The notes under the pieces are model-generated. The model was given only the letters and a program-made list of their open reading frames with translations, did not search any database and was not told where the DNA came from. A stretch of DNA of 64,000 bases from Nitrospiraceae bacterium. Lineage in GTDB: Bacteria; Nitrospirota; Thermodesulfovibrionia; UBA6902. The stretch is from the NCBI GenBank assembly GCA_003599425.1, contig QZKC01000068.1, positions 11,667 through 75,666 on the forward strand, written 5' to 3'. The number at the start of each line of letters is the position of its first letter. Position 1 is the first letter of the stretch. Below, in pieces: positions 1 through 64,000 of this stretch. A program made the translations under genes and the position numbers.

Positions 1-1841
1 GTCATTTTTGCTTTTCCCTGGGCATTCTCTGCAAGCCATGAGCATAACTGTACAAACGGCTTCCCTTCGGGCCTAAGCTTTTCTGCTATTTTCAGCAGGA
101 AGTCCGTCCTTGATGCATCAAGCATCCATTGTCCCACTTCCCCCCAGAGTTCTGTGAACCTGATCTCTCCCTCTGCGCCAGTCTCTTTCCTGGCGCTCTG
201 TTCAGTAAGGATCTCCTCAAGTTCTTTAAAAGCTTCTTTTGGCGGCTGATTCCCATACACAAGTTCCTTGAGAAGAGCAACAGATTCCTTTATCCTTCCT
301 TCCTGCCGGTAAAGCTTTGAAAGGACCAGAAGCGCCTCGTCATAGAGTGAAGAATCAATATATTTCTTTCTCACGTCTTCAAGGGTCGCGATCGATTCCT
401 TGAGCTTCCCCTGTTTCAAATAAGCAAGGGAAACATTAAAGAGCGCATTCACTTTTACCTTTAGATTTCTTGTGAAAACGATCGACTGGAAATATTCAAC
501 TGCCTGCGCAAAGTTAGCTTCTTCCATTTCAATAAGTCCGAGACTGAGCCGTGCCTGGTCCCTGAAAGGTCCGCTTTCGATCGCCTGAAGAAGTTTCCTC
601 GCATCATTCGGCTTTCCAGTCATGCGCAGGTTTTCCGCCAGATAAAAATAAGTCTCAGGCGACCTTTCGGGATATGTACTGTCTGCTATCATCGCATTCG
701 CGTATACCTTGCGGGCCTCTTCGACCTTTTCAAGCTTCTGTAACGCGTTAGCCATATTAAAAAGGACCTCAGGGCTCCGCCCTGCTTTTTCATAATATTC
801 CACTGATTCGGCAAAAGACCCTGTCTCGGATAAACTGTTTGCCAGGCCGAGGTGGGCCTTCTGAATATATTTTGATGAAGGAAAATCTCTGATGAAGATC
901 AGATAGTTCAACTTAGCTTCATAGTAAAACCCGAGTTTCGAATATACTTCTGCTCTTCTGAAAAAAGAAACTTCCTTGATCTTTTCATCAGATGCATGCA
1001 CATATGCAAGCCTTAGCTGTTCTATGGCCCCGAGATAGTTTCCTGCAGCAAATAAGGCATCCCCGTAAAGGAGGTGATAGGGGGCAAGATAAGCCGCATC
1101 AGAGGGCCTCGAGGATGACAGTTGTGCTATTGCTCTGAAAGGGTTATTCTCTTTTTTCATCACCTCCCACGCTTTCTTTAACGTGTCCGGCAATAACACG
1201 CCGTCCTCGCTCCATTGCTGCTCAGGATTTGATGTGTTGTTGTCATCAGGATGTTTTTCATGATCTGTATTTTCTTTTTGCCGTATGGTTGAGGCTTCGG
1301 CTGACGAGGGACCCAAAAAGGAAACCGGCTCACTATATTTATTCCGCTTCTTTGTTTCATCATTCAGATTGGCATCTTTTGTCCTGACAGTCGTTTTCTC
1401 GTCGTCTCTATTTACCGTTCTGGTTTTATCCTTGTTGGAAGCACTGTTATCTTTTTTCTCTTTCGTGTTTTGAGTTTTTTTGTGTATATCGATTACAAGC
1501 CTGCTCGGCTCATCAAGAGAGAAGACTTTTATGTCGCCGGGATTTTTCAGTTTAATTATGACAGTGTCATTATTTTTCTGATACGGGAGCTTCATTTTCC
1601 CCGGTTCAATTGTGAAATCTGTTTCAGAGAATTTAACGTTTATTTCTTCGTTGCCCTGTTCTACTTTTCCTGAACCTATCAGAACTTCTGGGCCTTCCAG
1701 TACAATCCTCAGGAATTTACCATGATCAAATGCCCTTATCTTCATAAGGGACTCGCCATTATTCAATGATGATGCATTTGAAATTTCCGGAGAGTAAGTG
1801 AGCAGTAACAGGCATGATAGAATTACATACAGAACATTCAT
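1..1841 (-). CDS. Secreted AMIN-domain / TPR-repeat protein (partial; C-terminus beyond window start)
   Basis: Manual minus-strand translation from ATG at 1841..1839 reads without stops to position 1. N-terminal signal peptide MNVLYVILSCLLLLTYSPEISNAS. AMIN-like domain (KIRAFDHGKFLRIVLEG...PSRLVIDIHK). Long K/E/T/N-rich low-complexity linker. Multiple TPR-like repeats in the C-terminal half (AYLAPYHLLYGDALFAAGNYLGAIEQLRLA...). Absent from the ORF track because no stop codon falls inside the window. Confidence 0.7.
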   Translation of the reverse strand, partial: MNVLYVILSCLLLLTYSPEISNASSLNNGESLMKIRAFDHGKFLRIVLEGPEVLIGSGKVEQGNEEINVKFSETDFTIEPGKMKLPYQKNNDTVIIKLKNPGDIKVFSLDEPSRLVIDIHKKTQNTKEKKDNSASNKDKTRTVNRDDEKTTVRTKDANLNDETKKRNKYSEPVSFLGPSSAEASTIRQKENTDHEKHPDDNNTSNPEQQWSEDGVLLPDTLKKAWEVMKKENNPFRAIAQLSSSRPSDAAYLAPYHLLYGDALFAAGNYLGAIEQLRLAYVHASDEKIKEVSFFRRAEVYSKLGFYYEAKLNYLIFIRDFPSSKYIQKAHLGLANSLSETGSFAESVEYYEKAGRSPEVLFNMANALQKLEKVEEARKVYANAMIADSTYPERSPETYFYLAENLRMTGKPNDARKLLQAIESGPFRDQARLSLGLIEMEEANFAQAVEYFQSIVFTRNLKVKVNALFNVSLAYLKQGKLKESIATLEDVRKKYIDSSLYDEALLVLSKLYRQEGRIKESVALLKELVYGNQPPKEAFKELEEILTEQSARKETGAEGEIRFTELWGEVGQWMLDASRTDFLLKIAEKLRPEGKPFVQLCSWLAENAQGKAKM

Positions 1842-2055
1842 GACGGGATATTCCGCAATAAATATGCCAATCTTAACTATTGATATTTAAAAGAAATTAG
1901 ATTTGGCAAGAAGTCATAAAAATGACACCACTGGAAAATATGCCTGAAATGAAAAACAGTCTTGTCAAATCAGGTCGGGCAATGGCAAAACGGGGTTGTC
2001 ACAGAACATAAATTGTGATAAAAGATAGACAGACAATAAACAGGAGGTACACATT

Positions 2056-2676
2056 ATGTCAAATGCTTGTGTATGTTTGGGATGCAATGTTGGCGCAACA
2101 GTTCCTGATTTTAAACTGGAGACTTACGAACCGTCAAAAGGAGATTTCGGAGAAGTGAGCCTCGAAACACTCAGAAAAAACAAAAAATGGACAATACTGT
2201 TCTTTTACCCGGCTGATTTTACCTTTGTCTGAGCTACCGAATTCGCTGCTCTGGCAGAGCAGTATGACAGATTCAAAAAAACGGGTGCCGAAGTCATTAC
2301 AGTAAGCACGGACACTAAGTTCGTTCATCTTGCCTGGCAGAGGGAGGAAAAACAGCTTGAAAAAGTAAAATTCCCTATGGGGTCTGACACAACAGGAAAT
2401 CTTTCACGGACATTCGGGGTGTATGATGAAGCGACAGGACTTGCATTAAGAGGCACTTTTATTATTAGTCCCGAGGGCAAACTGATGAACTCGGAAGTCA
2501 ATTATTATAATCTCGGCAGGAATATTGATGAGCTTATGAGAAAGTTCAAGGCCAACCTCCATCTCGCGAAATATAGTGCCGAGGGATGCCCCGCCAAATG
2601 GAAAGAAGAAGGAGACAAGACTTTGAAACCTTCTGCAAAACTGGTGGGCCGGGTGCATGAGGCTTTGAGCAAATAA
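2056..2676 (+). CDS. Selenocysteine-containing typical 2-Cys peroxiredoxin (AhpC/Prx family); in-frame TGA at 2230..2232 read as Sec
   Basis: AGGAGG at 2041-2046, ATG at 2056. Translation gives ...WTILFFYPADFTFV-TGA-ATEFAALAEQY..., the canonical Prx peroxidatic motif FTFVCPTE with TGA in place of the Cys codon. The frame continues into the track ORF 2377..2676 and ends with the resolving-Cys motif AEGCPAKW. A stem-loop lies 13-30 nt downstream of the TGA. Confidence 0.8.
2239..2274 (+). other. SECIS-like stem-loop downstream of the in-frame UGA of the peroxiredoxin
   Basis: Lower stem GAAU(2239-2242)/AUUC(2271-2274). Upper stem GCUGCUC(2245-2251)/GAGCAGU(2257-2263). Apical loop UGGCA has a G in its second position, about 20 nt from the UGA. 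Confidence 0.5.
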
Positions 2677-2736
2677 GTCCGGTACTCACCATAGAAAAGG
2701 CTATTGGAGAAGATTGTATTTAAAATTATTTTGCTT

Positions 2737-3636
2737 TTATAAAACAGGGTAATGATTATCTGACGGCCATATGAGGTTGACCGCATCCTTCACTACATCA
2801 ACCTTCACTGGTAACGTCCCCAAATAATCACCGTCGACCTGGACATGTACTGTGCCGCTGGAAGAGACATCAAGCGCTGTGGTCTTAAAATATACTACGT
2901 CGGAAAAATGCAGGTGTCTTTCTCTGATCACACCCAGAATAAAACGCAGAAGGTCCTTCCTGGTCCTGCCACTATAGACGCAAACATCAAGCAAAGGTTC
3001 TGTGATAGATGCATCAGGAGTAACTGAAAAATATCCTCCGTAGTTGCTGTTGTTGCCGATGACAACGGTATAACCTGAGAATTCTTTTTCAGAGGATTTG
3101 ATCCTGATGAGAGGAGGATCATACGAACTGAGCACTCTGAGGCCTGCTGTGACGTGCGCAGCCTTGCCTGATATCTTTTTGACCAAATTATTTTTCACCC
3201 TCAGTACTGTTTCTGCATCAAAGCCTATCCCCGCCATTGACGCAAAGCACCAGCCGTTGATTCGTCCGAGAGATATTTTCCGCGGTGTGCCTGTCAGTGC
3301 AAGCTCAACGGCTTTATCGACTCTTTCAGGTATCCTTAGTTCTTTTGCGAGGACATTCGTTGTGCCGAGTGGTATAAACGCAAGAGGGACATCGTGCCTG
3401 CTTCCCCCTGATGAAGAGTGTAATCCGTTTATTACTTCATTGAATGTGCCGTCGCCACCCGCAACGATGATGAGGTCACTGCCGGAAAGGTCTTTTGCAA
3501 ACTGGAACGCGTCTCCTTTTTTCTGAGTGATGAACGTCGTGAGGGAAGCTTTTTTCCTGATCAGCGTCTCGATGTGGTATATCGACCTGTACGCCTTATT
3601 CCCGGCTGCCGGATTTACGATGAGACTTGCGTTCAA
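2737..3636 (-). CDS. Lipid kinase, diacylglycerol-kinase catalytic-domain family (YegS/BmrU-like)
   Basis: N-terminus MNASLIVNPAAG and GGDGT motif typical of the DAGK_cat fold. 299 aa. The start overlaps the 3' end of bioW by 41 nt. Confidence 0.75.
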   Translation of the reverse strand: MNASLIVNPAAGNKAYRSIYHIETLIRKKASLTTFITQKKGDAFQFAKDLSGSDLIIVAGGDGTFNEVINGLHSSSGGSRHDVPLAFIPLGTTNVLAKELRIPERVDKAVELALTGTPRKISLGRINGWCFASMAGIGFDAETVLRVKNNLVKKISGKAAHVTAGLRVLSSYDPPLIRIKSSEKEFSGYTVVIGNNSNYGGYFSVTPDASITEPLLDVCVYSGRTRKDLLRFILGVIRERHLHFSDVVYFKTTALDVSSSGTVHVQVDGDYLGTLPVKVDVVKDAVNLIWPSDNHYPVL

Positions 3637-4414
3637 GGATTTCCTTCAATGTCAGTATCCCTTCGCAGGGTTTGATTTTGTCTATAAGCACCGGTGTCAT
3701 CTGGAGATATTTGATGAGTTCTTTCACCTCACCGCCTGTTATGAAAAAGGTCCTCCCTCCATATGGTTCGCCCCTTCTCTTGATATGTGGAAGCCTTATA
3801 TATCCATATGCACGTGAAGCGATATATCCGGTAGTATAGTTCGGATCATCCGAGATGCATATCTCACCAAGGACCATGGGATATTTATGGACTTTGCTTG
3901 CAAGTATGAGGGCTTCCTTTACGGTACTGTTTCTGAGCCCGGCCTTTGCAAGCTGTTTTGAAAGTATCGCGTCAGCGTTAGGCGTTATTCCCATGCGTGT
4001 GACCCGGACGCCGCGGAGAAGGTCCGGTTCAAGTCTCACCCCTTCGATATCCATCAGCATGGCGCCCCTCATGGTAATGCCCATGGTCAGGGAATGGAGC
4101 GCCTCCTCGATCGCTCTTTCAGTTATCCCGATTGATGAAAGGATCTTAAACGCAGCTTTCCTGACCGCCTCAGGTTTTTTCGTGTTCAGGGTGCACAAAG
4201 GCAGGGATGAAATCTTTCGGGGTGTTTCCTTCAGCTCTTCGATAGTTAAACGTATCTCATCTGCCCTGCCCTTTTCATGCATCAGGGCGCGCTCAGTATA
4301 TTCTTTAACGACCTCAACAATGCCGTCCTTATCGTATATGCCTTCAGCTCCGGATATGTGAGCATCCTTCCTGGATGAGCGCATCCTGACACTGTAATGC
4401 AAACGTTTCGACAT
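3596..4414 (-). CDS. bioW: 6-carboxyhexanoate--CoA ligase (pimeloyl-CoA synthetase) BioW
   Basis: YSVRMRSS, HISGAEGI, RGAMLMDI, GVRVTRMG, IKEALILASKV and CISDDPNYTTGYIASRAYGYIR all match B. subtilis BioW. The start overlaps the bioB stop. Confidence 0.85.
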   Translation of the reverse strand: MSKRLHYSVRMRSSRKDAHISGAEGIYDKDGIVEVVKEYTERALMHEKGRADEIRLTIEELKETPRKISSLPLCTLNTKKPEAVRKAAFKILSSIGITERAIEEALHSLTMGITMRGAMLMDIEGVRLEPDLLRGVRVTRMGITPNADAILSKQLAKAGLRNSTVKEALILASKVHKYPMVLGEICISDDPNYTTGYIASRAYGYIRLPHIKRRGEPYGGRTFFITGGEVKELIKYLQMTPVLIDKIKPCEGILTLKEILERKSHRKSGSRE

Positions 4415-5373
4415 CAGTATTCCATCTCCATGTCTCTTATCATTTGCAGGTCATCCTGTGGATTTCTTCCCTGTGTAGTCAGATAATTTCCGACAAGCAA
4501 TCCATCAGCTCCCGCAAAGAACACATAAGAATTAAGCTCTCTGAGTGTAGAAGGCCTCCCGCCACAAACTCTGATCTCACGGTCCGGAAGAATAAGCCTG
4601 TATAGTGCAATTATTTTCAGCGCTTCAAGAGGTCTCAGCGCTTCCCTGTTTGCCATAGGCGTCCCGGCTACAGGTGTGAAAAAATTGATCGGCACAGAGT
4701 CAACCCCGATATCCTTTAATGCAAAGGCCATGTCAATACGGTCCTCCCACGATTCACCAAGGCCGAATATCCCGCCGCTGCAGATGGAAAGCCCGAGAGA
4801 TTGCGCTGATTCGATAGTCCTTATTTTATCTCTGTAAGTATGCGTTGTACATATTTCACTGAAAAAAGCCTCTGAAGTCTCAAGATTATGGTGGTATCTG
4901 TGCAGCCCTGCATCCTTTAAACTCCTGAGATCGTCTCTTTCAAGCAGTCCAAGAGTGGCACATGGATACAGTCCAATATTTTCTATTTCTGTAATATAGT
5001 TACAGATTTTACTTAAATCATCACTTGAAGTTTTCTTCCCGCTTGTTACCGTGCAAAAACGGCGAACACCCAATTCTTTGGCAGATAATGCCGCCTCCAG
5101 GATTTTATCTTTTTCCATAAGGAGGTAGACACTTGCACTGGTTTTATTTCGTGCAGATTGGGCGCAGAAAGAACAATCTTCAGGGCAAGCGCCGGACTTC
5201 GCATTGATGATTGAACAAAGATCTATGTTATTACTCCGGAATTTTTCTCTTACCCTGTTTGCTGATGCAAAAAGATCAAAAGCTCCGGCGCCTGTTATCT
5301 GTGATAATTCGTAAGCAGTCTGTTTATCAATGCCACGTGTTATTTCATGCATAATATCTCCGGTAAAAAACAT
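4414..5373 (-). CDS. bioB: Biotin synthase BioB (radical SAM)
   Basis: Radical-SAM cluster motif CPEDCSFC in the context LCSIINAKSGACPEDCSFCAQS. 319 aa. Confidence 0.9.
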   Translation of the reverse strand: MFFTGDIMHEITRGIDKQTAYELSQITGAGAFDLFASANRVREKFRSNNIDLCSIINAKSGACPEDCSFCAQSARNKTSASVYLLMEKDKILEAALSAKELGVRRFCTVTSGKKTSSDDLSKICNYITEIENIGLYPCATLGLLERDDLRSLKDAGLHRYHHNLETSEAFFSEICTTHTYRDKIRTIESAQSLGLSICSGGIFGLGESWEDRIDMAFALKDIGVDSVPINFFTPVAGTPMANREALRPLEALKIIALYRLILPDREIRVCGGRPSTLRELNSYVFFAGADGLLVGNYLTTQGRNPQDDLQMIRDMEMEY

Positions 5374-5634
5374 GTGTTATTATCTACTCAATAAGTTTTG
5401 TTGTCAATAATTACCCCAAAATGATCTGAATCGCTATAGACACTATGCTTGAATGTCTTCTGAACAATGATATTAAGAACTGCAAGGCTTGCAAAGAGGT
5501 TGACACGTGCATATTTTTAACAAAAGCAGTCATTGTGTATAACAACAATCTCAAAGGCAAAGAAACTGAAAGTTAATCTCTTATCCTGGCATCGCTGTTT
5601 GTCTTCTCTGCCTATCTGCGATAATCTGCGATCA

Positions 5635-5654
5635 CCTGCCTGCCGGCAGGCAGG
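5635..5654. terminator. Perfect 20-nt GC-rich palindrome (hairpin) immediately downstream of the acylphosphatase gene
   Basis: CCTGCCTGCCGGCAGGCAGG is exactly self-complementary. It lies 27 nt beyond the acyP stop. Confidence 0.45.
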
Positions 5655-5680
5655 TCTGCGTCCAAATTTCTTCCTTAAAT

Positions 5681-5974
5681 TTAGTCATATCCATGCACAA
5701 CATCAAACCCGTTGAATTCCCCTTTGTATTCGCCCCACTCTTCCGTGACATTCTTGACGCGCGCCCCTCTCGGTCCGTAATTGCACCATTGAACAGCCTG
5801 TTTCACTTTGTTCAATGGCCCTTCAAAGACAGCCTCGACATCGCCATTCGGTAAATTTCTTACCCACCCCTTCAGTTCGAGGCTTAAGGCTTTATCACGA
5901 GTGCTCGCTCGGAAAAAAACACCCTGAACAAGACCCGAAATAATTACATGTGCTCTGCACATTTCCATGATCAA
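5681..5974 (-). CDS. acyP: Acylphosphatase
   Basis: VIISGLVQGVFFRASTRDKALSLELKGWVRNLPNGDVEAVFEG matches the acylphosphatase signature (VQGVFFR...GWV.N..DG.VE). Confidence 0.8.
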   Translation of the reverse strand: MIMEMCRAHVIISGLVQGVFFRASTRDKALSLELKGWVRNLPNGDVEAVFEGPLNKVKQAVQWCNYGPRGARVKNVTEEWGEYKGEFNGFDVVHGYD

Positions 5975-6084
5975 TTGAATTATATCCTATCTCTATGCCG
6001 GTTTGTAGAAAAATCCAGACTCCCCTTGCAAGCATTCCTGTTTACTGATAAAATTTACAAACAATTATCATTCAGGAGGAACAT

Positions 6085-7302
6085 GTGAAGACAACAGAGA
6101 TTAAACCGGGTATATTCTGGGTAGGCGCGATAGACTGGGCAGTAAGAGATTTCCATGGTTATATAACTCCAAAAGGAACGACATATAACAACTATCTTAT
6201 AATGGATGATCAGGTCACTCTTGTTGATACTGTAAAGCATGATTTTTCTCATATGACGGTAGAAAACATCTCGAGCCTCGTTGATCCTTCGAAGATCATC
6301 AATCTTGTGATAAACCATATTGAACCGGACCATGCAAGCAGCATTGACAAGATAATGTCTCTTGCTCCTGAAGCTACCATTTATATCACAGATAAGGGTA
6401 AAAAGGGACTCGACAGACATTTCGACACCTCTAAATGGAAGTTCAACATCGTAAAATCAGGCCACACTTTGAAAACCGGAAAATACACGCTCACATTTCT
6501 CGAAACGCCGATGCTTCACTGGCCTGACTCGATGATGACGTATGTAAACGAAGCAAAACTCCTCATTTCCCAGGATGCCTTTGGGCAGCATATTGCAACA
6601 TCTGCACGGTTCGACGAAGAGTTTATTGAGTGTGCATCTCATTCAGAGCTCGAAGATTCTGTAGTTGACTATTACGCAAATATACTCATGCCTTTTGGGG
6701 AGCTGATAAAAAATAAAATAGCTGAAGTGCAGAAACTCGGACTGAAAATAGACATGATCGCCCCAGACCACGGAGTGATCTGGAAAAAAGAAGCCGGGAA
6801 CATCATTCAGAAATATCTCGACCTTGCAAATGGCAAGTCGTCACTGAGCATTGCAATAATCTATGACACCATGTGGCACAGCACAGAGCTGATGACCATT
6901 CCCATCATGCAGGGGATCAAGGATGAAGGTATCGACTGCAAAGTAATCAAGCTGCGTGCAACGCCTATGAGCGTAGCCATAAAGGAATTCTGGAAATCAA
7001 GAGGCTGCCTGATCGGCAGTCCCACCCTGAACAATATACTCTTTCCCTCTGTTGCTGAATATCTGACCCATCTAAAAGGTCTTCGACCGAAGAACAGGAT
7101 GATAGGAGCATTCGGAAGCTATGGATGGGGAGGAGGCGCTGTTAGAGAAGCATATGAGGAATTCAAGAAGATGAAACTCGAGATATATGAGCCCGGGTTA
7201 CAGGTGCTTTACAAGCCTTCCCAGAAAGATAACGAAATGTGTTATGATTTTGGCAGGAATTTTGCCAAAAAGATTAAGGAATACCACACCAACTTCAATT
7301 AA
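6085..7302 (+). CDS. Flavodiiron protein (FprA / rubredoxin:oxygen oxidoreductase family)
   Basis: GTG start with AGGAGG at 6073-6078. N-terminus GIFWVGAIDWAVRDFHGYITPKGTTYNNYLI is the class-A FDP metallo-beta-lactamase-like signature. C-terminal flavodoxin-like part. 405 aa. Confidence 0.85.
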   Translation: MKTTEIKPGIFWVGAIDWAVRDFHGYITPKGTTYNNYLIMDDQVTLVDTVKHDFSHMTVENISSLVDPSKIINLVINHIEPDHASSIDKIMSLAPEATIYITDKGKKGLDRHFDTSKWKFNIVKSGHTLKTGKYTLTFLETPMLHWPDSMMTYVNEAKLLISQDAFGQHIATSARFDEEFIECASHSELEDSVVDYYANILMPFGELIKNKIAEVQKLGLKIDMIAPDHGVIWKKEAGNIIQKYLDLANGKSSLSIAIIYDTMWHSTELMTIPIMQGIKDEGIDCKVIKLRATPMSVAIKEFWKSRGCLIGSPTLNNILFPSVAEYLTHLKGLRPKNRMIGAFGSYGWGGGAVREAYEEFKKMKLEIYEPGLQVLYKPSQKDNEMCYDFGRNFAKKIKEYHTNFN

Positions 7303-7450
7303 ATTGAGAACATGCTGACTCCAGTAGTTATAGGGGAATTCCCGATTTTTAAATTCTAAAACATCCTTTATTATAGTCCTAACGTAATCTTGTTAAATCA
7401 ATTTTTCTGACAGCATAACTTGGTAAATAACTTATATATTACTTAAGTCT

Positions 7451-7657
7451 ATGAAAGAAATTGAAAAAAAGGTTCACGAAGTCCTGCACAACGTAAACTG
7501 GCTCCTTGAAGCGCACAATAGCTTTGCCGAATTAATTTCAATAAGAGGGAAAAAGGTAATTATTAAGTGTGTAGGTCACTGCGCCGATTGTGAATCTGAC
7601 TGTGTACGGGTCGCCTTCCGGGAACGAATGCCCGATATATATCTCGTCCTCCAGTAA
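7451..7657 (+). CDS. Small NifU-like (Nfu C-terminal-domain-like) protein
   Basis: 68 aa. VIIKCVGHCADCESDC cysteine motif in a NifU C-terminal-domain-like context. Confidence 0.55.
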   Translation: MKEIEKKVHEVLHNVNWLLEAHNSFAELISIRGKKVIIKCVGHCADCESDCVRVAFRERMPDIYLVLQ

Positions 7658-7669
7658 TATCATTCCGTT

Positions 7670-8323
7670 GTGTCTGTAAAAAGAAATGAGATCATAACGC
7701 TGCTTGAAAAAAAAGCATTTGATGAGTTGATCAAGCTTTCCGTAGCTGATAAAAAAACAATCAGCACGCTTATATCCCTTTCATATGATAAAGACGACCG
7801 TTTGTCCTGGCGGGCCATAGAAGTCATAGGTCTCGCCTCAAAGGAAATTTCCAAACATCATCCTGAGGCCGTGAGAAATATCGCGGGAAGGCTTCTTTGG
7901 ATGATGAGGGATGAATCCGGCGGAATAGCCTGGAGCGCTCCAGAGATACTTGGGGAGATAGTCAGGAACAATCCGGTACTATGCTCTGATTTTGCTCCTA
8001 TCATCGCTTCCTGCCACGATGAAAAAATGTTGTGTGCCGGGGTTCTCTGGGCTTTGGGAAGAATAGGATATATCAATGATGATACTCTCAATTATGCTGG
8101 ACCGATCGTGTGCTCCTATCTGCGGTCGCCAGATGAAAGGCTTCGGGGCTATGCTGCATGGGCTATTGGTGAAATGGGAGTTAATGAATCAGAGAATGAA
8201 CTGGCTGATCTGAAGCAGGACATGGGACTGATCAATTATTATGAAGATGGTGAATTACACAGGAAAACAGTGGGAGAAATTGCTTCCGCTGCTCTAATGA
8301 AAATCAGGAACAGGCAAAACTGA
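7670..8323 (+). CDS. HEAT-repeat protein
   Basis: GTG start. Repeated alpha-helical HEAT/PBS-lyase-like units (RAIEVIGLAS, LWALGRIGY, AAWAIGEMG). 217 aa. Confidence 0.55.
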   Translation: MSVKRNEIITLLEKKAFDELIKLSVADKKTISTLISLSYDKDDRLSWRAIEVIGLASKEISKHHPEAVRNIAGRLLWMMRDESGGIAWSAPEILGEIVRNNPVLCSDFAPIIASCHDEKMLCAGVLWALGRIGYINDDTLNYAGPIVCSYLRSPDERLRGYAAWAIGEMGVNESENELADLKQDMGLINYYEDGELHRKTVGEIASAALMKIRNRQN

Positions 8324-8349
8324 ATTCAGGAGTACGACGCACAATTAAT

Positions 8350-9012
8350 TTATAACGAGTTCAGTGCATAGAGCTTGTCCCCGCAGTGACCATCAGCCAG
8401 CAACATTTCATATGTTGAACATTCTCCCAATTGGCAGGCAAGTGCAAGATCCCTGCAGGATTTCTCGAACTCGTCGAGCATAAAATAAGCAAACCCTCTG
8501 TTGTCATAAGGTTTCGCAAGTTCCGGCTCTATTTCTATTGCAGTGCTGTAGTCAAGGATAGCACGTTCATATTCACCAATAGCAAAATATGCGAGGCCAC
8601 GGTTGTTATAAGCCTTTGCGTATCTCGGGTTGCGTGCGATTGCATGGCTGAACTCCTCAAGAGCGTGTTCATAATCATTCTTCTGAAAATGGGCATATCC
8701 AAGATTATTGTATGCCTTTGCGTATTCAGGATTGGAATATATGGCTCTCTTGTATTCAATAATAGCAATGTCATACTGTCCTTTTATAAAGTAAACATTC
8801 CCCTTATTGTTATGTGCCCTCGCATCATCAGGACTCATTCCAAGCGCTTTATCATACTCATTAATGGCAAGCTCATATTGTCCGTTATCAGCATACATGA
8901 CGCCGCGTTCCACAAGTTCAGATACTTTCTCATGGTCATTCAATGATGCACAACCAATACAAAGAAAAATATAGATAAGGACGATTAGATTCCTCACAAA
9001 ACAATACTCCAT
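8350..9012 (-). CDS. TPR-repeat lipoprotein
   Basis: Signal peptide with lipobox (LCIGCAS). Five or more consecutive 34-aa TPR units with a repeating A.AYNN.G.AYF core. Confidence 0.7.
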   Translation of the reverse strand: MEYCFVRNLIVLIYIFLCIGCASLNDHEKVSELVERGVMYADNGQYELAINEYDKALGMSPDDARAHNNKGNVYFIKGQYDIAIIEYKRAIYSNPEYAKAYNNLGYAHFQKNDYEHALEEFSHAIARNPRYAKAYNNRGLAYFAIGEYERAILDYSTAIEIEPELAKPYDNRGFAYFMLDEFEKSCRDLALACQLGECSTYEMLLADGHCGDKLYALNSL

Positions 9013-9236
9013 TCCTGTCTGTGAATTAAGATTATTATTAGAACTACCACAGAAATTGCAATTAATATACCAAAATATATTCCAATACTTAACTGTCTGA
9101 TTTATTGTTATTTTAATTTCTGGCTTTAATAAGAATTGAATTATTAGTGTTAATGTTTTTTACATAGTGTAATGAGGAGATTGATTGCTTAATTAATCAA
9201 CAAAGAAGTAGCGGCGAGAAGGGACCTGCTTTTAGT

Positions 9237-10796
9237 TTATGACAAAAGCAGTCGGTTTTTTTCCGATCTCGATTCCCCGATATTGGTTACATATATTGCA
9301 GGCTGACTTTTGACCGGACATTTCGTTTCACATATACCGCATCCGACGCACAACAGAAGATCAACTCTGGGCTGCTGAATAATGGTCTCCCGGCCTTCTC
9401 TGTCCTTTACAAGATTTTTTTCAAACCAGATAGCTTTTTTCGGTGTAGGACAGACCTCTTCACAGACAATGCATGGCGTTGCGTGCGAATAGGGAAGGCA
9501 TCTGCTCTTATCTATCATTGCAAGCCCCAATTTAACCTGCATCTTTTCTTCAAGAGGAAGCTTTTTAATAGCGCCCGTGGGGCAAACCTGTCCGCAAAGA
9601 GTACAACGAAATTCGCAGTATCCTATCTTCGGAACGAGCATCGGAGACCAGATCCCTTCCAACCCCGCTTCAAGGAATGTCGGTTGAAGACCGTTTGTAA
9701 TGCATACCTTCATGCACTCGCTGCACTTTACGCATCGTTTTAGGAACTCATCCTCCGCAAGGGCTCCGGGAGGCCTGAGGAGTTTTGAAGATATTACTGT
9801 AGATTGATAAAAAGGATTTACTCTGAGCAATGGAACTGCCAGCATCCCTCCGGCTGCTGACGCGATCACATGCCTCCTTCCGAGATCGATCCCATCAACA
9901 GAAACAGATTTCTTTTTATCCCCTGCAGAAAAACCAAAATTCACTGCATTCTGGGGGCATATATCATCACAGTTCCAGCAGTAAAGGCATTCAGTGGGTC
10001 TCCAGTATCCCTTTTTATCAGGTGAAGCGTTGCCCTGACAGACATGGGCACATGCACCGCATTCCGTGCATCCCTCGCTCACCGTCCTTTTGAGAATTGA
10101 ATATCTCGATAATAACCCCAGCAATGCACCGAGGGGGCAAAGGTTCCTGCACCAGAATCTTGTTTGGTAAAGGTTTAATCCGAGGATCAGAAAGAACAGC
10201 ATACCGATAAATACAGATTGATTAAAATGAGGTTGCTGGAAAGACATGACACTTTTTTTCAGAAATGTGTATATGGTTTCAGAAACCTGTACAAGCCCTT
10301 TGGGATTCATGTCATATACCGCATCAAAAGCCGCCCTGAGGCCGTAATTGAACAGCGGGTATACGCTGACAGAAAAAGACCTGATAAGAAGTGCTAAGGG
10401 ATCCAGAATGCCGGTTAACTGCATGGTAAAAACAGATGATGCAAGAAGAAATATCAGAATATAATATTTAATTCTGTACCAGTTAAGACTTACGTCACCC
10501 TGTTTTTTTCTCTTGAACGCCCCTATGATGTTGTTCAGTGTTCCAAGAGGACATATCCATCCGCAGAATACTCTTCCAAGTATTATTGTTGCTATGATTA
10601 TGATCAGGGAAAGATAAAATGCTTTCGGGACCGTATGTGCCGAAAGAAACGTTGTGATAAAAATGAGCGGATCGAAATCAAGAAATAATTTTACAGGATA
10701 ACCAAGCTCATCTGCCCCTTTTGACTCGGTCTGTATAAAGAGAAAGAAGAAAAGCAGCAGGAATACAGCCTGTGAGGTTCTTCTCAGGTTTTGCAT
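9237..10796 (-). CDS. Membrane-bound polyferredoxin, NapH/MauN/FixG-like
   Basis: Two CxWxCPxG-type motifs (FCGWICPLGT, WCRNLCPLGA) in a multi-TM region. At least four CxxCxxCxxxCP 4Fe-4S motifs in the C-terminal half. 519 aa. Confidence 0.8.
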   Translation of the reverse strand: MQNLRRTSQAVFLLLFFFLFIQTESKGADELGYPVKLFLDFDPLIFITTFLSAHTVPKAFYLSLIIIIATIILGRVFCGWICPLGTLNNIIGAFKRKKQGDVSLNWYRIKYYILIFLLASSVFTMQLTGILDPLALLIRSFSVSVYPLFNYGLRAAFDAVYDMNPKGLVQVSETIYTFLKKSVMSFQQPHFNQSVFIGMLFFLILGLNLYQTRFWCRNLCPLGALLGLLSRYSILKRTVSEGCTECGACAHVCQGNASPDKKGYWRPTECLYCWNCDDICPQNAVNFGFSAGDKKKSVSVDGIDLGRRHVIASAAGGMLAVPLLRVNPFYQSTVISSKLLRPPGALAEDEFLKRCVKCSECMKVCITNGLQPTFLEAGLEGIWSPMLVPKIGYCEFRCTLCGQVCPTGAIKKLPLEEKMQVKLGLAMIDKSRCLPYSHATPCIVCEEVCPTPKKAIWFEKNLVKDREGRETIIQQPRVDLLLCVGCGICETKCPVKSQPAIYVTNIGESRSEKNRLLLS

Positions 10797-10836
10797 CTAT
10801 CAGATAACCAGTTTATCATTTACAGGCGTACGTATG

Positions 10837-11739
10837 TTATATGTTTAATTTCCTGATCCTGACCTTCTCAAGATCCATTTTCCCTATGCCATAATCTGCC
10901 GCAATTTTTACATATCCGAGGTCGCTTCCCTTCATCCCGAAAAGTGTCGCTCCATACGAGTCCACTGCAACCTGATCCATGCTGACTATAACTGTATCCA
11001 GTCTTTGCACATCAGCCAGATTTCCGCCCTGCGGCCCGTTTGCGGTAAGTACCCTTACCGCATCCAGCACAGTGAGCGTTGGTTTAACAACCATGGAAAG
11101 GTCTACAAGGCTTCGGTCCAGCTTCTGATGTATCTGGTTACGTTCTCCTCCCATGATCCCCATCCAGTTCTTCATTGACATGGTAAGCTTTGCAAGGCTG
11201 TGATGTTTTGCTACCGGTATGTTTATAACTTTGTCAGCTTCAAATATTTCAATATAGAGCGGCCATTCTTTCATGGCTTCCCCCTTCATCTTCATGACCC
11301 TGAATTTCCTGTCATCAACAAAATCTGCGTCTGCTCCGAGGGATCTCACCGCCTGCGCGATACCGCTTTGTATATAACATCTTCGCGGATCATTGACCGG
11401 ACGGTCAAACACCTTAACCTTTTTTGCTCCAGCTTCAAAGCATAATTTAGTCACAGTCGCAACCACATCAGGATTTGTATTCGCTGCCTGCTCAGGGACT
11501 CTGTCCCACGCCATGTTTGGTTTGATCACAACAATATCGCCTCTTGAAATGAACCTTCTTATTCCTCCAATAGCATCAATTGCTGCCCTTGTTATGACTT
11601 CAGCAGATTTACCCTTGGCGACTATCAGATCTGGTGGCTGTGTTTCTTCTTTTACTTCCAGGATCGCCTTGATCTCAGCAGGGACTGAAAGACCAATCCC
11701 TGCCATCCCTGCTATTTTAAGGAAATCTCTTCTGTTCAT
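10837..11739 (-). CDS. Tat-exported DUF362 domain protein
   Basis: Twin-arginine signal MNRRDFLKIAGMAGIGLSVPA. The remainder has the DUF362 fold signature. 300 aa. Immediately upstream of, and co-oriented with, the polyferredoxin. Confidence 0.7.
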   Translation of the reverse strand: MNRRDFLKIAGMAGIGLSVPAEIKAILEVKEETQPPDLIVAKGKSAEVITRAAIDAIGGIRRFISRGDIVVIKPNMAWDRVPEQAANTNPDVVATVTKLCFEAGAKKVKVFDRPVNDPRRCYIQSGIAQAVRSLGADADFVDDRKFRVMKMKGEAMKEWPLYIEIFEADKVINIPVAKHHSLAKLTMSMKNWMGIMGGERNQIHQKLDRSLVDLSMVVKPTLTVLDAVRVLTANGPQGGNLADVQRLDTVIVSMDQVAVDSYGATLFGMKGSDLGYVKIAADYGIGKMDLEKVRIRKLNI

Positions 11740-12019
11740 AAGACCTCCACTAACGCATATTTGCTAAAGAAGAATATTAATACCGAATAAAGTCCTGTAG
11801 TCGATTTCACTCTGTTCGCCGTTAAGATCCTGCACAACAGGGAATCCTACAGAGATATATGCTCCTACCTTTAGAATTTATATTCACAATTTTATCACAC
11901 ATTTGGCAGAAACCAAAATAGCGGAATTCGTGAGCAATTATATTTTTAAATCCAACGATAAGGAGTTATCATTGCGAGCGAAACGAAGCGATCTCGCCGA
12001 GGGACTACCTAAATAAAGA

Positions 12020-12427
12020 CTATCCTACGGTAAGCTTTTGGGAGCGTTCAAGAACGATCTGAACACCTTTCCTGTTGGCTGCATTGATTATGAGGGGGCC
12101 ATGAAAATTAGCTATCACATCATCCCCGCTCACCCTCACAATCACGAGAATGACAGTATTCTCGTCATTATCGTCGATCTGGAGATGCTTTTTTACTGGT
12201 TTGTCTATGTCGATGGAATACTCAGCGGCAAGCAGGTCGGGAGGAGCAACGATGAAAGCAATATCAGGATCATCCACGGCCTGAAGCCATTTCAGAGGGG
12301 TATCTTTGTGATCAATAAGGATGAAACGTTTCAAATCGGGAATCCCTATCAACCCGTCAGAAAAGTCTATTATCTTTTTTTCGTCCGCCTCTAAGATACC
12401 AAATCTTGAAGTATTGATCTTTATCAT
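12020..12427 (-). CDS. fliW: Flagellar assembly factor FliW
   Basis: [39 protein letters not shown]...[18 protein letters not shown] matches FliW. The start overlaps the csrA stop. Confidence 0.85.
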
Positions 12428-12654
12428 TTTGACTCCAGTGCTTTGCTTATTTTCTGAAATTCGTCAATTAAAAGGCCTGATGACAGGAGGTTCTCCTCTT
12501 TTATTTTTTCGTATAATTCTTTTCTATAAATTCTCAGATGCGATGGCGCCTGAATCCCGATCCGCACTGAATTGCCTTTTACTTCAACAATTGTGATGGT
12601 TATATCATCACCGATCTTTATCGATTCATTTGACTTCCGTGTCAATACCAGCAT
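12424..12654 (-). CDS. csrA: Carbon storage regulator CsrA
   Basis: [46 protein letters not shown] is a near-consensus CsrA. RBS AGGAGG upstream. Confidence 0.9.
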
Positions 12655-12736
12655 CCTGCCTCCTGTTTGTTAATTATGGGTTAAAATAGGGAACACCATA
12701 AAAACTGATCCCTGATCCATGCCCCTGATACCTGTT

Positions 12737-13615
12737 TTAACCTAAAAAATCCATCAATGATTGTGATAATACTTTTGAACCTGACGCTCTCAATGATTCA
12801 AGTGCGTACTGTATTTTTGTGAGCTCGCTTATCGTACCTGCCAAATCTGTGTCCTCGAGATCAGACAATAACATCTTTAATGAGGTGCTTCTGTCTGCAT
12901 GTGTACTTTTCAATCTTTCGAGATAGCCCATCCTCGCACCGACGTCCGCGCGGACATTCGCTATTTGTCCGAGAGCATTATCGAGAGAGGTTGTAGACGC
13001 CCTGATCGCCGTCACATCATTGCTGGTAAGAGCATTATACAGATTATCAAGGGTTTCGAAGTAAGTCTCTCCTCCATAGCTGAAAGCTTCATCTCCAGTA
13101 ACGTTTATCGACACTGTGGAATCTCTGTCGATAAGTACGTTGATCATGTTGGTATCGCCAGAATAATTAAACCCTGCATCAAAGGGTTGTGCGTCTGTTT
13201 TATATCCCGAAAAAATATATCTGTCGCGAAACTTTGTCTGAGAAAGTCTTAAAGTCTCGTCTCTCAAGCTGGCAATCTCTTCAGCAATGGATGCCCTGTC
13301 TGATGCAGTCTGTGTATCTGTAGAAGCCTGTAAGGCAAGCTCCCGCGCACGTATTAATGCGTTTGCAGCAGAAGACATGATTGTATCGGTCAACCCGAGT
13401 TGACTATCTGCCTCATCAATATTTTTCATATATTGTTCCATCTCATTGATGCGCACCTTGTAATCCATCCCGTTCGCCAGACCGAAAACATCATCAGAAG
13501 GCTTGTTGATTTTTTTACCTGTGGAGAGTCTCTCTGATTGAACAGACATATCTCTTATTCTCTCCTGTAGAGATCTTGTCATTTGGTTAAATATGGTGAA
13601 AGATGTAATTCTCAT
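12737..13615 (-). CDS. flgL: Flagellar hook-associated protein 3 FlgL
   Basis: Flagellin-like N-terminal (MRITSFTIFNQMTRSLQERIRDMSVQSERLSTGKKI) and C-terminal helices. Follows flgK. Confidence 0.8.
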   Translation of the reverse strand: MRITSFTIFNQMTRSLQERIRDMSVQSERLSTGKKINKPSDDVFGLANGMDYKVRINEMEQYMKNIDEADSQLGLTDTIMSSAANALIRARELALQASTDTQTASDRASIAEEIASLRDETLRLSQTKFRDRYIFSGYKTDAQPFDAGFNYSGDTNMINVLIDRDSTVSINVTGDEAFSYGGETYFETLDNLYNALTSNDVTAIRASTTSLDNALGQIANVRADVGARMGYLERLKSTHADRSTSLKMLLSDLEDTDLAGTISELTKIQYALESLRASGSKVLSQSLMDFLG

Positions 13616-15234
13616 AAATTGATTATTGTCTGTAACAATTCATCAGTAACCTTTAATATCCTGGCCCCGGCCTCGTATGACCTCTGATAACGTATAAGAT
13701 TGGCAGCTTCTTCATCGAGAGAAACTCCTGACGTCTCATCCCTTTTTTTCTGCAGCTCAAACAGAAGGTTGTCATCATAGGTCAAACTGTCTGATGCCGC
13801 CTTGCTCATAACCCCAACATTTGAAATGATCCCGCTATAGTAATTTTCGAATGTCGAACCATCAAGATCGGAAATGCCTCCCTGAGACAACTGATACATT
13901 TGTAATGCCTTCGTATTGTCTCCAGGCAATGTTTGGTCTGAAGATGCTGCACTGATCTTTCGTATATCGGATATTTCAACGTTGAAATTCTCGATCACGC
14001 CGTTGAGAGGGCTTATAAAAAAACTGTCTCCACCTGCAGGAGAACCATCAATAACTACATCTATCCCTTCAAAACTTATCGTTGCTCCGGCGCTGTACGT
14101 TCCTGATGTTACAAGTGCTCCCGATGTCTTGTTATACACTTCGTAACTTGACGCATCAGTAAAGTTTATATCATATTCATCAAGTGTAAGGGTTGATACG
14201 TCGGAAACAACTGATGATGTAATATATGCTCCTGAAGAATAGTCGAGTGAAAATATCTGGAGCGGGTTAAAAAAATCATTACCCGTTGAACTGTCAAGAC
14301 CATAACCTGTCTGGTGCAGGCTGTTTGTTTCCTTGACGATAGAAGCAACGAGTTTCCTCAAGGCTGCCAGGGTCTCAGACTTTATATCATCCCTGACATC
14401 AATGTTCCCGCCGAGTTTTCCTTTCTCGAACATGGATGTTATATCTGCTCCACCAAAAGTAATGCTATTATTCCCTTCAATGTCTTCTGTGGCAGAAAGC
14501 TCATAGGACTGGAGCGGGGTTACAAGGCTTCTCCCCCCTATCAGTACAGTCACATATTTACTGTCATCTTCATACCATGTATAATTTGTTAGTTCAGCAA
14601 GATCATTCAGAAGCTTATCTCTCTGGTCTCTCATATTACTTGCCTGATTGATATTTTGTCCTGATTCAGTCTGCGCTATTTTTTCATTCAATTGTGAAAT
14701 CTGTGAAGCTATGGAATTTACCTGTCCGACAACATTTACTATTTCGTCATTTACATCCTTGAGGATATCTGAAATATCCCTTTCGATCTGCTTTGCATTT
14801 TGAACGAGGGTCTTTGCCTGCTGAAGCAGAATCGTCCTTTGGGTCTGACTTTCAGGATTGGTTGCAACACCCTGCCATGCGTTGAAATAGTTCTTTAGTG
14901 AATCGGACAACCCGAGGTCTTTTGTTTCATTCAATATCTGCTCAAGATTGCTTAATCCGCGATCCAGTGCATATGATCTCCCGAAACTCTGGTTTTGCCC
15001 TATTATCTGCATATGAATGAACTTGTCATAGTGCCTTCTTATTTCAGACGTCCTCACTCCTCTTCCCAGAAAGTCTCCTCCAATCTGGACAGAATTTGAA
15101 ACCTCAAGGATCACCTCCTGACGGTTATATCCAGGGGTGTTCACATTAGCTATATTATTGCTAACAACATTTAAAGCCTTCTGACTTGCGAACAGTGCGG
15201 ATTTCCCTATATCAAAAAGTCCGAAAAGGGACAT
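13612..15234 (-). CDS. flgK: Flagellar hook-associated protein 1 FlgK
   Basis: N-terminus MSLFGLFDIGKSALFASQKALNVVSNNIANVNTPGYNRQ and C-terminus SLDEEAANLIRYQRSYEAGARIL. 540 aa. Confidence 0.85.
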   Translation of the reverse strand: MSLFGLFDIGKSALFASQKALNVVSNNIANVNTPGYNRQEVILEVSNSVQIGGDFLGRGVRTSEIRRHYDKFIHMQIIGQNQSFGRSYALDRGLSNLEQILNETKDLGLSDSLKNYFNAWQGVATNPESQTQRTILLQQAKTLVQNAKQIERDISDILKDVNDEIVNVVGQVNSIASQISQLNEKIAQTESGQNINQASNMRDQRDKLLNDLAELTNYTWYEDDSKYVTVLIGGRSLVTPLQSYELSATEDIEGNNSITFGGADITSMFEKGKLGGNIDVRDDIKSETLAALRKLVASIVKETNSLHQTGYGLDSSTGNDFFNPLQIFSLDYSSGAYITSSVVSDVSTLTLDEYDINFTDASSYEVYNKTSGALVTSGTYSAGATISFEGIDVVIDGSPAGGDSFFISPLNGVIENFNVEISDIRKISAASSDQTLPGDNTKALQMYQLSQGGISDLDGSTFENYYSGIISNVGVMSKAASDSLTYDDNLLFELQKKRDETSGVSLDEEAANLIRYQRSYEAGARILKVTDELLQTIINL

Positions 15235-15689
15235 TATGTCTCCTTTGACAAAAGTACCCCTGTGGTTTGGGGTATATGCTGGGTTGTGAACGAATGGAAA
15301 AAACTTGCAGTTGTTTTGATGTATCTGAGGGACCGGTCAATAAGAATACTGTTGACCTTGTTCATCTCATCAATATTCTGCAGAATTGAAAGCATCCGGG
15401 ACCGCAATTCCGAAAATGCCCCGTTGCCTGTATGCCGTCCAAGATCGTCCAGATTAATGCCATTTAAAATGCCATTGTCTTCCGCAAATTTCTTCATTAA
15501 ACGAATGCGTTCTTCTTCAAGAAGTCTAAGACGCATAACGACCGTATCTTTCACTTTCGAGATCTCTTCTATTTTCTCAGCATTAATACTTACAAGACAC
15601 TGTCTCTCCTCTTCCAGAAGATCGAGAAGCCTCTTGTAAGTATTTACCTGCTCTTCAAGAATATTGATGATGGCCCTGTCTGATGTCAT
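15234..15689 (-). CDS. flgN: FlgN-family flagellar export chaperone
   Basis: Helical 151-aa protein between flgM and flgK with the FlgN-like leucine heptad pattern. Confidence 0.6.
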   Translation of the reverse strand: MTSDRAIINILEEQVNTYKRLLDLLEEERQCLVSINAEKIEEISKVKDTVVMRLRLLEEERIRLMKKFAEDNGILNGINLDDLGRHTGNGAFSELRSRMLSILQNIDEMNKVNSILIDRSLRYIKTTASFFHSFTTQHIPQTTGVLLSKET

Positions 15690-15979
15690 ATTTCTTCTAA
15701 TATTTTTTCCGCTATCTTTCTCGGGTCTATATTGTAGTTCCCTGTGTCAATAGCTTTTTTCAGGGCATCAACCTTGTCAGTTCTAATGTCAGGAAGCTGA
15801 TCTATCGCTGCCTTCAGTTCACTTATTTCTTTCGCCGTTCCTGAGACACTGATTTTGTCGCCTTCACTTTCCGGTTTTCCTACATTCTTTTTCTTGTCTG
15901 CTTCTTTACTGTCAGTTGTTTCCTGAACTTTATTGTATAGCTCTTTCTTATCTATCGGATTATTTCCATCAATTCTCAT
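15686..15979 (-). CDS. flgM: Anti-sigma-28 factor FlgM
   Basis: C-terminal KVDALKKAIDTGNYNIDPRKIAEKILE matches the FlgM sigma-28-binding helix. RBS GGGGGT. Sigma-28 promoter directly upstream. Confidence 0.75.
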   Translation of the reverse strand: MRIDGNNPIDKKELYNKVQETTDSKEADKKKNVGKPESEGDKISVSGTAKEISELKAAIDQLPDIRTDKVDALKKAIDTGNYNIDPRKIAEKILEEI

Positions 15980-16042
15980 TACGATTACCCCCTTTCATTT
16001 AGCTCTCCGATGTGTAATATTTTTTTACACCTCCTGTTTCTT

Positions 16043-16069
16043 TTATCGGCATTTATTTTGTTTTCTTTA
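16043..16069 (-). promoter_or_regulatory. Sigma-28 (FliA) promoter for the flgM-flgN-flgK-flgL-csrA-fliW operon
   Basis: Minus strand reads TAAA-N15-GCCGATAA (TAAAGAAAACAAAATAAATGCCGATAA), a perfect match to the FliA consensus. It sits about 60 nt upstream of the flgM start. Confidence 0.65.
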
Positions 16070-16072
16070 ATT

Positions 16073-16444
16073 TTATTTTTCATCTATGTTTTTATTTACT
16101 TTAGCATGTTCATCTATCTTTTTATTAAGAAAATCTTCGAGTGATTTCTGGAGCCCTACCCCCCTCTCTGACATTACTTTGGATAATTCCATATCAAATA
16201 AATCCATATATGTATCTTTTCCCAAGCCATGCTCCTCAGAAGACGCGCTGCCTGATGCCCTTCTCATCACCTTGATCAATTCATGAATAAAAAGCGCCTC
16301 CATCTCTTTGGCAACTTTTTTTATGTCTGTATTTTCACTGTTCCCATCTGCATGAGAGGATGGCAACACAGGCATTCTCTTAACGCTTTTTTTAAATGCA
16401 TCCAGGCCAGTATTAGCTGGAATGTAATTGCTCAAGATGTCCAT
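16073..16444 (-). CDS. Flagellar rod-binding protein (FlgJ N-terminal-domain-like)
   Basis: VAKEMEALFIHELIKVMRRA matches the Rod_binding family motif. 123 aa. No muramidase domain. Confidence 0.65.
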   Translation of the reverse strand: MDILSNYIPANTGLDAFKKSVKRMPVLPSSHADGNSENTDIKKVAKEMEALFIHELIKVMRRASGSASSEEHGLGKDTYMDLFDMELSKVMSERGVGLQKSLEDFLNKKIDEHAKVNKNIDEK

Positions 16445-17584
16445 TTATATGATCTCCAGTTCCGCTCTTAAAGCACCTGCTGCCTTGAGCGCCTGAAGTA
16501 TGGATATCAAGTCTCTCGGAGTTACACCCAATGCATTCAGCGCCCTTACTACCTCACCCAGGGTAACGCCTGATACCTGGACAAGCGATCCTTTTTGCTC
16601 TTTCACGTTAATTTCCGTTCGTGGTACCGTAACAGTCTCCGCATCTTCCGGAGCAAGAGGCAATGGTTGTGAAACCTCAGGCGTTTCCCTGATCTCGATT
16701 GCAAGGGATCCATGAGCGATCGCAACGGGTGAAATGGATACATTATCGCCGATTACTATAGTCCCTGTTCTCTCGTTAACCACAATCCTTGCCGGCATAT
16801 CGACCCTGACGTCAACTGCTTCAATTTTCGTGATGAATCCGACTGGATCCATTTGATACTGATCCGGTATGGTTAAATTTATTGATGATGAATCTGCCGG
16901 AACAGCATAAGCTCCGTGAAGTTCCCTGTTGATCTGTTCTGCTATCGTATTTGCGGTAGTAAAATCCGCTTTGTGCAGGAACAACCGGATGCTGTCTCCA
17001 TTCCCAAGGACAAATTGAGGTTCTATTTCAATCGTTACCCCCTCAGGGATTTTTCCTGCGGCCGGATGATTTTTTTGCGACTTTGCTCCTTCACCCTCTG
17101 CTGCAAAACCGCCTATGGAAACAGGCCCCTGTGCAAGGGCATAAACTGTCCCGTCAGGCCCCTTAAGCGGAGTAAGAAGGAGCGTGCCTCCCTGAATACT
17201 TTTTGCGTCGCCGATAGTTGAGACAAGTGCGTCAATCTTCGTCCCCGGCTTTGCAAACGGCGGCAATGTAGCCGTGACTATAGTTGCAGCAATGTTTTTT
17301 GACTTCAAATCGTCAGAATTGATCGTGAGCCCCATCCTTTTCAGCATGTTCACTATACCCTGAACGGCAGCCTGTCCTTTATCTCCAGTGCCATCAAGGC
17401 CAATTACAATCCCGTATCCAATTAATTGATTGTCACGCACTCCCTCAAAACGTGCAATGTCTTTGATACGTTCAGCGTAAACAGAAGTGAACAGTGAACA
17501 GTAGACAGTGAACAGCAAAAAAAATACAAAAATTAATTTCATGTTTACCAGCAGTCTTCTTTTAATTTCTAATGTCATTTTCAT
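16445..17584 (-). CDS. flgI: Flagellar P-ring protein FlgI
   Basis: Signal peptide, then RIKDIARFEGVRDNQLIGYGIVIGLDGTGDK. 379 aa. Confidence 0.9.
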   Translation of the reverse strand: MKMTLEIKRRLLVNMKLIFVFFLLFTVYCSLFTSVYAERIKDIARFEGVRDNQLIGYGIVIGLDGTGDKGQAAVQGIVNMLKRMGLTINSDDLKSKNIAATIVTATLPPFAKPGTKIDALVSTIGDAKSIQGGTLLLTPLKGPDGTVYALAQGPVSIGGFAAEGEGAKSQKNHPAAGKIPEGVTIEIEPQFVLGNGDSIRLFLHKADFTTANTIAEQINRELHGAYAVPADSSSINLTIPDQYQMDPVGFITKIEAVDVRVDMPARIVVNERTGTIVIGDNVSISPVAIAHGSLAIEIRETPEVSQPLPLAPEDAETVTVPRTEINVKEQKGSLVQVSGVTLGEVVRALNALGVTPRDLISILQALKAAGALRAELEII

Positions 17585-17605
17585 GTCCTCTCACTCATCA
17601 CTTTC

Positions 17606-18382
17606 TCAGAAAGGCCATACGTTATCAAGTATTCTTACGAGCCAGCCCGGACTCTGCTTGTCCTGGATAACTCCGTCTCCAACGTAATATATCCTCGCGT
17701 CGGCTATTTTGCTGCTGCTGATATTGTTGTTGGCATCAATATCGTCTGGTCTTGCCATCCCGGCAAATACCAGTAGCTGTTTTTCATTATTAATGGTCAT
17801 CTCTTTCCTTGCTTCCAGTGAAAGATTTCCATTCGGCAATACTTCCACAACTTTTGCAGTTATTGTTGCCACGAGCTTCCCTTCCCTGTTCGTATCCCCC
17901 TTCCCTTTGAACTCGGATTTTCCATCACCTGCAACAGCAGGCTCAAATATATTCGTCCCTTTGAATAAGTCTTTCAGAAGGAAAGCTTTATGCAAATTAA
18001 AATCTTTATTCATGCCGAATATGTTTGCAGCATCATAGTCTGCCGTGGACTCCCTGCTTGTATCAGTGTCAGCCTTGCCTGAACCTGAAAGGTTTTCCTC
18101 AATATTTATGGTCACAAGATCATTCAGCCTTCTTGCCTTAGTGTCATTGAATATATTACCGGAGTCGTTCCACAGGGAGTTTACTGATGATTTGATCGCC
18201 TCATTTTCATGGTATACATATTTTGGTGGCTCTGGCGGCAGCTTCGCAGAAGGAGAAGCGCAACCGATTATACACAGAGCAGAAAGCAGAGATATATTAC
18301 AGCACCACCATTTGCTGACAGATAACCGTTGACCGCTGACTCCTTTCGCTTTACAGTTCAATTTTGACAGTATTTTCATCAA
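17606..18382 (-). CDS. flgH: Flagellar L-ring lipoprotein FlgH
   Basis: Lipobox (LCIIGCAS). SLWNDSGNIFNDTKARRLNDLVTINIEEN is the FlgH core. The true start is probably downstream of the track start, which overlaps flgA. Confidence 0.8.
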   Translation of the reverse strand: MMKILSKLNCKAKGVSGQRLSVSKWWCCNISLLSALCIIGCASPSAKLPPEPPKYVYHENEAIKSSVNSLWNDSGNIFNDTKARRLNDLVTINIEENLSGSGKADTDTSRESTADYDAANIFGMNKDFNLHKAFLLKDLFKGTNIFEPAVAGDGKSEFKGKGDTNREGKLVATITAKVVEVLPNGNLSLEARKEMTINNEKQLLVFAGMARPDDIDANNNISSSKIADARIYYVGDGVIQDKQSPGWLVRILDNVWPF

Positions 18383-19034
18383 TCAATACTCCTCTCACTT
18401 CTTTTCTTGATGACAGATTAATTGCCTTAACCTGTGTCCCTATATATCCTTTTTCCCTGATCTCTCCTGCAGCCGTGATATTGAAGCCTGGGGCGCTGTA
18501 TAACAGCACCACCCTGTTACCTTTTTTTACGGTCCCTGTTTTCTCAATCATGTCCTGAACGATCACCATATCTGCCAGAATAGACCTTTTCAAAGGTTTT
18601 CCGATTATCGACTCAGGGTTCTTAACTGCACTTTTAGGCATTCTGTTTATGTCCATTTCGGATAAATAGACATCGCTATCCTGAAGGACGTATCCTTTTT
18701 TCAACGGCCTTATGCTTTTGACAACTGCGTCCAGTGCCCTGATGTCAGCTTTTACGATGATTTTATTGTCGTTTTCGTCCGTAAAAGAAAAAACACCTTT
18801 GCCAACAGGTCCCTTTTCTACAGTTATCTGATCAGGAGATGCTCCTGCCAGATCACCTGCAACATTTACATTCGTTACTTCAATCTTTTGCCACGGATAG
18901 TTATTTTCGAGGTATGCCTGAAGGGCGCTTTCAGGTTGCAACGGATCTGCGATAGCTGCGGGGAGGCAAAATGACATAATTATAGTGCAGAATACGAGCA
19001 CAAAGACGCTATGAGTGATAATTATACGGGTCAT
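18351..19034 (-). CDS. flgA: Flagellar P-ring formation chaperone FlgA
   Basis: Signal peptide plus the FlgA/SAF-domain pattern (...RPLKKGYVLQDSDVYLSEMD...VVLLYSAPGFNITAAGEIREKGYIGTQVKAINLSSRKEVRGVLI). Confidence 0.8.
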   Translation of the reverse strand: MTRIIITHSVFVLVFCTIIMSFCLPAAIADPLQPESALQAYLENNYPWQKIEVTNVNVAGDLAGASPDQITVEKGPVGKGVFSFTDENDNKIIVKADIRALDAVVKSIRPLKKGYVLQDSDVYLSEMDINRMPKSAVKNPESIIGKPLKRSILADMVIVQDMIEKTGTVKKGNRVVLLYSAPGFNITAAGEIREKGYIGTQVKAINLSSRKEVRGVLIDENTVKIEL

Positions 19035-19085
19035 CTCTGCTCCTTTTTATCCAAAGCATGCTTATTAAAATTTTCTCTCACCTCA

Positions 19086-19874
19086 TTACCTCTTTATACT
19101 GTTTGCCATTTGCAGCATTTCGTCCGAGGTCTGCACAACTCTGGAATTCAGTTCGTACGCCCTCTGGCTTACGATCATGTTGACCATCTCTTCCACTATA
19201 TTTACATTACTCATTTCAAGAAAGCCCTGATTCACTGTCCCGAGACCGTCAGCTCCGGGACTGCCAGTAGTAGCTTCACCTGATGCACCAGTAGGAATGT
19301 AGAGATTTTTTCCTATGGCACTCAGACCGCCAGGATTTATAAACTGTGCCAATTCTATCTGGCCGATCTGCACAGGAGCTGAATTGCCGGCTTGCAATAC
19401 TGATACTGTGCCGTCATTTGTGATCGTGATCTGTAATGTATTGGCAGGAACACTTAGGGCCGGCTCCAGTGGATAGCCATCTGAATTCACGACACGTCCT
19501 TCACCATCAATCTTGAAAGAACCGGCGCGTGTATACGCGATCTCGCCGTCCGGTTTCGCGATCTGGAAAAAACCATTTCCCTCGATCACCATATCGAGGT
19601 TGTTACCGGTGGAAACAAAATCTCCCTGCTGAAACATCTTCTGTACGGCAGCAGGTTTGACCCCAAGTCCTATCTGGATGCCTGTCGGAAGTTCCGCTCC
19701 CTCAGCCGATGAAGCTCCTGCTGACTTTATTCCCTGATACAGCAGTTCCTGGAAGTCTGCGCGGCTCTTCTTGAACCCGGTTGTATTCACATTGGCAAGG
19801 TTATTGGAAATCACATCAATATTTAGTCTCTGCGCCTCCATCCCGGTTGCTGCTATGAATAATGATCTTTCCAT
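19086..19874 (-). CDS. flgG: Flagellar distal rod protein FlgG
   Basis: MERSLFIAATGMEAQRLNIDVISNNLANVNTTGFKKSRADFQELLYQ and C-terminal VNIVEEMVNMIVSQRAYELNSRVVQTSDEML. Confidence 0.9.
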   Translation of the reverse strand: MERSLFIAATGMEAQRLNIDVISNNLANVNTTGFKKSRADFQELLYQGIKSAGASSAEGAELPTGIQIGLGVKPAAVQKMFQQGDFVSTGNNLDMVIEGNGFFQIAKPDGEIAYTRAGSFKIDGEGRVVNSDGYPLEPALSVPANTLQITITNDGTVSVLQAGNSAPVQIGQIELAQFINPGGLSAIGKNLYIPTGASGEATTGSPGADGLGTVNQGFLEMSNVNIVEEMVNMIVSQRAYELNSRVVQTSDEMLQMANSIKR

Positions 19875-19942
19875 GTGTTATCCTCCGTTCTCAGTTCTTG
19901 TTTCTTTAACTCTCAACGCTCAAACACTATAACGCTTATCTC

Positions 19943-20671
19943 TTACCCTTTCCCCATCTCGTTTGATACTTTTGATGCCGCCTCGTCAAATGTCTGTATC
20001 ATCTTCTGGTACGACTCAAATTCTCTCAGGGAAGTGATCATCTGTACGATCTCTTTCATTACTTCAACATTCGATCCCTCCAGATACCCCTGGCTTACCG
20101 ACGCCTGCATATCCTTTCCTGGTTCATCTGTAAGAAATGCTCCTCCATCGACCTTCTTCATTTTACTTTTATCATCGAAGTCAACTATCCTTAGGGCGCC
20201 GACTGACACATCATCTACAAAGATCTCTCCGGCTGCGTTTACGTCTATCTTCCTGCCCTGCACCGCGACCGGGCCGCCGCTTCCAAGAAGCTTCTTGTTG
20301 TCCTGTGTGGCAAGATATCCCTCATTGTCAATTTTGAAATTACCGTTTCTTGTATACATTCCACCCTCAAGGGCAAAGAAGCCATCTCCGTTTATGGCAA
20401 GATCAAGTGGATTCCCTGTTCTCATCACAATACCGCTTGAGAAATCCGTTATGATGCGTGAAGCCTCAGTCATCACCCTTCCGTCTGTGACCAACGGCGG
20501 TTTATTGTCTACAGGGATCAAATAATCCTTGAATGATATTCTCTCCTTCTTATATCCGGGAGTGGTCGCATTCGCAATATTCTGTGAGAATATGTCCAGA
20601 TGCTTTTGTTTGAGGACCGCCCCGGAAAGAGCTATGTAAATTCCCTTATACAATATCAACCTCAGATGCAA
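19943..20671 (-). CDS. flgF: Flagellar proximal rod protein FlgF
   Basis: GIYIALSGAVLKQKHLDIFSQNIANATTPGYKKE and C-terminal VEVMKEIVQMITSLREFESYQKMIQTFDE. The track start is TTG at 20671. The functional start is more likely TTG/ATA at about 20650, just before KGIYIALSGA. Confidence 0.8.
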   Translation of the reverse strand: MHLRLILYKGIYIALSGAVLKQKHLDIFSQNIANATTPGYKKERISFKDYLIPVDNKPPLVTDGRVMTEASRIITDFSSGIVMRTGNPLDLAINGDGFFALEGGMYTRNGNFKIDNEGYLATQDNKKLLGSGGPVAVQGRKIDVNAAGEIFVDDVSVGALRIVDFDDKSKMKKVDGGAFLTDEPGKDMQASVSQGYLEGSNVEVMKEIVQMITSLREFESYQKMIQTFDEAASKVSNEMGKG

Positions 20672-20682
20672 ACATGATGCCA
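20667..20682 (-). promoter_or_regulatory. Candidate sigma-54 (-24/-12) promoter upstream of flgF-flgG-flgA-flgH-flgI
   Basis: Minus strand reads TGGCAT-CATGT-TTGCA, which matches the TGGCAC-N5-TTGCW consensus. Caveat: the predicted transcription start leaves almost no leader before the flgF N-terminus. Confidence 0.35.
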
Positions 20683-20812
20683 GAAGATATGGTGCATATG
20701 TTTAGTATTGTTATGTCTTTATTGCTGTGAAATCTAACTTTTCTCTTGCCTTTGACTGAAGCGTTCATCATATTTAACAAAGGAAATTTTTTCCTCTCAG
20801 GAAAATATCTCC

Positions 20813-20989
20813 CTATATCCTTATATCTACTCTTCCTTTTTTGTCCTTCTGTTCTTCATTGTTATCCTTTTTGTTCTTCTCTTCATCATTCCGGTCTTTC
20901 TTCTGGTTCTTTCTCGGGTTCTGGCCGGCTTCTCTTTCCTGCTTTACCGGAATTATCCCTGTTATGTTTCCCAACCCGTCGATTGCCAT
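20813..20989 (-). CDS. Hypothetical small protein with a lysine/glutamate-rich tail, between fliA and flgF
   Basis: ATG at 20989 gives MAIDGLGNITGIIPVKQEREAGQNPRKNQKKDRNDEEKNKKDNNEEQKDKKGRVDIRI. It lies in an otherwise empty 365-nt gap. Weak RBS and low-complexity composition, so possibly spurious. Confidence 0.2.
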   Translation of the reverse strand: MAIDGLGNITGIIPVKQEREAGQNPRKNQKKDRNDEEKNKKDNNEEQKDKKGRVDIRI

Positions 20990-21035
20990 TGCTGCATGCA
21001 AATCCCTTTTTATCTCATACTAATTACTTTCAAAG

Positions 21036-21767
21036 CTACCGTGCCCACTCCATCTTGGACCTCAGTTTGACAAGCGCCTGACTGTGTATCTGACAAACTC
21101 TTGACTCCGTTATATTTAATACCTTTCCTATTTCCTGCATTGTCAGTTCCTCATAATAATAGAGCGACAAAACCACCTTTTCCTTTTCAGGGAGGTCCCC
21201 TATCACCTCAGCGAGTTTTTCCTGAACGTTCTTTTCCTCAAGCTCCTCAAGCGGCGACTTCATGGTGGTGTCTGCAATACATTCAGAAAGGTTCATCTCC
21301 CCGTCGTTATGTTTGTTCGATTTGAAGTCTTCGATCCTTATCGGAGATGCGGAAACAGCGTACTGGAGTATCCTGAAATAATCACCCATATCCATCTTTA
21401 AATATTTTGCCACCTCGGTGTCATCGGGCATCCTGCCGTGCTTTTTTTCAAGTTTTTCCCGGGCCTGATTGATCTCGTCGATCTTCTTTCTCATGGATCT
21501 GGGGATCCATGCCGTTGCCCTCAGTTCATCTATCATGGCCCCTTTTATGCGCAGTTCAGCATAGGTCTTCAACTTGACCTTCCCAGGCTCAAACCTCTTC
21601 AGGGCATCCATCAGCCCCATAAGCCCTACACTGATAAGATCGTCAACTGTGACGTGAGCTGGAAGTTTCCACGAAAGCCTGTATGCCGTGTACTTAATAT
21701 AAGGCAGAAACTCCTTGATGATCTTCTCTTTTGTCTCTTCTTTTATTTCTGTCTTGTATTTCAGCAT
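21036..21767 (-). CDS. fliA: Flagellar sigma factor FliA (sigma-28)
   Basis: Sigma-70 region 2 (DLISVGLMGLMDALKRF) and region 4 (LSLYYYEELTMQEIGKVLNITESRVCQIHSQALVKLR). Last gene of the fliL...flhG operon. Confidence 0.9.
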   Translation of the reverse strand: MLKYKTEIKEETKEKIIKEFLPYIKYTAYRLSWKLPAHVTVDDLISVGLMGLMDALKRFEPGKVKLKTYAELRIKGAMIDELRATAWIPRSMRKKIDEINQAREKLEKKHGRMPDDTEVAKYLKMDMGDYFRILQYAVSASPIRIEDFKSNKHNDGEMNLSECIADTTMKSPLEELEEKNVQEKLAEVIGDLPEKEKVVLSLYYYEELTMQEIGKVLNITESRVCQIHSQALVKLRSKMEWAR

Positions 21768-22582
21768 TTTGCCTTCAACAGACCTCCAAGAAAAAACTGG
21801 AGCGTCCCCTTTATATTGTTATTGGTTTCAGTTGATATTCTCTGTACGATCTCCAAAATACTCTTTGCAGCTTCACTGTCAGGATATATTTCAATCAGCG
21901 CCTTCTGCTGCCGCACTGCCTTCTGCAGCAAGGGATCATAGGGAACATGGCCCAGGTAATCAAGGGATATGCTGAGAAATTTTTCAGCAGCTATGGAAAG
22001 CCTTTTGTATACGTCTCTTGCCTCTTTTTCGTTTTTTACATTATTTACAAGGATCTTGAAGTTCTTTTCCTGGTATTTTGTGAACAGAACTTTTATCAAT
22101 GCATACGCGTCGGTCATTGCGGTCGGCTCCGCTGATGTCACAATGATTATCTCCTGTGCCGCCATGCAGAAAAAAGCGACATTCGCAGATATCCCGGATG
22201 ATGTGTCTATAAGGAGATAATCCACGTCAGAATCATATGCCTCAAATTCCTCAATAAGTCTCAGCCGCTGGAACTCATCGAGTTCAGTCAGTTCCTGGAT
22301 ACCCGAGCTCGCAGGCAGGACTTTTATTCCCAAGGGACCTTCCACGACAAGGTCCTTCAGCTTCTTTTCACCCCTGAACAGGTGCTTGATGTTATACTGC
22401 GTCGCCAGATTCAGTATGACATCGATGTTGCTGAGGCCAAGATCAGCATCAAAGACCAGCACTTTCTTGTTCAGCTTGCTGAACCCTATCGCAAGGTTGG
22501 CAGTGATATTCGTCTTACCCACCCCTCCCTTTCCGCTTGCTACCGCTATCGTCCTTACTTTTTTTCCTTCCGCGATGTTCAT
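21761..22582 (-). CDS. flhG: Flagellar number regulator FlhG/FleN (MinD-like ATPase)
   Basis: Deviant Walker A motif IAVASGKGGVGKT. 273 aa. Downstream of flhF. Confidence 0.85.
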   Translation of the reverse strand: MNIAEGKKVRTIAVASGKGGVGKTNITANLAIGFSKLNKKVLVFDADLGLSNIDVILNLATQYNIKHLFRGEKKLKDLVVEGPLGIKVLPASSGIQELTELDEFQRLRLIEEFEAYDSDVDYLLIDTSSGISANVAFFCMAAQEIIIVTSAEPTAMTDAYALIKVLFTKYQEKNFKILVNNVKNEKEARDVYKRLSIAAEKFLSISLDYLGHVPYDPLLQKAVRQQKALIEIYPDSEAAKSILEIVQRISTETNNNIKGTLQFFLGGLLKAKC

Positions 22583-23646
22583 TATGCGCTCCCTGTTCTC
22601 AGAATAAGATTCGTCAGCTTCCTGTTGTCGATGAATTCAATGTTCCCCGGCACCCTCTGTCCTGTAGTTATGTATGCGACCGGTTTCCTGTATGTGCGGC
22701 ACAGGTTATATATGGATCCAAGTTTAACCGCCTCATCGGTCTTGGTAAAAGCAATATAATCTACAGGCAGTGCCCCATAATGTTTATATGTATCCATAAG
22801 GAAATCACCGTCACTTGACACGCTCATCAGAAGCTGGGTCTCGATCGGCAATCCCGTTTTATAGATCTCCTTCAGGTTCTTTATATACTGTTCATCCTTC
22901 GGATTCTGTCCCGTGGTGTCAATGAGCAGGATATCCTTGTCGTTGAATTTTTTTACGCTCTTTTTCAGCTCCTGCGCATCCGATACAATATCGAGCGGTA
23001 TCCCTATCATTTTTGAATAAATCCTTATCTGCTCTATTGCTCCGATCTTGAACGTATCAACACCGATGATTGCAGCTTTTCTTCCTTCCTTGACCGCTTT
23101 TGAGGCAAGTTTCGCGACCGTAGTCGTTTTACCTGCGCCCGTAGGACCTATAAGCATTACGATCCTCTTGCTGTATCTGTCTGACATATCCCAGACGCTG
23201 GAGCGGAAACTGTCAAAGAATTTTGTACGGCTCATGTCTTCGGATATAAGCATTTCGAGGTCATCTATATCCTTCGCCCTTTCGACAAGATGCAGCGCAT
23301 AATCGTCCCTGATGGACTTTTCCCTGAGAAAATAGAACATCTTTTTTCTTTCCGCAGGCAATGTCATTTCGCATCCGCTGTTGCGCATGGATTCGATGCA
23401 TTCCCTTAATGTTCTGATCTCATTTTTCAGCTCTGCAAGATCGCCTGCGGGCGGCGCAGCCAATGGCGCAGAAGATTTACTGTCATATCTCTCGACGTCA
23501 TAGTCAACAGCCGCGGTGATCTCCACATAAGGCCTCGACCCTTTCCTGTCCTCAGACGAAATGATCACCGCATCATCACCGAGTTCTTTTTTTACGCATG
23601 AGAGAGCTTCACTGAAAGTCCGTGCCTGAAATTTCTTAATTTTCAT
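22582..23646 (-). CDS. flhF: Flagellar biosynthesis GTPase FlhF
   Basis: SRP-type GTPase motifs (LIGPTGAGKTTT, DTTG). 354 aa. Confidence 0.85.
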   Translation of the reverse strand: MKIKKFQARTFSEALSCVKKELGDDAVIISSEDRKGSRPYVEITAAVDYDVERYDSKSSAPLAAPPAGDLAELKNEIRTLRECIESMRNSGCEMTLPAERKKMFYFLREKSIRDDYALHLVERAKDIDDLEMLISEDMSRTKFFDSFRSSVWDMSDRYSKRIVMLIGPTGAGKTTTVAKLASKAVKEGRKAAIIGVDTFKIGAIEQIRIYSKMIGIPLDIVSDAQELKKSVKKFNDKDILLIDTTGQNPKDEQYIKNLKEIYKTGLPIETQLLMSVSSDGDFLMDTYKHYGALPVDYIAFTKTDEAVKLGSIYNLCRTYRKPVAYITTGQRVPGNIEFIDNRKLTNLILRTGSA

Positions 23647-25663
23647 ACCGCAACATTCCCCTTATATCTAAATTTACCGTTGATATGATGTCTGCACTCG
23701 AAATCACTACGATTGAAGAGGATATCCTCTCCACAATTTTTCTCAGATACCTCCTGACACCCGGAGAGCAGAGGACTATTGGCTGTATCCCTTTAAACTT
23801 TCCCGAGGTCAGAGCTTTTTCAATGCTCTTTACCAGTTTATTTATGACGTCAGGACTTATGGTCCCTCCTTCAGTCTGCGACATCAGTTTCTCAAAAGTC
23901 GGGTCGAGAGTGAAAACCGGCAGTCTGCCGTCTTCGTTTACATACTGTTTGGTAATGGTCCTTGAAAGTGCCTGCCTGACGTATTCGGTAAGGATCTCAG
24001 GGTCTTTCACAATTGGTGAATGATCAAGCAGCGCATCAAAGATCGTGATGATATCTTTGATCGGCACCCTCTCCTTTAAGAGGTTCTGAAGCACCCTCTG
24101 CACAGCCCCGAGTGAAAGATTAGAAGGAACAAGCTCTTCAACTATCTTGGGATAAGATTTAGAGATGTTGTCCATCAGCTTCTGTGTCTCTCTTCTGGTA
24201 AGGAGTTCCCATGCATGCGCCCTGACAAGTTCTGTTATATGTGTACCGATGACAGTTGCGGTATCAACAACCATATATCCAGACAACTGTGCCTTTTCAA
24301 CTTCTCTCTCATCAATCCAGTATGCAGGCAGCCCGAATGCTGGTTCCTTTGTTGGTATCCCTTCAATTTTCTCAGTTTCCCCGGATGCAACTGCAAGCCA
24401 GTTCCCCATCATTACTTCGCCTCTGGCTATTTCAACCCCCCGGATAAGGAAGCTATACTCATGCGGCCTGAGCTGCAGATTGTCCTTAATATGGATGGGA
24501 GCGACTACAAACCCGATCTCTCCAGCTATCTGCCTTCTCATTGCCTTGATCTTCCCGAGCAGCTCGCCGTTAGGTTCATCCACAAGGGATATAAGCCCGT
24601 AACCGATCTCAAGGCTCAATGGGTCCAGCTCAAGATACGATTCGATCTTGGGTTCCTCGGCCGCGGGCTGCGCTGACACCTCTGATTTCTCCTCCTTCGG
24701 CATTTTTGTAAGCATATACGCCGTCCCGCCCGCACCCATAGAGATGAGCAGGAATGGAATATGGGGAAGGCCCGGCACAAGACCCAGCACCATCAGAACA
24801 CCCGCCGCGGTTACAAGGGCCTTTGGGTTAATCAATATCTGCTGTGTTATATCTTTACCTATATCACTGTCTTTTCCGGCCCGGCTCATGACAATACCTG
24901 CTGCAGTTGATGTGAGAAGCGCCGGGATCTGAGACACCAGCCCATCACCAATCGTCAGTATGGTATAAGTTGTTAACGCATCCGTTGCAGGCATGCCTTT
25001 CTGCAGTATTCCGATGATCAATCCTCCTATGATATTTATTGCCGTGATCACCAGTCCTGCAACCGCGTCTCCCCTTACAAATTTACTTGCGCCATCCATC
25101 GTACCGTAAAAATCAGCTTCCTGTGATATCTGCTCCCTGCGCCTTCTCGCCTCCCTGTCGTCAATGAGCCCGGTATTAAGGTCTGCATCTATCGCCATCT
25201 GTTTTCCAGGCATTGCGTCCAAGGTGAAACGGGCGGCCACCTCTGCTATTCTTCCGGAACCTTTTGTTATAACCACAAAATTAACTATTATCAGTATGAG
25301 AAATATAACGATGCCGACTGCATAATTACCGCCGACAACAAAATCACCAAAAGATTTAATCACCTGTCCTGCAGCATCAATCCCCTCATTGCCTCTTAGA
25401 AGAATAAGCCTTGTTGACGCTACATTGAGGGCGAGCCTGTAGAGAGTCGCCATCAGAAGCACAGAGGGCAATACCGAGAAATCAAGGGGCTTCCTGATAT
25501 AAATAGATGTGATGAGAATAATTATTGATAACGAAATTGAAAGCGTAAGAAGAATATCAAGCAGAAACGCGGGCAGAGGAAGGATCATTACACCAATTAT
25601 TGAAACTATGAGGACCGCAACAAATACATCTTCTCTTTCCTTTATCAATGTCAGGAAATTCAT
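23636..25663 (-). CDS. flhA: Flagellar export apparatus protein FlhA
   Basis: 675 aa. Eight-TM N-terminal domain and conserved cytoplasmic domain (GDGLVSQIPALLTSTAAGIVMSRAG). Confidence 0.95.
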   Translation of the reverse strand: MNFLTLIKEREDVFVAVLIVSIIGVMILPLPAFLLDILLTLSISLSIIILITSIYIRKPLDFSVLPSVLLMATLYRLALNVASTRLILLRGNEGIDAAGQVIKSFGDFVVGGNYAVGIVIFLILIIVNFVVITKGSGRIAEVAARFTLDAMPGKQMAIDADLNTGLIDDREARRRREQISQEADFYGTMDGASKFVRGDAVAGLVITAINIIGGLIIGILQKGMPATDALTTYTILTIGDGLVSQIPALLTSTAAGIVMSRAGKDSDIGKDITQQILINPKALVTAAGVLMVLGLVPGLPHIPFLLISMGAGGTAYMLTKMPKEEKSEVSAQPAAEEPKIESYLELDPLSLEIGYGLISLVDEPNGELLGKIKAMRRQIAGEIGFVVAPIHIKDNLQLRPHEYSFLIRGVEIARGEVMMGNWLAVASGETEKIEGIPTKEPAFGLPAYWIDEREVEKAQLSGYMVVDTATVIGTHITELVRAHAWELLTRRETQKLMDNISKSYPKIVEELVPSNLSLGAVQRVLQNLLKERVPIKDIITIFDALLDHSPIVKDPEILTEYVRQALSRTITKQYVNEDGRLPVFTLDPTFEKLMSQTEGGTISPDVINKLVKSIEKALTSGKFKGIQPIVLCSPGVRRYLRKIVERISSSIVVISSADIISTVNLDIRGMLRYEN

Positions 25664-26697
25664 ATGTTCCCCTTGATCTTGTAAATATATGCGAGTATTT
25701 TGGCAACCGCCACGTAAAGCTCTTCAGGTATGAATGTATCTATATCAAGTTTAAAAAGCGCCCTCGCAAGAGGCTTGTCTTCAACAATCGGCACCCCGTG
25801 CTCACCAGCTATCTCCCTTATTTTTTCTGCAACAACTCCTGCCCCCTTTGCAATGATCTTGGGAGCAAACATCTTTTTCTCCTCATACACCAGTGCGATA
25901 GCAAGGTGTGTCGGGTTTGTGATGACGACTGTGGCCTTTGGCACTTCCTGCATCATGCGCTTTCGTGCAGTCTCTTTCTGGATGCTCCGTATTCTTGATT
26001 TGATCAACGGGTCGCCTTCCATCTCCTTATGCTCTTCCTTAACCTCCTGCCTGGTCATTCTAAGGGACTTTTCATACTGCCACTTCTCGAACAGGAAGCC
26101 CACAAACGCTACGATCAGATAGTATAGAAATGCTATCCCGACTGCATGAGTGATCATCCGTGCCGACTCCTTTATCAGCGCATTCAGTTCCATGGCTGAA
26201 AGCAGCGGAAGGGATTTCAGGTCTTTTCGTATGATGTAATAAACTACCCATGCGCCCACAATAAATTTCAGAATGCTCTTCAATAAATTCGTTACGCCGC
26301 TGGGAGAGAAAAAACTCTTCAGCCTGCCCATCGGGTTAGCTCTCTGAAAATCGAGACTGAAAGATTTTATCGCCCAACCGCTCTGAACCACGCTTGTAAA
26401 TATCACAAGGACGATTGAAACGAGCATAAAAGGAACCATTATCTTCGATCCCTCAACAATCGCTATCCTGGATACCTCAATCGGGTTCGTCCCGTATTTC
26501 ATGCCCAGAATGCTTGCCGTAATTGTCGACATGCTGATAAAAAAATACTCGCCTCCAAAATAGAACACCATAAGCATTCCGCCGGTCGCTGCCATAGAGA
26601 CAAGGTCCTTGTCCCTGAGGATCTTTCCCTTTTCCCTTGCTTTCTGCTTCTTTCGGGGCGTTGCCTGTTCTGTTTTTTCCTGGAATTCTTCCGCCAT
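25660..26697 (-). CDS. flhB: Flagellar export apparatus protein FlhB
   Basis: VVITNPTHLAIAL contains the NPTH autocleavage site. 345 aa. Confidence 0.9.
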   Translation of the reverse strand: MAEEFQEKTEQATPRKKQKAREKGKILRDKDLVSMAATGGMLMVFYFGGEYFFISMSTITASILGMKYGTNPIEVSRIAIVEGSKIMVPFMLVSIVLVIFTSVVQSGWAIKSFSLDFQRANPMGRLKSFFSPSGVTNLLKSILKFIVGAWVVYYIIRKDLKSLPLLSAMELNALIKESARMITHAVGIAFLYYLIVAFVGFLFEKWQYEKSLRMTRQEVKEEHKEMEGDPLIKSRIRSIQKETARKRMMQEVPKATVVITNPTHLAIALVYEEKKMFAPKIIAKGAGVVAEKIREIAGEHGVPIVEDKPLARALFKLDIDTFIPEELYVAVAKILAYIYKIKGNI

Positions 26698-26722
26698 GTC
26701 TTCTCTTCCTATTGCGCTTTCA

Positions 26723-27493
26723 TCAGGTCCTGGCCATCGCGATTATGCGCGACATTTCATTGCGCAGGTCCGCCAGGCTGATTTTAAATACATATTCAAA
26801 AACAGGGATGCTCAGTATAATGATCAGCAGTCCCAAAATGATATTCAGAGGAAGTGTAATAAAGAAAATGTTCATCTGCGGCGCCACCTTATAAAGAAAA
26901 CCGGTCAAAAGGTTGCTGAGCAGCAAACCTACTACAACAGGAGCTCCGATCTTCAGGGCAAGAACAAACAGTTTGTTCCCCAGTGCTATCACTTCAGGGA
27001 TGACCGGCATAATATTCAGCTGCCCTGAGGGCAGAAGCTCAAAACTTTTCACAAAGATATATATGATCTCATGATGCGCATCCATGACAAGGAAATACAG
27101 CATTGCCATGATCCCGAACGCCTCAGATATCTGGGTCGTCTGCCCTATCTCAGGATTGAAAATACTTGCTACGGACAGTCCCATGGCCTGGCTGACCATG
27201 TGACCTGCGAGATTGATCGCCATGAAAAGAAACCTAACGGAGAGGCCGAGGGCTGTTGCAATCAGCGCTTCCTTTAATATCAAAAGAGGTATCGTATTCT
27301 CACTGATCTCAACTTTCACCACTGGTGTCATCATGATTGCAATAAATACAGCCAGGCCGAGCCTGAATTGTCCCGGAAGTTCTTTGCCGCCGATGACTGG
27401 AAGCAGACTGACGAAGATACTGCTCCTGATCAGAATGATCAGGAAATTGGTTATATACGGAGCAAGCATGTTTATGTTATTTTGGTTTATCAT
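26723..27493 (-). CDS. fliR: Flagellar export apparatus protein FliR
   Basis: 256-aa polytopic membrane protein in the conserved position after fliQ. Confidence 0.85.
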   Translation of the reverse strand: MINQNNINMLAPYITNFLIILIRSSIFVSLLPVIGGKELPGQFRLGLAVFIAIMMTPVVKVEISENTIPLLILKEALIATALGLSVRFLFMAINLAGHMVSQAMGLSVASIFNPEIGQTTQISEAFGIMAMLYFLVMDAHHEIIYIFVKSFELLPSGQLNIMPVIPEVIALGNKLFVLALKIGAPVVVGLLLSNLLTGFLYKVAPQMNIFFITLPLNIILGLLIIILSIPVFEYVFKISLADLRNEMSRIIAMART

Positions 27494-27528
27494 TCAGCTT
27501 TCTCTATTTCCACCACTCAGTAATTTTC

Positions 27529-27798
27529 TCACTTAATATAGAACGGTATCTGCTGTATTAAATTTGTTGTAAAGGCCATAAGCTTTCCGGACATCCAAGG
27601 CATAAGAACGAAAAGACAGATAAACACCGCCAGCATCTTCGGAACAAATGTCAGGGTAAACTCCTGTATCTGTGTTACCGTCTGAAAAAATCCGACGAGG
27701 ACGCCCACGATCAGCCCTACAAGAAGAGGCGGTCCGGCAACAAGCATCGTGGTCTTGAACATTTCCTCAGAAATACCGCGTACAAACTCAGGTGTCAT
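27529..27798 (-). CDS. fliQ: Flagellar export apparatus protein FliQ
   Basis: 89 aa, two TM helices. FTTNLIQQIP motif. Confidence 0.9.
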   Translation of the reverse strand: MTPEFVRGISEEMFKTTMLVAGPPLLVGLIVGVLVGFFQTVTQIQEFTLTFVPKMLAVFICLFVLMPWMSGKLMAFTTNLIQQIPFYIK

Positions 27799-28574
27799 GA
27801 AAAACTCCTTACCATTGAACTCATTACTAGGTTCCAGCCGTCAACAAGTACGAACAGGAGCAGTTTGAAGGGCAAAGATACCATGACCGGCGGGAGCATC
27901 ATCATTCCCATGCTCAGCAAAATACTGGCAATCACCATATCAATTATTAAAAAAGGAAGAAACAGCAAAAAACCTATTTCAAATGCCGTCTTTAATTCGC
28001 TGATCGCAAAGGCCGGAACAAGCACGCTTATTGACAGTTCCTCGGGTGCTTTGGGAGCAGGCTGTTTCGACAGCCCTACAAACAGTGCAATATCTTTCTG
28101 CCTTGTCTGTTTCAGCATGAATTCCTTCAAAGGCGGCATTGCCTCCTTCACCGCTTCAGCGAAATCAATATCTTCTTCAATATATGGTGTCACTGCCTTT
28201 TCGGTAATTACGTTTATTGTCGGGGACATGATATAAAACGTCAGGAACAGTGAAAGCCCGATGATAACCGGATTCGGCGGAATGGACTGCCCCCCGAATG
28301 CATGACGCAAAAATGACAGTACGACCACTATCCTGGTAAAAGAAGTGAACATGATAAGAACAGCAGGCAGGAATGAAAGAAAACTGATCAGTAAAAATAC
28401 CTGTATCAATGGATTATCTATCTGGCTGAGATCAATGGCATATGACGGAGACGCATCAACTAAAACGAACATTAAACCTGTGATCGCTACAACCAATAGT
28501 TTTGCGATGCATGATTTCTTTTGTTTTTTAAATTTAAAATTTGAAATTTGCATTTTACTATTTAAAATTCTCAT
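27795..28574 (-). CDS. fliP: Flagellar export apparatus protein FliP
   Basis: Signal peptide plus the conserved FliP core (FTSFTRIVVVLSFLRHAFG...GFLLFLPFLIIDMVIASILLSMGMMMLPP). Confidence 0.9.
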   Translation of the reverse strand: MRILNSKMQISNFKFKKQKKSCIAKLLVVAITGLMFVLVDASPSYAIDLSQIDNPLIQVFLLISFLSFLPAVLIMFTSFTRIVVVLSFLRHAFGGQSIPPNPVIIGLSLFLTFYIMSPTINVITEKAVTPYIEEDIDFAEAVKEAMPPLKEFMLKQTRQKDIALFVGLSKQPAPKAPEELSISVLVPAFAISELKTAFEIGFLLFLPFLIIDMVIASILLSMGMMMLPPVMVSLPFKLLLFVLVDGWNLVMSSMVRSFS

Positions 28575-28885
28575 TTGTCTTCTGCCTTTATCCTCACCTT
28601 AAACCTCTCAAGCCTGTTATGAAATCCGTCCTGCTCCTGCAATTCGAGTTCCCCCTCATGAAAGGTTTTTAGCAGCCTCATTTCATTTGATGTCACCCCA
28701 AGTATCAAAATTTCCTTGCCTACACGCAATGCCGCAACGCCCTTCTTTGGGCCAAAGGGCTGGTATCCGATGATACTCATAAAACCGCCCCTTGTCTGTT
28801 TCTTTTTCATAATGAACCCTGTTGCAATGATCAGAAAGATCACAAAAGCAAGCGCTACTGCCATCTGTACATATGTACCTGTCAT
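28571..28885 (-). CDS. fliO: FliO/FliZ-like flagellar protein
   Basis: 104 aa with a single N-terminal TM helix, between fliN and fliP. Confidence 0.6.
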   Translation of the reverse strand: MTGTYVQMAVALAFVIFLIIATGFIMKKKQTRGGFMSIIGYQPFGPKKGVAALRVGKEILILGVTSNEMRLLKTFHEGELELQEQDGFHNRLERFKVRIKAEDK

Positions 28886-29208
28886 TTCAGTTGGGTCAGC
28901 CTTTCTGTAGGGCTGATGATGTCGGTAAGCCTCACGCCGAATTTTTCATTTACTACGACAACCTCTCCTCTTGCCACCAGTCTGCTGTTTGCCAGTATCT
29001 CCATAGGTTCCCCTGCAAGCTTTTCAAGTTCTACAACAGAGCCCTGGCCAAGCTGTAGAAGCTCCTTTATCAGCATCTTTGTTCTCCCAAGCTGAACAGT
29101 GATCTCTACGGGGATGTCAAGAAGAAACTCTATATCCCTCGATCCTGATGTCTGTTTATTTTCATTCTGCACATTTTCAAATGCATGCTGCTGTATGTCC
29201 TGGTCCAT
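28882..29208 (-). CDS. fliN: Flagellar motor switch protein FliN
   Basis: SpoA domain (LLDIPVEITVQLGRTKMLIKELLQLGQGSVVEL). Confidence 0.85.
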   Translation of the reverse strand: MDQDIQQHAFENVQNENKQTSGSRDIEFLLDIPVEITVQLGRTKMLIKELLQLGQGSVVELEKLAGEPMEILANSRLVARGEVVVVNEKFGVRLTDIISPTERLTQLK

Positions 29209-29237
29209 GTTTTACTCCTTTCTTTTTCATCGATCCT

Positions 29238-30212
29238 TTATTCAATAATCCCGGTCAGTTTAACTGCCTGATTACCCCTGCTTATTCCCGGCATACCCTT
29301 GAACTTGGGGGAGTTCTCAACCTTCACGAGAAGCTCATCCGTAACTGATTTGCCGAGATTAATCACGTTCCCTACATTAAAGTTCATGAGGTCCTTGAAA
29401 TTGATAACCAGGCTGCCGACCTCGACCGTTACATTTAGGCTTGTGTCCATGAGATTGCTCTTCATTACCTGAGCCCACCTCTGGTCCGTTTCAAACTTGT
29501 TGCCATGTATCCCGGAGTAAAGTTTTTCCTTTACCGGCTCCACCATGGAATAAGGAACGCAAAAGAACATCTTGCCGGCAAAATCCTCTATCTCGATCAG
29601 CACCTCCACATTGATAACGATCTCTGACGGAGTAACGATAGTGACAAACTGGGGATTTATCTCGGAGCTGACATAGTCAGGATGCAAGGAGGCTATCCCA
29701 CTCCAAGCAACACCCATGTCCTTTAATGCGAGTTTCACAACCTTCTGAATCACCCGCTGCTCGATCGGCGTAAAGGCCCTTCCCTCTGATTTTATATGCT
29801 TTGCATTGGCCCCCCCGAAGAAAAATTCAATGAGAGCAAAGACAAGCGGCGCTTCTAACACAAGCAGCGAATATCCTTTCAGTGGTTCCATGGTGAATAC
29901 GTTAATGCTTGATGGCACGGGTATCGTTTTTATGAAATCCCCGAACTTTATCACTTCTACTGACTGTATGCTGATATCGATGAACTTCATGAGCAGGGAA
30001 GACACAGAACTCCTGAACAGCCTTGCAAAACTCTCATTTGCCACTTCCAGACCAGGCATACGGCCACGGATAATACGCTCCTGATTTGCAAAGTCATAAG
30101 ATCTGATACCGCCGACGATCTTGTCGCGGGCTTCTTCGGTGTCTATTTCTCCGGACGCAACTCCCTTGAGCAAGGCATCGACTTCATCCTGTGAAAGTAT
30201 CTTATCGCTCAT
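29238..30212 (-). CDS. fliM: Flagellar motor switch protein FliM
   Basis: LSQDEVDALL N-terminal CheY-P-binding motif. 324 aa. Confidence 0.9.
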   Translation of the reverse strand: MSDKILSQDEVDALLKGVASGEIDTEEARDKIVGGIRSYDFANQERIIRGRMPGLEVANESFARLFRSSVSSLLMKFIDISIQSVEVIKFGDFIKTIPVPSSINVFTMEPLKGYSLLVLEAPLVFALIEFFFGGANAKHIKSEGRAFTPIEQRVIQKVVKLALKDMGVAWSGIASLHPDYVSSEINPQFVTIVTPSEIVINVEVLIEIEDFAGKMFFCVPYSMVEPVKEKLYSGIHGNKFETDQRWAQVMKSNLMDTSLNVTVEVGSLVINFKDLMNFNVGNVINLGKSVTDELLVKVENSPKFKGMPGISRGNQAVKLTGIIE

Positions 30213-30706
30213 TGCATTACGAACTCAGTAAAATAAAGGTTTTTAAAAGCATCTTTTTCCATCCCCATTAACTGGTTGGCCCTGAAGAGGATCTCATCCT
30301 TTAACTGAAATTTTCCTTCAGGACTTGAGATCGAGCTGAGCGACTTGCTGCTGACAAGAGTAATAATGGTATCGCGCAATTGCGGGGTTTTGTTCTTGAC
30401 TGTCTCTTCCAGTTTCGGTTCATTTATCTCAAGCTGGATGGTAACCTTGAGATACCTGCCGTGGTCCGACAGGTTCAGAACAAATGGGTCGAGGGCAACA
30501 ATCGATGTCTTCTCGATCTTTTCTTCCTTAAGCTCAGCACTGTTGCTGCTCCCTTTACTGGCCAATATCTTATATCCGGCAAATCCCCCTGCCCCAAGCA
30601 CAAGGGATGCAGCAACGATTATGATAAGCAGTTTTATATTTCCTTTCTTCTTTTTCGTATCTTCTTCCGGTTTTTCAACCTGAAGTTCGTCTTTTTCTTC
30701 TGCCAT
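30209..30706 (-). CDS. fliL: Flagellar basal-body protein FliL
   Basis: 165 aa. K-rich N-terminus, a single TM helix and a FliL-type periplasmic domain. First gene of the operon (RBS GGAGGG). Confidence 0.8.
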   Translation of the reverse strand: MAEEKDELQVEKPEEDTKKKKGNIKLLIIIVAASLVLGAGGFAGYKILASKGSSNSAELKEEKIEKTSIVALDPFVLNLSDHGRYLKVTIQLEINEPKLEETVKNKTPQLRDTIITLVSSKSLSSISSPEGKFQLKDEILFRANQLMGMEKDAFKNLYFTEFVMQ

Positions 30707-31005
30707 TATTATCAGCCCTCCATATTCATGGTTATTTCAAAAAACACGACTCATAACTTTCCCTCTATGAAACAAATACCATGCCAGTTATAACATCCTG
30801 TTAAATCAAGATTTACATAATAACTTTAATGTCAAAATAATGACCTTCATCGACAGATTTCGGATACCTCTCGGAGAAACCGTATTTTCCATTTTATGTA
30901 TTTCACTAAAGATATCCATGCATGTTCCGAAATTATTCAGTAGCTTGTCAGGGGCATCATACCCTCTTGCAGGTTTACGTACTAAACAGTCGAAGGAGAG
31001 AACGT

Positions 31006-32295
31006 ATGAGCAGTGAGATCAATCTTAAAGAAATAGACCTGGCAGGATTTGAAGAAAAAGTCTATGTGATCGCAGATGAAGTGCTTAACATACTTAAGGA
31101 ATTATCCAGGGAAAACAAAAAACAGATTAACAGCAAACTGATAGCTGAAAAGATGTTCCTGAACGAGTCGGTAAAAAGCACTTTTATTAATGCAAACGGC
31201 GTTTCGTCTTCAAAGGAAATTAATTCTCTTAAAGAAATGTCCCATACGATCCTGGATAAGTTCTCAGAACTTGTTCCATCTCATATGACCGAAAATCTCG
31301 GGGAACTTAGAGAAATATTCAATAATGAAAATACCATAAAAAGCGCAAAAGACTGGCTGGACTCACCGATCAATGTTATCAAGAAATACATTGATTCCCT
31401 GTCAAGCCGGAATAAAGAACTCGAAGATTTCCTGAAACAGACAATGCAGAGTCTTGTGACTATCGAAAATCCCATCACAAGTGAGTTGTCATCTCAGCAA
31501 AGTAAATTCAGGGAGGACATGGAATTCCATGACAGCATATCTAACTATATGGATTTAATGAAAGAAGAATGCAATATTTCCACAGACATTGACTCCCTTA
31601 AAAGAGCCTTTCTGAGCAGAATAGAAAATATTCATAAAGGCATTGAAATAAAGAGAGAGCAGGACATGGTGAGGTTAAAAGAAACGGAAAAAACTATTGA
31701 GGAAATGAAAAAGCGGATGGATGAAATCAAACGCGAAGCAGATGAAATAAGAAGAAAGTCGCAGGAAGTTGAGCTCGCAACATATTGCGATGCCCTTACC
31801 GGCATTCATAATCGGAAGGCGTATGATGAAAGAATAGCAGAAACTCTGGCCCATGTGCAGCGGTATAAAATCCCGGCTTCCCTGATGATCTGCGATATCG
31901 ATTTTTTCAAGAAGATAAATGATACCTTCGGCCATAAAGTCGGGGACCTGGCACTGAAAAAACTTGCGGAGCTTCTGAAAGAACGTCTTAGGAAAAATGA
32001 TTTTATTGCAAGGTACGGTGGAGAGGAGTTTGCAATTATCCTTCCGCATACGGACTTGAATGGAGCGATCATAGCTGGCGAAGGGATCAGGGCCTATATT
32101 GCGAAATCGGTCTTTTCATATAAAAGCCAGAAAATCCCCCTTACCATCAGCGTCGGCATCAGTTTTTTCAGAAAAGAAGACACTATCGATACCATTTTTG
32201 AAAGGGCTGATCAGGCACTTTATGCTGCCAAAAAGTCAGGGAGAAACCAGATAAAATCCGAAAATGATATCGTTTCAGCCTCCCCGTCAGAGTGA
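31006..32295 (+). CDS. Diguanylate cyclase (coiled-coil N-terminus + GGDEF domain)
   Basis: RBS GGAGAG, then ATG at 31006. The C-terminal domain has DALTGIHNRKAYDE and the active-site RYGGEEF. Transcribed divergently from fliL. Confidence 0.8.
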   Translation: MSSEINLKEIDLAGFEEKVYVIADEVLNILKELSRENKKQINSKLIAEKMFLNESVKSTFINANGVSSSKEINSLKEMSHTILDKFSELVPSHMTENLGELREIFNNENTIKSAKDWLDSPINVIKKYIDSLSSRNKELEDFLKQTMQSLVTIENPITSELSSQQSKFREDMEFHDSISNYMDLMKEECNISTDIDSLKRAFLSRIENIHKGIEIKREQDMVRLKETEKTIEEMKKRMDEIKREADEIRRKSQEVELATYCDALTGIHNRKAYDERIAETLAHVQRYKIPASLMICDIDFFKKINDTFGHKVGDLALKKLAELLKERLRKNDFIARYGGEEFAIILPHTDLNGAIIAGEGIRAYIAKSVFSYKSQKIPLTISVGISFFRKEDTIDTIFERADQALYAAKKSGRNQIKSENDIVSASPSE

Positions 32296-32376
32296 CTGAA
32301 GTTTAAGCCGAATACAGCATCCCCGGTTCTTTGCATAATTCCGAACAAAAGAAAACCATTTCTTAAGTAACGATGC

Positions 32377-32404
32377 TAAAGGAATAATAAGTAAGTTCCG
32401 ATAA
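32377..32404 (+). promoter_or_regulatory. Candidate sigma-28 promoter for the chemotaxis operon
   Basis: TAAA-N16-TCCGATAA lies 70 nt upstream of the first gene of the che operon. It has one mismatch and a spacer one nt longer than the FliA consensus. Confidence 0.4.
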
Positions 32405-32473
32405 TGATGCATAAGATATAAGGGACTATCGTGATTTTTAAAGTGAATATGTTCTTTTAATTGAGGTAAAGAG

Positions 32474-33898
32474 ATGCATAAGGCAACACTTGAAAGGCTG
32501 ATAAAAGAACTTACCCATTCCGATCCTTCGGGAAGGCGCTGCGCTGCGGAAGCGCTTTCCGAAGGTGATGAACGTGCTGTTTTCCCTTTACTGAAGGCAT
32601 TACACGACAGCAATTTAGGAGTGCAGGATGCCGCAATAAAGTCTCTTATGCGCATGAAAAACGAGACGACAGCGTATATGGTTATCCCCCTTCTCAGAGA
32701 AGATGTGTTTCTCAGGAATACAGCTTTGATCATCCTTAGGGAAATGGGAACCATTGCCATTCCGCTCATCCGAGCACTTCTGAACGATAAAGATGATGAT
32801 GTCAGAAAATTCGCTATTGACCTCATTTATGACATTAATTATTGCGATTATCCCGACAAACTGCTTGAAATACTCATGAACGATCCTAATGCAAATGTAC
32901 GTGCGTCTGCAGCGAAGACTCTGGGAAAACTGAACTTAAAGGAAGCAGTGCCATACCTTATCAAAGCTCTTAATGATGAAGAGTGGGTTTGTTTCTCCGC
33001 GCTCGAAGCGCTAACCGTGCTCAAAGACAACAGTGCAATCGCCCCTATCCTTGCATTGTCAGCGAGTCCTTCAGAAGCAATAAGGCTCGCAATGCTTGAA
33101 ACTCTAGGCAAGATAGGCTCTCAGGACATCCAGAAATTTTTAGCAGAACATGTATCAAAATCCAGCGGCCTCGAAAAACGGGCTGCCATTATAAGCCTTG
33201 TACAGTTAGGTATGATTCCTCCCTCAATGGACATCTTTGATGAACTTATCGATATGCTGATAACCAGTGACTGGGACGATAAGTATGTGGCTATCAAGGG
33301 ACTGCTTATTCTCAGAGATGAACGAGCTATTTACCATATGATAGATGTTGCCGGATCGATCGATTATTCAGCACCTGACAGACACGAAAAAATCCAGTTT
33401 ATCAGAGAAGCTGTAAGCAGCTTCGGGTGCAACAGATATCTATGTTCAATTCTTGACGATAATACAATGAGGTACAGAGGGAAGTCACTCGCTATTGAAA
33501 TAGCAGGTGATTTAAAGTGTCACTCAGTGGTTGACTCTCTTATAAAGCTTATAAAAAGCAATTCCAGAGACATAAGAAGGTCAAGCGTAGAATCGCTCGG
33601 AAAAATAGACAGCGGAAAGGCTCGCGATTACCTGTTTGAGGCAATCAGGGACCACGACAGCCACGTCAGGAAGTCTGCCGTTATAGCCCTTGGGAAGATA
33701 TGTGAAATGTCTGCATTTGAACCTCTCATGAAATTGCTCAACAAAGAAGTTTACTACGATGTTATCGATGAGATCATAAAATCGCTCCTTCAAATAAATG
33801 CGACTCTTTTTTTATCGCGTATCGGAGAATTGAACGATCAGATACGTAAAGTTGCAGCCAGACATGCACCGCTGTGTAACCCGGAGAGTTCATGCTGA
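32474..33898 (+). CDS. HEAT-repeat (PBS-lyase-like) protein, first gene of the che operon
   Basis: 474 aa of tandem HEAT-like repeats (RCAAEALSEGDERAVFPLLKALHD, VRASAAKTLGKLNLKEAVPYLIKALND, VRKSAVIALGKI). The stop overlaps the cheR start. Confidence 0.7.
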   Translation: MHKATLERLIKELTHSDPSGRRCAAEALSEGDERAVFPLLKALHDSNLGVQDAAIKSLMRMKNETTAYMVIPLLREDVFLRNTALIILREMGTIAIPLIRALLNDKDDDVRKFAIDLIYDINYCDYPDKLLEILMNDPNANVRASAAKTLGKLNLKEAVPYLIKALNDEEWVCFSALEALTVLKDNSAIAPILALSASPSEAIRLAMLETLGKIGSQDIQKFLAEHVSKSSGLEKRAAIISLVQLGMIPPSMDIFDELIDMLITSDWDDKYVAIKGLLILRDERAIYHMIDVAGSIDYSAPDRHEKIQFIREAVSSFGCNRYLCSILDDNTMRYRGKSLAIEIAGDLKCHSVVDSLIKLIKSNSRDIRRSSVESLGKIDSGKARDYLFEAIRDHDSHVRKSAVIALGKICEMSAFEPLMKLLNKEVYYDVIDEIIKSLLQINATLFLSRIGELNDQIRKVAARHAPLCNPESSC

Positions 33899-34716
33899 AC
33901 ATATTGCTCGCTGATTCAACATTCAATGAACTGCGGAATTATATTTATGAAAAATGCGGCATCTATATAACGGACACAAAGAAATATCTTGTCGAGAACA
34001 GGCTTTCAAGGATCCTGCAGGAAAAGAACCTGAACAATTTTGAAGAATATCTGAAACTTCTGAAATACAGTACGAACGGCAATGAGCTCAGCAGGCTCTT
34101 TGATGCGGTCACAACAAATGAAACGTATTTCTTCAGGGAACCGGACCAACTGCATGTTTTTCAGAACGAGATAATACCGAGGATCATCAGCCAGAAAAGA
34201 AATCCCCAGCAGTTAAAGATATGGTCTGCAGCATGCTCTTCCGGAGAAGAACCATATACGCTTTCAATGATGCTCCACGAAAAAGGGTACCATGCTAAGC
34301 AATTTGAAATATACGGCTCGGATATCAGTGAAACTGTGCTGCAATCAGCAAAAAGAGCTGTCTACAACTCATATTCAGTAAGAAACGTTCCTGTAGCATA
34401 TGCCAGAAAATACTTTTCATGCACAGGACAAACATACGCTCTCGATGAATCCATTAAAAATAGCGTCAAATTCATGAAGATAAACCTCATTGATGATAAG
34501 AACACGAGACTGCTGCGCAATTCAGATATAATCTTCTGTCGCAATGTACTCATTTATTTTGACGTTAAATCCAAACAGAAGGTTGCATCGCTCCTGTACG
34601 ACTGTTTAAATCCAGGAGGATATCTCTTAATAGGGGCCTCGGAAAGTCTCCATAATATCACAAGAGCTTTCAGGCCTAATATTTTAAATAAAGTGATCGC
34701 TTATCAGAAGGTTTGA
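33892..34716 (+). CDS. cheR: Chemotaxis protein methyltransferase CheR
   Basis: TNETYFFREPDQLHVF and the SAM-binding IWSAACSSGEEPYTLSMML. Confidence 0.9.
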   Translation: MLNILLADSTFNELRNYIYEKCGIYITDTKKYLVENRLSRILQEKNLNNFEEYLKLLKYSTNGNELSRLFDAVTTNETYFFREPDQLHVFQNEIIPRIISQKRNPQQLKIWSAACSSGEEPYTLSMMLHEKGYHAKQFEIYGSDISETVLQSAKRAVYNSYSVRNVPVAYARKYFSCTGQTYALDESIKNSVKFMKINLIDDKNTRLLRNSDIIFCRNVLIYFDVKSKQKVASLLYDCLNPGGYLLIGASESLHNITRAFRPNILNKVIAYQKV

Positions 34717-34764
34717 AATGATACTGATAATTTTTACATATGGAATGTGTTTCGGGGGGATATT

Positions 34765-35145
34765 ATGATAATTATGATCGTTGATGATTGCCAGACAACG
34801 AGGAAATTACTGGGCCATTATCTGAAATCGAGGGGATACAATGTAGTGTTCGCAGAAAACGGTCTTGATGCCCTTGAAAAGCTCGTAAGTGAAAAAGTAA
34901 ACCTTATCATGACAGACCTTAATATGCCGTATATGGATGGCATGGAGCTGATAAAAGCGCTGAAAACTGATCCGAGCCTGTCAGCAATACCGATCTTGAT
35001 GGTAACTACTGAAAACGATGCGTCAGAGAAAGAAAAAGCCATGCATTTCGGAGCAGACGGTTACCTGGTCAAACCCGTTACCGGAGACGCAATAGCTGAG
35101 AACATCAAATCAATTTTAAAACACATGTTTGTTCAAGGAGGTTAG
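34765..35145 (+). CDS. CheY-like single-domain response regulator
   Basis: Receiver-domain motifs ([24 protein letters not shown]). ATG at 34765 after GGGGGA. The track ORF begins at an upstream in-frame GTG. Confidence 0.8.
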
Positions 35146-35146
35146 T

Positions 35147-35542
35147 ATGCCGGACTTAAAGATGAAAATCCTTGTTGTCGATGATTTTTCAACAATGAGA
35201 AGAATAGTGAAAAATCTTCTCAGACAACTTGGATATGAAAATATTGAGGAAGCCGAGGATGGTGCCCAGGCGTATTTAAAGCTGAAAAACGGCGGCTACG
35301 GGTTTGTCGTAAGCGACTGGAACATGCCTAACATGGACGGGCTGGAACTTTTGAAGAAAGTTCGAAGCGATGCGGAATTGAAAGATATTCCAATGCTGAT
35401 GGTGACCGCCGAAGCAGAAAAAGAAAAAGTCATAACCGCCATACAGGCTGGTGTGAATAATTATGTTGTGAAGCCTTTCACAGGAGAGATATTAAAAGAG
35501 AAGATGGACAAAATATTTGAAAGACTGCAGGCACAGAAATAA
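35147..35542 (+). CDS. cheY: Chemotaxis response regulator CheY
   Basis: AGGAGG then ATG at 35147. [35 protein letters not shown] and NNYVVKPF. Confidence 0.85.
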
Positions 35543-35574
35543 TTATATAAATAATACTGCATGGAGATTGAATT

Positions 35575-37491
35575 ATGAACGATGAAATGGAAGAAATAAT
35601 TCTGGAATTTATTACGGAGGCAGAAGAATCCCTCGACAAAATCGAGCCTCGTTTTGTTGAGCTTGAGCAGAAAGGTGAGGATTCAGAGCTTCTCAATAAT
35701 ATTTTCAGATCCATGCATACTATCAAGGGGGCAGCAGGGTTTCTCGGTTTTCAATCGATTGTGGATGTGGCGCATGCAGCAGAGAATATCATGAAGAGAC
35801 TCCGGGACGGTGAGATAGCTCTCTCAAAGCCTCTCATGGATGCTATTCTCAAAGCTATAGACATGCTCAGACTTCTTCTCGGACATCTGAAGGAAAAAGA
35901 CGGCATTGAAGAAAACGTCTCCCCCCTGGTGCAGGAACTGAATATCGCTTTAAAGTCCGCAACGCCCAAAACAGGGAATGCCGCTCAAAATAAAGAACAG
36001 GTTGTCCCTTCCTCTCAAGCGCCAGAAGATTTCCCAAAACCCGCAAACGTGGTTCAGTCCACTAATTTGCAACAGCCTTCTGAACCAACGGATATCCCTG
36101 TTAATTCGTCGAAAACAATCATTACTTCAAAGCCTGATGAGACGCCTGTACAACCCAAGCAACATGGCGCCATACAACATCCTGTAAAAGTATGCGCAGA
36201 TTCCTCTATGCAGCCAAATGGTTCAGGGGAAAATGATCAGAAATCCAATGAAACACAGCAGCCATCCAAAGATACATCTCAAAAAGCACAGAATTTAAGA
36301 GTAGATGTTAACAGGATAGACAAGGTTATGGACCTCGCCGGTGAAGTAGTTCTGGTAAGAAACAGGCTCCTGAATATATCCAACTACTTTGATTTTAAAT
36401 ACACTGACGATCCCATGACGGAGATCCTGATGGAATCAGTCTCCTTTCTGGACCGAATCACCTCTGATATGCAGCTTGCTGTAATGAAAATGCGTATGCA
36501 GCCCATTCAGAAAGTATTCAGTAAGTTCCCGAGACTTGTACGGGATATTTCAGCGTCAGTCAATAAGGACGTGGAGTTGCAGATATTCGGAGAAGGCACG
36601 GAGGTTGACAAGACTGTAATAGAAAACATCGGGGATCCAATGACCCATATTTTGAGAAACTCTATTGACCATGGTATTGAATCAACTGAGGAGCGGATAG
36701 CCAAAGGCAAATCGCCCAAAGGCAAGATAGTGGTCAATACGTATCAAAAAGGGACCCAGATAGTTATTGAAATCTCAGATGACGGAAAAGGTATGGATGT
36801 GGACAAGCTGAAGAGAAAAGCAATAGATAAGGGCATCCTGTCTGAAGATGAAGCACAGAAGATGTCATATGAAGATGCCATAGACATCATATTCATGCCG
36901 GGTTTCTCCACCAAGGAAATTGCTACAGAACTCAGCGGGCGAGGGGTAGGAATGGATGTCGTTAAAACCAATATATCGCTCTTAAACGGTTATGTCGAGG
37001 TGTCAACAGAAAAAAATGTAGGAACAACATTTAAAATCAGCATACCTCTGACCCTGGCCATAATTCAGGCTCTTATGGTTGAAGTTGATGGCGCCAAATA
37101 TGCCATACCTCTTTCACCCATAGAAGAAACTCTGAAGGTTGCAAAAAAAGATATCACCAATATCACCGGTCAAAATGTCATTGTCATCCGTGACAAGGTG
37201 TGCCCTCTTTTTGAGCTCAACAGTATCCTTGGCATAGACTCCAACGGTCATGGAAGTTCCGATGATGCTGAATATAAATATGTCATTGTTATAACTATGG
37301 GAGACAAAAAATTCTGTTTAGCCATTGACAAGCTTGTAGGCCAGGAAGAGGTTGTTATCAAGGCCCTGAACGGGCTGGACACGACAACTTCTTATGTCCT
37401 TGGCGCGACAATAACTGGCGACGGAAAGGTTGTTTTCATTCTTGATGTTGCCGGCATGTCTAGAAATCTGCTTGGACTGGCAAAAGTTTAG
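35575..37491 (+). CDS. cheA: Chemotaxis histidine kinase CheA
   Basis: Hpt motif SMHTIKGAAGFLGF. HATPase G-boxes (GRGVGMDVV). C-terminal CheW-like domain. 638 aa. Confidence 0.9.
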   Translation: MNDEMEEIILEFITEAEESLDKIEPRFVELEQKGEDSELLNNIFRSMHTIKGAAGFLGFQSIVDVAHAAENIMKRLRDGEIALSKPLMDAILKAIDMLRLLLGHLKEKDGIEENVSPLVQELNIALKSATPKTGNAAQNKEQVVPSSQAPEDFPKPANVVQSTNLQQPSEPTDIPVNSSKTIITSKPDETPVQPKQHGAIQHPVKVCADSSMQPNGSGENDQKSNETQQPSKDTSQKAQNLRVDVNRIDKVMDLAGEVVLVRNRLLNISNYFDFKYTDDPMTEILMESVSFLDRITSDMQLAVMKMRMQPIQKVFSKFPRLVRDISASVNKDVELQIFGEGTEVDKTVIENIGDPMTHILRNSIDHGIESTEERIAKGKSPKGKIVVNTYQKGTQIVIEISDDGKGMDVDKLKRKAIDKGILSEDEAQKMSYEDAIDIIFMPGFSTKEIATELSGRGVGMDVVKTNISLLNGYVEVSTEKNVGTTFKISIPLTLAIIQALMVEVDGAKYAIPLSPIEETLKVAKKDITNITGQNVIVIRDKVCPLFELNSILGIDSNGHGSSDDAEYKYVIVITMGDKKFCLAIDKLVGQEEVVIKALNGLDTTTSYVLGATITGDGKVVFILDVAGMSRNLLGLAKV

Positions 37492-37554
37492 AAATAATAT
37501 GAGACATCTGTATATACATATATTCTCTTGTCTTACAGACTCAGGAGATAACAC

Positions 37555-39222
37555 ATGAAATCGGTGTTTGCACGCAGCGGCAATTTAAATTTGCCAATCA
37601 GAAAGAAATTGTTAATCGGCATTATACCCTTTTCCCTGCTTCTCACGCTTATCACCATCGGTACTTTTTTCTACAATTTAAACGTAATGCGCCTTACTGA
37701 TATGTACCCCGAGATAGCACGATGCAGCATGCTGCATGATCAGGTCAAAGAGTTAAGTCAAATTCTCAGCAGTTCCCAACCCGGCAGAGATAAACTGAGC
37801 AAAGTAAAAAATATATATAAAAATAAGCCGGATTTACTGTCAAAGCTCAACAGCTTCGAACACGACGACAAGGAATTAGATGAAATGGAAGATCTTTTCT
37901 TTAATTACCTCGACAAAGGCAATGCAATTTCATCCGGATCATCCGAAGAGTCAATACACTCCAGTATTACTGAACTTACCAGCCTGACCGATACTCTGGT
38001 AAACAGACTATATAAGCATTATGATGAAGAACACAAGGGATTAATTATCAATATTGGGGAAGTACGAGATTCTGCTACAGGCTCAAGGGTCTTTATTTTA
38101 TTGATGACTATTTTGACAGTGATAATAGTAATTGTAGCGATTTACCTCACAAACAGGGATTATGGATACTCCATCAGCAGGATCATAGATACTGCTCAAT
38201 CAATCAGCAACGGACATCTCTATCTACCTGAGATCAAAGTCAAAACACATGATGAGATCGAAAAACTCGTTGATTCAATAAACGTGATGAAGAATGGACT
38301 TAACCAAATGATCGGCAATATAAAGGAGTTATCTGGCAGGATATATAACGTATCGGACAATCTAATGTCATCTTCCGAGATAATAAGCAAAGACACTAAA
38401 GAACAGGTTATCAATACAGGTAAAGTTGCTAATGCGGTTGAAATGATGAGTGTCGTCGTATTTGATGTAACGCAAAACTCAAGCATAGCCGCTGAATCCG
38501 CAAAGGAAGCCGCTGATCTTGCCAGAAAAGGCAGTGAAGTCGTCACTGAGACAATATACGGGATGAACCGAATATCTGATACTGTCAATCAATCAGCTCA
38601 TACAATAGAAGTGCTCGGCAAGAGATCAGAGCAAATCGGTGAAATAATCAAAGTTATCAATGATATCGCAAATCAGACAAATCTTCTCGCATTGAATGCA
38701 GCAATTGAGGCGGCCCGTGCAGGGGAGCAGGGAAGAGGTTTTGCCGTAGTTGCGGACGAAGTCAGAAAACTTGCGGAAAGGACTACAGCAGCGACTAATG
38801 AAATAGGTGAAATGATCAAAAGCATTCAGATCGAAACCAGTAATGCGGTTTCAGCAATGCATTCTGCCACAAAAGAGGTTGAGAGTGGGGTCAACCTTTC
38901 CAATCAGGCCGATTCGTCACTGAAGCAAATAGTGACATCGGTAAGAAGTGTGACTGAGATGATACAAAGTATAGCAGTTGCTGCCAGGCAGCAAGGCTCA
39001 ACTGGTGAAGATGTATCATCCACTCTGCAGGAAATAGCGAATGAAAACACTCAGACCGCGGATGAAGCAAGTAAATATCTTGAAACAACACAGCAATTGA
39101 GACTCATTTCACAGGAATTAACAGGCTTAGTCAGTAAATTCAAAATTCAATCTGCTGATCACAATACTATTGCCAATGAAAAGAGGAGGTATACGTGCAA
39201 CAGTACATCGGCTTTAATTTAA
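37555..39222 (+). CDS. Methyl-accepting chemotaxis protein
   Basis: Two TM helices, HAMP domain, and the highly conserved signalling core [35 protein letters not shown]. Confidence 0.85.
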
Positions 39223-40433
39223 ATAAAAATGAATATATGATCCCAATATTAAAGGTGCGGGAGATCATCACCATGCCGTCAATTACAGTTTTACCGCATC
39301 TGCCTTCATATATAAGAGGAATAACGAACCTCAGGGGAACCGTTATCCCGATTGTAAATCTTAAATGCCTGCTCAGTTCAGAAAGCAATAAAGAAACAGG
39401 AAAAACAGTAATAGTAATTTCCGCTGGAAAGTTAACCTACGGGATAATAATAGACGGAATAACCGGTGTTGTGAAGGTAGATGAATCAAATATCGAGCTT
39501 CCAGAGAAGATCATCAGCAGTACCATGGACATTCTTGAAGGAGTGGCAAAGCTCGATAACAGGCTTATAGTTCTGCTGAATACACAAAAAATTCTTCCTA
39601 TAGACGACATGAGTTTACTTGAAGAAACCATCGTCAATGTAAACAGTCTCGGTGACGGAAATGACATCGAGGTGATCAAAGAGATTGACACAATTGGAGG
39701 TAAAGTCACGATAAAAGAAATGCGCCATGCTCAGGATTTCTTCAGCAGCAAGTTTGAAAAAGGCGACCCCAAGCACGTAATATTTGAGCTTATGCTGAAA
39801 TTTATGGACGCCGTAGCGTCAAATGACTATCAAAAAATAGATGTCATTGTCGAACAATTGATAAGGGCAACAGACAGTGATATCTTCAAGGAAATAGGGA
39901 AAATAACCAGGAAACTGCACGATTCCCTCGAAGAATTCAAGGGCGCCATCAACAACGGCCTGCAAAGGATCACTGAAAACGACGTCCCAAATGCAGTTGA
40001 TAATCTCCAGTTCGTAATAAGAAAAACCGAAGATGCGGCAAATAAAACAATGGGTATTGTTGAGAGATACTTTGAAGAATCTAATGATTTCGCAAAACAT
40101 CTGGGATCAATAAAGGGATATGAGGAATCAGTCGGTTATATGAGAACGTTTAAAGATTCACTGGATAATGACATGACCATGATCCTTACCGCCCAGCAGT
40201 TTCAGGACATCACAGGGCAAACCATTAAAAAAGTCATTGATCTTGTAAACAATGTGGAAGTTGAGCTTTTAAGATTAATAACAAAATTCGGCATGTTGAT
40301 AAAAACCGATTCCGAAAAGGTTGCAGTTGGGGTCGGCACAAGGCACAATACAGAAGGCACAACAGCAGATAAATCTGCGGAAAAGATTTCACAGTCTGAT
40401 GTCGAGTCGCTGCTGAATGAGTTTGGCTTTTAA
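39195..40433 (+). CDS. CheW-domain / CheZ-like phosphatase fusion protein
   Basis: GTG start after AGGAGG. Residues 1-140 are a CheW-like domain ([18 protein letters not shown]...[15 protein letters not shown]). The C-terminal 250 aa is helical with [20 protein letters not shown] (compare the CheZ catalytic motif DFQDLTGQ) and ends in ESLLNEFGF (compare the CheZ CheY-binding tail DDLLDSLGF). Confidence 0.7.
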
Positions 40434-40513
40434 TTTATTTATTAAACTCGTCTTTCTATAAGCTGCTTCAATAAGAGAAGCTTTAGAAGAGACATATATA
40501 AGGAGAAAACAAT

Positions 40514-40963
40514 ATGGAACATACCATGGTAAATGATCAGGTCCTTCAACTTGTCACATTCACACTTGAAAAAGAAGAATACGCTGTCAATATCCTGAAT
40601 GTCCAGGAGATAAACAGGATAAACGAGATCACACGGGTACCCAATGCCCCCGACTATGTGGAAGGGGTTATCAATCTGAGGGGTAAAGTAATCCCGGTAA
40701 TCAATCTCAGAAAGAAATTTGGCCTCTACAACAAAGAAACCGACGAATCTTCCAGGGTTATCATAATGGATATAATGGGAGTGACCTACGGCCTCATAGT
40801 GGATTCAGTTTCTGAGGTACTGAGGATTCCCTCAGATATTGTTGAACCCCCTCCTCCTATGGCATCAAGCATGACGAGCATGTACATAAAAGGTATAGCA
40901 AAACTTGAGAACAGACTCATTATATTTGTCGATATCGACAAGCTGCTGGGACAATTAGAATAA
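40514..40963 (+). CDS. cheW: Chemotaxis coupling protein CheW
   Basis: LVTFTLEKEEYAVNILNVQEI...INLRGKVIPVINLRKKFG. 149 aa. Confidence 0.85.
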   Translation: MEHTMVNDQVLQLVTFTLEKEEYAVNILNVQEINRINEITRVPNAPDYVEGVINLRGKVIPVINLRKKFGLYNKETDESSRVIIMDIMGVTYGLIVDSVSEVLRIPSDIVEPPPPMASSMTSMYIKGIAKLENRLIIFVDIDKLLGQLE

Positions 40964-40997
40964 GCATGATGCTTTATCTGAGAATAAGGACCAGAAT

Positions 40998-42038
40998 ATG
41001 GTAAAGGTTTTGATTGTCGACGATTCTGCATTTATGCGTAATGCCCTCACCAGCATGATATCTGCTGACCCTGAAATTCAGGTCATCGGTGTTGCCCGTG
41101 ACGGTATAGAAGCTGTTGAAAAAGTCTCTCAATTAAAACCCGATATCGTGACACTTGATGTGGAAATGCCGAGAATGAACGGGATCGAGGCCTTGAGGCA
41201 GATCATGCATAATAACCCTGTTCCTGTTCTCATGGTCAGTTCCCTCACTACAGAAGGAGCCAAGGTCACACTTGAGGCCCTTGATATCGGAGCTGTCGAT
41301 TTTATTCCAAAAAATCTTTCAGATCTTTCCATCAACATTGTAAAGATCAAAGAAGACCTGATAGAGAAGATAAAGAAGATCGGCAGGAAGGGTCTTCCAG
41401 TATTCAGGAAAACACCATCTGCCAAAAGCCTTCAGATACCGAAAGCATCTATTGATGCTGCTCACAGAAGAGTTCATATTGTTGCAATAGGTTCATCCAC
41501 AGGAGGCCCCAAGGCGCTGCAGAATATTATTACCAAATTGCCTAAAGATTTCCCGGTTCCCATTCTTATTGCCCAGCATATGCCGCCGAATTTCACCGGC
41601 CCTTTTGCTGAAAGGCTGAACCAGCTAAGCTCCATAACAGTTAAAGAAGCTGAAAACGGTGAGACCGTCAAGAAGGGAGTTGTCTATATAGCTCCGGGTA
41701 AAGGACATATGCGGATTGTCCGGAAAAAAATCACGGAAACGACAATATCAATATCAGAAAGCAGGGAAAATTATATTTACAGGCCTTCCGTTGATGCACT
41801 TATTCTCTCAATTGTAGAAAACTTTTCCGGTCATGTTCTTGGCGTAATCCTGACCGGGCTCGGTAATGATGGCCTGACTGGGATGAAAGAAATCAAAAAT
41901 AATGGCGGCAGAACCATAGCCGAAAGCGAAAATTCATGTGTTGTATACGGAATGCCCAAGGCAGTAGTGGATGCAGGTCTCGCCGATAAAATCGTGTCTG
42001 TCGAAGAAGTGGCGGGTGAGATAATTAACTCGGTATAG
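40998..42038 (+). CDS. cheB: Chemotaxis methylesterase CheB
   Basis: Receiver domain (KVLIVDDSAFMR) plus methylesterase domain with GSSTGGPKAL. Confidence 0.9.
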   Translation: MVKVLIVDDSAFMRNALTSMISADPEIQVIGVARDGIEAVEKVSQLKPDIVTLDVEMPRMNGIEALRQIMHNNPVPVLMVSSLTTEGAKVTLEALDIGAVDFIPKNLSDLSINIVKIKEDLIEKIKKIGRKGLPVFRKTPSAKSLQIPKASIDAAHRRVHIVAIGSSTGGPKALQNIITKLPKDFPVPILIAQHMPPNFTGPFAERLNQLSSITVKEAENGETVKKGVVYIAPGKGHMRIVRKKITETTISISESRENYIYRPSVDALILSIVENFSGHVLGVILTGLGNDGLTGMKEIKNNGGRTIAESENSCVVYGMPKAVVDAGLADKIVSVEEVAGEIINSV

Positions 42039-42067
42039 TCTCTTTATTTTGTAACACTTTGTTTCAA

Positions 42068-42099
42068 AAGGGCGAGGTTACACCTCGCCCTTTTTGTTA
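42068..42099. terminator. Bidirectional rho-independent terminator between convergent cheB and flgE
   Basis: AAAGGGCGAGG-TTACA-CCTCGCCCTTT followed by TTTGTT. A-rich on the opposite side. Confidence 0.8.
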
Positions 42100-42124
42100 C
42101 AATGTCATTCATTCACTTCTTCAC

Positions 42125-43405
42125 TTATCTCTTCAGATTGACCAGTTCCGCCATGAGCTCATCTGACGTCGAGACAATTCGCGAATTCGCCTGAAAGCCT
42201 CTCTGGGAGATAATCATTTTTACAAATTCCTCTGCAAGGTCGACGTTGCTCAGCTCAAGGGTGTTTGAGAGTATCTGTCCGGTGCCAGATGTGCCTGGAA
42301 CACTGATGACCGGCTGTCCTGAATTAGTAGACTCAGCAAAGAGATTCCTTCCCATCTTTGTAAGCTCTGTCGGTGCAATAAACTTTGCAAGCGCAACCTG
42401 CCCTACAGCTCTCGTTTGCCCGTTTGTAAAGATACCGGTCATTGTGCCGTCCTGATCAATTGTTATACTTCTTAAAGACCCTGATGAGTAACCATCCTGG
42501 CTCTGGAATATGGTCGCAGAAGCAGAACCGAACTGAGTGGCGCCATCCAATCCTGTTCCTCCTTCTGTGATCGATGTTCCAAATTCAAAATTTATAGCCT
42601 GACCGGCTGCAGCGCCCCCGGTAAAATCAAACCCTCCAGAGGCAAGCGGATAAGTGATCGCACTTTCTGTATCCAAAGCCCCGTTATTGTCGAAATCAAG
42701 TGTACCCTGCGCCTGCACTTCAGTAGATCCACTTAAAGAATCTGATGCGTTCACGGCTGCAAACCACTCCCATGTATTTCCTGTTGCCGTCTCAGCATCT
42801 TTCCTGAAATATATATTCACTACATGTCCGTTCCCGAGTGAGTCATAAACAGTGATCGAGCTCGAGAAATTAGAGGTATTGTTTGGATCATTTATATCGA
42901 ATGCCCCGGGTATTGATGCCCGTGAATCAAGGTTAGCAGATATTGACACATCAGCGGTAGCATTCGGCGAACTGTTCAATGTTGAGAGATTGATATCACC
43001 AAGGCCGGCTGAGGTGCCCGATGCAGAGAAAAGGTACCCCTGCAGGCGCATAGCATTGGGATTTACAATGTATCCCTCCTTGTCAAGAGTGAACTGACCG
43101 GCCCTTGTGTAAAAGGTTCCGCTTGCATCACTGACGATAAATAAACCATCTCCGTCAACTGCCATATCGAGGACATTTGCCGTATTCTCAAATGATCCCT
43201 GAGTGAAGGTCGGTGTAACGGCGCTTACTGACACACCTCTTCCAACCTGCGACGTTCCCATCGACTGGCTCAGGATATCACCAAAAGATGCCCTGCTTGA
43301 TTTAAAGGCAGTCGTGTTCATATTTGCGACATTGTCACCGATGACCGAGAGCGCGGTTCCATTTGCATTCATTCCGCTTACCGCTGTAAATAATGAAGTT
43401 AACAT
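42125..43405 (-). CDS. flgE: Flagellar hook protein FlgE
   Basis: MLTSLFTAVSGMNANGTALSVIGDNVANMNTTAFK and C-terminal LSNVDLAEEFVKMIISQRGFQANSRIVSTSDEL. Confidence 0.9.
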   Translation of the reverse strand: MLTSLFTAVSGMNANGTALSVIGDNVANMNTTAFKSSRASFGDILSQSMGTSQVGRGVSVSAVTPTFTQGSFENTANVLDMAVDGDGLFIVSDASGTFYTRAGQFTLDKEGYIVNPNAMRLQGYLFSASGTSAGLGDINLSTLNSSPNATADVSISANLDSRASIPGAFDINDPNNTSNFSSSITVYDSLGNGHVVNIYFRKDAETATGNTWEWFAAVNASDSLSGSTEVQAQGTLDFDNNGALDTESAITYPLASGGFDFTGGAAAGQAINFEFGTSITEGGTGLDGATQFGSASATIFQSQDGYSSGSLRSITIDQDGTMTGIFTNGQTRAVGQVALAKFIAPTELTKMGRNLFAESTNSGQPVISVPGTSGTGQILSNTLELSNVDLAEEFVKMIISQRGFQANSRIVSTSDELMAELVNLKR

Positions 43406-43456
43406 ATTCTACCTCCTTTTCCAGCCAACGCCTCAAAGGCGCCGTCTATTTATTGT

Positions 43457-44098
43457 TTATTGTATTGACTGAATTTCACTTAAATGAATATTCCTGCCGT
43501 CATTTAAGACCAGGTACGTATTACCGTCCCTGAAAGTTACATTCGTAACGATCCCTGATGAACTGGTCAGTGCTGCAACAGCATTGCCTGATGCATCCTG
43601 CGCTTTAATTTCATACGTGTAAGTCCCTTCAGGCATCTGATTCCCGAGACTGTCCTTACCGTCCCACAGAAATGTGTTCTCTCCTCCAGCCTGACTCCCA
43701 GCTTCTTTTGAGGCTGCAAGTTTACCTGCTCCATCGTAAATCATTATCTTCACTGTAGAGGCATCTCTCGAAAGTATGTAATTGATGTCTGCCTTATCCT
43801 TGAGATAGGCGGTATCCCCAGTAGCTTTCACTGTCCTTCCGATCAGGTTTGACATCGATGCATTCTGCATGGAATGCTGAAATGCAAGAACATCGTCCAA
43901 TGTGCTTTTGATATTGCCGAGTTGTTCAAGAGAGCTGAACTCTGTAAGTTGTGATGTAAACTGCATGCTGTCCATAGGATTTAACGGGTCCTGATAACTT
44001 AACTGTTTGAGGAGGAGTCTCATGAAATCCTCTTTCCCGAGGGTCTTTCCTGCAATATTCTGAATTTGACTGCCATTAGTTACATTTGATACTTCCAT
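43457..44098 (-). CDS. flgD: Flagellar hook capping protein FlgD
   Basis: FMRLLLKQLSYQDPLNPMDSMQFTSQLTEFSSLEQL is the FlgD N-terminal signature. 213 aa. Confidence 0.85.
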   Translation of the reverse strand: MEVSNVTNGSQIQNIAGKTLGKEDFMRLLLKQLSYQDPLNPMDSMQFTSQLTEFSSLEQLGNIKSTLDDVLAFQHSMQNASMSNLIGRTVKATGDTAYLKDKADINYILSRDASTVKIMIYDGAGKLAASKEAGSQAGGENTFLWDGKDSLGNQMPEGTYTYEIKAQDASGNAVAALTSSSGIVTNVTFRDGNTYLVLNDGRNIHLSEIQSIQ

Positions 44099-44120
44099 GC
44101 CTGCTCCTTTCTTAATTAAA

Positions 44121-45758
44121 TTATGCGAATATATTTATAAGTCCAAGACCTTTTGGCGCCTGTTTCTTTTCCTCTGTCCTAAGAATTTCTTTTTCAAAAT
44201 CCTTATTATTTCCCTGGGCAACCCCATATCCATCATTGTTTTTCCTTTCCTTGAAGCCTACTGAGAATCCGGAGACATTCAGCCCTTCTTTCATTAAAGC
44301 ATCCATGATGTACTGAACATTATCCTGAATAAGTTCCCGTGCTCCCTTATCTGAAGCATTTATGTGCACATTGATCAACCCTTTTTCAATACTCAGATTG
44401 ATATCAAGCTTTCCCAATGCATCATGCTCAACTGATACGCCCAGCTTGCTGTTTCCTTTTATCACATACACGATACTATCCAGCACCTGTGTAAAACCGG
44501 CAGGTCTCTCTACATACCGCGATATTATTTCTCCCCCTGCTTTACTGTTTCCAAAAGCAATATGTGATTGATCCATTGAGCCTGTTTTATCAGATGTCAT
44601 GTCCAGGCTTGGCTCTTTGGCTAATTTGTCTTGCACATTAACGAATTCATTTGTATTATGCGGCTCTTTCAGTATCTCGGGCATCATATTATTTTGTGTT
44701 TCTTTTGATACATCATTGCACTTCGCAATATCTGAATGAACTGTGTTCTTTTGTGCATAGACTATTCTTGTTTGATGTTGACCTTTGTTATCAGCATATT
44801 CAGACGTTTCAGTTTCAATCATAGAACTTATGGGTTCAGCACTGCTCATTTCATTATGCTTTGCTGCAAGAGGAAGTTCCTCTGCCAATAATTTCTTTTG
44901 TGCTTCGTTCTGAAGATAAGGGATGGTGGCCTGGTTTGCATTAGTGCTCTCAGGGGCTTTTGACAGAATGCTGTTTTGCTGTGAACTTCCCGACGGCACA
45001 GCATCCTGAAATAAGCATGCGTTGACAGTTGGGTTTGCTGGATCAACGGGAACATCATCTCCCATATTTTCAGCAGCAATGTTCTGTAACGCATTCAACA
45101 ATACGTTAGACAACAGGGCCTCAACAGGTGTGTGTGAATCAGCAGCATTTTCCGTCTGCACAGGCGATTCATCAGCAGTTTCGTTATTAATATCCTCACT
45201 TTTAATATTTACAATTTTCCCCAGATGACTTTCTGATTCATTAGATATTTTCTCTGTCTCTTTAAGGTCCTTGCTGCCACTTGCTAAATGCATCTCTGTC
45301 AACAAATAATTGTCGGTGCCACTTGATATCAGTTCATAGTCCTCATTGCTGCTGACTAAATGCTGCTTTATGGCTAATGTGCCTTCTTCCACTTGTTTAT
45401 GTTCAAGTGCACTGATTATATTGTTCTGTAAGTCATCCATATTTGCTGCCGGTTTGCTGCTTAAAAGCTTTGTCAATATGTCTCTTGTTACTGATCCGTT
45501 TTCTTCCTGAACGTTTTGGCCTGTATTTTGACCCTGCTCTTGATTTGCCCTGTTCATTGAGTAATTGTATATTTGCTGATTCATGAGGACACTGAATTGA
45601 GAATTATCAGTTTGTGAAATGCTTGCAGACAGGTTCGTATTGACAGGTGTTGTATCAATGCCTTGAACCATGTTTATATCAGGCATATTAACCACTGGCA
45701 TTTCCATGCCGGGACAGAAAGCAATAGCTATGCCAATCAGGTGAAGTGTAACAACCAC
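44121..45758 (-). CDS. fliK: Flagellar hook-length control protein FliK
   Basis: Long Q/N/S/E-rich disordered central region and the C-terminal Flg_hook domain (GKLDINLSIEKGLINVHINASDKGARELIQDNVQYIMDALMKEGLNVSGFSV). The true start is probably an internal Met. Confidence 0.7.
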   Translation of the reverse strand: MVVTLHLIGIAIAFCPGMEMPVVNMPDINMVQGIDTTPVNTNLSASISQTDNSQFSVLMNQQIYNYSMNRANQEQGQNTGQNVQEENGSVTRDILTKLLSSKPAANMDDLQNNIISALEHKQVEEGTLAIKQHLVSSNEDYELISSGTDNYLLTEMHLASGSKDLKETEKISNESESHLGKIVNIKSEDINNETADESPVQTENAADSHTPVEALLSNVLLNALQNIAAENMGDDVPVDPANPTVNACLFQDAVPSGSSQQNSILSKAPESTNANQATIPYLQNEAQKKLLAEELPLAAKHNEMSSAEPISSMIETETSEYADNKGQHQTRIVYAQKNTVHSDIAKCNDVSKETQNNMMPEILKEPHNTNEFVNVQDKLAKEPSLDMTSDKTGSMDQSHIAFGNSKAGGEIISRYVERPAGFTQVLDSIVYVIKGNSKLGVSVEHDALGKLDINLSIEKGLINVHINASDKGARELIQDNVQYIMDALMKEGLNVSGFSVGFKERKNNDGYGVAQGNNKDFEKEILRTEEKKQAPKGLGLINIFA

Positions 45759-45863
45759 TTGATTTTATTTAATTGTTGAAGCGCTATTTATATGGAGGGG
45801 GAAAAATTACAGAAAATTTTTCAGGGAAAGGAAAGATTTGCCAGCTTGTAGGTTAGCAACAGT

Positions 45864-45908
45864 GCTAGTACAAAAGGCGAGAGTAAATCTCCTCGCCTTT
45901 TGTACTAG
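45864..45908. repeat. Perfect 17-bp inverted repeat (hairpin) between fliK and the upstream secreted-protein gene
   Basis: CTAGTACAAAAGGCGAG-N11-CTCGCCTTTTGTACTAG. There is no flanking T-run on either strand, so it is atypical for an intrinsic terminator. Confidence 0.5.
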
Positions 45909-45926
45909 ACAAAAAATTATATACTA

Positions 45927-46940
45927 CTATTGGTTCTTCTCATCCCTGTTGTTGATCTCGTCACCTAAGTCTTTCGCATTTTCCAGGTTGGCATTAGCCA
46001 GGATCGAATTTTTGATTTCGTTCAAGGCATTTCCTACGGTGGAACCTGTTCCGTAGCCCGGGTTGAGATACTGTAATATCTGTAGTTCGCCAGCAGTCAG
46101 TACTGTTGATTCCGGAAGGCTTGAAGCCACATTAAGACATAATGCAGCATATTGCTGTTTAGCCTTTTGAAGCATGGTCTTTTTACCTTGCATGGATAAG
46201 TAATAGTTCAGGTCATTGGTTGAAGTAAATACCCCACCACATTTTATGACAGCAGCATCAATAAATGAATTCCTTTCTTCATCATGTGTCTTCCAAAAAC
46301 CCATACTCCGCGCACCGCTTGGAGCGTTGACAGTAGGAGGCGTGCCGTCAATCAGTCCTGTAAATATGTTTGATGTGCTGTCATTTTTGAAGTCTCCGCT
46401 GACCATTTGAAGTATCATCTTCATGCCAAGTGTTGCATTTGTTCCTATGACACTTCTCAGTTCATCTATATATTGTGAAGGATGACCAGTATCTGTGTTT
46501 AAAACGACATTAGTTAGATTCAAGGTCCCAGAATTATTAATATCAAGGGCAGGGTTCAAATACCACTTTAATCCATCGGTTACAAACACTATGTTTGATA
46601 AAGTAGCAGAGAAATAGTTGAATGACCCGTCACTTATCGTAATGACTGCATCAGAGAAAGTAGAGTCTCCTGTCCTTGTAGCGCCACTGATAATTACGGA
46701 TTTACCGATTGCAGTTTCGGTAGCACCGTTATCAGTAGTTGATGTTCCATTAATATAGTTGATATTGGATATTACAGCGCTTACAAGGATCAAAGAGCCG
46801 GTACTCGTTTCTGTAGTCGCTGTTGTCTGCGCATTCCCAGAAAAATTTGCTGTGGGCAAGCCGATTACTGCAAAGGCACTTCCAAAGCTTAACAAAAGCA
46901 AGAATAGAACTGCCACCTGAACATAAAAATATTTTTTCAT
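45927..46940 (-). CDS. Secreted hypothetical protein, paralog of the adjacent PEP-CTERM protein (lacks the sorting tag)
   Basis: Signal peptide (LLLLSFGSAFA). Central region shares homology with the 47018..47740 protein (SGTLNLTNVVLNTDTGHPSQYIDELRSVIGTNATLGMKM versus HTISNLTNVSFNANGSRYIQELQTMYNSGSKINLGMDF). 337 aa. Confidence 0.6.
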   Translation of the reverse strand: MKKYFYVQVAVLFLLLLSFGSAFAVIGLPTANFSGNAQTTATTETSTGSLILVSAVISNINYINGTSTTDNGATETAIGKSVIISGATRTGDSTFSDAVITISDGSFNYFSATLSNIVFVTDGLKWYLNPALDINNSGTLNLTNVVLNTDTGHPSQYIDELRSVIGTNATLGMKMILQMVSGDFKNDSTSNIFTGLIDGTPPTVNAPSGARSMGFWKTHDEERNSFIDAAVIKCGGVFTSTNDLNYYLSMQGKKTMLQKAKQQYAALCLNVASSLPESTVLTAGELQILQYLNPGYGTGSTVGNALNEIKNSILANANLENAKDLGDEINNRDEKNQ

Positions 46941-47017
46941 TTTTTTATCTCCCCTCTCCTGTAATATATCGTCGTATATACCTTGATGTCTTTCTTACTG
47001 AAACTGTTACAATTAAC

Positions 47018-47740
47018 TTATGACCTTTTCCTTTTCCTGAAACGATTTACGGCTAACATGGCACCGCCTGTAATGAAAAGAACTGTACTTACAGGTTCTG
47101 GAGTAACAGCGATTTTGCCCTGAATACTACCGGAAGCATCATTTGAGAACGCATAACCACCCCCATTGACCCCGGAATTAAAAGAAAAATCCATACCAAG
47201 ATTTATCTTGCTGCCTGAATTATACATCGTTTGTAACTCCTGAATATATCTTGATCCGTTTGCATTAAAAGAAACATTTGTAAGATTTGATATGGTGTGG
47301 TCCCATAAAGGATTTAATTGGGTTCCAAATAAATTATCAGTAATTATAAAATTATTGAGTTGTGCAGTAAGATAAGTTGTTCCACCATTTGCAATAGTAA
47401 AAAGAACAGAACCAGTTCCTCCGGAAGTACTTCCGAATTGCAAATTATTTGAATAGGCGCTGTTATAGAGATTGGCGATTGAAATTACTGCACCTGTAAC
47501 TGGATCAATCCCTTCCCCAACGTAGCTTCCATCCATATAATTAACGCCTGTTATATTCCAACCACTAAATGTAAGCTTATATTTATTCGCAGTCGATCCC
47601 CCAACGCCATCATTATAAGAAAAACTTGCAGCATAATCCAGATATGGCAGATATGGGTACTCAGCTATTGCGTTTTTTGAAAAAAAGAAGGCGATAAAAA
47701 ACAGGATAAAAAACAATAATTTTTTTGGGCCCACCTTCAT
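47018..47740 (-). CDS. PEP-CTERM sorting-domain secreted protein
   Basis: Signal peptide. C-terminus VTPEPVSTVLFITGGAMLAVNRFRKRKRS is the PEP motif, a TM helix and a basic cluster. Confidence 0.7.
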   Translation of the reverse strand: MKVGPKKLLFFILFFIAFFFSKNAIAEYPYLPYLDYAASFSYNDGVGGSTANKYKLTFSGWNITGVNYMDGSYVGEGIDPVTGAVISIANLYNSAYSNNLQFGSTSGGTGSVLFTIANGGTTYLTAQLNNFIITDNLFGTQLNPLWDHTISNLTNVSFNANGSRYIQELQTMYNSGSKINLGMDFSFNSGVNGGGYAFSNDASGSIQGKIAVTPEPVSTVLFITGGAMLAVNRFRKRKRS

Positions 47741-47887
47741 AGATGCCTCCCGTAATTTAATTGAATATTTTTATTACTGTTAAAATTTAAATTAATATTT
47801 ATTTAATGATAGTAAAATCTTATTACTTTCAATAACAATCTGTCAATAAATTTTTCGATCCCTTATAGGGGATATAAATATTTTAAA

Positions 47888-47905
47888 TTTGCGCACTTGC
47901 GCAAA
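47888..47905. promoter_or_regulatory. Palindromic operator-like site TTTGCGCA-CT-TGCGCAAA upstream of the PEP-CTERM gene
   Basis: Perfect 8-bp inverted repeat with a 2-nt spacer, embedded in an AT-rich region about 150 nt upstream of the 47740 start. Confidence 0.35.
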
Positions 47906-47946
47906 TAATGCGTGGCTCCTCATCGCTGAATCAATGGACCCAAGGG

Positions 47947-48945
47947 TCATCGCATCATATATAACAGCATAAGGTTACTGACATAAACCAGTAATATCCC
48001 TATGGAATCCCATGCCAGGAACAATTTCTTTTTCTCGACACGGTATGTGAGGCCGATAATAGCGATCGCTGTCATGGCAATTGCGGACAGCGCTGAAATA
48101 GCATGATGCGGATTTACATGAGAGAGAATAGGCCCTTTCAAAAAGAAGAAATCATCAATGGCAAGGATGAAGATGTTAAAGATGTTGCTGCCGAACAGGT
48201 TGCCGATAGCCATATCTATAGCATCCATTCTGACAGCAGAGATGGAAACGACCACTTCCGGGAGCGATGTGGACAATGCAATGAAGATATTGCCAACAAA
48301 AGTCTGCCCGAGCCCGGTGCTCTCTGCGATTCCCTCACCTATCTTCGGAAGAAAAACCGCGGCGATGATAACTATGAAAGCGTTAATTCCATAATTCACG
48401 AAAGCAGTCTTTTTAGAGATATCTTTATATCTCAATTCTTCGGCAACCTCTTTGATATAAGCAGTAATCCTGCGCTTCTCATAATAAAAAATCAGTCTCA
48501 TTGCTGCAAAATAAATTACACAGTTCAACAGACTGTAAGCTCCTATCCAGCCGAAAGGTGTGATCTTTTCTCCCGCCAACAGACTCAAAGATACAATACT
48601 GATCAGGAGTATGCCTAACCCTCCTGATAGAATATTCCCGTAATGAGCTTTTGTGGATATGGGCACCTGACGGTACAACCCGTCAAGGATAGTAAGTATA
48701 AGCATATTGAAAACACAGCTTCCAAACACATCACCTGCAGCAATGTCGGGAACTCCTGCAAACGTAACGGAGCTTATTCCTGTTACAAGCTCTGGAAGCG
48801 ACGTGACCGACGCCATAAGGACTACCCCTATCCAGGTCCTTCCGAGCCCTGTTTTCTCAGCTATGATATCGCCGTATCTTGAAAGCTTTATCCCGGCATA
48901 GACTATGGCGGATGTACAGATGATAAACGCAGCCCATAAAAGCAT
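47947..48945 (-). CDS. Na+/Ca2+ exchanger family (CaCA, YrbG-like) antiporter
   Basis: Two internal alpha-repeat motifs (GVVLMASVTSLPELVTGISSV and GNIFIALSTSLPEVVVSISAV). 332 aa, polytopic. Confidence 0.8.
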   Translation of the reverse strand: MLLWAAFIICTSAIVYAGIKLSRYGDIIAEKTGLGRTWIGVVLMASVTSLPELVTGISSVTFAGVPDIAAGDVFGSCVFNMLILTILDGLYRQVPISTKAHYGNILSGGLGILLISIVSLSLLAGEKITPFGWIGAYSLLNCVIYFAAMRLIFYYEKRRITAYIKEVAEELRYKDISKKTAFVNYGINAFIVIIAAVFLPKIGEGIAESTGLGQTFVGNIFIALSTSLPEVVVSISAVRMDAIDMAIGNLFGSNIFNIFILAIDDFFFLKGPILSHVNPHHAISALSAIAMTAIAIIGLTYRVEKKKLFLAWDSIGILLVYVSNLMLLYMMR

Positions 48946-50936
48946 TATCCATCTCCTTTCTCAAGGTAAGCAACAGCCCGGTTGATCGCCTCCCTGTTGC
49001 CGGTGATGAAAACAATATCGCCGGCGCTGAAAACGAACTCCGGAACCGGACTTGAATGCATTTCTCCATTCCTCTCTACCGCAACAACAGTAGCTCCTGT
49101 CTTTTTCCTGAGCTGAAGTTCTCCGAGCGACCGTCCGACCGTCGAAAGATTTTCCCTCATGGCAAACAATTCTACATCAACCTTTGATAAAACCGTGCAC
49201 CTGTCAAATAAAGGTTTACGCGAAGCCGAAACCGGCTGCCTGAGCGCCCTGTAACCGTCTTCACGTATCATGTCAACATAATTGAAAATCTCATTCTTTG
49301 GTATCTGATACCGGTCCAGAACTCTCGAAAATATCTCGACTGATGTCTCAAATTCCTCGGGGATGACCTCATCTGCGCCGAGTTTAAGAAGGTCATCCAC
49401 CTCTGCGGCATACCGGGTACGCGCAATGATGAAAATATCCGGATTTTCCTGCCGTGCGGTTTTAACAATATTACGGCACGAAGCAGGGTCCGAGATCGCC
49501 ACTACGAGAATTGATGCAGTTTTTACTCCAAGCATACCGAGCACATCAGCTTTTGTTCCGTCACCGTAATAGATCGGTTCCCCGTGCTTTCTCATATCCC
49601 TTACGGTACTGTTGTTCAGTTCAAGTACCACATATGGAATATTTACTTCCTTAAGCACCCGTGTAAGATTACGGCCGTTCAGCCCGAATCCCACAACAAT
49701 GATATGTCCCGTTTTTTTCTGCGATGATATCATGTCATCAGGCAGTTCATCTTTCCATTCGATACGCTTCAGCATCGGATGGGATGTTATCCTGTCTGAT
49801 AAGGAAGGAGACAGATTTACCATGGCGGGGGTAAGGAGCATAGTTAATATGGAAGCTGACAGAAACACCTGGTATATCTCATTCGTTATCAGGCCGGCGG
49901 AAAGCCCTGCAACGGCAAGCACGAATGAAAATTCTCCTATCTGGGCGAGATTTATGCTTGCCTGTATGGAGGCCCGCACAGAACGCCTGAAAAGATACAT
50001 AGGGACAAAACTGCTTATTAATTTCAATGCGACCAGCCCTAAAACGACCAGAAGGATCAGGGTGATATTACCGGCGAAAAAAGACATATCCATAAGCATT
50101 CCTACTGATATGAAGAATAACCCGTTAAAGCTGTCTCTCAGGGGCAGTATTGTCGAGATCGCTTCATGAGAATATTCCGATTCAGAGATCACAAGGCCTG
50201 CGAGAAAGGCTCCGAGGGCGAGAGAAAGTCCGAATTCAGAGGTGATAAGGGCTGTCCCGAAACAGATTATCAGTACCGTGATGACAAAAAGTTCACGGTT
50301 CCTCGTATGAATTATCTGGTGAAGCAGCGCAGGGACAACCCACCTTGCCGAAAGCATTACAAGAGCGATTATTACCCCCGCCTTCAGTGACGTAACTGCA
50401 AGATCTCCGATCTGACCGCCTCCTGAGAGGACCGGAATAAAGAGCATGAAAGGGACTATACAGAGATCCTGAAATATAAGCACCCCTATACTGATCCTTC
50501 CATGAGGCGAATCCAGTTCAGCCCTCTCGGAAAGAAGCTTCAGTACAATAGCAGTGCTGCTCAACGCCACCAGAAACCCGATAAAGATCGATGTATTGAT
50601 ATCTCCGATCTTCTGATACGCGATAAACGACGATAATGCGCCCGCTGTCAGTACCTGCAAGCTTCCTATACCAAAAACCTCAAGGCGCATTCTTAGAAAT
50701 CGTGAAAGTGAGAACTCAAGGCCTATGGTGAAAAGCAGAAGGACAACGCCGATCTCGGCAAGTATCTGTATTGTTCCTATATCCTCGACAAATTGGAGGC
50801 CGTACGGGCCGAGCAGCATTCCTGCCAGAAGAAACCCGACGATCGAGGAGATCCTCATTCTGTGGAGGATGAATACTACACACGCAGATATGCCGAGTAT
50901 GATTATAAGAGATTTCAGGAAGACCAGTTCATGCAT
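48945..50936 (-). CDS. CPA2-family K+/H+ antiporter with C-terminal RCK (TrkA-N/TrkA-C) domains (KefB/KefC-like)
   Basis: N-terminal Na_H exchanger membrane domain. IIVVGFGLNGRNLTRVLKE Rossmann motif. C-terminal TrkA-C. 663 aa. Confidence 0.85.
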   Translation of the reverse strand: MHELVFLKSLIIILGISACVVFILHRMRISSIVGFLLAGMLLGPYGLQFVEDIGTIQILAEIGVVLLLFTIGLEFSLSRFLRMRLEVFGIGSLQVLTAGALSSFIAYQKIGDINTSIFIGFLVALSSTAIVLKLLSERAELDSPHGRISIGVLIFQDLCIVPFMLFIPVLSGGGQIGDLAVTSLKAGVIIALVMLSARWVVPALLHQIIHTRNRELFVITVLIICFGTALITSEFGLSLALGAFLAGLVISESEYSHEAISTILPLRDSFNGLFFISVGMLMDMSFFAGNITLILLVVLGLVALKLISSFVPMYLFRRSVRASIQASINLAQIGEFSFVLAVAGLSAGLITNEIYQVFLSASILTMLLTPAMVNLSPSLSDRITSHPMLKRIEWKDELPDDMISSQKKTGHIIVVGFGLNGRNLTRVLKEVNIPYVVLELNNSTVRDMRKHGEPIYYGDGTKADVLGMLGVKTASILVVAISDPASCRNIVKTARQENPDIFIIARTRYAAEVDDLLKLGADEVIPEEFETSVEIFSRVLDRYQIPKNEIFNYVDMIREDGYRALRQPVSASRKPLFDRCTVLSKVDVELFAMRENLSTVGRSLGELQLRKKTGATVVAVERNGEMHSSPVPEFVFSAGDIVFITGNREAINRAVAYLEKGDG

Positions 50937-50971
50937 GAATTCTTACCTTAAGGAATCACGTAAATTCGTTT

Positions 50972-51661
50972 TTACAAGTGGCTTATTTCATCCCTCTCTT
51001 CAGCTCCCTTCAGCTTTTCCTCAAGATATTCCTTTGCAAGGTCCCGTCCCCCGAAACCAAAAGCAACAGCGAGCGCAAGGATAACACCTCCGAAAATTAT
51101 GGCAAATGCGATGACTACGGTCTCCTTGCCTATCCCAAGCTGCTCAAGCGCCATGGTCACAGAGAGTATCAATACGGCAAATTTTACAAACCTGCTGATT
51201 ATCCCGGATATCTTTATTCCGGCGTTGACGCAGGCGATCAGGGCTGTCCTGCCGAGAAAATTCCCGACCAGATATCCGATCAGGAGGATCAGGCTCGCAA
51301 TGAAAATATTCGGGATGTAAAGCAGAAAACTTTCAAGAAGCTTGTCCATGGTGGGCACCTGGAGGGCGCTTATGGATATCCCCGCGAAGAAGATGACCAC
51401 TATCCAGCCTATCAGCTTTGAGAGCAGGTCGGAAACATTTTCCTTCATCCCGCTTTTTTTCATCATTTCAACGGCGCCGGACCTCTCGGAAAATTTGTCG
51501 ATATTGATGGCCCTGAACAGCTTCAGAAAGAGCATCCTCAATATGAACCCGACAATAAATCCGACAATCAGGATGACCACGGAAACGAGGAAATTAGGAA
51601 GGAACTGAATGATCTTATCATAAAATCTGTCCAAGGGCTCTATGAAAAATCTCTGAAACAT
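50972..51661 (-). CDS. Membrane protein with conserved-TM-helix repeats (MscS-associated-type)
   Basis: 229 aa. Repeated amphipathic TM segments with an internal repeat (LLSKLIGWIVVIFFAGISISAL and ISRFVKFAVLILSVTMALEQL). Confidence 0.5.
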   Translation of the reverse strand: MFQRFFIEPLDRFYDKIIQFLPNFLVSVVILIVGFIVGFILRMLFLKLFRAINIDKFSERSGAVEMMKKSGMKENVSDLLSKLIGWIVVIFFAGISISALQVPTMDKLLESFLLYIPNIFIASLILLIGYLVGNFLGRTALIACVNAGIKISGIISRFVKFAVLILSVTMALEQLGIGKETVVIAFAIIFGGVILALAVAFGFGGRDLAKEYLEEKLKGAEERDEISHL

Positions 51662-51682
51662 TTAAATACACCTCCTTTGTGT

Positions 51683-52927
51683 TTAATCCCAATTTTCTGA
51701 TATTAATCTTTTCTTGTCTTCGAACATTCTGCAAAGGTTTTCGATCTTTGCCTCGACTTCCTGAGCGTCGCTCTCCCATGCTTCACTGACAAATGACGCG
51801 GTCCTTCCGATGTAAAGCGGGGTGAGTGATTTCAGCAGGTGTTCTTTGTTCATCATCTTTTTGTGCACTGCGAGGGCAAACCGGTAAATGATCTCTGCCC
51901 ATATCTCATCGGTAATCCGGAATTCTTCCTTTTTCAGTCCCTGCGCCCTCTCAAGAAAAACGGTTATTTCAGCCGGAAGAAAACTTTTCCAGATGCTCAT
52001 CAGTTCCTTTACACCAAGCCTGAATTTATCGATCATCCGGTCCAGATTGACCAGTACAGGCTCAAGCCCTACTGCGTACTGAAACCCGAGCGACTGCACT
52101 GGTTCAGAACCTTTCACCGTCTTCCACATAGAAGAATACGTCTCCATAAGGTCAAAGGTTGCGCCGACGACCTGATACAGCATGGCGCTGAGATCAGCTC
52201 CCGGGTCTTTGGGATCATGGATCTTTGCGCCGAGAAATGACTGGCATATTTTAAAATCGTTCGCTATAGCAGTTGTCGTCATCCATATGTCTATTCCGTA
52301 TCGAGCGACATCCGTTTCCCAGACATCTTTTGTCAGGTAAAACCGGGCGAGCCTTCCCGAGAAGCCGAAATCCCCTCCTATCGGCTGCCTTACCTGCCTG
52401 CCGTATAAGGCCCTCGTGATCGGATATATAATGCTGTTTGTGATAGTGCCGTCATATTTATGCCGGTGATAAAGAGGCGCCACATAATCATACTCACTCT
52501 CAATAACAGGCTTGATAAGCAGCTCTATCCATTCGGGTGTGATGCTTCTGAGGTCTGAGTCCACTACTGCGCAAGCTTTTACGTTCAGTGCTTCCGCTAT
52601 CTGGAATATGGTCCTGAACGCGCTTCCCTTCCCGGGAATACCGTGGTAAGGCGTTGACAGTTTGAAGACCTGTGAGACCCTGTGCTGGAGCAGGATGGAC
52701 TGAAAGTCCTCAACCGCAGTATTCTGCACCACGTCTATGGTACCGTCCTTGGAGCCGCCGTCAGAATTTACGAGCACGCATTTCCGGTCAGGAAAATACT
52801 TCGCGAAACCTGCGTGGACCGCCTTCACGACATGTCCTATTGTCTTTGAATTATTGTAACTCGGGATCCCGACAAGGATATCCGCCTCTTTTATCTCGCT
52901 TATTCTGTCCTGAATATCTTTTCTCAA
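51683..52927 (-). CDS. GT-A fold glycosyltransferase, glucosyl-3-phosphoglycerate-synthase-like
   Basis: ILVGIPSYNNSKTIGHVV...VNSDGGSKDGT resembles GpgS/MpgS-type retaining GTs. 414 aa. Adjacent to treY. Confidence 0.55.
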   Translation of the reverse strand: MRKDIQDRISEIKEADILVGIPSYNNSKTIGHVVKAVHAGFAKYFPDRKCVLVNSDGGSKDGTIDVVQNTAVEDFQSILLQHRVSQVFKLSTPYHGIPGKGSAFRTIFQIAEALNVKACAVVDSDLRSITPEWIELLIKPVIESEYDYVAPLYHRHKYDGTITNSIIYPITRALYGRQVRQPIGGDFGFSGRLARFYLTKDVWETDVARYGIDIWMTTTAIANDFKICQSFLGAKIHDPKDPGADLSAMLYQVVGATFDLMETYSSMWKTVKGSEPVQSLGFQYAVGLEPVLVNLDRMIDKFRLGVKELMSIWKSFLPAEITVFLERAQGLKKEEFRITDEIWAEIIYRFALAVHKKMMNKEHLLKSLTPLYIGRTASFVSEAWESDAQEVEAKIENLCRMFEDKKRLISENWD

Positions 52928-52964
52928 AGTAATGTTCTCCCTGCTTATTTATCTGTTATAAAGA

Positions 52965-55958
52965 TTATACAGCCTCATTCAGCAAAGCAACAGGAAAATT
53001 TCCAAGCACATCCGAGAGATGCAAAACAACAATGCCGTCCCTGCGAACAGCCGTCACATCCTCTCCGGTGAAAATATTCCGGCATTTTCTCCCTTCATTC
53101 ATAAAAGGTATTGCGATATGCGTATCACCCCACACAGCTTCACCAAGAGGCATCGTCATTACAGGAGCTACCCGCGTATAAAACCTCGGAGCCGCAATCA
53201 CAAGTGTCCGGCCCCCTTCTTTTCTGGCAAAAGCACATACATTGTCTTTCAACCGGCCCTGTGCTTCGAGAGGTATATATTCACCTTTTTCAAAAAGCTC
53301 CCTGTTCTGCCTGCGAAAATTCAGCGCCCTGGATATCAGATAGAGCTTTACAGCCCCGCTATCCATGTTTTCCGTTAACTCTCTCGCAAGCTGCTGAAGC
53401 GGGATCTCTGCTTCCTTCTGCCTCATTTCCTCCAGCATTTTTATTCTTGCCGGGTAATCTACCGGCCTGCGGTTGTCCGGGTCAACGAGACTGAAATTCC
53501 ATATCTCCGTACCCTGATAAAAATCCGGCGCCCCCGGAGAGGTAATTTTCAACAGGGTCTGAGACAGGGAATTGAACATCCCGTAATGAGAGACCTTTTT
53601 CTGGAACGGCAGTAAGTCCCTCAGGAAGGCGCTGTCAGGATACGGTTCCATAACCCTTTCAATAAAGATGATCAGGGCCTCTTCATAAATTGTGTTCGGG
53701 CTTATCCAGCTTGAATTCACTTTTGCTTCACGGACCGCCTTCAGCATGTAGTCCTTGATCCTGCTTTTAAAACCCTCATATTCGTTTTTGTCCATCTCAT
53801 TTTCCGGCCACGCGCCTATCATAGTCTGATACAGGAGATATTCCTCGTTCCGTTCAGGTACATGTTCATCCGCAACAGCCATCTTTTTCCTTTTGTTCAA
53901 ACGGCTCCAGCGGAACAGGCAGTCTTTCCATTCCCCGGGGATCTCTGAAAGGACATTTATCCTCGTCCTAACATCCTCGCCCCTTTTTGTGTCATGTGTA
54001 GAGGTTGCGATCATGGCATGAGGCCAGAATTTGAACCGTTCTATATTCTGCCCGTGAAATGTATCAAGGGTCGTGCCGAACCGGTCCGGACTTCCGCCTA
54101 CTTCATTCAGCGACACAAACCGGTTGTAGACATAGCACGCTGTGTCCTCAACCCCTTTTGCCATAACAGGACCGGTGATCTGCTGGAATGTCATGACAAA
54201 GTCGATCCATTCTTTTTTGTCCTCGTCGCTGAAATGCTCCGGGAAATTGAGGTGGAGAACGTTCTTCAGAAAATCATAGATCGACTCGCTGATCGCGGGA
54301 TTCTTCCTCTTGGCCTTCGCTACCGCATATTCTATGTACTTCCGGTCCCTGTCATTTGCGCCATACTGGTTGATATACGTTCTGTAAACAGGGAAAAAAG
54401 CGATCACCTCAATAATTGCGTCAGTCAGGCTGTTGAGCGTAAAATCACGGGTATGCCGGTCCTTTTCAGATATGGCGTTCAGATAATGACCGATCGTATT
54501 GATCTCGCTCGACATGGATACCAGCATGATCAGTTTTTTCTTTTCATAAACGATCTCCTGATAATTCAGGTCCTCTCTGATAAACCTTGAATATATGCCG
54601 TCAAAATCTTTTGCCTTTGTCGTATCGATGAATATGCCGTTCAGTGTATTTAAAAAAACATATCCTGTCGTACTGAATATCGGCCAGCCTTCGGGCATCC
54701 GCTCTCCCCTGATAAGTATCTTTTCTCCAACAATATAAAAAGGTTTGAACAGAGGGTCTTCCTGCACCCTCTGCACATACTCTCTCAGTAGTTCCTGCTC
54801 TGGTTCACCGGCATTTATGTCGTGCAAAACTTCTGACGAGACGTACATCGCAGCCTTTATGAAACAATACCGCTGCAAACGCCTGAAATACTCGGCAGGG
54901 TCATACAGCCCGTCGGGATGGTCGACCCGGAGGCCGGTCACCTTCCCTTCACCAACAAGCTCCATAACAAGTTTGTGCGTCTTCTGAAAGACCTCTTCGT
55001 TTTCAACACAGATCGCAGCAAGTTCATTGATGTCAAAGAACCTCCTGTAATTGATCTCCTCAGTGGCGACCCTCCAGAAGGAAAGGCGGTACACCTGTTC
55101 GCTGATCAGGTTGTCAAGAAGATCGAAGCTGCGTGGATCTCCCTTGACCCCATTGAACAGCCGCACATTATTGTCAATAAACATCATGACGTCGGAACTC
55201 TCGCTGTAAAGATTTGAGAGACGCTTCTTGATGATCTCCTTTTCCCTGTGGCGTTCCCGGACCTTTTCATGGTCTTTTTCCGTATACGACGGCAGATGTT
55301 CTATCGCGGTAATGATGCTCAGAAGTTCTGTAAGGTGCGGGTTCTCGGCTGTGAGTAATTCCTCAAGCGCTGAAATGCCATGCTTCAATATCAGTGTGTA
55401 TGTCTGAGGCCTGACCGGAAATCTGTGTTCATAATAGCTGATGAAGAAGGCCCCTTCATGAAAAGATAAGGTAATCTCCTTGTTCTCAAGAACAATACCG
55501 TACTGGGCGCCGAGTACGGGCAGGAGGACCTTGTCCTTAAGTTCTCTTTTTACCGGCTCCCAGTCCACATCAAAGTAAACGTCAAATACGGAGCTCTGCC
55601 CATTTTCAAGCAGGTCCATCCACATCGCATTTTCATTGCCGATCCCCATGTGATTGGGCACGATATCGAGTATCTGTCCCATGCCGAATTCCCTGAGTCC
55701 GGCAGTGAAATCTTCATACTCCTCCCTTGTGCCGATCTCAGGGTTGAGAACATTATGGTCCACAATATCATATCCATGGAGACTGCCCTTTTTGGCGCCG
55801 AGATACGGCGATGAGTATATATCTGAAATTCCGAGCTGGTTGAGGTAGCCGATGATCGCCTTTGCGTCAGGGAACCTGAAACTCCTGTTGAACTGAAGCC
55901 TGTATGTCGCAGCCGGTATCCTGGTTTTCAGCATATCGGCAACTTCCTTATTTCTCAT
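52965..55958 (-). CDS. treY: Malto-oligosyltrehalose synthase TreY
   Basis: N-terminus ATYRLQFNRSFRFPDAKAIIGYLNQLGISDIYSSPYLGAKKGSLHGYDIVDHN and DIVPNHMG (GH13). 997 aa. Confidence 0.8.
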   Translation of the reverse strand: MRNKEVADMLKTRIPAATYRLQFNRSFRFPDAKAIIGYLNQLGISDIYSSPYLGAKKGSLHGYDIVDHNVLNPEIGTREEYEDFTAGLREFGMGQILDIVPNHMGIGNENAMWMDLLENGQSSVFDVYFDVDWEPVKRELKDKVLLPVLGAQYGIVLENKEITLSFHEGAFFISYYEHRFPVRPQTYTLILKHGISALEELLTAENPHLTELLSIITAIEHLPSYTEKDHEKVRERHREKEIIKKRLSNLYSESSDVMMFIDNNVRLFNGVKGDPRSFDLLDNLISEQVYRLSFWRVATEEINYRRFFDINELAAICVENEEVFQKTHKLVMELVGEGKVTGLRVDHPDGLYDPAEYFRRLQRYCFIKAAMYVSSEVLHDINAGEPEQELLREYVQRVQEDPLFKPFYIVGEKILIRGERMPEGWPIFSTTGYVFLNTLNGIFIDTTKAKDFDGIYSRFIREDLNYQEIVYEKKKLIMLVSMSSEINTIGHYLNAISEKDRHTRDFTLNSLTDAIIEVIAFFPVYRTYINQYGANDRDRKYIEYAVAKAKRKNPAISESIYDFLKNVLHLNFPEHFSDEDKKEWIDFVMTFQQITGPVMAKGVEDTACYVYNRFVSLNEVGGSPDRFGTTLDTFHGQNIERFKFWPHAMIATSTHDTKRGEDVRTRINVLSEIPGEWKDCLFRWSRLNKRKKMAVADEHVPERNEEYLLYQTMIGAWPENEMDKNEYEGFKSRIKDYMLKAVREAKVNSSWISPNTIYEEALIIFIERVMEPYPDSAFLRDLLPFQKKVSHYGMFNSLSQTLLKITSPGAPDFYQGTEIWNFSLVDPDNRRPVDYPARIKMLEEMRQKEAEIPLQQLARELTENMDSGAVKLYLISRALNFRRQNRELFEKGEYIPLEAQGRLKDNVCAFARKEGGRTLVIAAPRFYTRVAPVMTMPLGEAVWGDTHIAIPFMNEGRKCRNIFTGEDVTAVRRDGIVVLHLSDVLGNFPVALLNEAV

Positions 55959-55979
55959 ATATTCTCCCGCTGTGCTCCA

Positions 55980-57812
55980 TCAGGAATTGACCTCTCTTAA
56001 GAAAATCACAACGCTGTTCGCCGTTAGCGTAATTTCAGGTCCCGGCATCAGCGTATCAGGCATGGCCGCTCCGGGGCCTTCCCATACAGTATCTGAAGAG
56101 TCAAGGATCTTTTTCCAGGAACCTTCCGGCGCGTCCCATCTTTTTCTGACCTCAACATTACTGAAATTGCATGTGATAAAAACACTGCTTTCGCCTTTCC
56201 ACCGTGTCATGAACAGTGTTTTATCCTCCTCTGAGAATTGAACATTGAGTTTTGTCTTGCTGAGATTTGCGAGAGCAGGAACTTTTGTCCTGAGAGCGAT
56301 AAGTTCCCTGTAGAAATTCAGCAGGACCCTGTTCCTGCCAGACCTCCTTTTTTCCCATTGTATTTTAGATCTCATAAAGGTATCAGCGCTCTGAGGATCC
56401 GGAGGTTCGGCCTTCCATGTGAAGCGTTTGAACTCTTCTTTTCTTCCTCTGCGCACAGCATCAACAAGCTCATGGTCAGAGTGGCTGATAAAGTAAAGGA
56501 ACGGCGCTTCTTCTCCATACTCTTCTCCCATAAAAAAAAGCGGGACAAAAGGAGAGAGCAGGACAATTCCTGCCGCAAGTTTCAATGATTCAAACGGCAG
56601 CAGGCCTGACAGCCTTTCGCCGAGCATCCTGTTGCCGATCTGGTCATGATTCTGTGAAAACACCACAAACTGTTCAGCAGGAAGATCGCTCGATGAATTG
56701 CCCTGATTCCTTTTCCTGTATTCTGAATAGCGCCCTGAATAGACAAAGCCCTCTTTCAGGGATCTGGCAAGATGCTCCATTGTGCCGAAATCAATATAGT
56801 ATCCATCAGACTCACCTGTTAAAATGGTATGGATACAGTGATGGAAATCATCGCACCACTGGGCGTCAAGGCCGTCTCCACCCTTATCTCTTTTCCTTAT
56901 CACCCTTGAATCGTTCAGGTCGCTCTCAGCGATCAAATAGTGCTTTCTCCCTGCATTGGCGCAAAACTCTTCAGTCCTCTCCGCAAGCTCAAGAAGGAAG
57001 GGCCTTGCGCTCATATCAGCAATGCCGTGTATAGCATCAAGGCGAAGAGCATCTATGTGGTAATGAGCAAACCATTGAAGGGCATTTTCAATAAAATAAT
57101 TTCTAACCTCATTGCTGTATGCATCATCGAAATTGATCGCCTGCCCCCATGGGGTCCTGTACTTGTCTGTAAAATAAGGGCCGTAGTCCCAGAGATAATT
57201 TCCCTCAGGGCCGAGGTGGTTATATACGACATCAAGGATGACAGAAATTCCTTCTTTATGGCATTCGTTTACAAGCCTTTTCAGCCCCTCCGGGCCTCCG
57301 TATGAATTCTGCACTGCAAAAGGATACGTTCCGTCATAACCCCAGTTGCGTTCCCCGGGGAACTGCGCAACCGGCATGACCTCAATTGTGTTTACCCCAA
57401 GCTCTTTCAGGTCGCACAGCCTTGGAATGACGGCATCAAACGTGCCTTCAGGCGTAAACGTTCCCACATGCAGCTCGTACATTATCATCTCATGGAGATG
57501 AACTCCTTTCCATGACTTGTCACCCCAGTCAAAAGAACTGTGCTCGATTATCTGAGAAGGGCCGTGAACCCCTTGCGGCTGCGAGGAGGATGCAGGGTCA
57601 GGCCTGTCCCTTTCCTGATCGAGACGGTAATAGTAGAGGGTTCCCGGCAATATGTTATCTGCTGAAAAGCTCCAGTATCCCCTCCTGTCCTTCTCCATGT
57701 TATAGCACAGTTCCTCAGGCGCAACTATCTTCACTTCCACTTTTGCCAGATTTGGAGCCCATACGGTAAATCTGCACCGCCCTCCTCCGGCATACTGTGC
57801 GCCAAGCCTCAT
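55980..57812 (-). CDS. treZ: Malto-oligosyltrehalose trehalohydrolase TreZ
   Basis: [16 protein letters not shown]-domain and GH13 catalytic regions ([22 protein letters not shown]). 610 aa. Confidence 0.8.
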
Positions 57813-59764
57813 GCAGACTCTCCCTGATATTTGAAAAACAGTATCCCGAGCGGCGGCAGTGTCAGGGACATTGAATAATATCTTCCCTGGGCCGGTACCG
57901 GTTTTGCTTCAACGCCTCCTGTATTTCCTTGCCCGCTTCCGCCATAATATGGGGCGTCACTGTTGAGGACTTCTTTCCAGAACCCTCCCCGCGGCGCTCC
58001 CACTCTGTAGTTATAGCGCGGCACAGGCGTGAAGTTACATACGGCAAGAACAATGCTGCTCGCGTCATTTCCCTTTCTGATAAAGCTCACGATGCTCTGC
58101 TCCCAGTCATGCATGTCTATCCATTCGAAACCATCATTTGAAAAATCCTTTTCATACAGAGCCGGTTCGTGTCTGTAAAACCAGTTCAGGTCTTTTACCC
58201 ACTTCTGAAGTCCTCCGTGTGTCTGATACTGAAGCACATCCCATTCGAGGCTTTCCTGATGGTTCCATTCCTTCCACTGTCCGAATTCACATCCCATGAA
58301 CAGCAGTTTCTTTCCCGGATGTCCGTACATGTATCCAAACAGCAGCCTTAGGTTGGCATATCTCTGCCATTCATCCCCCGGCATCTTTCCAATGAGAGAA
58401 CCCTTGCCGTGCACCACCTCATCATGGGAAAGTGGCAGCACGAAATTCTCAAAAAACGCGTACCAGATGCTGAAGGTAAGCTGGTTGTGGTGATATTTCC
58501 TGAACATGGGGTCCTGCGAAAAATATTTCAGGGTGTCATGCATCCATCCCATATTCCATTTCAGACCAAAGCCCAGCCCCCCCGCATATATGGGGCGGGA
58601 CACCATGGGCCATGCAGTTGATTCCTCTGCCAGGGTCTGCACATCGGGATAGTTCTCATAGACCGCTTCGTTGAAGCGCTTGAGAAAATTGATCGCCTCC
58701 AGATTCTCATTCCCTCCGTACTGGTTGGGTATCCAGTCTCCTCCTGTCCTGGCATAGTCCAGATAAAGCATGGACGCCACCGCGTCAACCCGCATGCCGT
58801 CAGCATGGTATTTATCAAGCCAGAACAGCGCGCTGCTGATAAGGAAATTTTTTACTTCATATCTGCCATAGTTGAATATGTAGCTTTTCCAGTCCGGGTG
58901 AAAGCCCTGTCTCATGTCTGAGTGCGAATAGAGATGTGTCCCGTCAAAATACGCGAGGCCGTGCAGGTCATCAGGAAAATGCGAAGGCACCCAGTCCAGC
59001 ACTATTCCTATGCCGTTCTGATGGAGATAATCAATAAGATACATGAAATCCTGGGGAGTGCCGTACCTGCTTGTAGGCGCGAAATATCCTGTGGTCTGAT
59101 ACCCCCATGAACCGTAGAACGGGTGCTCCATCAACGGCAGGAACTCCACGTGTGTGAATCCGTTGTCCTTCATGTAGTCGGCAAGATAATGGGCCATTTC
59201 CCGGTATGTGAGATACCTGTTGTCCTCTTCAGGCACTCTCCTCCATGAACCGAAATGCACTTCATATATTGTGATCGGCGCAGCGAGCGCGTTTGCCGCA
59301 TGCCTGTTCCTCATCCACTGGGTATCGTTCCACTCATAGTTCAGGTCCCAGACAAGCGATGCGGTCCTGGGGGGAACTTCCCACGAAAAAGCAAACGGGT
59401 CTCCCTTTTCCGCTGCGTAGCCATTATGGTGCGAAACAACATAATATTTATATACTGTTCCGTATCCAAGTCCCGGAACAAATCCCTCCCATATCCCGGA
59501 ACCGTCCCATCTCGCTGCAAGCGGATGCGATTCCCTGTTCCAGCTATTAAAGTCCCCTATAACCGAAACCTGTTTTGCATTTGGCGCCCACACAGAAAAA
59601 TGGACGCCACTTACCCCGTCGGCAGTCATCAGATGCGAACCCATCTTTTCATATAATCTGAAGTGGTTCCCTTCCTTGAACAGATATATGTCATGTTCTG
59701 TCAATGTGCTTATACCGTGTATAACTTCACCTTCGTATCCGGTCATTCTTTTTTCCATGATCAT
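57809..59764 (-). CDS. glgB: 1,4-alpha-glucan branching enzyme GlgB
   Basis: [24 protein letters not shown] and GH13 motifs ([25 protein letters not shown]). 651 aa. Confidence 0.85.
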
Positions 59765-60912
59765 ACCTCCTTTTCATGAAAACATTTTAGAATGTGGCGT
59801 ATGCCCCGCATGGGTATGATCACCCAGTCAGGGCGGTTGTTCAGTTCATATCCTACTTCGTAGACAGCCTTTTCAAGGAGAAATGCATGAAGCAGTATCT
59901 CCATATCCTCTTTTTCCCGCGGCATGAATGGAGCTTCGCCCGCGGTCTGCATATATGATTTGAGAAAGACCCCGCTCACATGGAAGTACCACTGGTCGGC
60001 CCACGGCTTCAGCACGGGGACATCCTCAGCCCTTATAGATGCGCGCTTGAGAATGGCGCTGTAGACCGCGTAATGGAATGAGCGTATCATCCCGGCAACG
60101 TCCCTCATGGGAGACCTCTTCAGCTTCCTTTCGCTCAGAGGCCTTGCAGGTTCACCTTCAAAATCTATAATGATGAAATCGTTACCGGTAAACAGCACCT
60201 GCCCGAGATGATAGTCGCCGTGAAATCTGATTTTTGTTGTTGATATCTTATTCTTCAGTATTCTCCTGAAGGAATTAAGCACTTCCTGTTCAGATCTCAG
60301 GAAGTCAGATATTTCCTCTTTCACCTCGCCAGGAAGCCTCTTTACATTCTCCCTCGCAAGCTGCATGACCTTCAGGGTAAGCGTCCTCATGGACTGATAT
60401 ACCGACCTCTGATAGAGCATTGAAAACGGTTCGGGTGAAAAATGGGGGTCGTCAGTGGATGCAGAGAGCGCAAGATGCATCTCGGCAGTCCTTTTTCCAA
60501 GGAGAGATATCATTTCGAGGAAAAAATTTCCGATCAGTTCGATCAGTGCCGGAGGCACCTCTGAAAACTCCATATCACAGAAAGAAGGCGGCTCAGGTAT
60601 CTCCTTGATTTCCGTCCCTGTTGACAGCACCCTTTCAAAAAACTGCAGCGCTGCGTCAAGAGCAAAATTCCAGCAGTCCCCGTTATTGGGTACAAACCCC
60701 TGCAGGTGGCCTAACGTAACAGGAGACGCGTTGCCCCTTCTGTATTCGATAACACCCGCATAGGGAGGTATGCCTGCAAACCCGCGTTTTTCACTCAGGA
60801 ACCGCATCATCTCCACATCAGGGTTTATTCCCCCATCCAGTTTTCTGTAAAGTTTCAGGAAGAAAACATTCTCATAGAGAAAAGACGTGTTGCTCTGTTC
60901 CGCCTTCAGCAC
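59761..60912 (-). CDS. Maltokinase (Mak/Pep2-like, aminoglycoside-phosphotransferase fold), short form lacking the N-terminal cap domain
   Basis: [36 protein letters not shown] matches the Mak CDAEQSNTSVIFD...GINPDIEL region. [11 protein letters not shown]...IIDFEGEP catalytic loop. GTG start. The frame stays open 36 codons further upstream with no start codon. Confidence 0.65.
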
Positions 60913-61311
60913 CTGGGAGGAAAGGGGAAGAGATCTGTCGCCGAGGAGATGCCTGAAGCGCTTGCCCGGGGACGCTGCTGCTTCTCCTGACCGTAATGAT
61001 CTCGCTGTAATGTGTTGTCAGCTCTGTCTTCTGTTCAGCAAGTTTTTTTTCAACATCTTTAACTGCTATCATTTTCCATATGTAGATGCCAATGACAAGA
61101 ACAACAAGCAACCCTACGTACCTCCTTCTCTATTTCACGGATCGTTAGAATACTGCATAAATAGCAAAACCATTATACCCCACGTAATGCGTCTTGACAA
61201 CTGATCATTTCTTTATGATTTCACGCCATAAGGTGCTCCACTTTTTAGCATCAACCCTGGAAAAATGTTAAAGTGTTCTGACATGATAGTCAAAAATAAT
61301 TTAGTTTTTCT

Positions 61312-61809
61312 ATGCAAAAAAACAGCTCTACAGATAAAAATAAAATCATTCAGGAGTGTTATGACCGTTCAATCAACCTGCTGAAGAACAACTCCCATGC
61401 TTCAGGCATTATTGCATGCGCACGGTCCGAAAAGGCTGTTGGAAGACATTATGCGAGTATCTTTGGAAGGGATGCAGCGATTTGTTCCCTGGGAATGATC
61501 GCTTCAGGCGACGTGGAGGCACTACATGCAGCGCCACCGGCAGAACTTTCCTCATCAATATCATAATGGCGGCATATGGCCTTTTACAGGAGGATTCTGG
61601 GTCATGCTACTTGCACAATTAAAACGGAATCAACTGGCATGAAAAGAACTCGAACAGTTTGCAGAAGCTAACAGCCTCAACAACTGGGAGTTTAATGAGT
61701 GGCTGCATGGGAAGACCGGGAAGCCCATGGGAATGCCCGGACAGTCCTGGAATGCAGCGATGTTTGTTCTGGCATACCATACGCTTAAGGAGAACCTCAA
61801 GGTATTCTG
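61312..61809 (+). pseudogene. Remnant of an (alpha/alpha)6-barrel glycosidase (neutral-invertase / amylo-1,6-glucosidase-like), internally deleted and frameshifted
   Basis: Three conserved blocks sit in three different frames within 500 nt: IIACARSEKAVGRHYASIFGRDAAICSLGM (N-terminal), NGGIWPFTGGFWVMLLAQL (YHNGG.WP-type) and NWEFNEWLHGKTGKPMGMPGQSWNAAMFVLAY (C-terminal). An intact gene would be about 1.3-1.5 kb. Confidence 0.55.
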
Positions 61810-62209
61810 ATAACGATTTAGCAGTGCCGTACCTGCCTGCCTTACCTCTGTGCCTTTGCTCCTTTGTGCCTGTGTGCCTTCCTCTTTATGTGCCATGTCA
61901 CAGCAGTGTGACAGTAAGTGATTGTGCCAGACAGCATATTCAAGAAATTTGATTTTCCAACCTCCTGATTTATCACTATAAAATCATTGCTTCAAGCCGC
62001 TACCACTGGCATAAAAATTGATATTAATCCTTGTTGATAAACAAATATATGCTTCTTCAAGTGTTAGAAAAAAGAATCTGTCCATATGTAGAGGAGCCTT
62101 TTGCTGAATGTTTTTGCTTCAGAATGGACAGTCAGGATATAGAAAAAGCAATTTTCTATTGCAGCAACAACTATTCGTTGTGCGAACTTTACCGAACAAA
62201 GAATCTATC

Positions 62210-62932
62210 GTGAGTACTAAGCTTCAAGTCATCATTTTATCAGCACTTCTGTTTCTTCTGGCTGCTTCAGCACATGCAGGCTTTTACGGAGAAAGCATAT
62301 CACTTGCAGACCTCACCGGTTCCAGGACTTTTTCATCTTCCAACTGTTCTTCTCCCTCGGGGGAATTGGGCGGATGCTGGCCCTACTCTTTTACCATTCA
62401 ATGGAATATCTCTCAGGATCTTTCAACATCATCCTGGGCTTATTCATATTCTCTTTCAACATCGAAAAAAAGCATTTCTCATTTCATCCTTGAAACTTCC
62501 AGCTCATCTGATATCATGAGCTCCATCTTTGATATCATGATAAATGGCAAGTCTGCAAAGATTGAAGGCCCGGATATATGGGGCAGCCACCAGGGCAATA
62601 GTAATCCCGGGTTGACCACTGACTTTTACGGGATCAAGTTTGATTCCGGAGGACTGAATACCACTTATTCTTTTACGAGCACGAAGGACCCGGTGTGGGG
62701 AAATTTCTACGCAAAAAGCGGAAAAGACAAAGACAACGGCTGGATATATACATACAATAATGCCCTCGGCACATCAGGTTTTGACAGCAGCAACCCCATT
62801 GATTTCATACCGCGTCCCAATGGGGGCAGCAATCCCCCGGTAGTTCCTGAGCCGGTAAGCTCAGTCCTCTTTATTGCAGGCGGGATCATTTTCCTGGCAA
62901 AACGATTCGTTTTGAAAAAAAAGCAGCGCTAA
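62210..62932 (+). CDS. PEP-CTERM sorting-domain secreted protein
   Basis: Signal peptide (ILSALLFLLAASAHA, probable GTG start at 62210). C-terminus VVPEPVSSVLFIAGGIIFLAKRFVLKKKQR is a PEP-CTERM tag. S/T-rich. Confidence 0.65.
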   Translation: MSTKLQVIILSALLFLLAASAHAGFYGESISLADLTGSRTFSSSNCSSPSGELGGCWPYSFTIQWNISQDLSTSSWAYSYSLSTSKKSISHFILETSSSSDIMSSIFDIMINGKSAKIEGPDIWGSHQGNSNPGLTTDFYGIKFDSGGLNTTYSFTSTKDPVWGNFYAKSGKDKDNGWIYTYNNALGTSGFDSSNPIDFIPRPNGGSNPPVVPEPVSSVLFIAGGIIFLAKRFVLKKKQR

Positions 62933-62956
62933 CCCTTCCTGTGCATCTCATAACCT

Positions 62957-63388
62957 CTACTCAGTAACCGCGTCAAAGACGATAATTTTATCATGGGGGA
63001 ATGTCATAAAGGCCCTGCCTCCTGCTTTCACTCCGCTGCCCGGTTCAGACATGCCCTTCATATTCACTCCTTTCCACACAAAATCCACCCAGTTGAATGA
63101 ACCGGCCGGTTCCACCACAGAGACAGTTACTTCAAATTCATCTTTCGTATTGTTACTGTGTATGAACACATCTTCCGGCCTGATGCCTATTATCAGCTTC
63201 TTTGTCTGAATACTCTTCAATTCAGGCGACGTCATGATCCCGTTACAGTTAATTTTAAATGTTTCATTACTGTGTACTTCAGCCGGGATAAAATTCATGG
63301 GAGGGCTCCCGATGAAACCCGCAACAAATATATTTGCCGGTGAGATAAACTTCCGAGGGACGGTCGCACTGCTGTATTTCGCCTTCAT
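62957..63388 (-). pseudogene. Stand-alone C-terminal (TOBE/regulatory) fragment of a MalK/UgpC-type sugar ABC-transporter ATPase
   Basis: The ORF begins at NIFVAGFIGSPPMNF, which in MalK is the linker following the ABC domain. No Walker A, Walker B or signature motifs anywhere upstream. Confidence 0.5.
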
Positions 63389-63415
63389 TCAGAACTGCAA
63401 CCCTGTCCGAAAGGC

Positions 63416-64000
63416 TCATCGCCCTTTCTGCACAATTCCTGTATTTGCCGCTCCGGCAAGAAGGCTTACCATGCCTATCGCTGCAAATATATCCCTGCTC
63501 AGGCCGAATATGCTGCCGAATGCATTTCCCGCTGTCGTGCCCACAAAAAATATAGGCGTCACTATTCCTCCGCTTCCGCCAAAACCGAGCGTTATGGAAG
63601 TGAACAGCATTTTCAGGAGAAAAGCCCCTGCCGGAACATCACCTCCCTCAAGAGATGTCTTGATGGTGTCAAGCCCCAGTCCCAGATATCTCGGGGAAAA
63701 TACCAGGGCGAGTATTACCAGGACAGCGCCTCCCCAAAAAGCCTTTTTCAGCTCATGCCAGGCGATCTTTTTGGCAAACCATTCTATCAGGTGCAGGGTC
63801 TCGATAAGCAGCAGAGAACATATCCCGAAGAACACGCCGCTCAGGCACACACGAATAAAATATACGCTCGTGAAGTTGGGAATAAAATACAGAGGCTCGC
63901 TGAAATACGTTACCCCCATTGCAGAGGATACCTGATACCCAACTATACCGGCAACAAATGACGGCAGGAGCACTTCATACAGAAGCCCGCCGACAAAGAG
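63416..64000 (-). CDS. ClC-family chloride channel / H+-Cl- antiporter (partial; N-terminus beyond window end)
   Basis: GFGGSGGIVTPIFFVGTTAGNAFG corresponds to the ClC selectivity-filter region (G.FxP). Polytopic. The ORF continues past position 64000. Confidence 0.6.
   Translation of the reverse strand, partial: LFVGGLLYEVLLPSFVAGIVGYQVSSAMGVTYFSEPLYFIPNFTSVYFIRVCLSGVFFGICSLLLIETLHLIEWFAKKIAWHELKKAFWGGAVLVILALVFSPRYLGLGLDTIKTSLEGGDVPAGAFLLKMLFTSITLGFGGSGGIVTPIFFVGTTAGNAFGSIFGLSRDIFAAIGMVSLLAGAANTGIVQKGR

Follow-up and report, generated by a model that had tools for sequence, protein, structure and literature searches.

A probable selenocysteine-containing 2-Cys peroxiredoxin gene of a Nitrospirota bacterium, with an in-frame UGA at the peroxidatic position

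Near one end of the window (the whole 64-kb stretch of DNA that was analysed) lies a peroxiredoxin gene, prx, whose reading frame is interrupted by a TGA at the codon of the catalytic residue. Is this TGA read as selenocysteine (Sec), as the original prediction had it, or does it mark a gene that has lost its function, a sequence error or a codon with some other meaning? We considered the gene itself, the codon and the RNA structure at the corresponding site in its relatives, the decoding machinery that could be involved and the place of the protein among known peroxiredoxins.

The gene and its active site

Direct translation gave the frame just as it had been described: FFYPADFTFV, the TGA, then ATEFAAL; 147 sense codons separate this TGA, the sole interruption of the frame, from the terminal TAA (Table 1). 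The proposed start, an ATG with AGGAGG upstream, was borne out; the spacer between the two is 8 nt rather than the 10 nt first given. In seven close relatives the ATG is kept together with AGGAGG or AAGGAGG. Apart from such small details of coordinates, the earlier observation was accurate.

The product belongs to the peroxiredoxins by several measures. The Pfam family AhpC-TSA (PF00578) matched residues 12-143 with 130 bits (cut-off 26; 6e-38), and a PDB search returned 142 peroxiredoxin (Prx) chains, the best of them AhpC of Salmonella and E. coli (E ~4e-45). Against the latter (FTFVCPTE) the TGA falls, as predicted, in the column of the peroxidatic Cys (Cp). Residues P52, T56, F57, V58 and R132 are invariant in the alignment of the window protein with database proteins; C178 is invariant in 21 aligned sequences. 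All features of a typical 2-Cys peroxiredoxin of the AhpC/Prx1 type are present, that is the AhpC-TSA fold, the PxxxTxx motif with its Arg and the resolving Cys (Cr), and the peroxidatic position has UGA in place of Cys.

That automated gene callers would split such a gene had been anticipated. Indeed, the JGI metagenome contig on which the window lies, Ga0104756_1000111 (93.8 kb; sample 3300007352), carries a 58-aa gene and a 99-aa gene in its place, and the mechanical list of open reading frames (ORFs) is broken into the same 58-aa and 99-aa pieces.

Table 1. Features of the prx locus and its conserved neighbour (coordinates in the window)
Feature	Position	Strand	Details and basis
Shine-Dalgarno sequence AGGAGG	2042..2047	+	8 nt before ATG; read directly
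Peroxiredoxin CDS	2056..2676	+	206 codons including UGA (Sec59); TAA at 2674-2676; translation, Pfam and PDB matches
N-terminal Cys motif C5-x-C7-L-G-C10	2068..2085	+	Aligned relatives
Active-site motif P52-A-D-F-T56-F-V-U59 (PxxxTxxU)	2209..2232	+	Aligned with PADFTFVC of solved AhpC structures
In-frame UGA, inferred Sec codon at the peroxidatic position	2230..2232	+	Alignment; recurrence in relatives
Predicted SECIS hairpin, 8-bp stem GCUGCUCU/AGAGCAGU, apical loop GGC	2245..2263	+	-11.1 kcal/mol; pairing kept in Sec forms
Catalytic Arg132 codon	2449..2451	+	Aligned with Arg of AhpC ...ADRATF; alignment-invariant
Resolving Cys178 codon (EGCPAKW)	2587..2589	+	Aligned with Cr of AhpC EVCPAKW
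Flavodiiron protein gene	6085..7302	+	Pfam ODP and Flavodoxin_1; conserved prx neighbour in relatives

The UGA codon and the hairpin in relatives

A pseudogene would be the simplest alternative: a Cys codon (TGC or TGT) mutated to TGA, a dead 58-residue peptide left behind and a hairpin present by coincidence. Protein databases seem to agree with it at first sight, as all but two of the 120 best matches are full-length and the closest full-length proteins (the best 20 of the 120, which were aligned) all have Cys at the column. This all-Cys picture is, however, an artefact of gene calling: Sec forms are cut short by gene callers, which leaves Cys forms among the top matches. The 58-aa fragment of the window belongs to a protein cluster of 61 members; of the 15 members listed 14 are 58 aa long, ending at the UGA; the C-terminal pieces of Sec forms are stored as proteins of 99 or 131 aa. 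With Sec forms stored as fragments, searches at the protein level see the Cys forms only.

At the DNA level the same TGA was found again and again. A degenerate pattern demanding TGA at the Cp column, GAYTTYACNTTYGTNTGASCNACNGA, was run on species-representative genomes and matched in at least 120 of them; all 120 loci listed proved by BLASTP to be true peroxiredoxin homologues. A protein-guided scan of metagenome contigs yielded the 80 nearest relatives (68-89% identity), 65 with TGA and 15 with TGC or TGT at the Cp column; since the query itself supplied the patterns for the scan, this ratio describes the neighbourhood of the query and not the whole clade.

Beyond the TGA the frame stays intact and purifying selection on it is strong, which argues against a pseudogene as well. 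For this 3' part we obtained pN of 0.05-0.20 versus pS of 0.64-0.98, with dN/dS of 0.03-0.08 where it could be calculated; 20 comparisons contained zero further stops and indicated the same selection regime as in the 5' part. The synonymous sites of prx are saturated gene-wide (the same range of pS). Damaged-looking relatives do exist, with an extra TAG (loci L139 and L162) or a frameshift (L072), and these would suit a decaying gene.

The stem-loop that had been placed 3' of the UGA is there: GCUGCUCU-GGC-AGAGCAGU starts at the 13th nucleotide (12 nt between), with stem arms at 2245-2252 and 2256-2263 and the loop starting 20 nt after the UGA. In the window sequence alone the evidence for this hairpin is weak, marginally better than chance. 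When the 27-nt hairpin piece was isolated its z-score was -2.5, and 5 of 200 shuffles folded as well; folding of the wider 66-nt region (2225-2290) was no better than that of shuffles (z 0.02), and a hairpin of at least 7 bp at the right place occurred in ~3-11% of shuffled sequences. An Rfam search of the whole window at gathering thresholds brought up neither a SECIS nor any other credible RNA family; a permissive search of positions 2150-2350 gave no SECIS, with chance miRNA and snoRNA matches only. As the single-sequence signal is weak, the significance of the hairpin rests on the comparison with relatives.

In this comparison the hairpin followed the codon. Among 63 distinct TGA forms 98.4% of the hairpin cells are paired, and three of the eight pairs have changes on both sides; none of 500 shuffles reached any of five hairpin measures, and slid registers fell to 16-62% paired. 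In 12 distinct forms with a Cys codon 61.5% of the same cells are paired, a value indistinguishable from shuffles. Two Cys forms, L151 and L158, have a hairpin energy of about -4 kcal/mol, as against -11.1 kcal/mol in the window. Compensation is seen, for instance, in GCUGACCUGGCAGGUCAG (L200), in GCAGCUCUGGCAGAGCUGC (L188) and, in a 52%-identical Desulfovibrio homologue (L112), in GCUGAUUUGGCAAAUCAG.

The third codon positions show the same thing from another side. Those within the stem (alignment columns 24, 27, 33, 36 and 39) hardly change among Sec forms, whereas those flanking the hairpin vary freely; in the loop G30 is invariant and G31 nearly so. In Cys forms, on the other hand, the codons of the peptide Ala-Ala-Leu-Ala-Glu-Gln that follows Cp drift. 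Because the hairpin is kept at synonymous sites only when the codon is UGA, it is, on comparative grounds, an RNA element needed only for the UGA form, i.e. a predicted SECIS; by the same comparison, the Cys forms lose it through synonymous drift.

The original prediction had also included a lower stem, GAAU/AUUC. It is present, yet it is not specific to Sec, as its pairing differs little between the two types (97.9% versus 96.0%); being equally pairable in Cys forms, it was rejected as evidence. The alignments mark this lower stem as a by-product of E-F...F coding.

Sense codons without a hairpin in close relatives had been named beforehand as a sign of a pseudogene. Most relatives turned out to have TGA with the hairpin, and in most of those with a Cys codon the hairpin is gone. 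The exceptions are instructive: L126 and L127 combine TGC with a fully intact hairpin, and in L129, with TGT, the hairpin is two changes off. These states indicate that Sec-to-Cys switches in the clade, where Cys forms are interspersed among Sec forms, are probably recent. A hairpin kept by compensatory changes at synonymous sites in TGA forms only, together with the same TGA in 65 of the 80 nearest relatives and in at least 120 genomes, leaves the pseudogene very improbable, even with no Sec machinery seen within the 64-kb window.

The TGA might also be a sequencing or assembly error, or UGA might be a sense codon (Trp or Gly) throughout the organism; indeed, the full-length JGI call P0253, from a close relative, has W at the position (FTFVWATEF). 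An error would have had to arise independently in dozens of assemblies from different projects, and an enzyme with Trp or Gly as its peroxidatic residue would be inactive. Besides, of the 52 window genes tallied 16 end in TGA and none but prx has an internal TGA, so UGA is not reassigned genome-wide. We give error and general reassignment next to no weight. A scan of the window for in-frame TGA revealed no second selenoprotein gene.

UGA-59 therefore is almost certainly, as judged from the alignments and the recurrence of the codon, selenocysteine at the catalytic position of a peroxiredoxin. We are highly confident that prx represents a genuine gene for a Sec-containing typical 2-Cys peroxiredoxin of the AhpC/Prx1 type, equipped with a SECIS.

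Decoding, genomic setting and proposed function

Decoding of the UGA as Sec assumes that the source genome has the Sec machinery, and support for this comes at the level of the lineage, from the literature. Thermodesulfovibrio genomes were reported to contain complete sets of selA/B/C/D (PMC5389517), and for Nitrospirae a selC that lies inside selB was reported (PMC13188914). Pfam scans of ~40 ORFs of the 64-kb window gave no selA, selB or selD. ARAGORN detected no tRNA of any kind, tRNA-Sec included, in the window, and 60 related loci and flanks were likewise without tRNA-Sec; neither sel genes nor tRNA-Sec were present in the contig flanks L201 and L202 (7.6 kb before and 9.4 kb after the window).

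One could think of yet another reading, in which UGA with its SECIS is decoded as Cys, or as either residue according to the supply of selenium, by a selC* tRNA(Cys) and SelB or a SelB paralogue. Thermodesulfovibrio and contigs of probable Nitrospirae origin were reported to have genes for selC* tRNA(Cys), and in E. coli a selC* tRNA with UCA anticodon inserted Cys at an opal codon (PMC5389517). Moreover, Sec and Cys forms interconvert readily in the clade, L126, L127 and L129 being examples, so that both residues seem to work. Still, all selC*-bearing genomes had complete Sec machinery (PMC5389517), no selC* or other tRNA is present in the window or its flanks, and to keep up UGA and SECIS just for Cys would be an expensive substitute for a plain TGC codon. 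We regard Cys decoding of prx as unlikely; in organisms with selC* the prx UGA might be read as Sec or Cys.

With Sec as the preferred reading, the steps of synthesis and catalysis can be proposed by analogy. According to the established bacterial mechanism, SelB-GTP-Sec-tRNA(Sec) would bind the hairpin as a SECIS and the UGA would be recoded to Sec59. According to peroxiredoxin chemistry, the selenolate of Sec59 would reduce H2O2 or an organic hydroperoxide and be converted to a selenenic acid, which would condense with Cys178 of the partner subunit to a selenenylsulfide. The latter would be recycled by a thioredoxin-type reductant; no ahpF partner, i.e. no AhpF-like flavoprotein, was seen among the scanned ORFs of the 64-kb window.

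The neighbours of prx in relatives belong to an oxidative-stress setting. At least 12 related loci have a gene for a flavodiiron protein (FDP; 62-79% identical) within ~0.1-1.5 kb of their prx; in L125 and L148 a Fur-family regulator is followed by prx with its UGA, along with desulfoferrodoxin and the flavodiiron protein. A Fur regulator, peroxiredoxin, desulfoferrodoxin and flavodiiron protein make up a typical anaerobe cluster for defence against O2 and reactive oxygen species. Thus, the gene content of the prx cluster in relatives (Fur/PerR-family regulator, superoxide reductase, FDP) points to a probable role in O2 and peroxide defence. In the window an opposite-strand block, DAGK-bioW-bioB, stands between prx and the flavodiiron gene.

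Elsewhere in the window Pfam scans identified flagellar and chemotaxis operons, bioW/bioB, genes of glycogen metabolism and ion transporters. Positions 1-1841, seemingly free of ORFs, are the 3' part of a minus-strand gene for an 806-aa TPR protein that extends beyond the window. The one ORF pair in the same frame, 33892-34716 and 34747-35145, was considered as a possible split selenoprotein and rejected; it consists of CheR and then a separate response regulator.

The window's FlhA matches NCBI RJQ45427.1, which comes from a metagenome-assembled genome (MAG) named 'Nitrospiraceae bacterium', with 100% identity, and the next-best matches are all from Nitrospirae/Nitrospirota. The closest named Sec orthologue of the window prx (L072; 89%) comes from a Thermodesulfovibrionia MAG. 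As part of the favoured reading, and with the same high confidence, we take the host to be an anaerobic Nitrospirota bacterium resembling Thermodesulfovibrionia.

What is the significance of one such gene? For biology, it is one more selenoenzyme in the oxidative-stress toolkit of anaerobic Nitrospirota and would not surprise a specialist; Sec-peroxiredoxins have reportedly been known since 2001 and catalogued in surveys of bacterial selenoproteomes. Its practical worth is in annotation, as prx and dozens of its relatives are stored as fragments, and one with Trp at the active site. As there is no curated Sec-aware model for the clade, public annotation systematically splits or mistranslates its members. 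The matched Sec and Cys orthologues, including the TGC copies with a hairpin, also make a clean natural system for the study of Sec/Cys interconversion; the set could be used to define the minimal needs of a SECIS not of the fdhF type and the effect of Sec on peroxidase performance and resistance to over-oxidation.

Comparison with known peroxiredoxins and SECIS elements

Sec-peroxiredoxins had been called rare in the original prediction. This was an overstatement, given the matches in at least 120 species-representative genomes and the catalogues in the literature: a list of 2006 had 12 Sec members and five inferred Cys-to-Sec events (PMC1794560), and one of 2016 had 91 Sec-Prx in 78 organisms (PMC5029168). 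The TxxU family was experimentally founded on PrxU of Eubacterium acidaminophilum, according to a passage of PMC13188914 that cites Sohling 2001. Sec-Prx (TxxU) is an established and widespread bacterial family to which the window prx adds one member. What is new here is modest: the protein is outside the curated PrxU and AhpC models, its SECIS is unlike that of PrxU and its N-terminal Cys motif is conserved in the clade, which spans Nitrospirota, Planctomycetota, Rokubacteria, Krumholzibacteriia and Terriglobia.

The clade stays below the cut-offs of the two curated NCBIfam models from which it might have received a name. For the window protein the PrxU model (NF040737) gave 179.6 bits against a cut-off of 270, and the AhpC model (TIGR03137) 202.1 bits against 272; three PrxU-like sequences from the genome scan had 365-400 bits with NF040737. 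The assignment to Sec-containing 2-Cys peroxiredoxins of the AhpC/Prx1 type is therefore supported, but by the NCBIfam cut-offs the protein is an equivalog of neither PrxU nor AhpC.

PrxU has in common with the window protein (~42% identity) the AhpC-TSA fold, the UGA-coded Sec at the peroxidatic position and the PxxxTxxU motif. Both have a SECIS in the coding sequence just 3' of the UGA and occur in anaerobes, and in both reduction of a thioredoxin type is expected. The differences are as follows. PrxU is without the N-terminal Cys motif, and its resolving Cys is absent in two of three members examined (TEATPSGW), while the window clade retains it. In the genome set dominated by PrxU-like sequences the loop is GGUC or AGUU at 17 nt after the UGA, as opposed to GGC at 20 nt in the window clade, L112 included. 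One could speculate that the clade is a second lineage of Sec-Prx, independent of PrxU, AhpC-like and with its own SECIS, in which the retained resolving Cys would provide an Se-S intersubunit bond; we offer this as a tentative proposal, with the odds rather against it. In this proposal the lineage's own SECIS is an 18-nt sequence almost invariant over Nitrospirota, Planctomycetota, Acidobacteriota, Rokubacteria and Krumholzibacteriia.

The best structural and sequence match to the window protein is AhpC of Salmonella and E. coli (TIGR03137; PDB 1yep, 1yf1, 4o5r). The positions of Cp, Cr and Arg are the same, and so is the C-terminal arm ...CPAKW...TL.PS..LVG..; this agreement indicates that the window protein probably follows the typical 2-Cys mechanism with an intersubunit bond. 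AhpC has Cys at Cp (VCPTE, in comparison with VUATE) and is without the Cys-rich N-terminal extension of ~10 residues.

Closer still are the Cys-type orthologues from Nitrospirota and other anaerobes (P0001-P0022, annotated 'peroxiredoxin'), which are 68-84% identical to the window protein and share its VxATEFAALAEQ segment. They have TGC or TGT at Cp and a hairpin eroded by synonymous changes; those aligned here carry the same N-terminal CC/CxC motif. The N-terminal Cys cluster (C5, C7, C10), regarded earlier as unusual, is real, but it is conserved in the clade rather than unique to the window protein: nearest relatives have CxCLxC, most others have CC(G/S)(L/I), and it is absent in about a quarter. 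It is present in Sec and Cys forms alike, in about three quarters of the members. The CC/CxCxxC motif might serve as an additional redox relay or as a metal site.

The SECIS of E. coli fdhF, with its bulged U and GGUC loop, is the paradigm of bacterial SECIS elements. The window hairpin has no bulged U, has a GGC loop (UGGCA if the closing U-A pair opens) and is unrelated to fdhF in sequence; from the SECIS of the PrxU type, too, it differs in being without the bulged U and the GGUC loop. With the fdhF element it nevertheless shares the general plan, an in-ORF stem-loop that begins ~11-13 nt past the UGA and has G in its apical loop.

Cysteine forms, disrupted selenocysteine forms and stored fragments

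Some Cys forms among the metagenomic relatives of prx, the 2-Cys peroxiredoxin gene of the window, retained the hairpin. Locus L126 carried a TGC codon yet had a perfect SECIS-type hairpin (-11.4 kcal/mol), and L127 was identical; in L129, with a TGT codon, the hairpin was just two changes off. As the nearest neighbours of these three loci were Sec forms, the loci look like recent Sec-to-Cys switches. No such switch was listed for Prx in the 2006 survey (PMC1794560).

Several Sec-form relatives contained further defects: an additional in-frame TAG soon after the UGA in L139 and L162 (in L139 it falls within the hairpin's 3′ arm), and a frameshift near codon 142 in the Thermodesulfovibrionia orthologue L072. 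These could be caused by assembly or long-read errors; they could also mark decaying copies.

Public protein sets hold the family as 58-aa N-terminal and 99- or 131-aa C-terminal fragments. The cluster of N-terminal fragments had 61 members, with a length of 58 aa in 14 of the 15 members listed; in one full-length JGI call, P0253, from a close relative, UGA was translated as Trp (FTFVWATEF).

Gene surroundings

Coordinates of features in the window and in relatives of prx
Feature	Sequence	Coordinates	Strand	Basis
N-terminal Cys motif of prx	window	2068-2085		N-termini of L072 and the 80 nearest metagenomic relatives (L121-L200) compared
Oxidative-stress cluster with Sec-prx	L125	2583-5476		
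Oxidative-stress cluster with Sec-prx	L148	2530-5357		
TGC codon with SECIS-type hairpin	L126	3169-3228		
Segment with imperfect inverted repeat, 5′ of prx	window	2003-2031		
Flavodiiron gene	window	6085-7302		
TPR/AMIN-domain gene, part in window	window	1-1841	-	
ClC-type gene and orphan ORF	window	62957-63997	-	

In the close relatives L125 and L148, a Fur/PerR-family regulator was situated directly 5′ of Sec-prx; on the downstream side were genes for a flavodiiron protein and for the superoxide reductase desulfoferrodoxin. Only the flavodiiron gene of these partners is still near prx in the window, where DAGK-bioW-bioB lie between the two on the opposite strand.

Upstream of prx, the two halves of an imperfect inverted repeat, TTGTCACA and TGTGATAA, lie within TTGTCACAGAACATAAATTGTGATAAAAG; a similar sequence, ...ACATTGTGATAAAGAG, occupies the matching position in relatives L121 and L123. 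This repeat is a candidate operator for a Fur/PerR-type regulator. A simple scan of the + strand found no sigma-70-like promoter.

The left end of the window was rejected as a non-coding region: an 806-aa TPR/AMIN-domain gene spans it, and no ORF was listed there only because this gene runs past the window end. Near the right end lies an orphan 143-aa ORF, in frame with the ClC-type chloride-channel gene that precedes it; two TGA codons, 9 codons apart, stand between them. The ORF contains a MalK-type OB regulatory domain only, and its neighbours include trehalose and glycogen genes. It may be what is left of a gene, or else a regulatory domain that stands alone.

Comparison with AhpC and PrxU

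The N-terminal Cys motif reads CxCLxC in the nearest relatives of prx and CC(G/S)(L/I) in most others, about a quarter having no motif; it is common to Sec and Cys forms. It might add a redox relay or bind a metal. AhpC and PrxU do not have this motif, in contrast to the window clade; of three PrxU members compared, two lacked the resolving Cys.

Hairpins were tallied in the genome loci listed (L001-L120), which are mostly PrxU-like. Among them, apical loops were GGUC (49) or AGUU (32), and for 84 of 111 hairpins the loop started exactly 17 nt past the UGA; the window clade differs from this set in having a GGC loop at 20 nt.

Follow-up and report, generated by a model that had tools for sequence, protein, structure and literature searches.

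The window analysed here, a 64-kb stretch of a Nitrospiraceae contig, carries a chemotaxis (che) operon bounded by fliL/fliM and flgE/flgD/fliK. The genes considered below are as follows, Pfam being the basis of assignment for cheR, cheY1, cheA, mcp, cheW and cheB:

29238..30212, minus strand: fliM, whose product carries the CheY-binding motif MSDKILSQDEVDALLKG at its N-terminus and, as the target at the motor, competes for CheY with the CheZ peptide
33892..34716, plus strand: cheR
34747..35145, plus strand: cheY1, a second response regulator with a single domain, more divergent than cheY2 (97.9 bits for NCBIfam CheY, where the cut-off is 189)
35129..35542, plus strand: cheY2, an E. coli-type CheY (198.4 bits for the NCBIfam CheY equivalog, which requires 189)
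35575..37491, plus strand: cheA, with Hpt, dimerisation, HATPase and CheW-like P5 domains
37555..39222, plus strand: mcp (HAMP and MCP signalling domain), its 3' end overlapping the start of cheWZ
39195..40433, plus strand: cheWZ, a complete CheW-CheZ fusion ORF of 412 aa with a GTG start and its stop codon at 40431-40433
40514..40963, plus strand: stand-alone cheW (Pfam CheW, 140.7 bits)
40998..42038, plus strand: cheB

The flagellar linkage, the CheY-binding N-terminus of FliM (LSQDEVDALL) and the canonical CheY2 together mark this as a flagellar (F-class) chemosensory system. CheY2, which carries the motifs DWNMPNMDG and YVVKPFT, is 82-93% conserved in related loci and is the probable substrate of CheWZ. 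Domains of the CheC, CheX, CheD and FliY families were found in none of the ORFs tested across the 64-kb window (100 aa or longer), and the FliN encoded there is short (108 aa) and lacks a CheC domain. A scan of the che operon for promoters and terminators gave counts equal to chance expectation.

The first 28 nt of cheWZ, beginning with its GTG codon, are shared with the 3' end of the mcp gene before it. The assignment of this GTG as the start is supported by the GAGGAGG sequence that precedes it and by the conservation among homologues of residues 1-14, the part of the CheW fold that makes up strand 1. In the public JGI gene call, the same protein (P0001) has 398 aa and begins at Met15, so that strand 1 is truncated. 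The parts of the gene and its predicted product are:

39183..39189, plus strand: Shine-Dalgarno sequence GAGGAGG, read directly in the sequence, 5 nt before the GTG and within the 3' end of mcp
39195..39599, plus strand: CheW-like domain, residues 1-135 (Pfam, PDB sequence match, AF2 and Foldseek)
39600..39869, plus strand: connector, residues 136-225 (approximately), in which a beta meander of three strands (145-178) and then two short helices (192-208 and 212-225) are predicted
39870..40289, plus strand: CheZ core, with long helices at about 229-305 and 310-364 (Pfam, alignment with 1KMI_Z, predicted secondary structure)
40194..40220, plus strand: catalytic motif QQFQDITGQ, residues 334-342, identified by alignment with 1KMI_Z and invariant in both homologue alignments
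40290..40388, plus strand: variable linker, residues 366-398, predicted to be disordered (pLDDT below 50)
40389..40430, plus strand: predicted C-terminal CheY-binding peptide with a short helix (400-409), aligned with E. coli CheZ

The initial annotation had placed a CheW-like domain at the N-terminus of this ORF and a canonical cheW directly after it, and both assignments hold. Pfam CheW (PF01584) matches residues 3-134 at 109.6 bits (gathering cut-off 23.5, E 1e-31), covering positions 1-134 of the 138 in the profile, and a phmmer search of PDB sequences aligns residues 2-145 with E. coli CheW (2HO9, E 2e-23). In particular, E23, R47 and G42 align with E38, R62 and G57 of E. coli CheW; the E38/R62 Glu-Arg pair is functionally important in array-forming CheW. 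All three residues are invariant among 44 homologues (alignment A1), and the equivalents of E23 and R47 are also invariant in 11 distant fusions (alignment A2, whose members are 30-38% identical to its first sequence). An AF2 model of residues 1-135, with pLDDT mostly between 56 and 78, recovers the two-subdomain beta-barrel fold of CheW, and Foldseek matches it with TM scores of 0.80-0.83 to 6S1K_C, 2CH4_Y/W and 8C5V_E; the 6S1K and 8C5V matches are CheW within E. coli core signalling units. The domain is 39% identical to the stand-alone CheW of the same operon.

Between this domain and the CheZ part lies a connector for which Pfam and NCBIfam searches gave no family match. Its beta meander contains a conserved 13-residue stretch, and the junction region between both domains is conserved among homologues. 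The beta motif is shared with two distant fusions (P0129 and P0278); several other distant fusions have low-complexity linkers instead. AF2 models the connector with low confidence (pLDDT 39-53).

The C-terminal half was previously annotated as a CheZ domain extending from residue 150, and its family assignment stands, whereas CheZ homology begins only at about residue 226. Pfam CheZ (PF04344) matches it in two stretches, the best of which, at 120.5 bits (gathering cut-off 30.7, E 1e-34), places residues 316-412 on positions 107-203 of the 203 in the profile; the distant fusions cover profile positions 2-203. Moreover, phmmer aligns residues 227-293 and 326-412 with residues 14-77 and 131-214 of E. 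coli CheZ (1KMI_Z, E 4e-11). The two core helices are predicted to form a hairpin that corresponds to the helical bundle of E. coli CheZ. Foldseek returned 1KMI for the modelled helical half at rank 50 (E 1.6) in one run and not in a second, at a moderate model confidence (pLDDT 61-69) and for a class of structure, the long helical hairpin, that Foldseek discriminates poorly; over the structural alignment, no more than 16% of residues are identical to those of 1KMI_Z. NCBIfam equivalog cut-offs are missed by both halves, at 85 against 260 bits for CheW and 74.3 against 257 bits for the enterobacterial CheZ (NF008368), which points to a divergent subfamily and not to an equivalog of E. coli CheZ. 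Neither a receiver (Response_reg/REC) nor a CheC-like domain was detected in the CheWZ protein by Pfam.

The sequence FQDITGQ, which had been recognised as a CheZ catalytic signature, aligns as expected: D338 (40206-40208) corresponds to D143 of E. coli CheZ and Q342 (40218-40220) to Q147. The pattern QQFQD..GQ is invariant among the 44 homologues, as are the catalytic residues in the 11 distant fusions. The proposed CheY-binding tail was likewise recovered, the last 15 residues aligning with the CheY-binding C-terminal peptide of E. coli CheZ (residues 200-214); within it, Q400, S401, D402, V403, L407 and F412 are invariant among the 44 homologues. Mean identity is 0.67 in the CheW domain, 0.73-0.78 in the helices and 0.84 in the C-terminal peptide, and it drops to 0.28 in the linker. 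Conserved ends joined by a variable linker form the pattern expected of two functional ends connected by a tether. The peptide sequence SQSDVESLL also resembles the FliM N-terminus encoded in the same window, with SQxxV[DE]xLL in common.

The fusion is widely conserved. Among the matches listed in two independent database searches, more than 200 homologues contain both domains, down to approximately 30% identity; the best 120 all carry the CheW and CheZ Pfam domains within 390-430 aa, and ten representatives at 32-47% identity are CheW-CheZ fusions as well. A single cheWZ ORF is kept in loci from 18 different MAGs. Homologues from Thermodesulfovibrio MAGs share about 47% identity with it. The order HEAT-cheR-cheY1-cheY2-cheA-(mcp)-cheWZ-cheW-cheB is kept in 15 Thermodesulfovibrionia loci (L001-L014, L017-L018) and is partly present on two short contigs (L015-L016); in those related loci that include flanking sequence, the che cluster lies between fliM/fliL and flgE/flgD. 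In most of these loci cheWZ directly follows cheA, a slot that normally belongs to a cheW, and an mcp gene between the two was detected in only three (L008, L009 and L018). A Thermodesulfobacteriota contig shows the order cheY-cheWZ-cheA-cheB-motA-motB, in which the fusion holds the position that cheZ occupies in the stand-alone cheY-cheZ-cheA order of another locus (L019). Some distant fusions are orphan genes away from cheA and mcp genes: one adjoins flagellin, flaG, fliD and fliS, and another lies among unrelated metabolic genes.

These data point to the cheWZ product as a flagellar CheY-P phosphatase of the CheZ type that a functional CheW domain would anchor covalently in the receptor-CheA array, a reading to which we assign a probability of roughly 0.7. 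The earlier proposal that CheWZ is the CheY-P phosphatase of the operon is thus supported, at the level of sequence, by the HMM scores, the residue alignment and the lack of other phosphatase families among the ORFs tested in the window, a lack that the initial annotation had also described. Judged from the 64 kb viewed, CheWZ would be the sole phosphatase of the organism; other phosphatases may be encoded in the genome outside the window. In the mechanism that we propose, the CheZ part would dimerise via its long helical hairpin, and the flexible C-terminal peptide, similar to the N-terminus of FliM, would capture CheY2-P. D338 and Q342 would then be inserted into the CheY active site and accelerate hydrolysis. 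The N-terminal CheW domain would fill CheW positions at the receptor-CheA baseplate, beside the separate canonical CheW, and the outcome would be co-localisation of kinase and phosphatase, which E. coli reaches by an indirect route, CheA-short.

The part played by the fused CheW domain could be read differently. The most serious competitor, though clearly less probable, is that CheWZ resembles CheV in being mainly a receptor-class-specific coupling protein that builds part of the array, its CheZ part being secondary; a dimeric CheZ with two CheW domains would link adjacent CheW sites or rings to one another, and its activity could be set allosterically by the state of the receptors and not just be localised. 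An additional adaptor that carries a domain for handling phosphoryl groups has a precedent in CheV (CheW-REC; PMC4742279). The usual cheW slot after cheA, the invariant CheW signature residues and the translational coupling of mcp to cheWZ in this window agree with such a role, as does a connector whose beta element is conserved and apparently structured, and not purely floppy. However, the connector model has low confidence, the low-complexity sequence that replaces it in several distant fusions favours a simple tether, mcp was detected at the upstream position in only the three related loci mentioned above, and allosteric control would be purely hypothetical.

A stronger version, which we regard as doubtful, would make the CheZ dimer with its two CheW domains an integral element of the baseplate that cross-links CheW sites, with the connector placing the phosphatase under receptor control. 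If this were true, receptors would regulate both the kinase and the phosphatase, a dual control that is not known from any CheZ system. Equally improbable is a CheW-like domain that docks outside the array, whether on another partner or as an autoinhibitory or oligomerisation module, which would leave CheWZ a cytoplasmic or motor-proximal CheZ. Since a separate canonical CheW is retained, the fused domain is not needed as an adaptor and could have another partner, and the orphan position of some distant fusions fits this picture; yet the close match in sequence and structure to array-forming CheW, the invariant equivalents of E38 and R62, and a conservation of the CheW domain across the family that equals that of CheA all speak for the array. 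Finally, there is next to no chance that an assembly or sequencing error (a frameshift or a lost stop codon) joined separate cheW and cheZ genes: a split version does occur on one public contig of 1.35 kb (L029), where the ORFs for CheW (180 aa) and CheZ (240 aa) share 4 nt, but this split is explained by a single-base frameshift of the fusion inside the conserved beta motif and is probably itself an artefact or a pseudogene, and the conservation of the fusion, its junction and its synteny led us to reject this origin, one by which the initial annotation might have failed.

The tethered-phosphatase reading bears on a general question, as CheY-P gradients and the speed of the response depend on where the kinase and the CheY-P phosphatase are located with respect to each other. 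Elsewhere, evolution has produced several non-covalent solutions, among them CheA-short (E. coli), ChePep (Helicobacter) and FliY at the motor. E. coli CheZ (1KMI) shares with CheWZ the Pfam family, the Asp/Gln pair within a DFQDLTGQ-type motif, the helical hairpin (predicted in CheWZ), the variable linker and the C-terminal CheY-binding peptide, and the predicted outcome, a phosphatase beside the kinase, is the same. E. coli CheZ is reportedly brought to receptor clusters by binding the P1 remnant of CheA-short (Cantwell et al. 2003), whereas the tether of CheWZ would be covalent, via an N-terminal CheW domain, and an additional 90-residue connector is present. In H. pylori, CheZ(HP) has no CheW domain and is localised via a separate partner, ChePep, independently of the core array. 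Like CheWZ, it is a remote CheZ beyond the beta- and gammaproteobacteria with a lineage-specific solution to localisation.

Covalent placement of a phosphatase on a fixed pathway component also occurs with another family. FliY is a CheC-like phosphatase fused to FliN, which puts the phosphatase on the motor switch. In Leptospira, CheA-CheC/CheX fusions join a CheY-P phosphatase covalently to the kinase (PMC10542144). Both belong to the CheC/CheX fold, which is unrelated to CheZ, and the anchor in CheWZ would be CheW and not CheA or FliN. CheV is similar in that an N-terminal CheW-like adaptor precedes a C-terminal module that handles phosphoryl groups derived from CheA, while a stand-alone CheW co-exists (PMC4742279); it differs from CheWZ in carrying a receiver domain in place of the CheZ phosphatase.

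The novelty implied by the initial annotation was overstated. Database homologues at 57-77% identity are named CheZ by NCBI (PGAP 'protein phosphatase CheZ', Nitrospirota MAGs), and the JGI name for homologues is 'chemotaxis signal transduction protein/CheY-phosphate phosphatase CheZ'. Moreover, a CheW-like domain fused to CheZ receives a one-line mention among rare Pfam architectures (Vass et al. 2022). CheWZ belongs to this catalogued set and does not differ from it in kind. Beyond that mention, the literature searched contained no study of the function, distribution or operon context of CheW-CheZ fusions.

A natural and widely conserved covalent fusion of CheW and CheZ is the simplest conceivable placement of the phosphatase and would provide a clean test system for the principle of co-localisation; it also raises a structural puzzle, namely how the hexagonal array would accommodate a CheW that is dimeric and two-headed. 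Its practical value is limited, since most of the organisms have not been cultured and the architecture is already on record. As the family shows, phosphatases of the CheZ type are the flagellar standard in Thermodesulfovibrionia, a lineage that does not belong to the Proteobacteria. The CheZ subfamily also has stand-alone relatives, P0198 and P0146; for P0146, a contig end at a distance of 110 nt makes the stand-alone status uncertain.

The product of the fusion gene cheWZ combines a CheW domain with a CheZ domain, an identity that can be regarded as practically certain. In Pfam, residues 3-134 match CheW (PF01584) with 109.6 bits (cut-off 23.5) and two stretches of the C-terminal part match CheZ (PF04344) with 120.5 bits (cut-off 30.7), which bears out the two-domain, 412-aa ORF proposed in the initial annotation. 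Among PDB sequences, E. coli CheW (2HO9) aligns with residues 2-145 (E 2e-23), and residues 14-77 and 131-214 of E. coli CheZ (1KMI_Z) align with residues 227-293 and 326-412; E38, G57, and R62 of E. coli CheW correspond to E23, G42, and R47 of CheWZ. In the 1KMI_Z alignment, QQFQDITGQ of CheWZ is paired with AQDFQDLTGQ of E. coli CheZ, which places D338 and Q342 on D143 and Q147, and the C-terminus is paired with the E. coli CheY-binding peptide ASQDQVDDLLDSLGF; the catalytic Asp/Gln signature and the CheZ-type tail claimed earlier were both recovered. The enterobacterial equivalog cut-offs of NCBIfam are not reached by CheWZ (CheZ, 74 vs 257 bits; CheW, 85 vs 260), and the protein belongs to the Pfam families CheZ and CheW without being an equivalog of the enterobacterial proteins.

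The gene and its ribosome-binding site are as follows.
39195-40433, + strand: cheWZ ORF, 412 codons, GTG start
39183-39189, + strand: strong Shine-Dalgarno sequence GAGGAGG, five bases 5' of the cheWZ GTG
The first 28 nt of cheWZ are shared with the 3' end of the preceding mcp gene. A public JGI gene call for an identical protein (P0001, 398 aa) begins at the ATG of Met15 and does not include the GTG-initiated residues 1-14 (window 39195-39236). The GTG is preferred because of the strong Shine-Dalgarno sequence and because these 14 residues, which make up the first CheW strand, are conserved among homologues.

A search of 5.8 billion proteins with CheWZ gave 1315 matches, the best 120 of which share 57-100% identity, measure 386-420 aa, and all contain both Pfam domains. 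Cluster representatives (1.84 billion searched) yielded full-length fusions down to 32% identity, with CheW and CheZ confirmed by Pfam in ten distant ones, and a profile of distant fusions retrieved at least 120 further two-domain proteins. The conservation of the two-domain ORF in homologues from separate searches leads us to reject a split or frameshift origin of the fusion, the artefact that the initial annotation had named as a possible objection. According to the names in the source records, the family is mainly found in Nitrospirota (Thermodesulfovibrionales, Dissulfurispiraceae, and Thermodesulfovibrio MAGs), with one branch in Thermodesulfobacteriota. On a 1.35-kb public contig (L029:51-1312), a frameshift of one base within the conserved beta motif divides the fusion into cheW (180 aa) and cheZ (240 aa); this one split version found represents an assembly error or else a pseudogene or gene fission. 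In P0130 (262 aa, from the cluster representatives), only the first ~60 CheW residues are present and are joined directly to the CheZ part, which may reflect a deletion variant or chimeric assembly.

In an alignment of 44 homologues, the catalytic residues Q334-D338, G341, and Q342, the C-terminal Q400, S401, D402, V403, L407, and F412, and V21, E23, I24, G42, and R47 of the CheW part are invariant; the same catalytic and CheW residues are still invariant among 11 fusions at 30-38% identity. Mean identity to the window protein is 0.67 for CheW, 0.50 for the connector (residues 136-225), 0.73-0.78 for the CheZ helices, 0.28 for the variable linker before the C-terminal peptide, and 0.84 for the peptide itself, a pattern that indicates purifying selection on both ends of CheWZ and a free-evolving linker.

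An AF2 model built on the 44 homologues (mean pLDDT 61, moderate confidence) predicts the following elements.
Residues 1-135: CheW double barrel
Residues 145-178: three beta strands
Residues 192-225: two short helices
Residues 229-305 and 310-364: two very long helices
Residues 365-399: disordered stretch
Residues 400-409: short terminal helix
In Foldseek, the N-terminal domain superposes (TM 0.80-0.83) on CheW from core signalling units of E. coli and Thermotoga. For the helical half, which the initial annotation had proposed to superimpose on the CheZ four-helix bundle, Foldseek was uninformative on both the full model and a separate model of residues 185-412, so the CheZ assignment rests on sequence. 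The connector (window 39600-39869) has no family match in Pfam or NCBIfam. It bears a conserved motif, DG..VEV.KE..T.GGKVTVKE, for which a beta meander of three strands is predicted, with two helices after it; among fusions at ~30-38% identity, the beta motif is present in P0129, P0278, and P0133 and absent from P0170, P0264, and P0137.

The context of cheWZ is flagellar: the + strand che operon is inserted into a large - strand flagellar regulon.
che operon, + strand: GGDEF cyclase, HEAT-repeat protein, cheR, cheY1, cheY2, cheA, mcp, cheWZ, cheW, cheB
fliL side, - strand: flgK, flgN, flgI, flgH, flgA, flgG, flgF, fliA, flhG, flhF, flhA, flhB, fliR, fliP, fliO, fliN, fliM, fliL
flgE side, - strand: flgE, flgD, fliK
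Pfam assignments confirm that, as first described, a stand-alone cheW directly follows cheWZ. The HEAT-repeat gene (32474-33898, +, 474 aa), the first conserved gene of the operon, overlaps the cheR start (33892) with its stop and occupies the same position in 15 related Thermodesulfovibrionia loci (46-67% identity). A gene for a GGDEF diguanylate cyclase (30922-32295, +), whose N-terminal region is coiled, lies directly 5' of the operon and is flanked by fliL and the HEAT gene; it is kept only in some related loci (L001-L003, L005, L018), and it hints at a connection of the motility cluster with c-di-GMP. Past fliK, between flagellar and ion-transporter genes, two - strand ORFs (45927-46940, 337 aa; 47018-47740, 240 aa) have no significant match in Pfam or NCBIfam.

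When the window proteins were compared by tblastn with related Thermodesulfovibrionia loci, the order HEAT-cheR-cheY1-cheY2-cheA-cheWZ was kept in 15 (L001-L014, L017-L018). The genes cheW and cheB directly follow cheWZ in 10 of those, are arranged differently in L011/L012 and L014, and in L013 fall past the end of the contig. Only part of the che cluster is contained in the short contigs L015 and L016. In most related loci cheWZ directly follows cheA, mcp being detected between them only in L008, L009, and L018. A Thermodesulfobacteriota contig has the order cheY-cheWZ-cheA-cheB-motA-motB, and a Thiotrichaceae locus (L019) has cheY-cheZ-cheA with a stand-alone cheZ; the fusion on the former is positionally equivalent to this cheZ. 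Other distant fusions are orphan genes, one adjoining flagellin, flaG, fliD, and fliS.

Among the ORFs of 100 aa or more that were tested in the 64-kb window, none has a CheC, CheX, CheD, or FliY domain, in agreement with the earlier claim that the operon has no cheC, cheX, or FliY. FliN (28882-29208, -) is a minimal 108-aa protein with FliMN_C only, and the motor switch therefore has no FliY-type phosphatase domain. The tandem genes cheY1 and cheY2 (34747-35145 and 35129-35542, +) overlap, and their products share 40% identity. CheY2 is E. coli-like, highly conserved (82-93%), and passes the NCBIfam CheY equivalog cut-off (198.4 vs 189 bits); CheY1 falls below it and could be a phosphate sink or second output. 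The FliM N-terminus, which starts with MSDKILSQDEVDALLKG, has the classical CheY-binding motif and resembles the CheWZ C-terminal SQSDVESLL. The pattern SQxxV[DE]xLL is common to the FliM N-terminus LSQDEVDALLKG (30162-30212, -) and the CheWZ C-terminus (40389-40430, +), and would fit competition of both proteins for the same CheY surface.

The best-supported reading, with a probability of about 0.68 for the mechanism as a whole, is that CheWZ would be a CheZ-type phosphatase that uses its own CheW domain as an anchor on the receptor-kinase array, with CheY2-P as the substrate captured by its C-terminal peptide in competition with FliM. Dimerisation, the Asp/Gln catalytic mechanism, and docking at CheA-P5 and receptor tips would follow from what is reportedly established for E. 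coli CheZ and CheW. The initial observation of the fusion is confirmed, and its interpretation as a tethered CheY-P phosphatase is supported at the sequence level. The CheW domain might also act away from the array, a role that would fit poorly with the invariant CheW signature. A stronger variant, in which two CheW sites are bridged by a CheWZ dimer and receptors regulate the phosphatase via the conserved connector, is unlikely because low-complexity sequence replaces the connector in several distant fusions.

The proposed tethering of a phosphatase through CheW has functional parallels in known systems. E. coli CheZ is reportedly localised by CheA-short. Further parallels are CheV, which joins CheW to a receiver domain (PMC4742279), and the CheA-CheC/CheX fusions of Leptospira (PMC10542144). 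CheZ is on record in Nitrospiria, Deferribacteres, and Aquificia (PMC12887009). Vass et al. 2022 mention the joining of CheW-like domains to CheZ as one of several rare Pfam architectures. In the searched literature, one key review aside, no analysis or test of a CheW-CheZ fusion was found. The fusion is an uncharacterised yet already catalogued architecture and is not new to the databases: such proteins are named 'protein phosphatase CheZ' by NCBI PGAP and 'chemotaxis signal transduction protein/CheY-phosphate phosphatase CheZ' by JGI.
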